The notes under the pieces are model-generated. The model ran no database searches. It saw only the letters and a program-made list of their open reading frames with translations, and was not told the DNA's origin. Source: Chiloscyllium plagiosum (taxonomy: Eukaryota). Taken from it: a stretch of 64,000 bases of DNA. Below, piece after piece: positions 1 to 64,000 of this stretch. The position numbers were made by a program, and so were the translations under genes. Position 1 is the first letter of the stretch. Every line of letters starts with the position of its first letter. Location of the stretch: the NCBI RefSeq assembly GCF_004010195.1, contig NC_057725.1:28153912-28217911 (forward strand). The letters run 5' to 3'.

Positions 1-66
1 CAGCAGGTCAGGCAGCATCCAAGGAGCAAGAGAATCGACGTTTCGGGCATGAGCCCTTCTTCAGGA
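1..66 (-). mobile_element. PLE terminal-repeat fragment with intact minimal hammerhead core
   Basis: Minus strand reads TC-CTGAAGA-A-GGGC-TCAT-GCCC-GAAACGTC-GA; flanks match the repeats at 29721-29940 and 57590-58984. Cut by the window edge. Confidence 0.75.
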
Positions 67-636
67 GCCCTTTCTCCTAGAAGACATACCCAAGGATAGT
101 GTCTTTTCACTGACTCCTTATGGTTCAAATTAATAGACTGCATATCATCAGTTTAATGAGATGTAAAAATAAAATAAGCCTTTGGCCTCTTTGCTGTTTC
201 ACTGGTGCACAACATACAGAAGAGTGACTAGCAAGTAATGATCTTTGACAGAGCAAGAACAAACGCTGTAAATAGTCCTGACCCATCCATCCTGGGATTA
301 TTACTGAATCTCTGTGGGTGGACAAAACTGCATGTTCTCCTTTTTTAACTGCAAATAGAAGCAATTGAAATGTAACACAGGAAAACTAATCATTATCAAT
401 TGACTTGTTTTGTAAACTAAAATATTTTAGGCACTGCTTGATATGGAGCATACTAAAAATAGTGGGTTTTTTTGTGATTTCTTTCTCTCCTCTGCCATCT
501 TCTCAGTCCACTTAGACGTTGTGATGTTGAGAAGCATTTTGGTGAACAGAGTAGTGGAAATTTGGAATTTGTTGTTTGAAAACTTTTGGGGAGTGTCAAT
601 GGAAAATTTCCAAATTCATTTGTAGATTTGTAATCA

Positions 637-2379
637 AAGTAGTTAGAGGAACAGATGGGTTTTGTGGAAACAAAAGACTCACGATTGGTGTGTTGCCTCC
701 CAGGTGCTAGGGTTTGTGATGTCTCTGATCGTGTTTTTGGGATCTTTGAGGGGAAGGGGGAGCAGCCCCAAGTCGTGGTCCACATAGGCACCAACGACAT
801 AAGTTGAAGAAAGGTGGGGATCTAAGGCAGAAATTCAGGGAGCTATAACAAAGAGTTGTTATCTCTGGTTTGTTGCCTAAGTCACGTGCTAGTGAAGTGA
901 GGAACAGGGAGAGAGTGGAGCTGAACACATGGCTGCAGGGATGGTGTAGGAGGGAGGGCTTTGGATTCTTGGATAGTTTGACCTCTTTCTAGGGAAGGTG
1001 GGACCTCTACAAACAGGATGGCCTTCACCTGAACCAGAGGGGTACCAATATCCTGTGGGTGGGGGAGAAGGGTGGGGGGAGGAGAATTTTGCTAATGCTC
1101 TTCTGGGAGGGATTTAAACTAATGCAGCAGGTGAACAGGAACCTGAATTGTACCTCCAGCGTACAGGAGGTTGAGGGTAGTGAGGTCATGAGTGGATGTT
1201 GGTTTGAAATGTGTGTGCGTCAATGCCAGAAGCATCTGGAATAAGGTGGGTAAACTTGTAGCATGGGATGGTACCTGGACATTTGATATTTTGGCCATTT
1301 CGGAGACATGGATAGAGAGGGGACAGAAATGGTTGGTGGTTGCAGGTTCCAGGATTTAGATGTTTCAATAAGAATAGAGATGATCGTAAGGGTGGGGGGA
1401 AAGGGGGGGGAAAAGAGAGTGGCCTTGTTAATCAAGGATAATATTACAGCAACTGAGAATTTTTGCAACCCATCCACTGAGGTAGTTTGTGCTGAGCTTA
1501 GAAAACTCCGTGACCTCTGCTTTCCTGTTTCTATCAGCCTCCAAATTGTTCCAGGGATGTAGAGGAAAGGACAGCAACAATGATGCTTGTTGGAGCAAAA
1601 GTAACAGGGTAGTTCTTCTGGGGACTTTAACTTCCCCAACATTGACTAGGAGTACTATAGTTCAAGTAGTTTAGATGGGTCCGTTTTTGTTCGATGTGTG
1701 CAAGAGGGAGTTCTGACAGTAAGTAGATGGAGGTGAGGACTGCAGATGCTGGAGATTAGAGTCAAGATCCGAGTGGTGATGGAAAAGCACAGCAGGTCAA
1801 GCAGCATCTGAGGAGCAGGAAAGTCGACGTTTTGGGTAAAGCCACTCTAATCTTGACACCGTATTTAGGCAGGCCAACAAGGGGTGATGCCATATTGAAT
1901 TTGGTGCAGGGGAATGAACCTGGCCAGGTATTAGATTTTGGAGGTAGGGAAGCACTTTGACGATAGCGACCATAATTCAGTTATGTTTACAATAGTAATG
2001 GGCAGGGATAGGCATATATCACCAGGAAAGAGGTACAACTGGGGGAAAGGCAATTCTGATGTGATTAGGCAAGATTTAGGATGCATAGAATGGGGAAGGA
2101 AACTACAGGGGATGGACACACTTGAAATGTGGAGCTTATTCAAGGAACAACTACTGCGAGTCCTTGATTAAATATATACCTATCAGGCAGGGAGGTAGTT
2201 GTTGAGAGAGGGAGCCATGGTTTACTAAAGGAGTTGAATCTCTTGTCAAGAAGGAGGAGGAGGCGTGAAGGCTCAGTTAGGGAGCATGAGAGTTATAAGT
2301 TAGCCAGAAAAGATTTAAAGAGGGCTAAGAGGAGCCAGGAGATGAGAAGCAGTTGGCTGTTAGGATCAAGGAAAAGCCT
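637..2379 (+). mobile_element. CR1 LINE copy A, 5' part (ORF1 SGNH esterase remnant and ORF2 APE endonuclease remnant)
   Basis: Translations VCCLPGARVCDVSD..VVVHIGTNDI (about 690-800) and LYKQDGLHLNQRGTNIL (about 1005-1055); APE motifs GDFNFP (about 1620) and HFDDSDHNSV (ORF 1938-2171). Many stops and frameshifts. Confidence 0.85.
1730..1857 (-). mobile_element. Short PLE terminal fragment with small inversion, inserted in CR1 copy A
   Basis: gtgaggactgcagatgctggag...agcacagcaggtcaagcagcatc...gtcgacgttttggg, then ccactctaatcttgac, which is the reverse complement of the internal gtcaagatccgagtgg. CR1 sequence resumes afterwards. Confidence 0.75.
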
Positions 2380-4545
2380 TGAGAGGGAAAGGAGCAGTTA
2401 CTGAGGGAAGATATTTAATTGAGGAAGAGTGTCATAATTTCCTATCAGACAGGAGTTGGGAAGTACAGACTGGGAGCAATTGTTCCACAGGGCATAGCAA
2501 ACATGTGGAGACTGTTTTGAGGAGCAATTGTTGCGAGTGATGCACGAATTTGTTCCTGAGGCAGGTAAGAAGGGGTAAGATTAAAGAACGTTGGATGATG
2601 AGAACAGAGGAGCTTCTCATCAAAAGGAAGAAGGCAGCTTATGTAGTGTGGAGGAAGCAAGGATCTAGCGCAGCTTTAGAGGACTAGGCTTGTTAGAAAG
2701 GTGCTCAGAAATGGATTGAGAAGAGCCAGGAGGGAGCATGTAAAAGGCCTGGCAAGAAAGATTAGGGAGAACACAAAGGCATTTTACTCATACATCAGGC
2801 ATAAGAATGATCAGAGAGAAGGTAGAACCGATCAGGAATAGCGTAGGGAACTTGTGTGGGGAGTCTGAGCAGATAAAGGGAGCCCTAAATGAGTTTTTTG
2901 CTTTGCTTTGGTTTTCACTAAGGAAAGGGACCTTGTTGTGAAAGAGGACTTTGAGGAGCTAGGTTACAGGCTTGATCAAGATTTATGTACTGGAAATTTT
3001 GGCAAACGCTAAGATTGATAAGTCCCAGATTTATAGACCAGATTTAACCCAGGCTGCTCTGGGAAGCAAGGAAGAAAGTTGCTAAGCCACTGGCAACGAT
3101 CTTTTGCCTTCTCACTCTCCACGGGAGACGTACCGGAGGATTGGAAGGTGGCGAACATTGTTCCTCTTTTCAAGAAGGGTAATATGGAAATCCCTGGCAA
3201 TTACAGATCAGTCAGTCTTGTGTCTGAAGTCAGCAAAGTTTTTTTGGAAAGAATTCTGAGGCATAGGATTTATGACTATTTGGCAAAGCATAGCGTGATT
3301 AAAGGCAGTCAGCATGGTTTTGAGAGAGGCAGGTCATGCCTCACAAATCTTATTGAGTTTTTTGAGAAGGTGATGAGACCGGTCAAGCAGTGGATGTGGT
3401 GTACATGGACTTCAGTAAGGCATTGATAAGCTTCCCCATGGTAGGCTCATTCATGGGATACAGGGACATTTGGCTGACTGAATTCAAAATTCGTTGACTG
3501 ACTGACAGAAGGCAGAGAGTGGTTATAGATGGAAAGTATTCTGCCTGGAGGTCAGTGTTGAGTGGTGTCCCACAGGGCTCTGTTCTTGGGCCTCTGCTCT
3601 TTGTAGTTTTTATAAAATGACTTTGAGGAGGTTGAGCGTGGGTTAGTAAATATGCTGATGATAGAAAAGTTGAAGGTGCCATTGATAGTATCGAGGGCTA
3701 ATGTAGGCTGCAGCATGACATAGACAGATGCAGAGCTGGGCTGAGAAGTGGCAGATGGATTTCAACCTGGATAAATGTGCAGTGATGCATTCTTGAAGGT
3801 CGAACTCGAATGCTGAATATAGGATTAAAGACCGGATTCTTGGCAGTGTTGAGAAACAGTGGGATCTTGGTGTCAAAGTACATAGTTGCCACCCAAGTGG
3901 ATAGAGTTGTTAAAAAAGCATTTGGTGTTTTGGTTTCATTTAACAGGGGCATTGAGTTTAAGAGCCATGAGGTTTTGTTACAGCTCTACAAGTCCCTGGT
4001 GAGACCACACTTGGAATATTATGTCCAGTTCTTGTTGCTCTACTATAGGAAAGATACAGAGGCTTTGGAGACGGTGCAAAGAAGGTTAACTAGGATGCTG
4101 CCTGGACTGGAGGGGTTGCCTTATGAAGAAAGATTGACTGACTAAGTTTGGACTTTTTTCTCTGGAGAGAAGGAGAAAGAGAGGAGACCTGATCGAGGTA
4201 TACAAGATAATGAGAGGAATAGATAGTCAATAGCCAGAGACTTTTGCCCAGGGCAGGATTGACTGGCATGAGGGGTCATAGTTTTAAGACATTTGGAGAT
4301 GTATATAGAGGGGACGTCAGAGGAAGGTTCTTTATGCAGAGAGTTGTGAATGGATGGAATGCGTTACCGGTGGTGGTGGAAGCAGAGTCATTAGGGACAC
4401 TTAAGCGACTGCTGGACATGCACATGGATAGCAGTGAATTGAGGGGTGCATGTAGATTGTTGTTTTATTTTACATTAGGATTAATCCTAGGCACGACATT
4501 GTAGGCCGATGGGCCTGTTCTGTGCTGTACTATTTTACATTCTAT
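2380..4545 (+). mobile_element. CR1 LINE copy B (5'-truncated ORF2 RT and 3' tail) nested in copy A
   Basis: RT motifs VPEDWKVANIVPLFKKG, GNYRSVSL, QHGFERGRSCLTNLIEFF, YADD, LYKSLVRPHLEY; tail gggcctgttctgtgctgtac..ttctat; flanked by gaaaagcct (2371-2379) and gaaaaccct (4546-4554). Confidence 0.85.
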
Positions 4546-6320
4546 GAAAACCCTAAGGCTTTCTACAGGTATATTGAGAATAAAAGAATGACTAGGGCCA
4601 ATCAAAGATTGTAGTGGAAAGTTCTGTGTGCAATCTGAGGATATAGGGGAAGCGCTGAATGAATACTTTTTTCATTAGTATTCACATTGGAAAAGAGCAA
4701 TGTTAGTGAGAATACGGAGATACAGGCTACAGGATTAGATGGGTTTGAGGTTGGCAAAGAGGAGGTTTTAGCAATTTTGGAAGATCTGAAAATACATAAG
4801 ATCCCTGGGCCAAAAGGGATTTATCCTCCGATTTTCAGGGAAGCCAGGGAGGAAATCGCAGAGCCTTTGGCTTCGATCTTTGTCATTATTGTCAACAGGA
4901 GTAGTGCCAGAAGACTGGAGGATAGCAAATGTTGTTCCCTTGTTTCAGAAGGGGAGTCAGGACAACCCTGGTAATTATAGACCAGTGAGCTTTACTTCAG
5001 TTGTGGGTAAGGTGTTGGAAAAGGTTGTAAGAGATTGGGATTTACAATCATCTGGAAATGGAATGATTTGATTAAGGATAGTCAACACTGTTTTGTGAAG
5101 GGTAGGTTGTGCCTCACTAACCTTATTGAGTTCTTTGAGAAGGTGACAACAGGTGGATGAAGGTAAAGCAGTTGATGTGATGTATATGGACTTCAGTAAG
5201 GCATTTGATAAGGTTCCATATGGTAGGCTATTGCACAAAATACGAAGTTTCAGTATTGAAGGTGATTTTAGTGGTTTGGATCAGAGATTGTCATCTTTCA
5301 GCTAGCCAGGGTGGTGGTTGATGGGAAATGTTCATCCTGGAGCTCAGTTACCAGTGGTGTGCCGCAAGGATCTGTTTTGGGGCCACTGGTGTTTGCCATT
5401 TTTATAAATGATCTGGATATGGGCATAGAAGGATGGGTTAATAAATTTGTGGATGACCCCTAAGGTAGGCAGAGTTCTGGATAGTGCCAAAGCATGTTGT
5501 GGGCTACAAAGGGACATAAGATGCAGAGCTGGGCTGAGAAGGGGCAGATGGAGTTTAATGCGGAAAAGTGAGGTAGCTCACTTCGGAAGAAGTAACAGGA
5601 ATGCAGAACTGGTTTAAGATAAAATTCTTGGCCATGTAGATGAACAGAGATCGCGGTGTGTCCTAGTGCATAAATCCCCAACAGTTGCCACTCGGGTTGA
5701 TGGTGTTGTTAAGAAGGCCTAATAAAGGATTGGCATTTATTGGTAGGGGGATTGAGTTTTGGAGCCATGAGGTCATGCTTCAGCTGTAGAAGGCACTGGT
5801 AAAGCCCGGCCTGGAGTATTGTGTACAGTTCTGGTCACCGCATTAAAAGGAGGATGTGGAAGCTTTGGAAAGGGTGCAGAGGAGATTTACTAGGATGTTG
5901 CCTGGTACGGAAGGAAGGTTTTGCGTGAAAAGGCTGAGGAAACTGCGGCTGTTTTCATTGGAGAGAAGAAGGTTAAGAGGTGACTAAATTGAGATGGAAA
6001 CGATAATCTGAGGGTTTGATGGGGTGGGTCATGAGAGCCTTTTTCTTCGTGAAGGCTAACATGAGGGACATAGTTTTAAATTAAGGAGTGATGGTTTAGG
6101 TCAGATCTTAGGGGTAGTTTCTTTACTCGGATAGTAGGGGTGTGGAATGGCCTGCCTGCAACCGTAGTAGACTTGCCGATATTAAGGGCATTTAAATGGG
6201 CATTGGACATACATATGCATGATAATAGAACGGTTAGATGGGCATCAGATTAGTTTCACAGGTTGGCACAACATTGAGGACCGAAGGGCCTGTAATGTGC
6301 TGTAACGTTCTATGTTCTGT
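4546..6320 (+). mobile_element. CR1 LINE copy A, 3' part (RT and tail)
   Basis: Continues ..RIK/ENPKAFYRYI from 2379; VPEDWRIANVVPLFQKG..NYRPVSFTSVVGK; tail gaagggcctgtaatgtgctgtaacgttctatgttct. Confidence 0.85.
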
Positions 6321-6869
6321 GTATTAAGAGACAAAACAAGTAAATGGACCCAAGATGCAAGTCAATTAGTCTCTTTGACAGAGACCAGGCATGAAGGACT
6401 GAATTGCCTCTCCCCACTCCTGTGATGCATGATTTGAGACCGATTGCCATGGAGAAGCAGAGTTGTGGAATTTGATCCAAAAATCTCAATTTTGTCAAAG
6501 AAATGTTTTTTTGACATTTCTTCAACCATAGATGAGTAATCCTAATTGTACTATAAAATGGTGAAATTATCAAAAATCTCTGCTAAATCCAGGTCTGTAT
6601 TTGAAACAAAGTTCAATTTTAATCAGTTCTCGTAATTCAGTGTCCTTGCTGTTGAATTAGCTAAAATACTGATGAATGTTTGTGTTTTATAAGTGTGGAT
6701 AAAGTTAACATTGATTTGTGGTGCATCAGAATTCTTTATAAAAATTCATGGTCTGTGACTTGCTGCTTTCTCTCTGTCTTTCCCTCTCCCATCATTTTTT
6801 AAATCACATTTTGTATTAGTCAATTCATTTCCCCCCCCCCCCCCCCTACAAATTCGATCACCTTGATTT

Positions 6870-7212
6870 CATAGAATCATAATGTTGAAGCAGGCCATTC
6901 GGACAATCAATCCACACTGGCCTTCCGACAAGCATCCCACCCATGTCCCATGTCCACCCCCCCTCCCTATTCTTGTAACTCTGTATTTTCACCTCACCTA
7001 TATACCCCTGGACATTACAGGCAAGTTAGCATGGCCAATTCACCTAACCAGCACGTCTTTGGACTGTGGGAGGAAACCGAAACACCCGGATGAAATCTCT
7101 GCAGACATGGGGAGAAATGTGCTAATTCAACACAGTTGCCCAAGGCTGGAATCGAACTCTGGTCCCTGGCACAAAGACAGCAGTGCTAACCACTGTGCCA
7201 CCATGCTGCCCA
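6870..7212 (-). mobile_element. HE1-like tRNA-derived SINE (V-SINE), diverged
   Basis: Reverse complement has head gggcagcatggtggcacagtggttagcactgctg and core tttcctcccacagtccaaagacgtgc. Confidence 0.8.
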
Positions 7213-7689
7213 CAACCATCTTAATGATTATCTCTGATTCCAATTATTGATCCACTTGCCTCCTAATGCGGTTCAGTTTAAGATTTTGACCTGTGTGCTA
7301 TCTTGTGTTCATTCTCAATTTGATCGTTGATTTCCCTCATTGCTGGCCACCATCTTCACTCCAGATTATCAGCATTCCAGTGCTCCAGTCCCTGGAGTCT
7401 TGAGCTATGTTGATGTAGAGGTTACTAAGTGTGTGCCTTCCCAACATCAGCTCTACACCCCTAAAATCTTGCCTTTGCCCCATCTTTAGTGTGCTTCTGC
7501 AATGGGGAATGTAAACAGATTCTTCTGTGTCTGTTTGTGATGATTCTTGACTGTCTACCAAAGTGTTTATGCCCATCTTCAAATTTTTTGTCACTCAAAT
7601 ACAATTGTTCAGCATAAAATGGATTTTTTTTTTCCAAAGCCTCTGTGACCTTTTCTAAATTGCTCATGGGCCTTAACATTTTAATCTTT

Positions 7690-7886
7690 AAATAAAAAAA
7701 CCCGAAAGAACTGCAGATGCTGGAAATCGGAAGCCAAAACAGAAATTGCTGAAACATCTCAGCAGTTCTGGCAGACCCGGTTCTAAAGCAGGGTCACTGG
7801 ATCTGAACCGTTAATTCTGATTTCTCTCCAAAGATACTGCCAGAACTGCTGGGATTTTTTTCCCTAGCAATTCTGGTTTTTGCTGT
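7690..7886. mobile_element. Short fold-back PLE-derived element with degenerate hammerhead and 12-bp TSD
   Basis: TSD attttaatcttt at 7678-7689 and 7887-7898; inverted arms (cagcagttctggcag / ctgccagaactgctg); central TTCTAAAGCAGGGTCACTGGATCTGAACCGTTAA resembles a decayed CTGAAGA..GAAACGTT core. Confidence 0.65.
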
Positions 7887-8554
7887 ATTTTAATCTTTGT
7901 GGACCCTTCTGGAATTAATCCTGAAGTCTTGCTAACCCTATGTTTTATCCAGTGATTCTCACCACGTGTTAACAGAACAGTTTGTTTCTGGTATCTTCAA
8001 TGATGGAAGGTTTAAAGAAATCATAAAATGATGCAACACAGAAGGAGGGCATTTGGTCTGTCATAACTGTGCTGATCCTTTAAAAGATCTATCCAAGTTG
8101 TGTCTTAACCCACTGTCCTGCAAATCCTTGCAAGTATAGATCCGATTTATTTTAACAATTTCTCTTTATTTACCCTGTCAAATAAAAAGTGCGTTTTACT
8201 AAGTGTTCATAAGTTTGAACACTCCTGCCAAAATCAAAATACCATGACAATTACAAAACTGACATCTGAAAGTTTGATAGTGTTTACCTTTTTCAGTGAC
8301 TGAATAAAGCAATATACCCAGTTGTCCCGTTACAACATGTATTGCTCCAAAAAGTAGAAATAGTTTCTCTCAAACCAAGCAATGTAAGACAAAAACACCC
8401 CCAATAAATTCAGCAGGGAATTAAAGTGAAAGCTTTGTCTTGTGAATGGTGAGAATGTGAAATTTGCTACCACAGCCCGTGGTTGAGGAAATAATTTAAG
8501 GGAAGCTTAAAACAGAAGCTTCCCTTAAGGGAAATCAAGATGCCTGTGAAGAGA

Positions 8555-8888
8555 TGGTGCAGCACAGTGGCTCAGTGGTTAGCACTGTTGCCCTACAGTG
8601 CCAGGGACCTGGGTTCGATTCCCACCTCTGACAACTGTCAGTGTAGAGTTTGCACATTTTTCCCATGTGTCTGTTGTGGGTTTCCTCCCTAGGTGCTCCG
8701 GTTTCTTCCTCCAACCAGAAGATGGTCAGGTGAGCTGGTCATGCTAAACTGCCTATAGTGTTTAGGGATGTGGAAGTTAGGTGAATTAGTCAGGGGAAAT
8801 GTAGAATTATAGGGTAAGGGATTGGGTCTAGGTGGGATACTCTTTGGTGGGTCGGTGTGGATTGTTTCCACACTGTAGGGATTCTATG
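8555..8888 (+). mobile_element. HE1-like SINE inserted in an old CR1 3' fragment (about 8430-9000)
   Basis: Head gcagcacagtggctcagtggttagcactg, box-B-like gggttcgattccc, tail tgtttccacactgtagggattctat. Confidence 0.8.
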
Positions 8889-9944
8889 AGAACAGGGATA
8901 GAGGCACCAAGAAAGAGGCATGGTGAGAAATAGGTGAAGCATTAACATATGAGCATGGACTAGTTAGTCTGACCTATTTCTCTATTGCAAAATTCTTTGT
9001 CGCAACACTCTTGGCCGAAATTTTCATCAGGTTCCACAGCTAGAATTTAAGAATTTTTACCCAGGCCATTTTTAATTTTTTTTAAAAAAAAAACAAGCCT
9101 GTCCATAGTCATTCAATAAGTGCGTTGATGTTAAGCCTGGGGCAGTTGAGTGGGTGTTCCAATTCCACATCCCCTGATTTGCATTCCCTTTTGGAGAAGG
9201 ATCAGGTGGAGTAATGTTTGTGCTTGTCATGACTCCTGCAGTGACTGGTTGGGTTCAGGGAAGAAAACCAAGGAAACTCACTCAAGGCAGGAAAGGTCCT
9301 TCTGCCCCACCCTTCTTTGTTTTATTTTACATTTAGCGAGCATTGCTGTTTTTACACTTCAAACAGGATTTATTCATTTCCCTGGACAGGAACTGTAATC
9401 AGGAGGAATCCAAGTAAATAAGGAAGGACATAGGGTCATTACGAATGGGGGAAGCCATTCCATCCCTTATCCTGCTCCACCATTCGATTTGATTATGATT
9501 GATCTGACCCTTTTTTTTTTTAACCACTCCAACTTATTGTTTATATCTGAATTAAAATATCATCTATCATGAAAGCTCTAATTCTCACCCAGCATCTATA
9601 GCCTTCAGTGAGAAACAGCTTATCATATTTTCATACCCTTCCCATTTTTAAAACAAAAAGTGTGTTTTACGAAGTGTTCTGATTTTGATTTTAATTTCCT
9701 TTAGCCTCATTCTAGATTCCCTCATTAGATCAAATAGGATGGTTGCATATCATTTATCTCCACTTTTTAGAATTTTTCTTGTTCCGACCACCCTCAATCT
9801 CGTGAATTCAAGTCGGTGTAAGTCTCATGATGTAACTATCTTGGTCAAATCTTAATTTATTATCTTTTAATGGAAATGCTGGTGTGTGACAAGATTCCTG
9901 CAAAAAAATTCAATGTTTGTGTTATTAACATTTGAGTAGTCAGC

Positions 9945-10330
9945 TGTGGTCCATTGAATTATACACACTTGCCTCGGAGTCTAGAAGCCATGTGTTCAAG
10001 CCTCCCTCCAGACACTTCAGCTCGCCAGCCTAAATTTTATTTGATGAAAGGAGTGCTGCAATGCCTGAGGTCCCATATTTTGGATGGGACACCGAAAGCA
10101 AGGCCCTGTCCTCCTCTTAGCATGGCTGTATTGGATCCTTTTGGCTGCATTTTGTGCAACAGCAGTTAAATGTTTCCCTCCTGTATTAATCAATAGCAAT
10201 GAAGTAGGTTATCTGTTCATTATCTCCCTGATGTTTGTGAGATCGTGCTTATGCACAAATCAGCTGCTGTGCTTACTTCATTACAGTAGTTTTTAGATGG
10301 CCTGAAACGATGAAATGTGCAATGTTAATT
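9945..10330 (+). mobile_element. Highly diverged DeuSINE (SacSINE1/AmnSINE1-like)
   Basis: ggagtgctgca..gaggtccc..tttggatgggacaccgaaagcaaggccctgtc and 3' ctgtttgtgagatcgtgct..gcacaaatcagctgctg resemble the Deu domain seen at 19635-20090. Confidence 0.5.
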
Positions 10331-10466
10331 TGAACACTCATTCCCTGCTGTTCACTTGGTTCTTTTTCATTTCACTATTTGTTCTTCCCTCTATTTTGAA
10401 TCACCACCTTGTCTTCCATCTAGTCCTAGTTCATCCCTCTCCCTTTGTGCTCTCACTCTCCCTTCC

Positions 10467-10541
10467 CGTGTGTGTCTGTGTCTGTCCGTCTCTCTCTCTC
10501 TCTCTCTCCCTCTTTTTCTCTCTCTCTCTCTCTCTCTCTCT
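10467..10541. repeat. (TG)n/(CT)n compound microsatellite
   Basis: gtgtgtgtctgtgtctgtccgtctctctctctc... read directly. Confidence 0.9.
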
Positions 10542-11879
10542 GCTTCACTCCCTACTCACACCATTTTGTTTTATCTTTTTTTTCTCTTTTAATCTTTCCT
10601 TTTTGCTTTATCTGTGTAGAAAGCAGAAACATTAATATTTAAACAGTTGAGCTTTGAGGGTAGAGTGCTGTTGGATAGTGACCTAGAATGTCGGTGCCCT
10701 GTGGAACAGCACTTAGCAAATAGTGTGTTTAAACTGTAATGCCACATCATTCCAGTGCAAGTCTCAAGTGATTAATTACACTGAACCCATGCGGAGCTCT
10801 GGTCTAACTGTGTACTTTTCAGTGCAAGTCGCATCACTGAACCCCAGGGGAGACCTTCAAAGATTGGAGGTAAGTGAAGGATGTTCTGCTACAGAGATTG
10901 TGCAAGCAGCAGTTTGTGTGGATTCCTCCCAATCTCGGGATGGGGTTTTAATTCAGGTCCAGCCTTTCAGGGTTTAATGCCCTGTGTCTGAGCGTCCAGC
11001 TAATAAAAAGAAACAAAAGCTGCAGCCGCTTGGATGAGCCAGATGTCTCTGGCTTACTGTGAGCACTGAGGGAAACTTCCTCAGAGTGGGAAGCCTGATA
11101 TTTGTGCAGTTGAAGGAAAGGTTCTGGAGTTTAGCCCTTATTTAAAGGCTACTCTCTTTATGCTCATTAAAAAGCTGACTGAATGGTATGCCAGCCAAAG
11201 TCTGATGCTTGAATCTTGATGTAATTGACAGGCTGCTTGCAAATGTTGGGAGTTTAATGTTTTGAAAGACAGCAATTTAATGCAGAATAAAAATACAGCG
11301 TCTGTCTTTAATAGTTTTACCTTTTCTAGTTTTTACTCTGTCTATGCAAGCATATGAACAAGCCTCTCTTCGTCTTTTCATTTCACACTCAATGCTCAAT
11401 ATTTCTGCTTTACAGGCATTCTTTGTACCTTTCTTACATTATTCAACTCTCTCCCACCATGCATTCTTTCTTCTCATACTCGCTCCTTTTTTTTCTTTCT
11501 TTCTTCTCCCCCCCCCCCCCCCCCTTTCCTATTACTTTTTATATCCATCCCATTTACATCATTTTACTGTCACTCTCTCCCCTTTTTTTCTCTCATTCAC
11601 TATCTTTCCCTTTGTCTTTCTACTTGAGTTGAAGAGGGGAATCCATTTCAAGATCAGTGCTTTTATTTCTTAATTTATCAAACGTGCAATCCTCTATCTG
11701 TAAGTCCTAAGTTTTATTACTTTATTTCCAGCATTCTGGACTGAAACAGCTTTGCTGAAATTGGATATTTTCCCTTGTGCAGTTTTCAAGCTTACAAGCA
11801 CAACCTTTAAGTGGGTAGCAATCCGGCCCTATGTCTGTGTTGGGGTTTTGAGCCCCACTCGAAAAGTTTAAGGATAAAA

Positions 11880-12060
11880 CTGAATCCGCTGCAGCTGTGA
11901 GAGAGTGTTGCACTGTCAGAGAGCCACATTTCAAATAAGACATTAATGAGATCAAGTCTGATTCCTCAAGACTCCAATTCCTAAGAGATCCCAAGGCATT
12001 ATTTTGGAGATCAGGTGAATTATCCCAGAGTTCAAAGTAATATTTCTGCCTCAAATTATA
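11880..12060 (+). mobile_element. DeuSINE fragment
   Basis: gagagagtgttgcactgtcagagagccacatttcaaataagacattaa..agatcccaaggcattattttg..aatatttctgcctcaa. Confidence 0.55.
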
Positions 12061-12087
12061 CTTCAAAAGTCTGGATATTTACCATAG

Positions 12088-12603
12088 TACTGTTCAGGTT
12101 GTAGTTTGCTCGCTGAGCTGGTAGGTTTGTTCTCGGACGTTTTGTCACCATGCTAGGCAACATCATAAGTAAGCTTCTGGTGAAGCACTGGTCTTCTGTC
12201 CCACTCTCTATTTGTCTTGGTCTGTTATGGTGAGTGGTATCGTTTTCAGTTCTTTTTCTCAGAGGTTGGTAAATGGGGTCCAAATTGATGTGTTTGTTGA
12301 TGGAGTTGCACTTTGAATGCCAGGTCTCTAGGAATTCCCGTGTATGTCTCTGTTAGCCTGTCCTAGGATGGATGTGTTCTCCCAGTCAAAGTGGTGTCCT
12401 CTTTGTTTATGTGTAGGGATACTAGTGATAGCTGGTCATGTCTTTCAGTGGCTGGTTGGTGTTCATGTACCCTGGTGGCTAGCTTCCTGCCTGCCTGTCT
12501 GATGTAGTAGTGTTTGTTGCAGTCCTTGCAGGGTATTTTTTTCGTATGACATTTTTGATAATACCCTGCAAGGACTACAACAAACATTTACATCGGACAG
12601 GCA
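12088..12603 (-). mobile_element. Poseidon-type PLE 3' fragment (GIY-YIG C-terminus and terminal repeat) with 5' inversion
   Basis: ORF 12363-12587 KIPCKDCNKHYYIRQAGRKLATRVHEHQ (decayed YIGQTGR-type GIY-YIG motif); same family as 21416-22800; decayed HHR at about 12132-12172. Confidence 0.85.
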
Positions 12604-14859
12604 CCCCCATCCCTTTTGTCCAATCTGTATGGACTGCTTCTAGGGTGGGACTCCCAAATCTATGTCCTGCATTTTCTGGGATTGTTAGTGCAGTCATCAT
12701 GGCTAAGAAACACAGCATGAGATAATGTAGTAAATTATTTTTGAGGCTACGTAGGTCTAATTGGGTCAGGTTGCCCTTTTAATTAGACCGGCTGCAGTGT
12801 GTTGGGCTGTCGTGTGCCTGGCAGAGCTGCCCTGAGTTTCACACTGAGCTACTTACAGTACAAAAAAAGGAACAGAACGGCTTTTGTGTGTTTGTTGAAT
12901 TGAGTGATTTTTCTGTGACCTAGTTCTTGTCTTCAGAATGTGCTGTTGATGCATCTGGCAAGATAGTGTGGCCATTAAGGACCAAGAACCCTTCTGCATT
13001 GACTACTAGGAATACAAGGTTTAGAATTGGGGATTGATGGTTAAAACCTGCTGCTCATGTTCAGTTAAGATGGTTGGGTTTTGGCACAAGAATTAAGGTT
13101 TAGGCCTTGGGGTTAGGTTTCCATTTTTATATTAGCTTGGAGAGCATGTCAGCAGCATAAACTGCTTTTTTAATTACTCAATTTACAGTGAAGATATTTG
13201 GAGCACTGAATTACTGTCATACAATTGCATGCAGACCAGTTGGTCTAGCCAATAACTAAGAATGTGAATGCATTGGGGCTGTGAAGGAAATCAAGTATTG
13301 TTGAACGTAGAAGTTTTATTAAATATGGATTTAAATATGTGCTTTTTTTTCAAATCTCAAGATGGCACTTATAGCTACTAGTCAATAAATTCAGTTGACC
13401 TCCTCAGTTACACTGGGAAGTGCCAAATTATAGTCCTTGTCCATGGGAGGCTATCATGATGGGGGGGAGGGGGGGGGTGGTGTTAACAAAATGGCAAACA
13501 CAGATTCTTGGTACTTCAGGCTACCTGAGGTCAGTGCTGAGGGAGCAGTATGCAAATGGTGAGGTTGGCACTGAAGGGGTACTGCGAGGTTGATGACAAG
13601 GTGGTGCCAAGGTGTTGCATAGTTGGTGTGGCTCACGATACCAAATTCCCAACACATTCTAGTTCTGTAAATTTCTCTCTCCTTGTATCTTGGACTTTTG
13701 TCGATTTCATGATTTGATTAGTCAACAACTCCATTAATCAATCATTAATATTGTATCATTGGACTACCAAGATGGTGGAATGTAAACTTGAAACAGATTA
13801 ACCTGGTCTTTTACATCAACATCTAATAATTCCTTTGTTGTAAAGTGTGAGGAAAGCTGTATGTCTCATTGTCATGAAACATTCAGCAAAATTTCAACAG
13901 TAAGACATTATCAGCTGGCTCTTGAGTATGAAAATCAGGACAATTAACATTTTGCACATTGGTTTATCAAAACTTGGCTGGAGAAGGGTTGACACCCAAG
14001 ATTTTAATGTAAATCATTCTCTTTTTAGATTCACTCAGGCTGGCTGCATATTTCCAGTGCTTTTGCATTTTTACTGTGAAGATATTTTAATGTTGAAGTG
14101 AGGTAGTCTGACGTTTGTTTCAATACCAGAATCTAGAAGCTCAATATTAAGGGGAAAAAGGCCGTGTAATCTTACAAAAGGGTTAAACGGCTTTCGCTCA
14201 CCTTCACTCTCTAACTCTGTGTGCTTTGTGATGGCCAGTCTCAATGTTTTAGTGAGTTCAGTGACTCGAGTTTAATTCGAAATGATGACCTTTTCACTTT
14301 TAATCTGTGATTTCTGTATCTTGTGGAACCAAACACTATTAGCTGGGCAATCCAATAAGAGGAGAGAAAGGAAGAGACTTTCTGATATGATGCATCATTC
14401 CTTGTGTCAAGCCACTTGCTAATTGTGAACGTTATCTGACTTGCACACATTTAACTCAGTGTTTGGTTTGGCACTGATTTGTAAAAGTGTTCACACACTG
14501 CCTCTGACCAATGAGGCAATGGGAAACAGTGTTTCAAATGCAAGACTACCCCAGGTTTACCAAAACTTATATAAATATTTACTTTTAAAAGTCAGGCTCA
14601 AACTTTCCTTCTCATTAATTGTTTCTATTTATCTAAATAACAACTGCTGTTGATAGATATTCAAGAGTTTACTGCCTAACCCTGTTTCCCTTGTTATTTA
14701 ATGTTAATACTTAGCATTGAACTGTAGCTTTTGTTCAACAAGCACAAAGCGACAGTCGAGGATCCTCTTCGAGTTGAGGAGGTTTTATGCTCAGAATTCC
14801 ATGGCTGCTCTATTTTGACTCTCCAATGCCCACATAAAGTCTTGTGATTATCTTGTAAG

Positions 14860-15240
14860 AAACTCAACAAACTCTTAGTTGGTATCCCAACCATGATCTT
14901 GAGTATTCATTCGCTCCAATAGTGCAGCGATAGCAGTGCAAACCATCTGAGATGAACTGCACCAAATATCTAAGACTCCTTTTGAAAGCTCCTTCCAACC
15001 CAGAAAGACAAGGTTTGAGATGCATGTAATGCATTATCCTGACTTGCAACTATTTTATTGCCCCTTCATTAACTCTGGGTCAAAATGCTGGCACTCCCTT
15101 TCTAACAGCACAGCAAGTGTAACTATACCCCACATGATTGCTCAGTTCAAGAAGGCAGCTCACCCACCACCTTTTTTGTTGTGCAGACAATGTTGGCCTG
15201 GTCAGTAATGCCCACATACCATGAATGAACATGTAAGAAA
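14860..15240 (+). mobile_element. 3' fragment of a CR1/L2-group non-LTR element (family of 49550-50860)
   Basis: gcactccctttctaacagcac..gttcaagaaggcagctcacccacc..tgttggcctggtcagtaatgcccacataccatgaatgaa matches the reverse complement of the ends at about 27020, 44965 and 49550. Confidence 0.55.
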
Positions 15241-16789
15241 ATAAAATATCTCGACAAACCCAGTCCTAATGCAAAGGGGATTGTGTTTTTCTCTGGCAAC
15301 ATTGCACTGATTTGATGACCCCTTTTCATGATTCACTGTGCCAACTCTCCATATCTTAAATGCTAGGTTTTTCAATCTACGTCTCCATTGACCTACTTTG
15401 TCCTTTATTTGTGTGAAAAAATACATGCTGTCTTTTTAAAAAACATTTTCTTCCTTTCATGATCAATGTGCATTTGTATAGCACCTTTTGCATCATAATG
15501 TTCACCTAAGTGCTTCACAGCCAATGAGTTGCTCTGAGAACAGTAACTGTTGCACTGTAGTGAAAAACAGGTGAGCTGTTTTGTTTCATTTTTCGGAGGT
15601 GCTTATTCAGGGAATTCTTCTAGATTGCCTTTTGAGTCGGGCTCTTGTTCCCTTTGGAGAGGGTAAGCTATTTAATATCTTAGCCACTAGGTGTCATCCC
15701 TGTGCAATATACTCTCTCAGCCCTGCATTGGTGCCTTGGCCTGGGTTATATGATAGTGGTATATGGTTTCCGATGGAAACCACCCCAATCTTTCAAACCT
15801 TTCATTTGTCACTTTCATGCCAGACATCAGCCCAGTAAATCTTTGTTACACTCTATGTAGCCTCGCAATTCCTCCTTTAGAATGGAGAGCAAAACCATAC
15901 ACACTTCAAACAAGGTAATTGATTGTACTTTAACTTTGTTTTGCATTTTGATGGACTGCATTAGTAAAACTTGCTGTGGGTTTTGATTTACAAGCTGACA
16001 AAGGGTTTTTTTTAAACTGTATGTCTGCTTTGGAGCAGCTCTTGAGAGCAAGAGGTTAGTTGTTTCTGACAAGGATTTTGCATTGTAATAAATAAATGGA
16101 TGACTATTAATGAGCTGCAAAAATTGACTTCATTTGCATGATACGAATTGGCAGGGATGGAGACTGAAAGTGACTGCATTGAGTAATGTTTTTTTTTGCA
16201 ATGAATGGAAAGTTTTATTGATTGATCCTTTTTCAAGCCTGTCACTATCCCAAGCCAACAGTAACGACAGCGGTTAGTATTCCATATCTTGAATATGGCA
16301 TAATGTCTCCTCTTTACTAACAATTGTAAAGGTATATCTTTTACCTAGTTCCTGCAAATATTGGTCACGATTAAGTGGGCTTTAAATTGTCTTTGCACAA
16401 ATGAAATCTTACTGCAGATAATTTTAAGTTGCTAGTTTTGCCATTGTGGCCTTCAATAAATCAGACCATTGGTGAAGCGGTCCTTTGCTGTGTTTTTGGT
16501 ATATATTTTTAAAAATTCCTTGTATCATACATTTTATCTTTCTATGTTGCGCAGAATTGCCAATGGCTTTTGAGCCCAAACCAATTTATGCAGGGTCATG
16601 GTGACATTACTGTTTCAAACAGACTTTAATAAAGAAAGGAAAAACCTGGCATTTGTATAGCACCTTTCACAGCCTCCTGTGGGTGTACTACTGGATCTGT
16701 GAGGTGCATTTGGGAGAATCTGGAGTGAGAGGCTGTGACATGGGAAGAATGATTGATTCAAACTGGAATACCAAGGAAGCAGCAAATAG

Positions 16790-17200
16790 CATACATTGTT
16801 GTAATACCTTTTTGTGACCTCAGGACATCTGTGAGTTGCCTTCAATTAGGATGAAGTACTTTGAAGTATGCTATAATGTAGGAAATGCAGTGGTCAACTT
16901 TGAATAGCAAGCTCCCATGAAGAACCATGTGACAAATGAGCAGGTAACTTTAATTGAGTGATATTGGTTGAGGGTTACGTATTTAATCAGGATGCTTGGG
17001 AGCACTCCACTATTCTTCCACAAAATATTGGCTAAGGGCTTTGCCCCTCTTACAGGACATGTTATCTCATGCAAATGGTGCCTCTGACAGTTCAGTACTC
17101 CCACAATATTATGTTGAGTGTGTGTCAGCCTTGATTTTGTGCTCAAGTAGAGAGTGTGGCTCATACCAACCTTTGGACTCAGATGTGATATTATCCGCAG
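16790..17200 (-). mobile_element. DeuSINE, diverged
   Basis: gaagtactttgaagt..aatgtaggaaatgcag..gcaagctccca..gatattggttgagggt is the reverse complement of the DeuSINE 3' half. Confidence 0.6.
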
Positions 17201-19634
17201 ATGCCTGCTGACATTAAATAATGATTTATTGGTATATCTCCATGTTCTTGTCACCTGTTCTTGTGACCGAAATCAACCTTCCAAGGAAAATAGTATCACC
17301 ATCAGAGAAATGGTTTTTAACCTGCTGGGATAACGTGCACATATGCGACAATGAATCGAAGAAGTGTGGAATTTAAAACCAGAAGGATTACACACCAGAA
17401 AAAAGTTTGCTAGTTGTTGGAATGGTCAAATCCTATCGAGTCCCCCTGTTGTCTATAATTTGAGATCAACCAACACAGAAATGGTATTTGTTCCTGCTGG
17501 TCTTCAGTTTTGCTCAAACTGATGATATCAAGGATGATTAGTTGTGGAATGATGATTCTCGAGTTGCTAATGATGAAGATTAGGAAAATCCATATGATAT
17601 GCAACTATTGCAATATGTTTAGATGCAATGTTTAGTGATCCAGACAGTGACCAGTAATTTTGAAGGACTTCAATGTGAATTGTGTGCATGTTGTGTTGGT
17701 TAACACATAGTTACCAATGTAATAAAATGTGTTCAGGAAGTAATATAAATGTTTTAGTAGTGTTAGTTTTAGCGTTATTCCATGGCACCACCTTTTATTG
17801 ATCCAAATTAATGTAACAATCACACACCAAATATTACCTGTACAAAAGCTGACCCCAAAACATTTGACTGAAAAAGATTGATCTAAAAGAAAGTTTTTGA
17901 AACTGGTATGTGCAGTAATTGCAAGTGAAGGAAAAATATTCTACACTGCAAGTGATATCCTCTACTTGAGAGAGCGGTGAAGGCAGTTACAACTGTGGCT
18001 TTCAAAAGTAAATTGGAAAGACACCGGAAAAGGAAGAACGTTTCGGGGGGGAAAAGGCAAGGAGTGGGTCCAGAGGAATTCTTCCCTCAGAGCCAGTGTG
18101 AATATAACAGGCTAAATGGCTATCTTCTGCATGGTAACGCTTCTTTGCAAAAAATATGCTTTTGTTTGGTGTTGTAACCTATAAGATTCTGAAGGGCTGC
18201 ACAGATCCAGTTCCCTGGGTCAACTTTCCTTTTGAGTGCAGGTAGGTGCTCCCAAGTGACTTGCTTTTGTTTAGCCACTTCTGATCTCACTTTCTGTGTG
18301 TGGCGTACTTTTGTGCATTTGATATACAACACTTTCATGATTAATTTTCAGCCCCATGATATCCACTTACAAGTGTGGAGCTTCTACAGTTTGGGCATGA
18401 ATGGGTTCTACACAGAACACTCTTGGTACAATGGCTAGGGAGAAAGAACAGCCAAGCACTGTCGTACTGTTCAGACCAACAACTGCCAAGTGCTGCATTG
18501 TATGTAGAGAATCGGCGGGTAATAAGAACACTTTAATTCGGGAGAGGTTGGGCTCTGTGTGGGTGGTTGGATTTCACTTTGCTGGAAGGCAGATGTGGTT
18601 TCAATGAAAGGTTCACATTGAGCACTGAATGGCTCTTATGCAAACTCATGGGAACTAACTCTGTGGTTTTTGGTGTGGCCTTTCTAGTTTACTCTGCTTT
18701 TAAATGTAGCTGCAGTTTGTAGTGACCTTGACAGCAATGGTAAGGAGGTGAGTTAGGTTTTGTAGAATTAATGTCTTTTGACTCTTGTATGCAATTGAAG
18801 CAATTGGTGTTGAAATGTATGTAGTATTGATGGAGGGGTCAAGAGCCTTATTTTAAAAAGCAATTTCTAAATTTAAATTTTTGTTTGCCAGGTATTTTAG
18901 GCAATAGTTTAGGAATGCTGTCAGATTGAAATATAATGGGATCATCTTCATTTAGGATGAAGAAAAATTTTTGTGTGCACGCGCTGAGGTGACTGACTGA
19001 CTACCCCTGTGCTGGATCCACAAATCCTGCCACAGGAGGTGTTTACTGAAGCGGTTAGGTGGAGGAAGCAGGCTGCTCTGGTTTTTGAATGTTCCTTCCA
19101 TGGTCCCACATCTGCACCTTTCCTGCGCTTTTCCAGCAACACATTTTTTAGCAGGAGACTCTCAAGGTATGGGGATTTATAAACATTGTCCATTTGTTCA
19201 CAGTGGATCTTGATAGGGGTTCATATTATGTGGGGGGAGCTGGCTAGTAGAAGAAACCTTGTCTTCCAGATGTTTAGCCTCCGGTCCATTCTCTCCTATT
19301 ACCTATGCAAATGCATTGTCAATAGTTAGGTGCTTGGCTAGTGTGCACACCTGAAAGCTGAGTCTGTACGCTGCAACTCAATGATTGAGCTTGAGGTGAC
19401 CTTGGTTCTGGACTGGGGGGAATGCTGTTTGAATGGTTTAATGCTCAACTTGCAGAGGAGCTCCACACAGCTGTGTGAGGTACTGAGGTTTGTTGTGGTG
19501 TTCACAGAAGATTAATATACTGAACTGAACAATCCTTTAATTGAGCTTGCTGTGCTGTTCACTCATATAAAAGTTTGACATTAAAATATCACTGATGTTT
19601 AGCTCTTAACATTTTTTAAGTATGCAGGTCAAGC

Positions 19635-20090
19635 AGAAAGACTTGCAATTTTATAGTGTCTTTCACAGCCTCGGAATGTCCTGAGGTGCTTTGATAGCCA
19701 ATGAAATACTTTAGGTGTAGTCACTTCAATTTTGACGGAATCACGATAATCACTTTTCGCACACCAAGCTCCCACAGCAGCAATATGATGGCAGGGTCAT
19801 CTGCTTTTGCAATGTAATCTGGAGGGTTAAATATTGGGCAGTACACTGAGAAAACTCCTCACTGCTTTTCTTTGAACAGTGAACATCCGATATTTTACAT
19901 CTACCTAAGTGGACAGATCAGGTCTTGGTGTAACGACTTGTCTAAAATATGGCACATTTAATGTTGCAGCACACCCTCTAATACTGCACTGGGTTATCAG
20001 CCCGGGTGGTGTTCTCTGGTCTCTGTAATGAGACATGAAACCACACTCTTCTGATTCTGAAGCAAGAGTTCTACCTCCCAGTTACTGATG
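19635..20090 (-). mobile_element. DeuSINE (SacSINE1-like), near full length
   Basis: aaagacttgcaattttatagtgtctttcac..gccaatgaaatactttaggtgtagtcact..caagctcccacagcagcaat..gagggttaaatattggg..gcagcacaccctctaatactgcactgg..ttctgattctgaagcaagag. Confidence 0.7.
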
Positions 20091-20397
20091 CCTGCAGTTG
20101 TAGCTATCTGTTAATATTTGCAAAGGACAATTCTAACTCCTTGAAAATCTTCTAATGAAGAGGAATCTAGCTTTAATTTTTTTTTAAATATCTGCAATAT
20201 GGACTGAGTTAGAAGCTAAATGTAAAATTGATCAGGTTCAAATGCCTGAATGTTTTGTGCCAAATTTGCTGGCATCGCATAAACTGCTGTCACTGACTGC
20301 AGTGCAATCCTTGGCTATCACATGAGAAGATTTTCATATAGCAGTCGTATGAAAAGTACTGTTGACAAAGCAGCTATGAAATCCTTTTCCTAAGTGG

Positions 20398-20719
20398 TAG
20401 ATTAGATTAGATTACTTACAGTGTGGAAACAGGCCCTTCGGCCCAACAAGTCCACACCGACCCGCCGAAGCGTAACCCACCCAGACCCATTCTCCTACAT
20501 TTACCCCTTCACCTAACACTACGGGCAATTTAGCATGGCCAATTCACCTGACCTGCACATTTTTGGACTGTGGGAGGAAACCGGAGCACCCGGAGGAAAC
20601 CCACGCAGACACGGGGAGAATGTGCAAACTCCACACAGTCAGTCGCCTGAGGTGGGAATTGAACCCGGGTCTCTGGCGCTGTGAGGCAGCAGTGCTAACC
20701 ACTGTGCCACCGTGCCGCC
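20398..20719 (-). mobile_element. HE1-like SINE, young full-length copy
   Basis: tRNA-like head, V-domain, CR1-like tail gggccgaagggcctgtttccacactgt and (TCTAA)n end; CpGs retained. Confidence 0.92.
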
Positions 20720-20784
20720 TATGGTAATTTATCATTTATCATGAAAAGAATTAACTAACTATTGAAACATTTCATCAGTTAGCC

Positions 20785-21290
20785 TTGTTCTTTAAAGGTG
20801 AGTGGTGGTCATAGATTTGGAAGGTGTTGTCAAAGATGCTTTGAGTTGCAATGCATCTGGAAGGTGGTGAGCATTGCTTCCACTGCCAGAACACAAACAT
20901 TTTAAGGTGCTGTTTGAGATATGCCCATCAAGCAGTGGTGTTGAACTACTTGAGTGCTGTTGGAGTGATGCTAATCCAAACAAACTGAGACCATTCCATG
21001 AAATTGCTGACTGGCATTTTCTAGTTGGTGGTAACCCTTTTGTGAATCTGATGTCTTGTGCACCAAAGACATCCCAGCCTCTGCCCTGATGTTGTAGCCA
21101 TGATATTGATACATCCGGCCCAGTTATGTTTTTGGTAAATAATAATCCGTAGGATGAAGATTAAGGACTTCCCAATGATAATGCTTTTGAATGTCAAGGG
21201 AAGATGGATTCTCTCTTGTTGGACATGATCTTGTTGGACATTACTTCCTGGTAATTATGTGGCACAAATTGTGCTTATCACTCCAAGCAT
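20785..21290 (-). mobile_element. Decayed non-LTR LINE fragment (family of 49550-50860)
   Basis: Shares tttgaatgtcaag..ctcttgttggacatg and ccagttatgtttttggtaaataataatcc-type segments with 50110-50270. Confidence 0.5.
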
Positions 21291-21415
21291 CATCCTTTAG
21301 GTCAGGTCTGATACAAGCAGAATCTTGGACAAACAAATGATTGAATTTGATGATGAGCAATAATGCTCAACTCGGGCATGTCATGGAATGCTCATACTTG
21401 ACTGAATGAGTGTCC

Positions 21416-22800
21416 CATGGGTGTTCCATTGGTTTGTCTCTACCTCCAACAAAAAAAAATGTTAAGTAGGTGGTAAGTCATAGGTCCAGTAGCTTGACTA
21501 TACTGTCCTTGCTGATGAAGTTAGTGGTGTTTCTCAAAGGCACCTACACCAAACGCCACTAGCTTCATGTGTCTTTGAGAAACACCACTAACTTCATCAG
21601 CAAGGACAGTATCGTCAAGCTACTGGACCTACAGACCTACAGCCAAACCAACAGAACACCCATGGATCTCTGATATCAGGATTCTTAGCAAAGGCAGTAA
21701 TGCAGAGACTCACTCGAACAGCTCTACCAAACATCTAACCCACGCTTTGGGTCCGCTGCATGGATGATACCTTTGTCATCATTAAACGAAACAAATTAGA
21801 GGAAACCTTCAACACCATCAATAATACCTTTTCTTTTACTGGCATAAAATTCACTAAAGAGGAGGAAAACAATAACAAACTGCCATTCCTAGATGTCACA
21901 CTAGAGCAAACAGCCAACAGGCAACTGCAAAACAACATCTACAGGAAAACAGCACATACAGACCAAATATTGAACTACAGAAGCAATCATCCCAACATCC
22001 ACAAATGAAGCTGCATCCGAACATTATTTCAATGAGCCAACACACACTGCAGCACAGAGAAACTACGCAGAGCAGAGGAAAATCACCTATACAGTGTATT
22101 AAAAAAGAACGGTACCCAATGAACACAGTCTGCTGATTTCTCAGCAACAAACAAAACAAGCTGACAAAACCCTATCGGAAGCCCTAGCCACTCTCCCCTA
22201 CATCAAAGAGCTCTCAGAAATGACTGCCAGACTATTCAGACCCCTTGGCATTATGGTAGCCCACAAACCCACCAACACACTAAAACAGGAGCTAATGAAC
22301 TAATACAGACAACCAGCAAAACTAATGTCATTTACAAAATACGATACATGAACTGTAGCAAAGACCTACATTGGACAAACAGGCAGAAAACTAGCCCCCA
22401 GGATACATTAACATCAACTAGCCACAAAACGACATGAGTCTCTCTCACTAGTATCCTTACATACAGATAAGGAAGGTCACCACTTCGACTGGATCAACAC
22501 ATCCATCTTAGGGCAAGACAAACAGAGACATGCACGAGAATTCCTAGAAGCATGGCATTCCAACCAGAACTCTACCAAAAAACAGGTCAAGCTAGACCCC
22601 ATCTACCACCCCCTGAGAAAAATAACAGGGAATGACACTGCCACAGGGAATGATATCGCCAACCCAAAGAAACCCAATCCTCTAAATAGAAAGTAGGAAT
22701 CATGTATGCTGCTTTGCCTGAGGCTCACTGAAGATGTTACCTAGTAGGGTGATGAAACATCTGGAAATGAACCTTCCAGCTCAGCAAACAAACCTACATC
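21416..22800 (+). mobile_element. Poseidon-type PLE (RT, GIY-YIG, terminal repeat with HHR), 5'-inverted
   Basis: GTPMGS-like and MDDTFVI..IKFTKEEENNNKLPFLDV..IYRKTAHTDQILNYRSNHP RT motifs; YIGQTGRKL at about 22368-22393; REFLEAWHS; HHR-like motif at 22725-22764. Confidence 0.9.
22725..22764 (+). ncRNA. Degenerate minimal type I hammerhead ribozyme (Poseidon PLE)
   Basis: TCA-CTGAAGA-T-GTTACC-TAGTAG-GGTGAT-GAAA-CATC-TGG; the stem III palindrome ACGT appears decayed to ACAT. Confidence 0.55.
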
Positions 22801-22814
22801 TACAGAATTTATAG

Positions 22815-24245
22815 TATAAGATCAAAGTGTCATACAGCTGATACAATATATTGAACAAACCTAGATTGCTTTTAAGTCTTTAATCACTTAGAATGGAGAT
22901 GCAGGTTTCCAGTCATTAACATGTAAATCCCAGAACTTCTTTCAAGTCACATTTCCAAGATAACACGTTTTTTTTTAAAATAAAACCTTAACATCTCGGC
23001 TCAGATGATGCATTAAAGTTGAGGGGTTAGAGTCTGTCCAAGCTTGAGTAAGACTGGTTCTGTTTACAAACTAGGAATTTATAAAATGTCATGTGGACTG
23101 ACTGCGTAAAAATTGTGTGCTTTTTGAAGAAAAGAGAATGGATCTACAAATGTAAATTTACCTGTTGGACTTGTATGTGTGTGTGAGGGAGGGGGTGTGT
23201 GGGCAGGTGTGACAGTATATGTGTGTGTTGTATTGGGGGTCACCTGTAGTGTGTCATGAACCCAAGGTCCTGTTTTGAGGCCATTCTCATGGGTACTGAC
23301 CTTGGCTATCAGCCTCTGTGTTAATGTGTATCCCCAAGTCCACCTTGAAGGATGGTCACTCGGAGATCAGAGGCTGAATGCCCTTGTGCGCTGAAATGTT
23401 CCCCATTGACAGGGAACGTCCCTGTGTGGCAATTGTTGAGTGCAGTCAGTCCATGTGACATTTTACAAATTCCTACTTCAGAAATAGAACAAGTCTGACT
23501 CTGTATTGAAATACAGACCGACCAACTTTAATGCATTGTCTGAGCTGAGATATCACTTTCTTAAAAACCTTATCTCAGGAGTGTGACTTGAAAGAAGTTC
23601 TGGGATTTACGTGTTAATGAATCAACCTGCAACCCATTCTAAGTGATTAAAGACTTAACAACAATCTAGGTTTTGGTGTCACGAGTGTGGTGCTAGAAAA
23701 GCATAGCTGATCAGGCAGTATCTGCGGAGCAAGAGAATTCATGTATTGAGCATAAACCCTCCAGGAATGAGGCTTGTGAGCTGGGGAGGATGGGTGTGTG
23801 TTGCTGCGTGATAAATAGGAGGGGGTAGGGCTGGGTAGGGTAGCTGAGTGGATGAAGGTGAGGGTGAAGGTCATAAGTCAGGAGGGTGGAGCAAATAGAT
23901 GGGAAGGAAGATTGGTAGGTCAAGAGGGCAGTGTCGAGTTGGAAGGTTGGATCTGGGATAAGGTGGGAGGGGAAATGAGGAAACTGGTAAAATCCACATT
24001 GATCCCGTGTGGACCCAGGGGTGGACCTAACAAGAGTCGCAGAGGGAATGGTTTGTTCAATACATTGCATTGTGTATATGACACTTTAGTAGAAGATCAA
24101 ACTTCTGTGTCCTGTAATCTTGCCCCACTAGCTACCTGGCAAAGAAGCAGTGGTCTGAAAGCTTGTGCTTTCAAATAAACCTGTTGGACTATAAATTGAT
24201 GTTGTGATGTTTAAATTTGTTCAGCCCTGTCCAACACTGGGACCT
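22815..24245. mobile_element. Third PLE family: minus-strand GIY-YIG end plus inverted plus-strand terminal repeat, interrupted by a Neptune-type insertion
   Basis: Reverse complement of 23240-23435 gives GEHFSAQGHSASDLRVTILQGGL..LIAKVSTHENGL. 22820-23105 is inversely repeated at 23445-23673 plus 24050-24090. The 3' end gaaagcttgtgctttcaaataaacctgttggactata is also present inverted at 52625-52685. Confidence 0.75.
23675..24030 (-). mobile_element. Neptune-type PLE 3' fragment
   Basis: gtgtggtgctagaaaagcatagc..caggcagtatc and gggataaggtgggaggggaaatgaggaaactggt, homologous to 43992-44880. Confidence 0.75.
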
Positions 24246-26839
24246 CCATCATATGCACAACATGGCTGTTGTGTTTCCTATATTGCAATGTTGACTAAAC
24301 TTTGAAATTGCTAAATTGACAGGAAAGCCTGTTGGGATGTCCTTTTTAAATTACAAAAGATTAGTATAGGACTCCAAGTTTGTTCTTTTCTTTCCTCCCT
24401 CCTAGCACTTTGGGGCATTTTTGAGCTGATATGGATCTGATTTACATCTTGAAATAACAGTTTAGGTTAATATTTTATCTTCCCATGATTGGAGTCCTGG
24501 TGTTAAAACCTGTTCTGTGAGTAAAAGACATTGTGTTGGGAGTTGGCTTCAGATAATTGCATGACAGTAATGTAGGATTAAGCAACTAACATCAGAACAA
24601 TCAACCAGGAGGGAGGAGGCCTTCTATAATTCATTGAGTGACACATGTGGGAGCCTGATTGCCTCCATGAGTTTAACACTTTCAGGTGGTGCACTTACAT
24701 ATGTGTTGCATGTTTCAAAATCTCACGTCACACTTCCTGTAATACCTTCAGCTTTGCACCACGGCCAATGTATAGAAGTTCCCAGTAATGAGCTCCAGTT
24801 TATCTGGGGTATTCTGAATTATTCCATGATTCCTGCATTATAACAGTGAAACTCTAAAGCCCATTGTTCACTGAGGTTGTTAAAGGTGCTATGCAGATGC
24901 AGGGCTTTCTTTCTAAATTGTGATCACTCCATTCCTAGCCAGAATGACGATTTGGCTAATTTCCTGTTAATCATGTTTGAAGACCTTATTAGTGTAAGTG
25001 TTTAGAATTGATTTTATCCACAACTTGCATTTTGTGACTTTTTCTCTGCTCAACGTATCTTTGCTGGATAAGTTATTTATTTTAATATGTGATATGATTA
25101 GCCTTCTCCAGTCACATACCCGGTTTGCTATAGTTTGAAGATCACATTTTAAATAATCTATGTTTAGATTAAATTATGTTAAGCTTGTTTACTATAACAT
25201 GCCATTTTTAAAAAAAACTCTGGGCTGTGTGCTCTAGTTCTGTAGGCTGTTTACTGTGGTCTGCTGTTTAAAAAGACTCTTTATTGAAAAACAGACATGA
25301 GTCCTCTTGTAAGTCACATCCTGGCTCCAAATCACTGGCTGATGGGGAGGTATAGATATCTGGAGAACTTCTTTTATAATGCATTGGAGGCAGTAAATCC
25401 TTTACAAATCAATGGCACCTAGTCATATTGTCACCACATACCATATTTTTTGATGAATTTTGAAGAAACTGTCTTAGGCAAAAAGTTGACTCTTAATGTT
25501 AGAACTAGGCATTTTTAAGGAAGTGATCCCCTATCTTACTCATAGCTGAGTGTTTGAACTAATCTAGTTTCCTGTTTGTATCAACCTTAACTTGGTGTCT
25601 TCATGTCAGGAAGTTATGGGATCATGTCTCAGCGCACGGATTGGATCATTTGGTCCAGGTCGATATTCCCCAAGACATACCAAGGTACCAAACACAAGAA
25701 TGAATAAAAATAGACCAACCTGACAGTGTTGTACTGAAACAGTTAAATTCTTCAAGATTATTCTTCTGTTCCTAACATCCTGAACCTTGTTCCCCAATGA
25801 GTAAATTCATACTTACTCAGTTACTATTAAAGATTTATCTCCCAGAAATCTTTATTAAAATAAAAACTGTCTCATCCAGAGGCCATCAGTTAATACACAC
25901 CGGTTTCACTGGGGAAGGACAGTTACAATTCCAGTTGGATTGTTTGAACCATTCTAGAGTTTGCCTGCTGTGATTTAAGTTACAGGCACCTGTGCTCCAA
26001 TCCTACATCCATTAATATTCAACTAAGCATTAAAAGTCCAGTCTCAACTCAGCTGCTATTAAAACTATAAGGTTACATTACCATTTGCCTGTTCCCAGTG
26101 CTGTCTTGACTAGCTTCACATATTTTATTCTTTCATATATACCAGAACTCTGCCTAACTCTCACCAAACCCATTACCCTGATGCTTGCTCGCCAGCATTG
26201 GCTATTAGTCAGGAATTGCCTCAATTTTAAAATTCGAATCCCTATTCAGCTCTTTGCTTCCAAACCTTAGCCTTCAGCTGCCTGGGCTGTAAGCTCTGGA
26301 GTTTCCTCCCTAAATGTTTCCACTTCTCTATCCCTTCCTTTTCCAAAACAAAACTGCTTGAAATCTACTTCTGAATGTCACCTGTCTGAAAAAATCATCT
26401 CACATGGTTCAGTATCAAATTTGGTTCAATAATGTTTCTGTGACATGCGTTGGGATATTTTGCTTGTTTAAAGCTGTTTTATGTAAGTTGGTAATGGTGA
26501 ACAATATTGTCTCAGCTTACGCTTGGCACTGGGGCCTCAAAATCGATCTTTCTAATCAGGGACTGTAATGAGGTAGTGTTAGAGATTGCCAACTTCTAAA
26601 TATACAAAATGAAATTAGTCCTGAGCATGACTTCAAGTTAAATCATCATTTGCAAGTGAATAAAGCTCAGGAATGATTGTAGTCATTCTACAATTTTAAA
26701 AAAAAATTGGGAAAGCTTAATATGGGGAATGTTTTCCAGACCCGGGTGTAACTGACAAAAGTTGTCCAGTCACTAAAGGGAGTTGGTTTCAAGGATTGCA
26801 GGAAAGATGAGTCAACAGGCTGACTGGTCACAGTCATCT

Positions 26840-26980
26840 TAGATTAGCTTCTCTACAGTGTGGAAACAGGCCATTTGGCCCAACGAGTCCACACCTGTGT
26901 GTGGCAGAAGAGTGACCCACCCAGACCTATTCCCCTAGCCTCCAGTTATTCCTGACTAATGCACCCAACACTATGGGCAC
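26840..26980 (-). mobile_element. HE1-like SINE 3' fragment
   Basis: tacagtgtggaaacaggccatttggcccaacgagtccacacc..ccacccagacc. Confidence 0.75.
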
Positions 26981-27654
26981 ACGTGTTTTTATGAAGAAAC
27001 ATTACCCTTTACTCCTTTCATTCTTGGGATATGCTATCAGCAAGAAGAGTGGCATTTATCGCCCATTGGTAGTTTCTCTGAAGCTGGCAGTGTAATGTTG
27101 TCTTGTGTACTGGTAGTTGGTTTGATAAGAGTGATTTGGCTGATGAGACCACTTCAGAGGGTTAATGAGTTAACACTTCATGCAACTTCAGATCCATTCT
27201 GAGCCTAGACCAGGTAAAGGTGACCGGTTTCCTGCCTCAGTGAATCATTTGAGGTTTTGTAATAATCCAACAGTTTCAGAATGACTTTTACTGACATCCA
27301 ATCACAATTTGCAGATTTCTCAAACTGAATTCAAGTTTTTTTTAAAATTGTCTCTGAAGTTTTGTTCAGGTTCAGCATTGTCATCTAATACTATAAACAA
27401 CACCACCATACCCCATAATTGCTTTTACCTGGTAATCACTAATAAACTGGCAAATCTATAACAAGGTCATGGCTGTGATTTAGAGGATTCACAGCATTAC
27501 AAATTGTCATAATTCCAATCATTATAAGGATTTTCATTCTTGGCTCAATAGGTAGCACTACTAGCCTCTGAATCAGAAAGTTGGGAATTCAAATCACAAC
27601 CTAGATGACATTGTAATCTAGACAGAGATTGACTTCCAGAATAATAGTGTGCAG

Positions 27655-28480
27655 ACCTGTTATGGTACAGAAGGAGGCCATTCAGTCCATCATATCTCCA
27701 CCTGCTTGGAGCATTTTGATTTGTTGCCAGTCTCCTGCCTTTTCCATGTTGTGTTATACATTTGTTCTTATTTTAAATAATCATTTAATACCAGCTTTGA
27801 TGCCTTAATTGATCCTGCCTCCACACTTGGATCATAACCACTTGCTGTGTGAGCAAGTTTTTCCCGCCACCTTTTCTGCCTTTTTCATTTACTTCTTTAG
27901 CAGAACACTTTTTAAATCTGTGACTTCTTCTGGTTCTGATGCACTAAAGAGAATGGGTAATTTCTTCTGATCTTCTCTGCCCTGACCCCTCTATTTTGGA
28001 AATTGTGATCAGATCTTCTTTTGCCTTCTCTCCTCCAAGATAGACATTCCTGACTTATCCTAGCGATTTTCATGACTGTCTCACCCCTGGAATCATTGTG
28101 CAGTCTCCCCAATAAAAACTGAAAGTGTGGCATCCAGAAGTGTACACAATAATTCAGTGTCCTATCCATGTTTAGCATAACTTACCTGCCTCGTGAACTA
28201 TATGATCCTGTTAATGAAGTCTTTGTTACTACTATCACTACTTTTGCCTGTCACCTTTAATGACTTGTGCACATAAAGTCTCTCTGTTCCTGTACACCCT
28301 TCAGAGTAGTGGACTGTAGTGTTCTTTATATTATGTTGCATCTCCATGTTCTTTGTATCACCTCATGCTTCTCTGCATTGAATGTCATCTGCCACCTATC
28401 CAGCCAATCCAACGCCATGTCCAAGTCCTTTTGAAGTTTCACACTAGCTTTCTCGCAGTTTACAATGTTCCCAAGTTTTG
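27655..28480 (-). mobile_element. Old CR1 LINE 3' fragment
   Basis: ORFs 28326-28568 (KLQKDLD..WLDRWQMTFNAEKHEVI) and 27912-28178 (LNYCVHFWMPH); tail acagaaggaggccattcag. Confidence 0.7.
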
Positions 28481-29720
28481 AACTATTGTAGGTGTCTCTT
28501 TGGCCTTTGAATGAACATCTCATCCAAAAGATTTTTTTGATCAAACAAGAACATGGTAGGCTGCCCAATGTTTAGCACAAAACTATTCTGTCGTTATTAT
28601 ACTGTTGCTGTTAGAATTTTACTGTGTTTTTCCAAATTACAACAATAATGTGCTTCAAAAATGCTTTAAAGCACTTTGTGCACAGTGAGGCCATGAAGGA
28701 TGCTATTGAAGAGAAAATCTATTTGTCTTTGGTTTCTGTTAGTAATTACACTTTTTAAAGATTTTTACGTGGTTCGAATGCGCATCAAACTGTACAGACC
28801 AAAGCTCCATTGTTGGATGCCAAAAATGTTTGTCTTGTGATAAACCATTAGAGTCCTTGAAAGTTGATTCAAGTTTGGCCTGGACAAGGGCTGGGAAGAA
28901 TAAAATTTGATGTTTGTCCAAGTGGAAAATGAATACCCATAGTGCCACTTCTTACTGTTAGGGTGTCTGGGATAAGTTGAGATACTTGGAGCTATGGTTG
29001 TGCATATCCAAGGGAGTGAAGGGACATGGGTTTAAAAAGGTAATGGGTTAATTTCGTGAAGACCATGCTTTCTGGAAGAGGATTCAATTAATACTGCTTT
29101 TAAAAAAATTTTTTCATTTGAGTTAGTGTCGGGTCATGTAGTAACAAGCTGTGGTTCTGCAGGTTTGCCTCTGGGTTCGATACCTACACCAGGACATGAG
29201 TATAACCAAACATTTCTGTGTAATATGGAGTGAATTCTACATTGTTGGTAGTGCCATCTTCTGGATGAAACCTTCATCTGAGCCCCCATCTGCTGCCTCA
29301 AACATCAATATTGCACAGCTCTACTGCTATGGGTGGTGTCTGAACTAATATTAATCATTCAGTCCATGTCATTGACTAAACAATTAGCTCAATGTTGCAT
29401 TCCAGTATTTGGTGGTGTTTGTGTACTGTGCCCGAATTGGGCGTTGCTTTCCCTGCATTCCAACAGTGACTACACTTCAGTTCAGCTTCATTTGTGCAAT
29501 GTACTTGGGACATCCTCTAGCCATAAATTCCCTCCCTCTTGCTTTGCCTTCTCTTTCTCTCTGCAGTTAAGTTTGCCTTCACAAAATTTTTGAGGCTGTC
29601 TGCCTGGAAAGCAAAGAATTGAGGTGGTCTCCAAGATCATCTTTTTTTCCCCATCTTCCTGTCTTGCCCAGTCTCTACAGGCTCTGAGGTTGGTCCATTA
29701 CATGGATGAGATGAACACTA

Positions 29721-29940
29721 AGAGAAAGTGAGGACTGCAGATGCTGGAGACCAGAGTTGAAAAATGTGGTGCTGGAAAACACAGCAGGCCAGGCAGCATC
29801 TGAGGAGCAGGAGAATTGATGTTCCGGGCATAAGCCCTTCTTCGGGAAGCCTGAAGAAGGGCTTATGCCAGAACCGTCGATTCTCCTGCTCCTCGGATGC
29901 TGCCTGGCCTGCTGTGTTTTCCAGCACCACATTTTTCAAC
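29721..29940. mobile_element. Fold-back PLE terminal-repeat insertion (two inverted HHR-bearing arms) with 14-bp TSD
   Basis: TSD tgagatgaacacta at 29707-29720 and 29941-29954; arms 29756-29846 and 29850-29940 are reverse complements around a 3-nt loop. Confidence 0.88.
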
Positions 29941-32785
29941 TGAGATGAACACTATCAAACCTACACCATTCCTGCTATCCTTTTTTTTTAAATCGAATGC
30001 ATAGCGTCAACCTGGTTGCATTCTGGATGGATCATTTTGCAATAACCAGCAGTTGATATTGGGAATCCTGCCAGGCCAACCAGCTGCTTCTGTCTGTGGG
30101 CTTGAGCTGATCCACGCCTCTATCCTAATGTACACCTGACTCCCTTCCTCCATGTACTCTCTGTTCACTGACTTCCAATCCCCAATTTTGTTTCTTGTTT
30201 AAAATTCTCACCCTTGTTCAAACCACTGTGGGTTATGTTCTCCATATTTTTGTAACCTTCCAAGGTTTGCACTCTTTCCTCAGTCAAGGTGCTTCTTTAA
30301 AATCAATCGACCGCTTTGACCAAGCCTTTGGTCACTAAAATCTCTAATACCTACTCTAATGTCTCCAGTTTCTTGTCACCTTGTCTGATTTATGCTCTTG
30401 GAACGTTCTTTAAAATAGGAAAAGAATTTAGAAAAAGGTGCCGAACATTCATATTTGCCTACTTTTTTGGTATTTTGAACCACTTACAAATAAATGTGAA
30501 GTATTAAAGTTCACCAGAAATACTTTTTGGGGAAAAAAAGTGCATTCAAGCTAGTAAGGCACTAAAATTACACTAAATCCTGGTTGTCTTCTCACAGCTT
30601 TGAGAAGACAATGTCTAAGAGTTTTACCCCATGCTTGGGCAGCAATAGCGGTCTGACCTTTAGGCTCAACTCTGACATCTGGAGGCCAAATTTAAAGAAA
30701 ATAGTTTGGTTTGGGAATACTTCACCATTTTTGTTTTGCTTGTATTTTCATTTTAAGGATCAATCCATGTCTGTTGTGATGAGCTGTAATAGGCTGTCAG
30801 CTGGCAGCAGACCTTTTTCAAGGCCTTGGACTCTCTGTTTACCACTTTGCTTTCCCGGTTATTGGCAAAGATTCAAATTCTGCAATAGTTGCATTAAATC
30901 CTTAACAGACTTTCTGCCAGGGTGAAAGTGTTAATAAATGAAAGTTGTTGTATTTTGAAGAGTAGAAAGTCATCATGGTATATAGGGTGCCATCTTTCCT
31001 CAACCAACATTTGCCTGATAATGCACCTTCTTACTGTGGCATATTGCAATGTATTTTCCTTGTCTGCACCTAACAACAGTTGCTAAAATAAAAAGTGACA
31101 TGTTATGTTTTGAGTTTTTTTTGTGTCATTTGAATGATAGAAAAAGATGCTGTTATCAATATTTTAGCTTTCTGGTTCAGTTCTATTGGCAGACTCCAGT
31201 AAATGATGCTTTGCCTGTGAGTTTGACTGTTTCTGTCTTTCACCATTTCACCCAGTGGGTTTAATCAACAGCATACTAAAAATTTATATCTGCCTGGAAA
31301 AGATTTAGAGAAACCTTTTTTGTTCATATTGTTTCCTGCAATTTGCTGGATAACTAATAGATTGCATCTTGCTGACTACAAACACCTTTAGTGTTTTTTT
31401 GTGTGTACAGATTTCAGCATACCACATCTTTTGGTTCTGTGTATGTTCTTCATTGCTCTAACTTTTTTTTTTCCTTTCAACAAAATGGAACATTGCTCCA
31501 TGCTCTTTGAAATTTCAGGTCTCATTCCTTTTTTAATGGTTTAGATCTGTGTTTTGATCTGAAGGGTTCAAAAAGTTGATGTTTGATTAACAGCATCAAG
31601 TTTAAGACTGTCTGGAGTCATGTTGATGAACATCTTTTAAAAGATGTGGATATTTGGGGAATTGTGGTTTTAAAAGATGTATAATTCTGAGTTGGGAATT
31701 GAAAGGAGAAAAGAAATGCAGCCCAAACAGGCCATTCAGCCCAAATGTTCCATGCTGATATTTATGCTTCACATAAGTCTCTTCCCATCCTACTTCATCT
31801 CACTCTATTGATCTTTTAAAGAACTGTATTAGCCAGTATATGGTACATCAAATACAATGTGCTGCACGGCTGATCTCTATATCCTTTACCCAATTTGCTT
31901 GGACATGTTGTACAATAAATAAATGCCATGACGTAATGTGTTATTAGATGCATTCTGAAAACATTTTAACCCAAAGTACTTCTGTGCAAACCACTGTGCT
32001 TTCAATTGACGTTAGTTCACATAGATTTGAGGACGAAGTTATCAGTTACCTTCCCTGTTCTTTCAGAATAAGAATATGGTCTTTCACCATACACAATCAG
32101 AATATGTGAGGTAACTTTATTTGCAGAGGAATGTTTTTTGGTTTGGGAAAATTTATACCTAATTGACAAATCTCATAAAAATCCTGAGGTCACTTGACCC
32201 ATTTAGCTCTTACTACAATCAGCAGTTAAGAATTTTTGCATTTTGCCATCAGAACATCTGGTTACCACATGACATGTTTGGGTTTCCTGTTGATCATCTG
32301 TGGTATTGATCAATCCTGCATTTGGCAACAGGCTTTCTAGCATCCAACTTTTCTTGTGTCATTGATGTGAAGAGATGAGTGGTTTATGTATTCTCTTTGC
32401 GCAAACTCTCTTGGCCTGAATTCTCTTGGTCTTGAATAAAGATCCCACACGCCATCAAATTTTACAGAAGTCAGAAAGGTATTTTACCAGAATATTTTCC
32501 CTTACTAGGACACCAATCTGCAACTCTATGGTATCTTTTAATGTAGGTTAAAATATTCCATGGTGTTTCACAAAATCTTTTACTAAAGCAGCATTTGACC
32601 CTGACATTTTTTTGACGTCTGTAATCGCCAACGAGAGATTTCAAGGGGCATAATAAAGAGAATAGGTCACAAGGCAGAGAGGTTAAGGGAGGGATTTCCT
32701 GACCTTCAAGACCCTTGCAACTGAAGGCATGGCCCCCAATGGTGGGAACATTAATATTGAGGTTCTGTAGGAGTCCAGGAGTAGA

Positions 32786-33101
32786 TTAGATTAGATTATA
32801 GTGTGGAAACAGGCCCTTCGGCCCAACAAGTCCACACCGACCCGCCGAAGCGCAACCCACCCAGACCCATTCCCCTACATTTACCTCTTCACCTAAGACT
32901 ACGGGCAATTGAGCACGGCCAATTCACCTGACCTGCACATCTTTGGACTGTGGGAGGAAACCGGAGCACCTGGAGGAAACCCACGTAGACACAGGGAGAA
33001 TGTGCAAACTCCACACAGTCAGTCACCTGAGGTGGGAATTAAACCCGGGTCTCTGGTGCTGTGAGGCAGCAGTGCTAACCACTGTGCCACCGTGCTGCCC
33101 C
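32786..33101 (-). mobile_element. HE1-like SINE, full length
   Basis: Near-identical to 20398-20719; possible TSD gagtaga (32779-32785 / 33102-33108). Confidence 0.92.
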
Positions 33102-33639
33102 GAGTAGAGGAACAAAAACTCTTGAAGAGTTTGAGGCTTGAGAGGGAGTCTCCCTTTTCTGCCTATCTTGGGATTTGGAAACAAGAATGAATGTCTCATA
33201 TTGGCGCGCTCGATTTTAAACAATGAGCATAGGAGTAATGGCTTACCAGGAGTAATGGCTAACCATGGATTGGTGTAAACTAGATCTTTAATCTTTTCAG
33301 GTTGTTGGTGGTTTGGAAGTTTCTAGCTCCAAACATCCAGCAGTGTCTTGATGGTTTTTACCTGCTTGTGGTATCTCCCAGTTTTGAGAAATTCCCAGGA
33401 ATCTTTCATTTGAAAGAGAGCACCTAAACCCTCTGGTGCCTTCTGTTACTTCATCCAACTGGACCATCTCTATGTGGGGCTGGAAACTACATTAGCAGTT
33501 CATTTGATCTTTTACAAGCAGAACAATTTATCTCCAACTGGTCCTTTTACATGCTCACCTATAGGTATCATTGGCTAGTGCTGAGGCACATTGGTTTTAG
33601 TCGAGATGATAACAGCAGCTAATTTGGTAAAACATAGAT

Positions 33640-34200
33640 CACTGCTTTCTTGAGCAGTCTCTATAACTAGGTTAAAGAACAAGATTAAATAGATACGGGA
33701 TTATACAGTGCATTGGTAAGGCCATGCCTGATACACCGAGCATTTTTTGATTTTACCCAAGAAAGATTGAAGATTCATTAACCTGATTCCCAAAAAGAGG
33801 AAAGCAGGATTGATGAGACAAAGCTGATAGTCCATGGTGTATTGGTGGTCTAACTGACATGCACAACTCTTGGGGAACCAGCCAATAGATGGCAAAAAAA
33901 TATTTTCCATGGCTGGAAAATCTAGAATGGGTCACAGAATAGGTGTATTTCAGAGTAAGGGCCAAATCATTTTAGAATGAGTTGAGAATTTCACTGAGAT
34001 GCGAGTCATCAAAATTATCCCCCTCAGTATTCAATATTCCATCCTTGAGCATGTTTAAGACTGAGATATTGATAAGACTTTTGGATACAAAGGGATTTAA
34101 GGAATATAGGGGCAGGATGGGATAGTGGAGTTGAGGTTGAAGATTCACTGTGAACTTAATGAATAGTGGAACACGTTCAATGAGTCACATGGCCTTTTTT
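33640..34200 (+). mobile_element. Old CR1 3' fragment
   Basis: ttatacagtgcattggtaaggccatgcctg (LYxALVRPxL-like), gaagattcatta..ctgattcc, and a CR1-like 3' UTR. Confidence 0.55.
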
Positions 34201-34469
34201 ATTAAAACAAGCTTCAGAGCAGACTGGGTAATATATTTAACACAGAAGCAATTAAACCATATGCTGAGTAATACAAATCCTGCTCGTGTTCCAGTGAAAG
34301 TCAACAGGTGCTTGAGAACTCAAACCGCATCTTTTGATTAGGAATTTTGCAGCTTTCTGGGCTCAGAACTCAACTTTTGGATTCAACCTTTTCATTCTCC
34401 TTTTGTTTCCTATGGTTTACATATTTCCGTTTTCCTAGTTTTTCTTTAAGTAGATGTCCTACTCAAGGC

Positions 34470-34712
34470 ACATTTTTTTTGTTTTATTTTGTTGTTTTCC
34501 TACCCCATCAAAATTGCCCTTGACCCAGAAGATGAACTCTTCCGACATTCTATCTCCCCCCATTTTTCATTTTATTCTTCCTTTGTCCCTGTCGCAACTG
34601 TCCCTTACTCTAATTCTATTGAAGTCTTCAAATTCTTCCAGTTCTGAAGAAAGGCCATCAACCTGAAATGTTCTCTTTTTCTCTATACAGATGTTACTTC
34701 ACTTGGTGAGTA
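34470..34712 (+). mobile_element. Old PLE terminal remnant with decayed hammerhead
   Basis: ccagttCTGAAGAaaggccatcaacctGAAAtgtt..ctctatacagatg at about 34640-34692. Confidence 0.45.
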
Positions 34713-34739
34713 ATATGTTCATTGTCTTTCCTGTCCTCA

Positions 34740-35150
34740 AGCTGTTCCCAAGTGCTTTGCAACCAATGATTTACTATTGGCACACAATCAGTTAAGTTAA
34801 TTAGCAAATGTTCTGCCCAGTTTGCAAAGGAAAAGGATTCATCAGTAAATCTGTGTGCTTTGGTTTTTATCAGTTCTCTTCAGCTGAGAAAATTTTTGTC
34901 AGGAGAGTTGAGGTCTGAATGCTGGATAGGACACTAAAAGAATTCTCTGCTCTTGGGAATTATATGATCAATGAGACAGACCTAGATCTGGTTTAACATC
35001 TCATCTAATTGTGTAACACCTCTGACAGAGCAGCACACTCACAGCACTGCATAGGCTTGTCATCCTTGATTTGATTTTAGTTCTCGAGCTCTAACGTGGA
35101 TCTTGAACACAATCTCTGACTTTGAAGCATCTGTTACCAGATAACTAAGT
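34740..35150 (-). mobile_element. DeuSINE, diverged
   Basis: ggtttaacatctcatctaa..cacctctgacagagcagcacactcacagcactgca is the reverse complement of the Deu domain. Confidence 0.6.
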
Positions 35151-35679
35151 CAAGTGGTGCTGAAGGAGTTTACTTGGAAAGCAACAATCTGAGAAATGTA
35201 GGACCATGAGTCACTGAGATCTCAACACTATATTGATAATGTATAAAGCTTTCCAAATGGACAACTTTCTTTGCTCTATGCTGAGTAGCGATGCATTGAC
35301 ATTCATTACTGTGGTAGAGTTATGTATATAAGCAACTATTAATCAACTGATATTTTCCACAATCTAGCTACCTTGATTCAGCATTCTAACAGTGCGACAT
35401 GTCGATGCTAATACTTAGCAATGGCACAATTGATCTTGTAACCTAAGAAATACTTGCAGGAACTGAGACATGAGATTTGGAAGAAGGAGTTGAAAATTCG
35501 AGGAGGATCCTTTTCTCCATTTCTATTTTAAAGCTCTGAAACCTTGAGGACTTGGTTTGCCCAGTTCTTGTTTTCAATATGTATTCTTTCACATTCTCTT
35601 CCAATGAACGGAGTCCGCCCTCTTCCTGTCCTTTTATCATGACTTGGAGTTGTTTCCTATCTTTTTCAAAGAAAATGAA

Positions 35680-36385
35680 GGAATGATTTATTGACACTTG
35701 TGCTCTGCAATGAACAACACAGTGAAATACAGTGAAAAGCTTTAACTGTCACCACAATCCAACACCATTTGAATATCCTAAGAATAAAAAGATAAAGCTG
35801 AAAGAAAGGCTGTCTTCGTTCTGTCGCCTCCACCATGACTCCTGAGCCAGCTGACCAATGACAGCCGTGCTGCCACCTTTCAATCTCCTGCGCCAGACCT
35901 TCAGATGCCATCTCTTCATGATTGGGCCCACCTTGTCGATTTGGCTCTTAATGCCAGGTCTGATGCTGGACACACAATTGCCCCATAATCAGGAGTCCCT
36001 GCCTCTGCTGCTGCTGCTGCTGTCACCACTACCTCACTGATCACCAGGAGACGTGACCCTCCCCCAAACCAAGCTCTGGGCCTATGGCAACATCTGCAGT
36101 TCTCACTCCAGACACACCACACTGCCATCACTTCAGCCACTGCTTCAATGATGCCTGGCATGCCAAGTCTAGGCCTAGCACAGCTAGGAGTCCCTGCACC
36201 GCTGCCAGGCCAAGCTGCTGCCTTGACAAGAGTTCTACTTTGGCTGTTCTCCTTCATGATTTCATTGCTGCTGCTCACAGGAAGATGAAGGCGAAAATAA
36301 AAAGACAAGTAGGGAGTAAGCAGCTGCCTGGAGCAGACAGACACAAGAGCCCGAATGCTGCTACCTTGTTGGTGCCACCATTTTA
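35680..36385 (-). mobile_element. Non-autonomous retroposon of uncertain family (Rex1/Babar-like 3' end)
   Basis: Minus strand starts aaaatggtggcacc and ends ttcactgtatttcactgtg..gtgtcaataaatcattccttcatt (AATAAA plus short repeat); GC-richer than the flanks; no protein motif. Confidence 0.4.
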
Positions 36386-36477
36386 AAATTACGCTTGTGC
36401 ATTGAGAGATGTTTAAAAATGTGCTGTTTTATTTTTGTAAAACCAAAAGCTTCAGAGATTCTCATCCTGCCACAAAC

Positions 36478-36712
36478 TAGATTAGATTAGATTTTTAGAT
36501 TACATTAGATTAGATTACATTACAGTGTGGAAACAGGCCCTTCGGCCCAACAAGTCCACACCGCCCCGCCGAAGCGTAACCCACCCATACCCCTACATTT
36601 ACCCCTTACGTAACAGTACGGGCAATTTTTAGCATGGCCAATTCACTGACCTGAACCCGGGTCTCTGGCGCTATGAGGCAGCAGTGCTAACCACTGTGCC
36701 ACCGTGCCGCCC
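36478..36712 (-). mobile_element. HE1-like SINE with internal deletion
   Basis: Head and tail match 20398-20719, but about 110 nt between aattcactgacc and tgaacccggg are missing; extended (TAGAT)n tail. Confidence 0.88.
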
Positions 36713-36749
36713 GCAACTATTATCATAGTGGTGTAGAAAATGAGAAGAC

Positions 36750-37600
36750 ATTTTGATTGGGAGAAACTGTTTCCACTAGCAGGGTGGATAGTAAACAAGT
36801 AATACAGCTTTAAAATTTGCTTTTTACTCAGGAAATTATTATCTTTAAACCTGTATCTGAAAGCGCAGTAAAAACAGATTCAATGCGGAAATTGGACACA
36901 CAGTTGAAAGTGAAAAGGAATAGTGTGCTTTGAGGAAAGAGCAAGGAAGTTTGTACTAGCAGGATAGCATAATGGGTCAAATTGCCTCTTCCTGTGCTGT
37001 AATGTTCAATGCTACATTGAGAGAAATAATCTCAGAATTGTTATGGTCCAAAAGCACACCATTCAAGTCCTCGTGTTTGCACTGATTCTCTGAACAGGCA
37101 TCATGATATAAAGCCATTTTCCAGCCTTTCCCCATAACTCTACATGTTTACCCTGTTGAATGCTGCGATTTAACTCTGCCTCCACCATGTTTTCAAGTAG
37201 TACATTCCAGACCCAAACTAGTTTGTGAAAGAAGTGTTTTTCATTGCATTTACAACTTTCTCAAATCAGTTTAATCTATCCCTTTTTTTAGTCTTTTGTG
37301 AGGGAACAGTTTTCTCCCTGCTTACTGTTCAGATCCCTCATTATTTTCAATCAAATCTTTTCCTCTTCAATAAAAACAAAGAGGAGACTATGTCAACCTC
37401 TCAAATCTAACTTCATAACTGATGTTTCTCATCCCTGAAGCCATTCTTGTAAACATCTTTTGCATTCTTTCTGGTACGTTCAATAACTTCTGCAAGTGAG
37501 GTGCCGAGAATTCTACACCATAGTCCAGATGAGGTTTAATTGGTGTGCTATATAGGCTCAGCATATCCTCTCTTGTATACTCTGCCCCTATTAATTATAG
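36750..37600. mobile_element. Two old CR1 3' fragments in opposite orientation (+ about 36750-37010, - about 37035-37600)
   Basis: gagaaactgtttccactagcagggtgg..cttcctgtgctgtaatgttc (+); catccctgaagccattcttgtaaac..gagaattctacaccatagtccag (-). Confidence 0.5.
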
Positions 37601-40600
37601 GTAAAGTAATAGTTCTATAGGGCTGCTCTCTCATTAGAGTGAAGACTGGTGGCAAGTTTAGCCTGAGGGTCACTATGTCTCAGGGAGGGTTGAGGTTGAG
37701 CGATGTGGTCTTCATGGCAACCTCAGTCGTCATGGGATTTGAACCATCACAGTTGGTGTCGCTCTACATCACAAACCAGGCATCTGAACTAAATAACCTC
37801 AAGACCGAGCAGAGGATACTCTGTGCTTTCTCAACTGTGCTCTTCTTAACTGCCTCCTTTTTAATAACTTGTGTGCATATACACCCAGCTCTTTGGTCCT
37901 ACGTACCATTTAGAGCAGTAGTCTATCCTGTCTTACTGTGTTCCTTATGTCAAAATGTAGAAAATGCTGAATTGGAAATTGGGTCCAAATAGTAAAACGA
38001 TTCATTGCCAGTTTCTGGTTAATCAGATTTTCACCTTGATTTTGGATATTCATTTTAATTTCTGGTGGTAGCCACATTAGAATGCTGGAACTAAAAGTTA
38101 GCTAAGTGACAAGGGGCAGAACAGTGTACAGAGATTTAATTTGATAGCTTCCTGGAGTGGGTCACTGTCCCTGTTGTTTTTGCACTTGCTATAGCATTTT
38201 TTCCCAGCACTACTTCAAGACCTGAACTGAAAAAACCTGAGAGGTCAAAGATATTGATAAACACCTGAACCTGTTGAGTCTCTGTTTCTTCTCCACTCTC
38301 TTCTTTCCTCCATCCTCCACCCCCCCCCCCCCCCCCCCCCCATGCCAATAGAAAACAGGCTGAAGAGTGACCTGATGTTGCCCTGTAAAAGGGTGTGCAT
38401 AGAGATATTGTTTCCCCTTGGTGCTGAAACCAAAACCAAAGGATCATGAAAATATTTTGATTAAAAAGTCCCGACAGGGAAATCAGGAGAAGTCTCTTTT
38501 TGCGAGAGATTGGTGGAAAAGTGGAACACGGTTCCACAATATGTGTTGAGACAAACAGCATAAATACAATTAAGGGGAAACTAGACAAATTTAAGATAAA
38601 CAAAGGAATGAAAGATTTTATTGATTTGGGTTAGATTCAGTGTGGTAGGAGAAGTGGCAAAGGAGCCTGTTTCAGTTCTGTGCATTTTGAGGTGAATAAG
38701 CTAACAAATTATACTTTTTTTTAAGAAAAGTGTTAATTGTGAGGTAAAGCAACTTAACTCTTCAACCAAGCTATGTAAACCTGACAGGAAAAATCTGGTC
38801 ATGCAGTTTTATGACCAAGCTTGGCCCTTGTTAAACTGAAGCCTGCTCAGGTTGGATTTAAGCTATTTGAAGAACATATTGTCTTGGTGTCCTCAGGCTC
38901 AAATCCCTCCCTCGACCAACCCTGCCAGAACAAAACTAGATCAACTAGTCTTCATTTCCATTTTGTGTTGATTTTAACTGCTGTGTATTAAATCATTTGC
39001 ATGAGCTTTGAATGAATGGCATGAGCTGTGATGCGCTTTGCGAATGCAAGCTTATTCTTTTGTTCCTGAATGTTAATTGTACTTGGATATAGAAAGCTAC
39101 AGAGAGCTCATTCACTTCCCATGGAGGATGAATAGTTGTATTTCTGTAAAATCAGTTGAAACAAATTAAACCAAATTGAATCAAATTATGTGGTAACAGA
39201 TGTTTAAGGGGTACTGGAATGATAATCAAATGTTCAAATTAAAATATTTGAATTGAAATTTTTGTGTGCAACTAATGCACTCTAATGCCTCTGCAGTGCC
39301 TATTTTCTGTGGAAGGTCTTGAGAATTGTGTAGACAGGGTGCTCCCTCTCTGGGGGTTCGTGGGCATATCTGTTGCAAGGTATCTGTAATGGAGAGTGCA
39401 GTTGGCAGCCAGATGCCCTTCTGGACGTCCAGATGCCTGGACTAGTTTATGGCTACCTTGGAGAAGCTCAAGAAGAGACCCATAAGGAGGTCCTCTGATT
39501 TATCTTCCCCAATACTGGGTCAGCAGGTGCTTGTGACTGAAGTGCAAACAAAATGAGTAACAGCTCCATCAGAGTGGATCTGGAAACCTGTCTCTCTTAC
39601 TGGAATGATCAGAGAAGTAAACTTAGAAATGAATGGTGATCCAATTCACAAGACGGTCAGCATTGTAACCAAACTAATCCCCTCCCATCTGTGATTTGCA
39701 ACAGCCTTGTGCTGACGTGCAAACCTGTTAAGAGAAATGGAGAGGGGGAGGGGGTGGGGTTGTGGTGATGGGAAGAGAAAACATTTTCAAATCAATGTTA
39801 ATGATTAGTATAAAAAGATTGTAAACTAAAGATGGTACATATGACACAATAGGCTGCAGATTTTGTCTTGTGTATGAATGCTTGTCATTTTGTGGGCTGT
39901 GTCTAATAGCAGCTGTTGGGAAACTGGTCCTTTGCCAGCTTTTGGGAGTGAGCGGGCAGGACACATTCTTCAGAGTTCACATGTAAATCACTGATATAGT
40001 ATGACAGCGAGTCACTGTCTGCTGAACTGGAGATGCAAGGCATGGTTCTGATCCTGCACAGCTGGGAGCATTGCGATATGATCATTTGATTTAAGATTAA
40101 GCTCGACTTGATTTGCTTTTTTTCATGCGTGAGTACACAAAAATCTTCCTTTTTTAAAAAAAAAATAAGCTGTCGATACATTTGTAGAAATCTTTATCAA
40201 CTTTCCACATTCTGTTTTGAATTAATCACATTTTGAAGTCGCATTGTTCAGTATTCTACCCACCCTTGAATGGTGAATTGTGTGTGAGGAGGGTTCAGTC
40301 TGGATTGAACACCCCACATCAGCCTCCTGTTTTCTTTAAAAAAGAATCCAGCAGAATAAGGAATTGGATATTGAGCCATTCAGGCTGCTGCTCTCCATTC
40401 CAAAATATATGGTCTAATTAATGAACAGGCAACACTTGGTAGAGGTTTTTTTTGTTAAACAGTGTATTCTTCAAGATAATATACAAAGTGTTTGGAGTAT
40501 AGTCCTTACATTGAGTTAATGTTTTGATCTGAGTGAAGCTGCTGTTTTTCACATTGATGGCCAAGTCTTGTTCTAATTTGAGTTTGAACATTTTTGTTCT

Positions 40601-41714
40601 ATACTAAACTCCTGCACCCTTGACCATCTCGATTCATTGTGAATATTGGCCCATGTCTTGCTGACACAAAGCATATTTTGTTGTTGGATAGTTTTGAATA
40701 TCATTTGTCCTATAACCTATTGAGCTGATATCATAAGGGCAACAAGGTATCTCCTTAACGAATAAGATTTAATAAACCAGAAAATAAACTTATTTAAGAA
40801 GAAAATTGGGTTATCGGAGTCAAATCAGAGACCAGCGAAAGATTGGACTTGAAAGTAAAAAAAAAACACACTACGGAAAAGAAACATATTTGAACCTTAA
40901 ATTCTATCTCTTTAAAATTTTAGAAACTTTTACTTTTGAAGAAGATGAGACAGCACAGTTTGCTATATCCTTCCGAGGCTAGGAATCATCATTTTTAAAA
41001 GGGAACTTACTCTTTTAATCAAGAGATTTAATTTATTGTGGCCATTTTTAATGTTGAAATTCAGCAGCTCCTTTTTAAAATCATCAGAAAAGTTGAAAGT
41101 GAGAGGTCATTTGTGTGAAATTAACAGAGGTCCACCCCCCCCCCCCCCCCCCACCCCCACCCCCACCCACCCCCTGCCAAATCCAGTCCTGAAATTGCTA
41201 GCTGCTATTTCACATTAACAACAGCATGTGTTGCTTAACACTATATTTTATTTTTAGGAAGATTTGGTTCATTAACAAATCTTTTAGTGGAGGCACTGTG
41301 CCAGCATTTGAACAGGAACTCCCTGCTGTTTATTGAAGAACATTAAGCTAATGTTTTATCTTTGAGTTATTAACAAAATGGCTAGAATTTTAGTGCCAAA
41401 GTGTTTAAGTTCAGGACCGAGCGTGTTTGCCAGTAATGCTGATCAATAGAACTTTATATTAATGTATGGAAAGGAGTAACTAATTCCAAAGAAGTTAAGT
41501 TGTAATTCCTGTTTTGAGAAGGAAGTACAATGCTTGTCCTTCAACTTTTATCTTTGCTTTTGTTAACTCTTTGTATGCAGATGTCAGCTTACTGTCTAAA
41601 GTCAGAAGAATTTGTGTACAGAGGAGGCTATTTCACACCAACTTCAAGTCCTATCTTTGAAGACCAAAGCCATTATCATCAAACCCTATTATAAACTCTG
41701 TTACCAAGCCATTA

Positions 41715-42150
41715 TAGTCACACTTATACAGCATGGAAACTGACCCTTTGGTCTAAACAGTCCATGCTGACCATGATTCCAACCTGCCTGCTCCAACCCG
41801 TGTTCCTTTAAAACCTGTCCTATTTATGTACTTATCTAAGTGTCTTTTTAAATGGTGTAACTAATCCTACATCCACCACTTCCTCAAGTTCATTCCACAC
41901 ACAAACCACCTTCTGCTTAAAAAGAAATTGTCCCTCAGCTTTTCAAAAGTTTCTCTCCTCTAACCTTAAAAATATGCCCCTCGACTTGGAATGTTCATCC
42001 TAGGGAAAAGATGCCTGCCATTAACCTTATCTATATCCTTCATGACTTTATAAACCTCTATAAGGCCACCTCTCAACCTCTGATGCTCTAGTGCGAAAAA
42101 GGTCCTAGGCTATCCATGCTTTTCTTATAATTCAAACCCTCCATCAATTC
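41715..42150 (-). mobile_element. CR1 3' fragment
   Basis: tacagcatggaaactgacccttt..catccaccacttcctc..ttcattccacac..ttataaacctctataagg. Confidence 0.75.
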
Positions 42151-42454
42151 CATCAGCCTTCCTGCTGATTGCCTGCTAAGGCGGAACCAGACTATTCTCA
42201 CCCTCCTCTTTTGGCCCTATGTTGAAATTCCGACTCCATATCCTCTCCATCACAAAGGTAGTCTACTTGAATCTTTGCAGCATTGTTACTTAATACCCCT
42301 GCTTTTGCTGCAGAGACTCTCATCTGTGTCATAATTACCTCTCGACTTGACTGTTTCAATGAATTACCAGCCAGCTTTTCATCTTCCATAATCAACAAAC
42401 ATGATGACGACATAAATGTGCCCATCACTTAGCCTACTGCCAAGTCTGATTTAA

Positions 42455-43095
42455 GCAAAACCAGATTGATAGTACTGTTAAGAAGGCATACGGTATGTTA
42501 GGTTTTATTGGTAGAGGGATTGAGTTCCGGAGCAGTGACGTCATGCTGCAACCAAACAAAATGCTTGTGTAGCCTCCCTTGGAATATTGTGTGCAGTTCT
42601 GGTTACCCCATTGCAGGAAGGATGTGGAAGCATTGGAAAAGGTGCAGAGGAGATTTACCAGGATGTTGCCTGGTCTGGAGGGAAGGTCTTTGAGGAAAGC
42701 CTGAGGGACTTGGGTCTGTTCTCATTGGAAAGAAAGGCTAAGAGAGGATTTGATAGAGACATACAAGATGATCAGAAGATTAGATGGGGTGGACAATTAG
42801 TCTTTTTCCAACGATGATGTCATCTACTTGTACAAGGGAGCATAGCTGCAAATTGAGAAGTGACAGATTTAAGACAGATGTCAGAGGCAGGTTTGTTATT
42901 CGGTGATAAGGGTGTGGAATGCCCTGACTGTCAATGTAGTTAACTCTGCCACATTAGGGACGTTTAAGCAGTCCTTGGATAAGCATATGGATGATGGTGG
43001 GATAGTATAGGGGGATGGGTTTAGGTTACTTCACAGATTGGCCCAACGTCAAGGGCCAAAGGGCCTGTACTGCACTGTTCTATATTCTAAAATTC
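42455..43095 (+). mobile_element. CR1 3' fragment (RT C-terminus and tail)
   Basis: [35 protein letters not shown] read across ORFs 42508-42817; tail gggccaaagggcctgtactgcactgttctat. Confidence 0.85.
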
Positions 43096-43991
43096 TTGTG
43101 TTCTAAAGTTCTCATTCTTTCCAATGTCCCTCCAGCTATGCACCTCCCTGTCTTTATAATCACATGCAGACTCTCCACCCTGCAAGGTAAATAAGTCTTT
43201 TCTAATTCTGACTTCTTGCCTCCATCTCACACTCTTACTCTATCACTTACTTTGCTCACCTCCCCGAATATCTGCTTATGTCATTGGGTGTCAAATGTTG
43301 TTTAATAATCATGACTGTGCAGTGCCTTAGGTCATTTTAATATGTTGAAGGTATATCTTAGGTGCAAGCTTTTGTCTCAACAAGAGTCTGCTGTTGAGAT
43401 TTCCATCTTCTAACCACCCTCTGCTGAAATTGTGCCAAACAACTGAGGTGTTTAGAGAGTCAGTAGTGAAACCTGTCAACAAGTAACACAATACCTGCAC
43501 AGCTAAGTGTTGAAAGAGATTGCATCTTGCATGCTTCAGTGTGTTTGAGTGTACTTGGTATGGAGGTAAACCAAGAATGTTCTGCTTTTATGCCGTACCT
43601 TTAATGACCAAAGGATATCTCAAGTTGCTTTCCAACAGATGAAGCGTTGGAACTGGATTCCACATCTTGTCAGTTATAACAGCATGCACACAGCAAAAGT
43701 TTTCAAACTGTACTGAGATATATAATCAGAAAATCTGCTTTTAGGTTATTTGAGGGCTAAATATTGACCAGTGTGTAGGATAGAATTCCTGTACTCAAAA
43801 TCTCAATAGCAAAGCATTATGGAGAATAGATAAGATGAGCAAAGAAACTATTTTCATAGATTGGCGTTCGCCAGGATTGAGGGTGTAGTGTAAATGCTTG
43901 AAGTTGGAGCTTTTAGGTGTAAAATTAGAAGACATTTGTGCACAAATGATATGATGCTAGATCAGTTATTAAGTTTGAATCTGAGATTTAA

Positions 43992-44880
43992 AGTTTCCGG
44001 CATAGGCCCTTCATCAGGAACGTGGCGGGGTGGTGGTGGGGCTGGGGGAAGGTAACTGGGAAGGTGATATTTAGATACAGGTTGGGGATAATAGTGAGAG
44101 GTCAAGGGGGAGGATGGAATGGAAGGTGGACAGGTCAAAAGGGCAGTGCTGGGTTGGGTCTGGGATAAGGTGGGGGAGGGGAGATTTGGAAATTAGTGAA
44201 GTTGATGTGTAGTTGAAGGGTCCCAAGGCAGAAGATGTGTTCTTCCTCCAGTTGTCGGATGGCTTGGATTTGGAGGTGGAGGAGGCCCAGAACCTGTATG
44301 CCCTTGGCAGAGGGGGAGTAGAGGTTGGCCACAGGGTGGTGGGCTCGTTGGGTGTGTCCCTCAGATGTTTCCTGAACCACTCCACAAGTTGGCATCCTGC
44401 TGCCCCAATGTACAGGAGGTCACATCGAGAGCAACAAACGCACTCGCTGAGGTGTGTGGATGTGCGGGAAAATCTCTGGATGTGAAAAGATCCTTTTTGG
44501 GGCCTTGGACGGAGGTGAGGGGGAGAAGTGTGGGTGCAGGTTTTACACCTGTTGAGATGGCAAGGGAAGGTCCAAGAGTGGAGGGTGGGTTGGCTGGGGG
44601 TGTGGACCTAAAGAGGGAGTCATGGAGGAAATGGTCTCTGCAGAATGCTGATAGAGGTGGGGAAGGAAAATACCTCTAGTAGTGGGGTCTGATTTGTAGG
44701 TGGCAGATATGATGGAGGATAATGCGCTGCACCCAGAGATTAGTAGTGGGGTGAAAGGTGAGAACTAGGGGGTTCTATCCTTGTTGCAGTTGGAGGGATA
44801 GGGTTCAAGGGCGGAGGTGAGGAAGTGAGGAGATGAGCTGGAGGGTGTGGTTGATCATGTGAGAAGGGAAATTGCAGTGG
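43992..44880 (-). mobile_element. Neptune-type PLE 3' portion (GIY-YIG end and terminal repeat with HHR remnant)
   Basis: ORF 44135-44395 HPVANLYSPS..IQVLGLLH..IRQLEEEHIFCLGTLQ; minus strand 43992-44020 TTCCTGATGAAGGGCCTATGCCGGAAACTT. Confidence 0.85.
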
Positions 44881-45134
44881 TGTGCAATTTGCAAGTTGCA
44901 ATACCAGCCATAATGTCATAAACGACAAACTAGTCAGAGGACTTCCTCCTTTTTAAAAAAAAAAATCCATGGAATGAAGATATCAATGGCTGGGCCTGCA
45001 TTTGTTATCCATCCCTTAACTGCCCAAATAGCAGGTCAGGGGTCACATGTAGGCCAGACCAGGTAAGGATGGCAGATTTCCTTCCCAAATAACATTAGAA
45101 TGTGAGATGGGTTTTAGCAACAATCGACAGTGGT

Positions 45135-45298
45135 TGAAAACAAAAAATGCTGGTGATAACAATCTACGGAGAGAGAAAGCAAGCTAACATTTCAAAACCA
45201 GCTTGCGTGCTCTCCGTGGATGCTGTCTGATCTACTCTGATTTCCAGCATTTTTTTTATTTTCAGTACAGATTCCAGCATCTGCAATAATTTGCTCCT
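45135..45298. mobile_element. Short fold-back PLE-derived fragment inside an older LINE end (about 44965-45480)
   Basis: gaaaacaaaaaatgctgg..tctacggagag inversely matches ctctccgtggat..ccagcattttttttattttc; ends attccagcatctgca. Confidence 0.55.
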
Positions 45299-46994
45299 GA
45301 ATCAAGAATGGTTACTTGGTACCACTTCAACCAGGTTTTTGCTCTCGACTTTTTTGTTCGTTGAATTCAAATTTCACTATCTACCATAGTCTGATTTGAA
45401 CTCCTGTTGCTGGATTAGTCTGAGGAGGCTTCTGGGTTTCTAGTCCAGTACTGTCATCACGACACCCCTACCTTCCATTAATTAGTCTGCTCCTGTTTCT
45501 ATGTGGTTTGATGCGAGACATTACACTTGGGACCAATGGAACCTTGATGCTCAAGACTTTGGAGTAGGACCTTTTTGAGAAGTCACAAGGTTCCATAGCT
45601 TCTGTGCCTCACTGCAATCAGTGGTGTTGTCTGCCTGTGCTCTCCTGAAGATTCATAAATGTGTTGAGTTAATGGGAGTTCCAGCAATGCTGGTGTTTAT
45701 CATTTTGCTCGACTGTCTATCTCTTGAGGGTGTTCAAATTGTGCTAGACTAGTGAGACATTTAGGCAAGTCCATGAAAGGTTAGAAGGTGTCCTCTCCTG
45801 AAGAAAACAGTGGGCAAGTCTCTTAAAAGTTTGTTATCGAATGATTAATTTAGTATTGTGGGACTTCTGGGCTGCTAGTCTGGAGATTCATAGATACTAC
45901 ATTACCTTACTCTGTCAAAATATTTAGCTGTGTCACACAACTAGTGCGCAAAATTAATGCATGCAAGTTCATCTTAAATGTGCTCTAGAATTCAAGACAT
46001 TTACTGAATAACTACATCTATTAATTCTTTTAAAATTTCACTATCTAATTGATTTGGTAATTGAAAATGGCTAAATGTGGTATTTTAAATCTGTTTTGCA
46101 ACCGAGCATTTAAATATTGACCAAGGAGCAAAATAATCTGGTACTTTTAATATTTGCATCCCTTTATTTCTCTGCATCTAACCTAATTCATGCAGTTGTT
46201 GTATTAACAGCCCCATTAATGTATATTTAACTGTTGAACTTGTAAGGATTTGGGCACTGTTTGGATCTCCATATATTGATCTGTTTCCAAGTACATTCAT
46301 GGTTTCAATATTAAGTTTGGGAGTGTGCAGAATGTGAAGAGTGACCACCATTCTGACTATCTTCAGAGACCTCTGCACTCATCCAGTTCTGGCCACTTGC
46401 ATTACATGATTCATTTATCCACACTATATATACTTTGCTGCTGAGCTCAGAGCTTCCTTTCCAAACTTGTCTTCCTCCACCTTCAAGAAACTTAGAATCT
46501 CCCTCCCTCCTCCTGTCTTTAATATCTCCTTATGTGGCTTAGTATTCAATTTTGTTTGATTATGCTGCTGTGAGGTTCTTAAGAACATTTTACTATTTTA
46601 AAGGAACTACCTAAACAGAAATTATTTGCATTCTGGGAGGCAAGAATCAAGCAATGGCTATTTATAATAATCTTACTGTGGAAGAATGAGTGGAGAAAAA
46701 AAAATGCAAGCAACTTTGATTTCTTTTAAATTCTTTTATCAAAATTTGGAGCCAACACAGTGTAGTGATGATCTGATTATGATTCTCATCAGTTAGGATT
46801 AGCATGCATGCAATTAACAATTGAGCACTCAGTATCTTGTCAGCGCAATGTCAACAATTGTTTGTTTATTTGCTGGTTTGAGTGTTATTGTCTGTCCGTG
46901 GCCGACTGTACAAACCACTCATTCAACTTCAGATGTATACTTGGGAAGAGTTTGCATTTTGAAGAGTGACAACTCTGTTCTTTTGTTATTTATA

Positions 46995-49410
46995 GAGTCA
47001 TAGAGATATACAGCACAGAAACAGACCTTTTAGTCCAACTAGTCCATGCCAATTAGATATCCTAACCTAATCTAGTCCCATTTGCCAGCACTTGGCCTAT
47101 ATCCCTCTAAACCCTTCCTATTCATATGCCCATCCCAATGCCTTTTTAAATGTCACAATTGTACCAGCCTCCTCCACTTCCTCTGGCAGCTCATTCCATA
47201 CCCGTACCACCCTCTGCGTGAAAAGGTTGCGCCTTAGGTCCCTTTTTTTTTTATATCTTCCCCTCTCACCCTAAACATATGCCCTCTAGTTCTGGACTCT
47301 TCCACCTGCACCCCCCCCCTCAGAGACAAAGTATCAACGTCCCTCATGATTTTACAAAACTCCTAAAAGGTCACCCCTCATCTTTTGACGCTCCAGGGAA
47401 AACAGCCCCAGCCTATTCGGCTCAAATCTTTCAACTCTGGAAACATGCTTGTAAATCTTTTCTGAACGCTTTCAAGTTTCACAATACCTTTCTGATAGGA
47501 AGGAGACCAGAATTGCAAAAGTAGTCTAACCAATATCCTGTACAGCCACAACATGATCTCCCAACTCCTGTACTCTACTCTGACCAATAAAGGAAAGCAT
47601 ACCAAATTCCCCCTTTACTATCCTATCTACCTGTGACTCTACGTTCAAGGAGCAATGAACATGCATTCTAAGGTTTATTTGTTTAGCAACACTCCCTCGG
47701 ACCTTACCATTAAGTGTATAATACCTGCTCTGATTTGCTTTCCCAAAATGCAGCACCTCACATGTATCTAAATTTTAATTCCATCTGCCACTCTGCAGCC
47801 AATTGGCTCTTCTGATCAAGATTCCATTGTAATCGGAGGTAACCTTCTTTGCTGTCCACTACACTTCCAATTTTGGTGTCATCTGCAAATGTACTAACTA
47901 TACCTCCCATGTTCATATCCAAATCATTTATATAAATGATGAAAAGTAGTGGACCCAGCACCAATCCTTGTGGCACACCACTGGTCACAGGCCTCCATTC
48001 TGAAAAGACCCTCCACCACCACCCCCTCTCTTCTATCTTTTAAGCTAGTTCTGTATCCAAATGGCTAGTTCTCTGTGTATTTCATGAGATCTAACCTTGC
48101 TAACCAGTCTCCCATGGGGAACCTTGTTGAACATCTTACTGAAATCCATATAGATTACATCCACCGCTCTGCCCTCATTAGTCCTCTTCGTTACTTTTTC
48201 AAAAAATTCAATCAAGTTCATGAGACATGATTTCCCATGCACAAAGCCATCTTGACTATCCCTGATCAATCCTTGGCTTTCCAAATATGTGTAAATCCTG
48301 TCCCTCAGGATTCCCTCCAACCACTTGCCCACCACAAACATCAGTGTCACTAGTCTATAGTTCCCTGGGTTTTCTTTACCACCTTTCTTAAATAATGGTA
48401 CCAGGTTAGCCAACTTCCAGTCTTCTGGCACTTCAACTGTGACTATCGATGATACAAATATCTCAGCAAGGGGCCCAGCAATCACTTCCCTAATTTCCCA
48501 CAGAGTTCTAGGGTATACCTGATCAGGTCCTGGGGATTTATCCACCTTTTATGCATTTCAAGGCATCCAGCACTTTCTCCTCTGTAATTTGGACATTTTT
48601 CAAGATGTCACCACCTATTTCTCCACATTGTGTATCTTCCCTGTTCTTCTCCACAGTAAACACTGATGCAAAATACTCATTTAGTATCTCATGCGGCTCT
48701 ACGCAAAGGCTGCCTTGCCGATCTTTAAGGGGCCCTATTCTCTCCCAGTTATCCTTTTGTCCTTAATGTATTTGTAAAAACCATTTGGATTTTCCTGAAC
48801 TCTATTTGCCAAAGCTATCTCATGTCCCCTTTTTGCCTTCCTGATTTCTCTCTCAAGTATACTCCAACTGCCTTTATATTCTTCTAAGGATTCACTCGAT
48901 CTATCCTGTCTATATCTGCCATATGCTTCCTCTCTCTCTCTTAACCAAACCATCAATTTCTCTAGTCATCCAGCATTCCTTATACCTACCAGCCTATTCA
49001 TTCACCCGAACAGGAATATACCGTCTCTGGATTCTTCTTATCTCGTTTCTGAAGGCTTCCCATTTTCCAGCTGTCCCTTTTACCTGTGAACATCTGTTCC
49101 TAATCAGCTTTTGAAAGTTCTTGCCTAATACTGTCAAAATTAGCCACCTTCCAATTTAGAACATCAACTATTTGATCTGGTCTATCCTTTACCATCATTA
49201 TTTTAAAACTAATAGAATTATTGTCGCTGGCCCCAAAGTGCTCCCTCATCGACACCTCAGTTACCTGCCCTGCTTTATTTCTCCAGAGTAGGTAAAGTTT
49301 TGCACCTTCTCTAGTAGGTACATCCACATACTGAATCAGAAAATGTTCTTAGTACACACTTAAACAAATTCCTCTCCATCTGAGCTCTTCACACTAAGGC
49401 AGTCCTAGTC
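46995..49410 (-). mobile_element. CR1 LINE, 5'-truncated (APE C-terminus, RT, tail)
   Basis: ORFs 48045-48545 (DKSPGPDQVYPR..VPEDWKLAN..YMDFSK), 47758-47988 (SGVPQGLVLGPLLF..FADDTK), 49100-49327 (HFGASDNNSI); frameshifted. Confidence 0.92.
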
Positions 49411-49549
49411 TGTTTTTGATGTAAGAAACAATGCTTTTGTAATTTTCTACTTGCATTTAAAGGATTTAAATCTACATGTCCAAACCAAATGTAAGCTACT
49501 AATTGATTCATCTCTTTTGTGGTAAAACTCAGGATTACATATTAATCTT

Positions 49550-50860
49550 TTATTCACTTGAGGGATTTAAGTGCTGCTAGCTGGGCCAGCATTTATTGCC
49601 CATGCCTAGTTGTCCCTGGGAAGGTAGTAGTAAACTGTCATCTTAAAATGCTGCAGTCCATGTGCTATAGATAAGAACCACGATTCAGTTAGGGCGGGAA
49701 TGCCAGGACTTTAAGATCGCAACAATGAAGGAAAGACAATATATATCAGTCGGGTTGGTGAGTGGCTTAGAGGGGAACTTTCAGACAAGGGAACATCATT
49801 GGCTCCTGCTCTTGTCCCCCTCGATGAAAGTCGTCATAAGTGATTTCTGCAGTGCATCTTGTAGATGTTTCACAATGCTACTGTGTGTTGCGCATGCAGG
49901 AAGTGGATTTTTATCGAAGTGATGCCAATTAAGCGGGCTTCTTTGTCCTGGATGGTGTCAAACTACTTGAATGTTATTGCAAATGCAAGTGAGGAGTGTT
50001 TCATCACACACACTGATTTGTGCTTTGTAGATGGACAGGCTTTGGGGAGTCAGGAGGTGAGTTATTCACCAAAGTATTCCTAGCTTTTGACCTGCACTTT
50101 GTCACTATATTTACATGACAAGTCCAGCTCAGTTTCTGTTCAGTAGTAACCTCAGGATGTTAGTGAGGGATGCAGTAATGGTAATGCCATTTGAATGTCA
50201 AGTGATGATAGTTAGATTGCAACTCTTATTGGACATGGTCATTGCTATGTATTTGTATGGCATGAATGTAGCTTACCACATTTCTGGACACCTACCCTGA
50301 GGAATTCCTGAAGAGATGTTCTGTGGCTGAGGTGACTGATTTCTGACGATAACAACCATGTGCCAGGTGTGACTCCAACCAGCGGACAGGGATTTCCACC
50401 CCTGATTCCCTGTAATTCCAGTTTTCCTCTTGCTTGGTCTAATGTGGCCTTGATATGAGAGCTGATTCTCTCTCCTCACTTCTGGAATTCAGTTCCACTA
50501 GCTGTTCTCATTTGAACTGGTGAAGTAACAAGGTCAGTAGCGGAGTGTCTCTGGAATTCAAACTGGGCATCACTGGGCAGGTTATTGCTGAGCAGGTGCT
50601 GCATGGTGGCTCTGTTGGTGGATTGATGGGGCAGTAATTGGCCTGCATATCTGGGCAATTTTCCATATTGTCAGATGCCAATGATCTAACTGCACTGGAA
50701 CAGCTTGATTAGGAGTGGCAGGTTTTGGAGCACAAGTCTTCAGTACTATTGCTGGAAATGGTCCATAGCCTTTGCAATATTTCATGCCTTCAACTGTCTC
50801 TTGATATCACGTGAAATGAATCTACTTGGGTGAAAACTGGCACCTGTGATACTGGGCACA
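49550..50860 (-). mobile_element. Decayed non-LTR LINE (CR1/L2 group) RT fragments and 3' end
   Basis: ORF 50582-50785 GP..PAIVLKTCAP..WKIAQIC; ORF 50273-50479 ..QNISSGIPQG; ORF 50476-50658 QFEFQRHSATDL. Confidence 0.7.
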
Positions 50861-51134
50861 CAATATACTATGTAGATGAATGTTTCTCCAAACACTCCAT
50901 ATCATAAAATGAGAGAACACAAAAGGCTGTTAAACTCATGTAGCCAATGCCATGTCTTTGAAAGAGCCATCAAATTATTCCCATTCCACTACTATTTGTA
51001 CTTACCCAATAGTGAATTCTCTTTAGATATTTTTTAAAATCTGTTCTTGGGATAGGAGTATCACTAGCTAGGCCAGCATTTATTGCTCATCCCTAATTAT
51101 GCAGAGGACGTTTAAGAGTGAACCACTTCACTGT

Positions 51135-51248
51135 GCTGATGCTGGAAAGTCAGAGTTGATAAAATGTGGAGCTGAGAAAAGCACAGCAGGTCAAGCAGCG
51201 TCAGTGGAGCAGGAAGGTTAACATTTCAGGTTGGGACTTTTCATCCGA
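51135..51248 (-). mobile_element. PLE terminal fragment
   Basis: gatgctggaaagtcagagttgataaaatgtgg..gcacagcaggtcaagcagc..acatttcagg; related pieces at 52082-52149 and 53218-53325. Confidence 0.65.
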
Positions 51249-51639
51249 TGGGTTTTTAAGCCAATGAGCTGTATCTCCATTAGGTTAGCTTTTTCTTCCA
51301 GGTTTGTATTATATGTAAATTTCACCAGTTACCTTAATGAAATTCAAGCCTATGTCCTTAAGAGTGATATTTTTCTGAAGTTAACCCTCCTATGGTCATC
51401 AAGACTAGTGCAAGAATGCGAATTTCAAAAAATCTGTTTGTATAAGTGGAGACGAGGATGCTTATTGGTTGGCAAATAGACTGTGGCTGGAATGCTGTCA
51501 TGGAGAAAGTAAGAGACCTATCATCCTTCTCAACCTGTCTTTTGTGCTATTTTCTGTACCATCCTCCTTGAATGTATCTTTCTTTGGTGTCATTCAACTG
51601 TATAAGGCTGCTTTCAGAATGCAACCTTATCTGCCTAAT

Positions 51640-51913
51640 TAGATTAGATTAGATTTGATTTGATTAGATTGCTTACAGTGTGGAAACAGGCCCTTCGGTC
51701 CAACAAGTCCACACCGACCCCTACATTTACCCCTTGCCTAACACTACGGGCAATTTAGCATGGCTAATTCACCTGACCTGCACATCTTTGACTGTGGGAG
51801 GAAACCCACGCAGACACTGGGAGAATGTGCAAACTCCACACAGTCGCCTGAGGCGGGAATTGAACCCGGGTCTCTGGCGCTGTGAGGCAGCACGGCTAAC
51901 CACTGTGCTGCCC
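51640..51913 (-). mobile_element. HE1-like SINE
   Basis: (TAGAT)n tail, acagtgtggaaacaggcccttcgg, tRNA-like head. Confidence 0.9.
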
Positions 51914-54354
51914 ATTTCATCAAAAATTCCTGATTGGAGCCAGAGTACTATTTGCAATGAAATTTCTTCCCACTGTTATCTTGTTCACCACCAAGGGTAT
52001 ATCATTAACCCCCTTCGTATTTTACAATTATATTTACCCCTGGGTGACATCACCCAATAACATGTCAGTTTTCACATTTAGGAGCAAGTGAGGACTGCAG
52101 GTGCTGGAGATCGGAGTCAAAAAGTGCGGTGCTGGAAAAGCACAGCCAGTTTCTCATTATAAGCTGACAATCCCAATTCTACTTCACCACTGTTCTGTTA
52201 GTAATAATAGTCTAATTGATTATTCATCTCGGTGGGTGAGTTTATTTAAAATAGTCAAACGTATTACAAGTTTTAAAACCGTCGTTATAACAAACTAACT
52301 GTGTGTGTGTGTATGTATTGCAAACCAATAGACCACCTGTCAGGCAGAGTCGCAACATTGATAGGATATTGCTCATGGAGTTCTTTCAAAGATGAACTCT
52401 CTTAAAGGTAAGGTACATGTACAACACTCCCTCCTTTCCACAATGAAATCTAACTACTATATTTAGGATAGCTAGAGAGCTGGATAGTCATTATTACGTA
52501 TCGGTAATTTGCTGATATGCCTGGATCTTATGATGGTGATTCTGTCTGGAGGTGTTATTTGATTTCCACAGTCATTAGTGATGCCTGTCATTATGCTTGT
52601 ACTGTCAGACTTTTCTTCATCAGAACTCACACAACACCAGGTTACAGTCCAACAGATTTATTTGAAACTACAACCTTTCGGAGCTCCCACAGAATGCAGT
52701 TACTGTTACATTACAGACAACTTCTGGATCAGGATTTGTTCTAGATTTAACCATTGACTGATCTCATTCCTTAAGCTGTTTTTGAGTTGATCAAATCTTC
52801 TGGTATTTGCAGTTTTGTTCGAGTTGTCAACTCATTTTGAAGCTTTAACTTTAACTTTTACTTTCTAGGTTCTTCTAATTGGATCTATGTTTTATCCTTC
52901 TGTTAGTCCAGATTAGTCGATCTCATAATCTGCTCTAATAACATTCCAATCTGTTTGACTGGTTTTCACCTTTGTTTTCTTTTGAAGTCTGGATCTCTTC
53001 CACTTGTTGTATCGGTCATTGGTTTATTTTTCATGTCTTCCTTGAGTTCTTTCACTTCAGTATCATTGCTGGCATTTATTTCTGAAGGAATGACTGTTAA
53101 GTGATTTTGATGTTCCTTGTGTTTCAATGAATCCTTACCTGTAAGACCATAAGATGTAGGAACAGAAATTAGGCCATTCAGCCCATTGATTCAGTTCTGC
53201 CATTCAATCATGATTAGAAACAAAACACTGTAGATGCTGGAATCCAAAGTAGACAGGCAGGAGGCTGGAAGACCACAGCAAGCCAGGCAGCATCAGGAGA
53301 TGGAGAGGTTGACGTTTCGGGTGTCACAGTTTCAGACTCCTCTCTGATGAATCTGTGACCTCTGTCTCTCTGATTCCATGAATTGTAACTAATGGTTTGT
53401 TGATCACTTATACTCTGGTGGGATACAGAGCTGTTATTGATACTTGAAGATACTCCTTGTGTGAGACCAGTTTGTAGCTATATTGTCATTTCCTCTACAG
53501 CACTGGCTCTGTTAATGGACTTTCCTTTCATATGCATTGCAAAGTTGAATGAGAGCTGGACATTTCCTTGTTATATGCAGAGGCTATTCCTTCCACAAGT
53601 CTTTAATGAATTTGGGTGTTCTAATGATTGTCAGTCAATGAACTTGCAGCTAGGTACTGTGAAATTTGTTGACCTGCAAGGTTATTCTGTAATAGATCTC
53701 CATTAGCTCTTTGACGTGACAAATTTTGAGTTTGTCAAGTGAATCTTTCTGGGAAGCTTCCAAGAGAGTGAATGCAATTACTAACTCAATCTATTTGCTA
53801 GCTCCCCACCTGAAAAATAACAATGAACCCTTTACACCACGCCTGCCGAGTGGTCTGTAGACATCAATGCGAGTCAATGATGCAGAAGTTTAATCTGACT
53901 CTGAATTGGCCTTTAATATGGTGCATGTCTTTTGAGGATCCTTCAGCACTTTGGCTGTTAATCCTGATATGTTAAGTCTACAAAATCCTTTGTTCAAAAT
54001 TGTTAATCATATTTTAACAGCTTGCTTTTTTCCATTGGACACACCCGATTGTAGAACCATAGCTCTGAATGATATTTAAATATTTTAAATTCTATTAGGA
54101 GGTTTCTGTGTCCCAATTTAAACTAGGGAGTTTTGTGGATATCTGATGTCCTTCATTTGTCCTTTGCTTGCTATCAATCTGGCACAACCTGATCACTTGC
54201 CAATTTAGCTCACTTGAGAAAAGCTACTCGATAGGGATTTGTCTGCTTACCAGCGAGCTGTCAGAATGCTATGCTTCATTACAGAAGGAATTGAACGTAA
54301 AAGTAAGGGTATTATACTTCAGTCGTAATTTAAAAACTGTGCAGTTCTGCTGTC

Positions 54355-54663
54355 TAGTGGCTCAGTGGTTAGCACTGCTGCCTCACAGTGCCAGGGACCC
54401 AGGTTCGATTCCAGCCTCTGGCAACTGCCTGTGTGGAGTTTGCACATTGTCCCCGTGTCTGTGTGGGTTTCCTCCAGGTGCTCTGGTTTCCACCCACCGT
54501 TCAAAGATGTGCAGGTTAGGTCAGTTGGCCATATTAAATTGTCCATAGTGTTAGGTGCATTAGTCAGAGGGAAATGGGTCTGGGTGGGTTACTCTTCGGA
54601 GGGTCGGTGTGGACTGGATGGGCCGAAAGGCCTGTTTCCACACTGTAGGGAAACTAATCTAAT
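54355..54663 (+). mobile_element. HE1-like SINE
   Basis: gtggctcagtggttagcactgctgcctcacag..ggttcgattcc..gggcctgtttccacactgtagggaaactaatctaa. Confidence 0.88.
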
Positions 54664-55329
54664 TATTAAGAATGAATGAAATGCACTGGAGATGGTTTAG
54701 AGATCTAGATTAATTCTGGAATGCAAAGATTGCCTGGAGGAAAAGTTGGACAGACTGGACTGACTTAAGTAGGAGCTCCGAGTTTTGATTTGAAGTTCAT
54801 ATGGTCCTCAATAGTCTTCTCAAGATTTGATATGCAAAGGTGTTTCCTTTTGAGGGTGGGTCTAGATCTAGGAGGTAAATTAAATATTAGGGAGCACCTA
54901 ATAGGACAGAGTTGAAATTTTTTTTTGACGGCTATGCAACTTTATTAATCTGCGTCATAAGGTGGTGGAATTGTGATAATTATTGTGTTTTCAAAGTGTG
55001 TAGGTATGTAAATTTTTGCTGGATAAGGGAATTGAATGTTTCATTGGGGATAAATCTGAAATTCAAAATATCCATCTGCCACTTAACCACCCATTTAACC
55101 ATTCTCCGTTTATATTGTCTTACAGCCAAAGACACAACCTTACTGTTAACCACCTGACCAATCTTTATCATCTGGAAACTTATTAATCCAACCCCCTCAC
55201 ACAGTCATCTGTCATTTATATAAATGACTAATAATAATTACAATATTGTGTGTATATATACTATCCAAGGAGGTAAATGCTCTTTTAAAAACCAATGTAC
55301 ACACACAATAACCATCAACTCTCTTGACC

Positions 55330-56090
55330 CTTCCTCTGTTTCCAGTTTAAAAGATTGCTTGCCTAAGATCTGATACTGAACAAGCGGAAGTTTCCATCAT
55401 TTAAATACCATGAAGACCAAACCTATTGTCTTCTGGTCCCTACTCCCAGCTGTATTTTTCTCCTTGTCAACCAACTATGGCTGAACCATATAGATGGCAA
55501 ACTTTTCGCTATACTTAATGCTGAGGTAAGCTTCCAGCAATAACTTGCGAAGGCCATCTATTCCTACCTCTAGCATTGCCCGGTTCTTCTACTCAGATCA
55601 TCACTAAATCTTTCATCCATGCCTTGAGATTTAACTATTCGAATACACTCCTCTTTCATCCTCCACAAGCTTTAACCCATCCAAAAGCTGCAGCTAGATC
55701 TGAGCTCACACCAAATCTTCTTCCTCCACTAGCCTTGTGCTCACTGATCTACATTGCTCCCAGTAAAGCATCCTCCAGATTTTAAATTTTCATCCTTGTT
55801 TGGAAATCCTTCCATGGTTTCACCTGTCCCAACCTTCATTACCTCCTCAAACCTCACAACCATCTTGAGTTCTCTGCATTCCTCCAAACCTTGTCACTTG
55901 AGAATCCCTGATTTTATTCAGTCCACCATTGGTGACCATGCTTTCCACTGCCTTTTTAAGCTATGGAATTCCCTCAGTAAAACTATCCAAGTTCTCTCTC
56001 CTTTTCAGATGCTCCTTGGGCCCCTGACTTGATCTATCCAGCTTTGATAACTCCTGTGAAGGGCTTTGTGATCTTTTACTACGGCAAGCA
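55330..56090 (+). mobile_element. L2 LINE 3' fragment
   Basis: ORFs 55576-55785 (FIHALRFNYSNTLL..AAAR) and 55754-56032 (LPVKHPPDFK..) are decayed versions of the L2 ORF2 C-terminal LIHAFVTSRLDYSN / LHWLPV..FK motifs. Confidence 0.65.
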
Positions 56091-56158
56091 TGCTCCATTA
56101 GTCTGATAGACATAATGTTAAAACTTTAACTCTGCTTTGCTTTTTTTTTCATTCACAG

Positions 56159-56203
56159 ATTAATCCTTTGGGGCTAATTAAATAATAGCCGTTGTTGATC
56201 AGC
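56159..56203 (+). other. PPFIBP2: 5' UTR part of the PPFIBP2 start-codon exon, with splice acceptor
   Basis: Polypyrimidine tract tctgctttgctttttttttcattcacag ending in AG at 56157-56158, 45 nt upstream of the ATG; implies an upstream non-coding exon. Confidence 0.8.
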
Positions 56204-56267
56204 ATGGCTTCAGATGCCAGTCACATGCTTGAAGCTGCTTTAGAGCAAATGGATGATATTATAGCAG
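56204..56267 (+). CDS. PPFIBP2: First coding exon (coding part) of liprin-beta-2, N-terminus MASDASHMLEAALEQMDDIIA-G, phase-1 donor
   Basis: ATG at 56204 in a good Kozak context (agcATGG). The 64 nt translate to MASDASHMLEAALEQMDDIIA+G, matching the liprin-beta N-terminus (human PPFIBP2 MASDASHALEAALEQMDGIIAG; PPFIBP1 begins MMSDASDMLAAALEQMDGIIAG). Donor CAG|gtaagc at 56267/56268. Too short to appear in the ORF track. Confidence 0.9.
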
Positions 56268-57678
56268 GTAAGCTCCTAATTTGAGGAAAATGATGGTGTT
56301 TGTAATCTTGTAGCATCTTTTCACAACTTCAGGACAGTGTCTTTCCTCCAATTAAGTACTTTGAAATAATATAATATCAGGAACATGGTCACCAATTTGT
56401 GGGAGGAGATAATATTGACTAGGTAAATTGTATTCTCTTCGAATATTGCGATAGAATTTCTTCAGTTAACCTGAAGATAAAATGGCCTTAGTGTTTGAAT
56501 GTCACATCAAGTCTGACTACTTTTTTCCCCTTTTTAAGTCTCAAGAGTTGGCCACCTGCACCAATAAGCCTTTGTGACTCAGTCAATATTTAGGGTAGGG
56601 ATAGCCCAAATTCCGAATGCTGCTTATGAATTTGCATAGAATGTTTGGCTACGTTTAAAGGTGCTATATAAATGAAGCTCTTGTTTGATATATTCCCACA
56701 TGAGAGCAAGGGGCAAGCTGTTTAGCCTAAGAGGTATGTTTTGAAAAAGTACCTTTAAAGGGGCAACGGTGAGACAGGAATGTTTAGGGAGGAAATTCCA
56801 GAGCTTGAGGCATGGGTGGCTGAAGGCACAGCTGTCAATAATAGTACAAATGGAAATGGAGGGTCTGCAAATGATTTAAAAATCAGAGTGCAGATTTCCT
56901 GGAGGCTTGTGAAACTAATCTCCGGAGTAGGTCATCTTTGCACTGGCATATGTTTATTTCCACAGCCTATAAATACAATATGTATACCAGGTTCGATTGT
57001 GGGCCCATTGTGACCCCAGAAGTCATGGCAATATGTGTCCGCTTGTGCAGAATGACTGAAAATATTGGTATCATGGCCATTCTAATAAGTGCTGTTATTC
57101 CCTTTAACATGTATGTTTACAAACTGTGCTTCCTGAAGTGAAATGGTTTCAATATTTGCCTCATTAATGTGGTATTTTTGTAAATTTGTTTTTACATTGG
57201 GCAGTGGACACTTCCTTTTAGACGCAGGTTGGGTGATGGGAGTCCCTGAGTCTGTCTGTCTGTCTGTCTGTCTGTCAATATTTGCTGGGTTCTCCTCTGG
57301 AGAAGTTGGAAAATATTGCCTTTAACTGTGGCATCACACAGATTTGTGAGAGATAAATATTTCACTGGTCTTGGCAGAAAACACTATAATTCAAAGAAAT
57401 TAAATCACATTTTGGAAGAAAGTGCTTAAAAAGGGCTGCTTCCTTTGGCAACCATTTGGACTCCATTTAAGCATATATTGTAGTAAGTTGGGCAAAATTG
57501 GCCTCGCAATTGGGAGAATCAGTAACCAGTGGATGCAGACTTAAAATAATAAGAACTGGGTTGCAGCTGAGTGTTTAGGCAGAGAGGAGAAAGTGAGGTC
57601 TGCAGATGCTGGAGATCAAAGTTGAAACTTTATTGCTGGAACAGCACAGCAGGTCAGGCAGCATCCAGGGAACAGGAG

Positions 57679-57714
57679 ATTCGACGTTTCGGGCACAGGC
57701 CCTTCTTCAGGAAT
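57679..57714 (-). ncRNA. Minimal type I hammerhead ribozyme motif, copy 1
   Basis: Minus strand ATTC-CTGAAGA-A-GGGC-CTGT-GCCC-GAAA-CGTC-GAAT; predicted cleavage 3' of the C opposite 57683. Confidence 0.75.
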
Positions 57715-57998
57715 GAGCAGAGAGTGTTCAGCAGGAGAAGATAAAAGGTAGGGAGGAGGGACTTGGAGGAGGGGCGTTGGAAATGTGATAGGTGGAAAGA
57801 GGTTTATAGAAGGGAAGGTCGAAGGTAGGTTAGAGGAAGGAGTTGTAAATAATGGTTAGTTAATTATTCTGTTATACTTTATGAAATAAAGTTGTTAATT
57901 TTTACTTTAAATAGTTCTTGGCCACTCGATGTTTACAGATTACTGCACAGGATAAATGTTTTTTGTGTTGCTGGTTTTAAATTAACCATGTCGTAACA

Positions 57999-58212
57999 CC
58001 CGAGTTCAATCCCACTCTCGGGTGACTGCGTGGAGTTTCCGTGTTCTCCCTGTGTCTACATGGGTTTCCCCTCACAGTCTAAAGATGTGCAGGCTCGGTG
58101 GATTGGCCGTGGAAAATGCAGGGTTATAGGGATGGTGTGGGATGCTCTTCAGAGGGTCAGTGTTGACTTGATGGGTTGAATGGCCTTCTTCCACACTGTA
58201 GGAATTCTAAAC
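57999..58212 (+). mobile_element. Diverged HE1-like SINE fragment inside the cargo
   Basis: cccgagttcaatcccac..gtggagttt..tgggtttccc..cacagtctaaagatgtgcagg..ttccacactgtaggaattcta. Confidence 0.75.
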
Positions 58213-58641
58213 AATCCCTTGTGTCAATTTTTTTTTCTAACCTCACCCATTATATTTTGTGTGATTATTAACCAGTTAAATCCTGTCAGTATTCTCTTAC
58301 TGATCAATATAAATGGGCTGTCATTCTTTATAAACAGACAAACAAGGAACCGTGGAGTCACTCTGCCATTCCAGTCTGATCCCCTGTTCAATCAAATCAT
58401 GGCTGGTCTGATTTTAACCTCAAACCTACATTCCATCTTATACCTGATAATTCAAAGCACACCACAGAAACAGGCCCTTTGGCCCACATAGCCTGTGCTG
58501 ATGCATGACACCTTTGTAAACTAAAAACCTTTTGCCTCTGCGCTGTCCGTATCCCTCTATTCCTTGCCTATTCATGTATCAAAGTTGAAACTTTATTGCT
58601 GGAACAGCACAGCAGGTCAGGCAGCATCCAGGGAACAGGAG

Positions 58642-58677
58642 ATTCGACGTTTCGGGCACAGGCCCTTCTTCAGGAAT
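58642..58677 (-). ncRNA. Minimal type I hammerhead ribozyme motif, copy 2
   Basis: Identical 36-nt motif; predicted cleavage 3' of the C opposite 58646. Confidence 0.75.
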
Positions 58678-58887
58678 GGGCAGAGAGTGTTCAGCAGGAG
58701 AAGATAAAAGGTAGGGAGGAGGGACTTGGAGGAGGGGCGTTGGAAATGTGATAGGTGGAAAGAGCTCCATCCTACTCCGACCTATCACCCTCACCTTGAC
58801 CTCTTTCCACCTATCACATTTCCAACTCCCCTCCTCCAAGTCCCTCCTCCCTACCTTTTATCTTCTCCTGCTGAACACTCTCTGCTC

Positions 58888-58923
58888 ATTCCTGAAGAAG
58901 GGCCTGTGCCCGAAACGTCGAAT
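58888..58923 (+). ncRNA. Minimal type I hammerhead ribozyme motif, copy 3 (host-gene sense strand)
   Basis: Stem I ATTC/GAAT, core CTGAAGA 58892-58898, stem II GGGC/GCCC, GAAA 58912-58915, GTC with C at 58919. Confidence 0.75.
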
Positions 58924-59468
58924 CTCCTGTTCCCTGGATGCTGCCTGACCTGCTGTGCTGTTCCAGCAATAAAGTTTCAACTTTAGGCAGAGAGGAGTTC
59001 AGGTCTGGATGCATTACCTTTAACGGGCAGTTGAAGCAGATTCAATCATAACATCCGAAAGGGAATTGGGTAGCATTGTGAAGGGACTGAGTTGGACTAG
59101 CCATGTCATAGCCATGATACTGGCCAATTAATCTTCTGAATTAGAATATGCATTCTCTGATTACGTGGGCAGCTGTATTGATGAATAGAAAGGCAATAAT
59201 GTATTCTGTTATAAAATATTTCTCTTTCTTGTCTCTGTGTCACTTATGCCTCCTGTCCCCAAACTGATTTGTATTTTCCCTTTTGCAAATTTATGTCTTG
59301 AGTTTTCTCTTCTGGGATACATACCATGCATATTTTTGTGTTGTTTGGAGTTATTTGAACCCCTGTTTGCATAACCTTACAGATTAAGTACCGACATACC
59401 TGAATTTTTATTGCAGTAAAGTAGCCAGAGTTTCCAGAGGTAATGCACAATGGACATCAATGAAAAAG

Positions 59469-59800
59469 GGGTGGTACGGTGGCTCCGTGGTTAGCACTGC
59501 TGCCTCTCAGCACCAGCAACCCAGGTCCGATTCCCACCTCGGGCGACTGAGTATGTGGAGTTTACACGTTCTCCCCATGTCTGCGTGGGTTTCCTCCGGG
59601 TGCTCCAGTTTCGTCCTCCAGTCCAAAGATGTGCAGGTTAGGTGAATTGGTCATGCTAAAATTGCCCATAGTGTTAGGTGCATTAGTCAGGCGTAAACAC
59701 AGGGTAGGGGAATGGGTCTGGGTGGGTTACTCTTCGGAGAGTTGCTATGGACTTGGGCCAAAAAGCCTGTTTCCATACTGTAGGGAACTTAATCTAATCA
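59469..59800 (+). mobile_element. HE1-like SINE
   Basis: gtacggtggctccgtggttagcactgctgcctc..gtccaaagatgtgcaggttagg..aatctaatc. Confidence 0.88.
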
Positions 59801-60059
59801 AAAACCAATGATAACACCTCCATACACACTTCACAATACAGTACATTTTCTCTTTTCTCCTAATTAGTTCATTTTGGAAAAGTTGAATAACAGTATATCT
59901 GCAATACATTCAAATTCCATATAGCTGATGTGGTAGTGAGTTGCACATTTTTCACCAGAAATTTCTCCTGAGTTCCCTAATAAATATATTAGTGATACAT
60001 TTATTGCCCTAGATCTGGTTCTCACCGGGAAGTGGAAATATTTTTTGTCTATGTAGAAC

Positions 60060-60540
60060 TGAGTTCATAGAGATGTACAGCACGGAAACAGACCTTTTGG
60101 TCTGACTTGCTGACTAAATATCATAAATTAATCCAATCTAATCCCATTTGCCAGCACTTGGCCCATATCCCTCTAAATCTACCCATCTAGATGTCTTTTA
60201 AATGTTGTAATTGTACCAGCTTTCACCACTTCCCCAGGCAGCTCATTTCCATGCATGCACAATCCTCTGAATGAAAACGTTGCCCCTTGGGTCCCTTTTA
60301 AATCTTTTCCCCCCCTCACCCTAAAACTGTGCCCTCTAGTTCTGGATTCTACCACCCCAGAGAAAAGACCTTGTGTATTCCTCCATCCATGCCCTTCATG
60401 ATTTTATAATCCTCTAGAAATTCGCCTCTCGGCTTCCGACGCTCTAGGGAAAACCGACAGTCGCAGCCTGTTCAGCCTGTCCTTTATAGTTCAAATCCTC
60501 CAACCCTGACAATGTCCTTAAATCTTTTCTGGACCCTCCA
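60060..60540 (-). mobile_element. CR1 3' fragment
   Basis: catagagatgtacagcacggaaacagacc tail; same subfamily as 46995-49410. Confidence 0.8.
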
Positions 60541-60544
60541 TCCA

Positions 60545-60970
60545 GAGCTTCGTTCATGTCTACATTGTGTCAAGTCCTATTCTCCTATCACCCCCTGAGT
60601 TTGCTGACCTACATTGAATCCCAGTTGAGCAGTGTCCTGACTTTAACACTGTCATCCTTGTTTTTAAATTCCTCCGTAGCCTCACCCCACTGAACCTCTG
60701 TAACCTTCTCCAGCTCCACAATCCTTTTTTGAGCTTTCTGTACACCCTGCTTTGTTTGGGGCCGGCCCCAAACATCACCCGGTTTTAAATATCCTCCATT
60801 TGGAGGCCATGCTCTCGTTTGCTTAACCTCCTCAGAGTGCCTTTGCAGAACCTTGCCATCTGTACTTCATTTTGATCCTTTTAAGCTTCTCCTTAAAACC
60901 TGTCCATTTGATTAAGATTTTTGTTGTCTGAACTGATATCTCTTTTATGTGGATTAGTGTTATTTTTATT
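60545..60970 (+). mobile_element. L2 3' fragment
   Basis: cctatcaccccctgagtttgctgacctacattga..catccttgtttttaaattcctccgtagcctcacc (ITPxLADLHW..ILVFK-like). Confidence 0.55.
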
Positions 60971-61099
60971 TCTCATATTACACATTGGGTAAAAGGGCTT
61001 TTTATAAGTTGTCAACTCCTGTCAAATCTCCTCCATAGTTTTAAAGACATTTCTTAGGTCACTGCTGAATCTGCTGTCTTCTAGATGAAAGTCTGTCAG

Positions 61100-61800
61100 C
61101 ATAGAGTCAGAAATTTTCTGCATGGAAACAAACTCTTCAGTCCAACTTGTCCATGCTGACCAGATATCCTAAATTAATCTAGTCCCATTTGCCAACGCTT
61201 GGCCCATATCCATATAAACCCTTCCTATTCATAAACCCATCCAGATGCCTTTTTAAAATGTTGTAATTGTACCAGCCTCCATGACTTCCTCTGGCAGCTC
61301 ATTCCATACACATACCTCCCTTTGCATGAAAAAGTTACCTCTTCAGTCCCTTTTAAATCTGTCGCCTCTCACCCTAAACTCCCCCAACCCAGGAAAAAGA
61401 CCTTGATATTTATCCTATCAAAGCCCCTCATGATTTTATAAACCTCTATAAGGTCACCCCTTAGTTTCTGATACTCCAGAGAAAACAGCCCCAGCCTATT
61501 CAGCCTCTCCCTGTAGCTCAAACCCTCCAATCCTAGCAACATTCTTGTAAATCTTTTCTAAACCCTTTCAAGTTTCCCAACATCCTTCTGATAGGAAGGA
61601 GACTAGAAATGGACACAATCTTCCAAAAGTGGCCGAACAAATGTCCTGTACAGCTGCAACATGACCTCCCAACTCATTTAGTCAATGCTCTGACCAACGA
61701 AGAAAAGCATACTGAATGCCTTCTTCACTATCCTATCTACCTTCGACTCCACTTTCAAGGAACTAATGAACTTGTACTCCAAGGTCCCTTTGTTCAACAT
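61100..61800 (-). mobile_element. CR1 3' fragment
   Basis: Reverse-complement homolog of 62020-62720. Confidence 0.85.
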
Positions 61801-61959
61801 GTTCAGTCTTTTTGATGGGTGCAAACTCCGTTCTACTATCTGTTGTAAAGGTTAAGGTGGATTCTATTCATGTTTGGGTTCTAATCAATAAAGATTGCAG
61901 AAGCTTCTGGGAGAATCTAGTTGAGTGCCTATTTCTAAACAATGTACGCCACTGTAATG

Positions 61960-62720
61960 CTGCATTTTTGGAAAGCAAATCATAGCAGGACTTATACACT
62001 CGATGGTAAGGTCCTAGGGAGTGTTACTGAGCAAAGAGACCTCAGAGTGCAGGTTCATAACTCCTTGAAAGTGGAATCGTAGGTAGATAGGATAGTGAAG
62101 AAGGCATTTGGTATGCTTTATTGGTCAGAGTATTGAGTAAAGGAGTTGGGAGGTCATGTCCTGTACTGCCACAACATTGGTTAGGCCACTGTTGGAATAT
62201 TGCATGCAATTCTGGTCTCCTTCCTATCAGAAGGATGTTGTGAAACTTGAAAGGGTTCAGAAAAGATTTACAAGGATGTTGCCAGGGTTGGAGGATTTGA
62301 GCTATAGGGAGAGGCTGAACAGGCTGGGGCTGTTTTCCCTGGAGCATCGGAGGCTGAGAGGTGACCTTAAAGATTTATAAAATTGAGGGGCATGGATAGG
62401 ATAAATAGACAGTCTTTTCCCTGGGGTCGGGGAGTCCAGAACTAGAGGGCATAGGTTTAGGGTGAGAGGGGAAAGATATAAAAGCGACCTAATGGGCAAC
62501 TTTTTCACCCAGAGGGTAGTGCATGTGTGGAATAGGCTGCCAGAGGAAGTGGTGGAGGCTGGTACAATTGCAACGTTTAAAAGGCATCTGGATGGGTATA
62601 TGAATAGGAAGGGTTTGGAGGGTATGGGTCAGGTGCTGGCAAGTGGGACGAGATTGGGTTGGGATATCTGATCAGCATGGTTGAGTTGGATTGAAGGATC
62701 TGTTTCTGTGCTATACATCT
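61960..62720 (+). mobile_element. CR1 3' fragment (RT C-terminus and tail)
   Basis: ORFs 62156-62380 ([38 protein letters not shown]) and 62462-62671 (FFTQRVVHVWNRLPEEVV). Confidence 0.9.
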
Positions 62721-63687
62721 GACTTTATCTGTCTCCCTTGAAGTCCATATAAAGTTTCCATTCTGTGTGATCTCTCGTCACTTATGGATGCCATTGCACT
62801 CTCTTCCAGACATTGACCTTTTATAGTTCAGTATCATGCTTGCTGATCACTCATGATGGGTTAACAATGTGTGAGTTTGTCCACTCCATTAACTAGTACA
62901 CATCCTCGGCAAACTTGTGCACTGGGGGCTATTTCTGGTTCAAAGCTTTCCTGTTTTTTGCTTATGACTTGCCAACTGTAAATTGAAACCATGTTCTATA
63001 TGATTTTGTGCCTGATGGCCAACGTTGAGTTTCATTTCTGTATATTCTTGTTTGCTCTTTCAAAACCAGTTGGGGTCAGTTTAGGTCAGGACAGAATGTG
63101 TTTTTACTGAGTGAAGTGTTAATAGGAAGCTCTGCTCCAGATTGCTGTCCGAGCAGTTACTTCTTTGGAAGCTGTAATGTTGGATCTTTCCAGATTGGGG
63201 CTCTTTCTCCCCAAATAGCGTGCTTGATATGGATTCAAAATGTGAGAGATGTGATAGGCAGGCACTGTCATTCTGAAGTGAATTTCCAAATGAACTTCAT
63301 ATTGAAGGCTGAAGGTGTCTGCTGTGGTGGGAAAAATGAGGCCATCTACTTCAGTGTAAAGATCCAAATGGGGTAAAGGGCAGACCTTTTTCAGGCAATG
63401 TCAACTCAAAGTGGTGATAAAGATGAATAAGAAAAGATGCAAAAACATTTCTAAGATAGAAACTTGGAGAATGTTGTGTTCCCTACACTTGCTGCCCCTT
63501 TTTCTAAGTAGTAAGATTTGAATTTAGATGGCACTTTCTAAGGAGCATTGCTGATTTGCTCCAGTGAATCTTGTAGGTAGTAAACCCTGCAGCCACAATG
63601 AACTAATGATGGATGGGTTTTCAATCAGGCAAATTATTTTTTAATTAGTGCTTGAGTTCTTGCATCCTGAATTTGGCTAACATAATT

Positions 63688-64000
63688 GGCAGCACAGTGG
63701 TTCAGTGTTAGCCCTACTGCCTCACTGTGTCAGAGACACCGATTCAGTTCCAGTTTTGGGTGACGGTCTGTGTGGAGTTTGTATGTTCTTCCCCATGGTT
63801 GTGTGGGTTTATGCTGGCTGCTCCAGTTTCCTCCCACAGTCCAAAGACGTGGATTGGCCATACTAATGTTGCCTGTAGTGTCTAGGGATGTGCGGTCTAG
63901 GTAGGTGAGCCATGGGAAATGTAGAGTTACAGGGATAGGGTAGGGGGAGGTGTGTCTGGATGGAATGTTTTTCAGAGGGCTGATGCAGATTCGATGGGCT
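63688..64000 (+). mobile_element. HE1-like SINE, diverged, running off the window
   Basis: ggcagcacagtggttcagtg..tgtgtggagtttg..tttcctcccacagtccaaagacgtg. Confidence 0.8.

Follow-up and report, generated by a model that had tools for sequence, protein, structure and literature searches.

Host DNA held between the pLTRs of a PLE is a layout already known (PMC3846280; restated in PMC6431247), and an antisense template has been proposed for it in the Discussion of PMC3846280. For PLEs provided with an endonuclease (EN+), one-sided tails are described in qualitative terms by PMC8557442, where a CX2-5CxxC linker, located between reverse transcriptase (RT) and endonuclease (EN), is given as a feature of Neptune/Nematis. 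The making of tandem and inverted PLE insertions is called undefined in the same paper and unvalidated in PMC11167929, which reports that an anole PLE, in vitro, cuts and extends both strands, with two start sites flanking the tail, and predicts a dimer. Minimal type I hammerheads, of the kind found here, are described for PLE pLTRs in PMC4209133.

The window analyzed here, a stretch of 64,000 nt from Chiloscyllium plagiosum, contains an insertion with this layout. A preliminary description had presented it as a composite unit, built from three ribozyme-bearing PLE repeats and a cargo, that moves as a whole. Comparison with its siblings shows instead one host donor, a junction fixed on the pLTR side, a variable far end, separate TSDs, one tail per two-ended insertion and a register between cargo length and the position of coding sequence pieces.

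Anatomy of the insertion

The target is the 3' end of an old LINE, whose left part (57511..57573, + strand) corresponds to positions 68-154, and whose right part (58998..59083, +) to positions 141-244, of a profile built from 56 LINE 3' ends at fetched loci. The LINE is presumably CR1, and names such as HE1 or HER1 may apply to the old repeats. The insert is bounded by an exact 16-nt direct repeat (57574..57589 and 58982..58997, both +), whose edges overlap the element ends: since TTT on one side and GAGGAG on the other also match these ends, the TSD is 13–16 nt long, with ambiguous edges. When the insert and one TSD copy are removed in silico, the flanks are collinear with the LINE profile across the joint (16.6 bits, E 1e-4; best of 200 shuffles, 0.3 bits). 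The rejoining is shown by the profile alone: plain blastn does not show it, and single-sequence nhmmer gives weak alignments only. The single TSD, the rejoining of one old LINE end, and the positions and strands of the repeats, all previously noted, are confirmed.

The left arm, R1 (57590..57803, -), is a 5'-truncated pLTR, ending in a tail of about 30 nt (57590-57617), which the other two repeats lack; it is read as cDNA primed at the left nick. R1 meets the cargo with no microhomology. The cargo (57804..58577, +) corresponds to 774 of the 1,436 nt of a host leader, found in the donor at C23:53033075-53033848 (the + strand of the window being the - strand of C23). It is a mosaic of old repeats, in which no coding potential is seen, and carries the family allele at 58540. 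A 4-nt microhomology between donor and pLTR end (58578..58581, +) marks the fixed junction of the family, with 46 exact matches. The inner arm, R2 (58578..58767, -; first given as 58578-58764), is a tail-less pLTR, with a cargo-linked marker base at 58679. The outer arm, R3 (58765..58984, +), is a pLTR in sense orientation, whose end coincides with the tail-less start site, and is read as the start of first-strand synthesis. R2 and R3 meet head-to-head in a hairpin junction, indicated as type B (58754..58777), which has 44 exact matches in the genome, 6 of them with the cargo of the window.

The three repeats, as reported before, are nearly identical: over the shared part, R1 differs at 1 site from R2 and at 1 from R3, while R2 and R3 differ at 2. 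Each holds, by pattern and fold, a minimal hammerhead core (57679..57714, -, in R1; 58642..58677, -, in R2; 58888..58923, +, in R3), featuring the conserved core, an extra base before stem II, a G-C closing pair, a palindromic helix III and a short stem I, as in the minimal type I (PMC4209133). Rfam, at gathering level, gives no hit in the window, and the 3' part of R1 folds no better than shuffled sequences (z 0.06). By eye, no family joint falls at the hammerhead cut site, and self-cleavage, as a dimer or with protein, may be seen as a candidate activity. For R2/R3, Rfam searches at E <= 10 returned hairpin-shaped miRNA models only, all below thresholds, and a miRNA identity was rejected.

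Transcripts of the R2/R3 region (58581-58984) would fold, on either strand, into a hairpin of about 190 bp, a possible source of small RNAs. Older PLE remnants are also present in the window: an inverted pLTR pair (29722-29941, about 80% identical to the young family) and an ORF fragment (44269-44878, 69–75%).

The cargo family and its donor

A donor locus, for which a search had been suggested, is found on C23, from position 53033075 onward: here the cargo has native flanks of its own and no adjacent pLTR. Only one base distinguishes the donor from the copies, and it is common to all the copies reaching it (45 out of 45). The cargo had been described as heavily diverged; this is true in respect to other copies of its repeat families (65–92% identity), but not to the donor, to which it is 99.87% identical. 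A 187-nt portion of it is found, among 40 scored matches, at 30 places with 100% identity over the full length, window included. The cargo/R2 junction has 46 exact matches, all of which were examined, against none for the reversed control.

In these 46 copies (family 1), cargo length ranges from 16 to 1,436 nt, always anchored at R2. Eighteen copies stop at the 1,436-nt ceiling; the 28 below it feature 27 different lengths. Of the ceiling copies, 15 run into N and 3 continue in three different ways, none with a poly(A) at the ceiling; a shared upstream part may still lie beyond it, given the copies that end in N, although the three clear ones differ. Beyond the cargo, an antisense pLTR arm is present in 9 of the 46 copies, a 5'-truncated sense ORF piece in 13, flanking or other sequence in 9, and N in 15.

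In a related organism (run X10) the donor is collinear and at single-copy depth. In run X1 the cargo is at single-copy depth (8.5–9.6), with an unbroken contig across the junction, and the donor is empty; in run X4 its depth is about twice that of the flanks (18–24 vs 6.5–16), with a contig break near the junction, a signal within noise. These donor data indicate that the donor is ancestral, and the burst recent and not common to all animals. Two other animals have no copies or few. In a 2% sample of RNA run X21, 6 reads match at 99% or above. No RNA set is listed as containing the donor, which says nothing about its expression.

No source element is present at the donor, either in the assembly or in run X1, nor was any source allele, promoter or transcript seen; the source may have been lost or be polymorphic. 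Near the donor, no host exon was recognized among 139 open frames over 40 kb, a search by which short exons would be missed; these frames yielded only LINE-type domains and two sub-threshold matches. Cargo 1 shows no splicing, and hence offers no proof of an RNA stage. The far-end ceilings of the cargos are sharp, and no RNA start is seen at the ceiling.

The marker base of R2 is found in 23 of the 28 scorable inner arms of family 1, in none of the 76 arms of family 2, described below, and in no outer arm; it is also present in 7 type B loci where cargo 1 does not adjoin. Four family-1 copies lack it in R2.

Some loci depart from the common anatomy. In L021 the cargo features another junction, where a partly tailed pLTR is joined at cargo position 14. 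In L009 an antisense tail and an ORF-start piece take the place of the outer arm. In L029 a tandem duplication takes in the tail and about 50 nt of the right flank. L037, L039, L043, L044, L054, L055 and L062, all of type B, have the family-1 marker base and no family-1 cargo, and their inner arm ends at one same base, in hammerhead stem II.

A second cargo and further leaders

A 30-mer from a second cargo has 298 matches. At L157:1130-4045 this cargo is about 2.9 kb long, and starts at a (GT)n run; a SINE-like repeat is found within it, as is an older PLE hairpin. Its donor was searched and not found. The 76 distinct copies examined (family 2) share the anatomy of family 1, and in 32 of them a 5'-truncated sense ORF piece lies beyond the cargo. 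The far end is at about 2,916 nt: of 30 loci, 9 are gap-free and continue into different sequences, 19 run into N and 2 stop just short. Six older copies (L164, L168, L171, L176, L192, L193) share this far end and the first 1.2 kb, and finish, with flanks of their own, at an older-subfamily sense pLTR embedded in cargo 2. Judging from these sequences, one leader appears to have been used by two PLE generations.

A further leader, with arm variants of its own, is linked to the type D hairpin in L213, L215, L217, L230, L235, L237 and L238, and is probably the native source of D. A third passenger, apparently the decayed endonuclease region of an old PLE, is common to L022 and L157, to the left of their main cargo, so that single insertions can hold two cargos. 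In L181 the left arm consists of part of cargo 2 in inverted orientation, adjoining a full-length copy of cargo 2.

Hairpin junctions, TSDs and tails

Exact hairpin junctions recur in the genome, with 29 matches for type A, 44 for type B, found in the window, and 310 for type D, and each of the three types occurs with both cargos. Part of the ORF, in antisense, lies within type D, which is also marked by a private base (26 out of 27) and, in 7 of the 30 loci sampled, by a leader of its own; D therefore derives from a source and was transferred onto other cargos by recombination. One of three leaders is present in 17 of 30 B loci and in 17 of 30 D loci. The assortment of cargos and hairpin junctions is that of templates which recombine.

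A TSD of at least 9 nt is found in 73 of the 116 scorable copies of both families (22 out of 45 in family 1). Its length is 13–18 nt if the insertion has pLTR ends on both sides and 9–17 nt otherwise (p 2e-4); the 36 two-ended sibling insertions are all in the 13–18 nt range. Twelve gap-free copies of family 1 have no TSD.

The tail follows a strict rule: in all 35 insertions where each TSD adjoins a pLTR end, it is found at exactly one end, left in 17 and right in 18, and none has two tails or no tail. Three copies with antisense left arms, not classable, are left out of this count. With hairpin types C (12/12) and H (30/30) the tail is always on the right, so that for these types the right end is not freely chosen; with type A, in family 1, the right end mostly lacks it (11/13).

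The driver element

The RT of the driver features DKG and YIDD in overlapping natural pieces, and is joined to the same pLTR. RVT_1, on a partial piece, gives E 9e-7 and 29.2 bits, just under the cut-off of 29.6. The C-terminal EN is of the GIY-YIG type (PF01541; 22.9 bits, cut-off 22.6), with a CCHH motif recognized by inspection, and directly precedes the pLTR, as seen in L123, which spans EN into pLTR. A C-X4-C-X2-C linker between RT and EN, present in L037 and L123, points to a putative assignment to Neptune/Nematis. Direct and inverted pLTRs, an optional tail and a TSD are all present, as in EN+ PLEs. A full-length copy of the driver was not found.

Register between cargo path and ORF re-entry

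Where a sense ORF piece is present (45 copies), the longer the hairpin plus cargo, the farther the ORF joint lies from the pLTR start site (Spearman 0.82; 0.84 in family 1, n=13; 0.83 in family 2, n=32). In 33 of these 45 copies the ORF is entered 216 ± 32 nt (mean, sd) beyond the length already synthesized, with a slope of 1.04. The band considered lies 150–290 nt ahead (135-nt band), and at most 17 copies fell within any such band in 20,000 permutations. The idea of a register came from the first loci; among those fetched after it arose, 7 out of 10 fit. The register holds for 33 of the 38 paths shorter than 1,450 nt and for none of the 7 of 1,450 nt or more; by family, it holds for 7 of 13 copies in family 1 and 26 of 32 in family 2. 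Outside both families, 3 out of 5 gap-free copies conform: of the 13 rows of this test, 8 span N, one clean row (L063) is likely a chance word match, and L209 was added separately.

Among the 33 in-band copies the offset tracks hairpin length (r 0.89), a value somewhat favored by the selection. As 39 of the 45 ORF joints share only 0–2 bases, homology does not set their place. The left arms of 30 copies never exceed the path plus 240 nt. By eye, the offset of about 210 nt does not shift with tail status; the mechanism proposed below does not account for it. Two polymerase sites, advancing in step on two templates, are the simplest reading of the register.

Proposed mechanism and alternatives

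The view of the window insertion as young, non-coding, PLE-made and arrived in one event is supported, as is the idea that host DNA was taken from elsewhere, here from C23, with template switching involved. We consider it probable, without being certain, that each insertion was built anew by a young PLE, endowed with RT and GIY-YIG domains, from several co-packaged templates. The protein would nick both target strands about 14 nt apart and prime synthesis on both, at the tail site and at the tail-less site. The strand primed at the right nick would copy R3, cross the hairpin junction, copy R2 and continue into host DNA. Its template would consist of an antisense pLTR preceded, on the 5' side, by a 1,436-nt host leader, and would most likely be a read-through transcript of a source allele not represented in the assembly. 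Homology between pLTRs would let the strand hop between hairpin templates, with junction type and cargo assorting as a result. Meanwhile a second active site, in a partner subunit, would be reading the coding RNA, keeping pace from a position about 210 nt further on. At the end of synthesis, the cargo strand would be joined to the trimmed left-primed strand, R1 in the window; alternatively, it would take over the coding RNA at the position of the partner, or be joined to the flank.

The fixed pLTR-side end, the graded far end with its ceiling, the sense ORF pieces beyond and the six older copies fit synthesis in the order R3, R2, cargo, and a template with host sequence on the 5' side of an antisense pLTR, as PMC3846280 had proposed. 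We infer that the template was RNA. The mechanism also agrees with the in vitro data on the anole PLE (PMC11167929). Against it stand the partial reach of the register and its unexplained offset, the right-hand tail of all type C and H copies, the ceiling copies ending in N, the four family-1 copies whose R2 lacks the marker base, the 12 gap-free family-1 copies with no TSD, the probable homogenization of the assembly, and the fact that no source allele, promoter or RNA was seen.

The alternative that survives best, though unlikely, is ordinary 3' transduction, in which read-through from a sense PLE located at the donor would extend into 1,436 nt of flank, and the left-primed strand would jump to this RNA and meet the right-primed strand at the hairpin. 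With sense RNAs only, this accounts for the window insertion and for those copies (9 of 46) whose left arm is antisense, and the fixed junction does resemble a normal tail-less 3' end. The sense ORF pieces beyond the cargo (13/46, 32/76), however, need extra steps, there is no reason why cargo length should predict ORF position, the three clear ceiling copies lack poly(A), and for cargo 2 the six older copies show the opposite polarity. Transduction, advanced in the preliminary description, would run here in a direction opposite to the ordinary 3' kind, with the fixed end on the pLTR side and the far end truncated.

A DNA template is slightly less favored still, and again improbable. It could be a free cDNA or an extrachromosomal copy of the source; or a single polymerase could replace part of a finished first strand, with the register reflecting aligned templates rather than a dimer. 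The unspliced cargo 1 and the lack of RNA evidence are in its favor, as genome data give polarity, not chemistry. Abundant transcripts, in contrast, fit better with 46 plus about 298 events, from two loci and with sharp far ends, and the joints without homology also speak against DNA.

It is very unlikely that the picture is an artefact of a short-read graph, re-using paths and so creating copy number, identity and cargo-hairpin pairing. The assembly, on which all results rest without long reads, is gapped, with 101,977 contigs and N runs at places resembling graph branches, and probably homogenized: the cargo sequences, 42.9 kb and 79.8 kb, are free of variants, while 20 kb of arms contain 11. 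Identity is thus probably inflated and pairing errors are possible; the depths in runs X1 and X4, single-copy with an unbroken junction contig and about twice the flanks, respectively, are compatible with an artefact. Dating from sequence identity was rejected on account of homogenization. Yet 73 of 116 copies are surrounded by TSDs which, like the far joints, are specific to each locus; a single local joint provides both cargo length and ORF position; and random pairing would erase the correlation between offset and hairpin length (r 0.89).

Even less credible, and already largely refuted, is a fixed non-autonomous composite, R1-cargo-R2-R3, retrotransposing whole. The recurrent hairpin junctions (29, 44 and 310 matches) do show that some templates were copied often, and a secondary master is likely for the four copies with the other arm haplotype. 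A count of whole-composite copies, however, finds 46 that share the pLTR/cargo junction and only one, that in the window, with its R1/cargo joint. Cargos vary from 16 to 1,436 nt (27 lengths in 28 sub-ceiling copies), there are three kinds of left end, of which the antisense pLTR accounts for just 9 of 46, and the R2/R3 junction is of at least four recurrent types: the copies do not share one internal structure. Independent PLE insertions around resident DNA, finally, have nothing in their favor beyond the age of the cargo's repeats, and are refuted by the one TSD enclosing all, the flanks rejoining as one LINE end, and the other native flanks of the cargo on C23, collinear in the related organism.

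Construction anew from co-packaged templates, our preferred reading, may be extended, tentatively, to a more general model. The PLE RNP would be a two-template dimer, whose sites start flanking the tail, advance in step and swap strands without homology; inverted pLTRs would largely come from a few hairpin or antisense read-through RNAs, recombining via pLTR homology, by which host leaders would have spread to hundreds of loci in one recent lineage.

Host leaders act as barcodes on the antisense template, and report polarity and length in hundreds of natural products. The copies record the travel of the enzyme on two templates at once, and so provide a natural test of PLE replication; the prediction that the ORF is re-entered about 210 nt beyond the path made is testable with the existing in vitro system. 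If the model is right, PLEs capture host DNA as a matter of routine, as a side effect of a few source loci rather than by rare accident, and this can add dozens to hundreds of kilobase-sized insertions by which individuals differ.

Comparison with known systems

In full-text searches, which took in few subscription papers, neither multi-copy PLE transduction families nor the register nor recombining hairpin templates were found to be reported.

Non-LTR retrozymes, as presented in bioRxiv 10.64898/2026.07.22.740005, are likewise non-coding, PLE-derived and provided with type I hammerheads. They are head-to-tail tandem units, whereas the window element is inverted and dispersed, and contains host DNA; instead of two or more consecutive tandem hammerhead units, its repeats are inverted or 963 nt apart.

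SVA transduction groups, in the account of PMC12593883, share with the present element a host sequence that serves as barcode for a single source and, putatively, a source missing in some individuals and 5' transduction that begins at upstream starts. SVA, in contrast, is L1-driven and poly(A)-primed, on one continuous template; here there is no poly(A), an antisense arm is present and several templates are involved. The source element expected at the origin in SVA/L1-type 5' transduction is absent: the donor is empty.

Canonical EN+ PLEs, as outlined in PMC8557442, have in common with the present element an inverted 5'-truncated copy, a 30–40-nt tail, often one-ended, the CX2-5CxxC linker, as in Neptune/Nematis, and trouble in short-read assembly. 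Here, on the other hand, the tail rule is strict (35/35) and the inverted arms trace to few leader-bearing source templates.

The anole Poseidon PAc (PMC11167929) shares the two start sites flanking the tail, the cutting and extension of both strands, and the predicted dimer. It belongs to another clade, and the main text of that paper describes no second template, hairpin formation or coupled progress.

Closest in layout is the PLE of Adineta vaga (PMC3846280), where host DNA was captured between Penelope pLTRs, as in the window. The captures described there are single events; here they are 46 plus about 298, with graded lengths, a ceiling, one identified donor and an ORF register.
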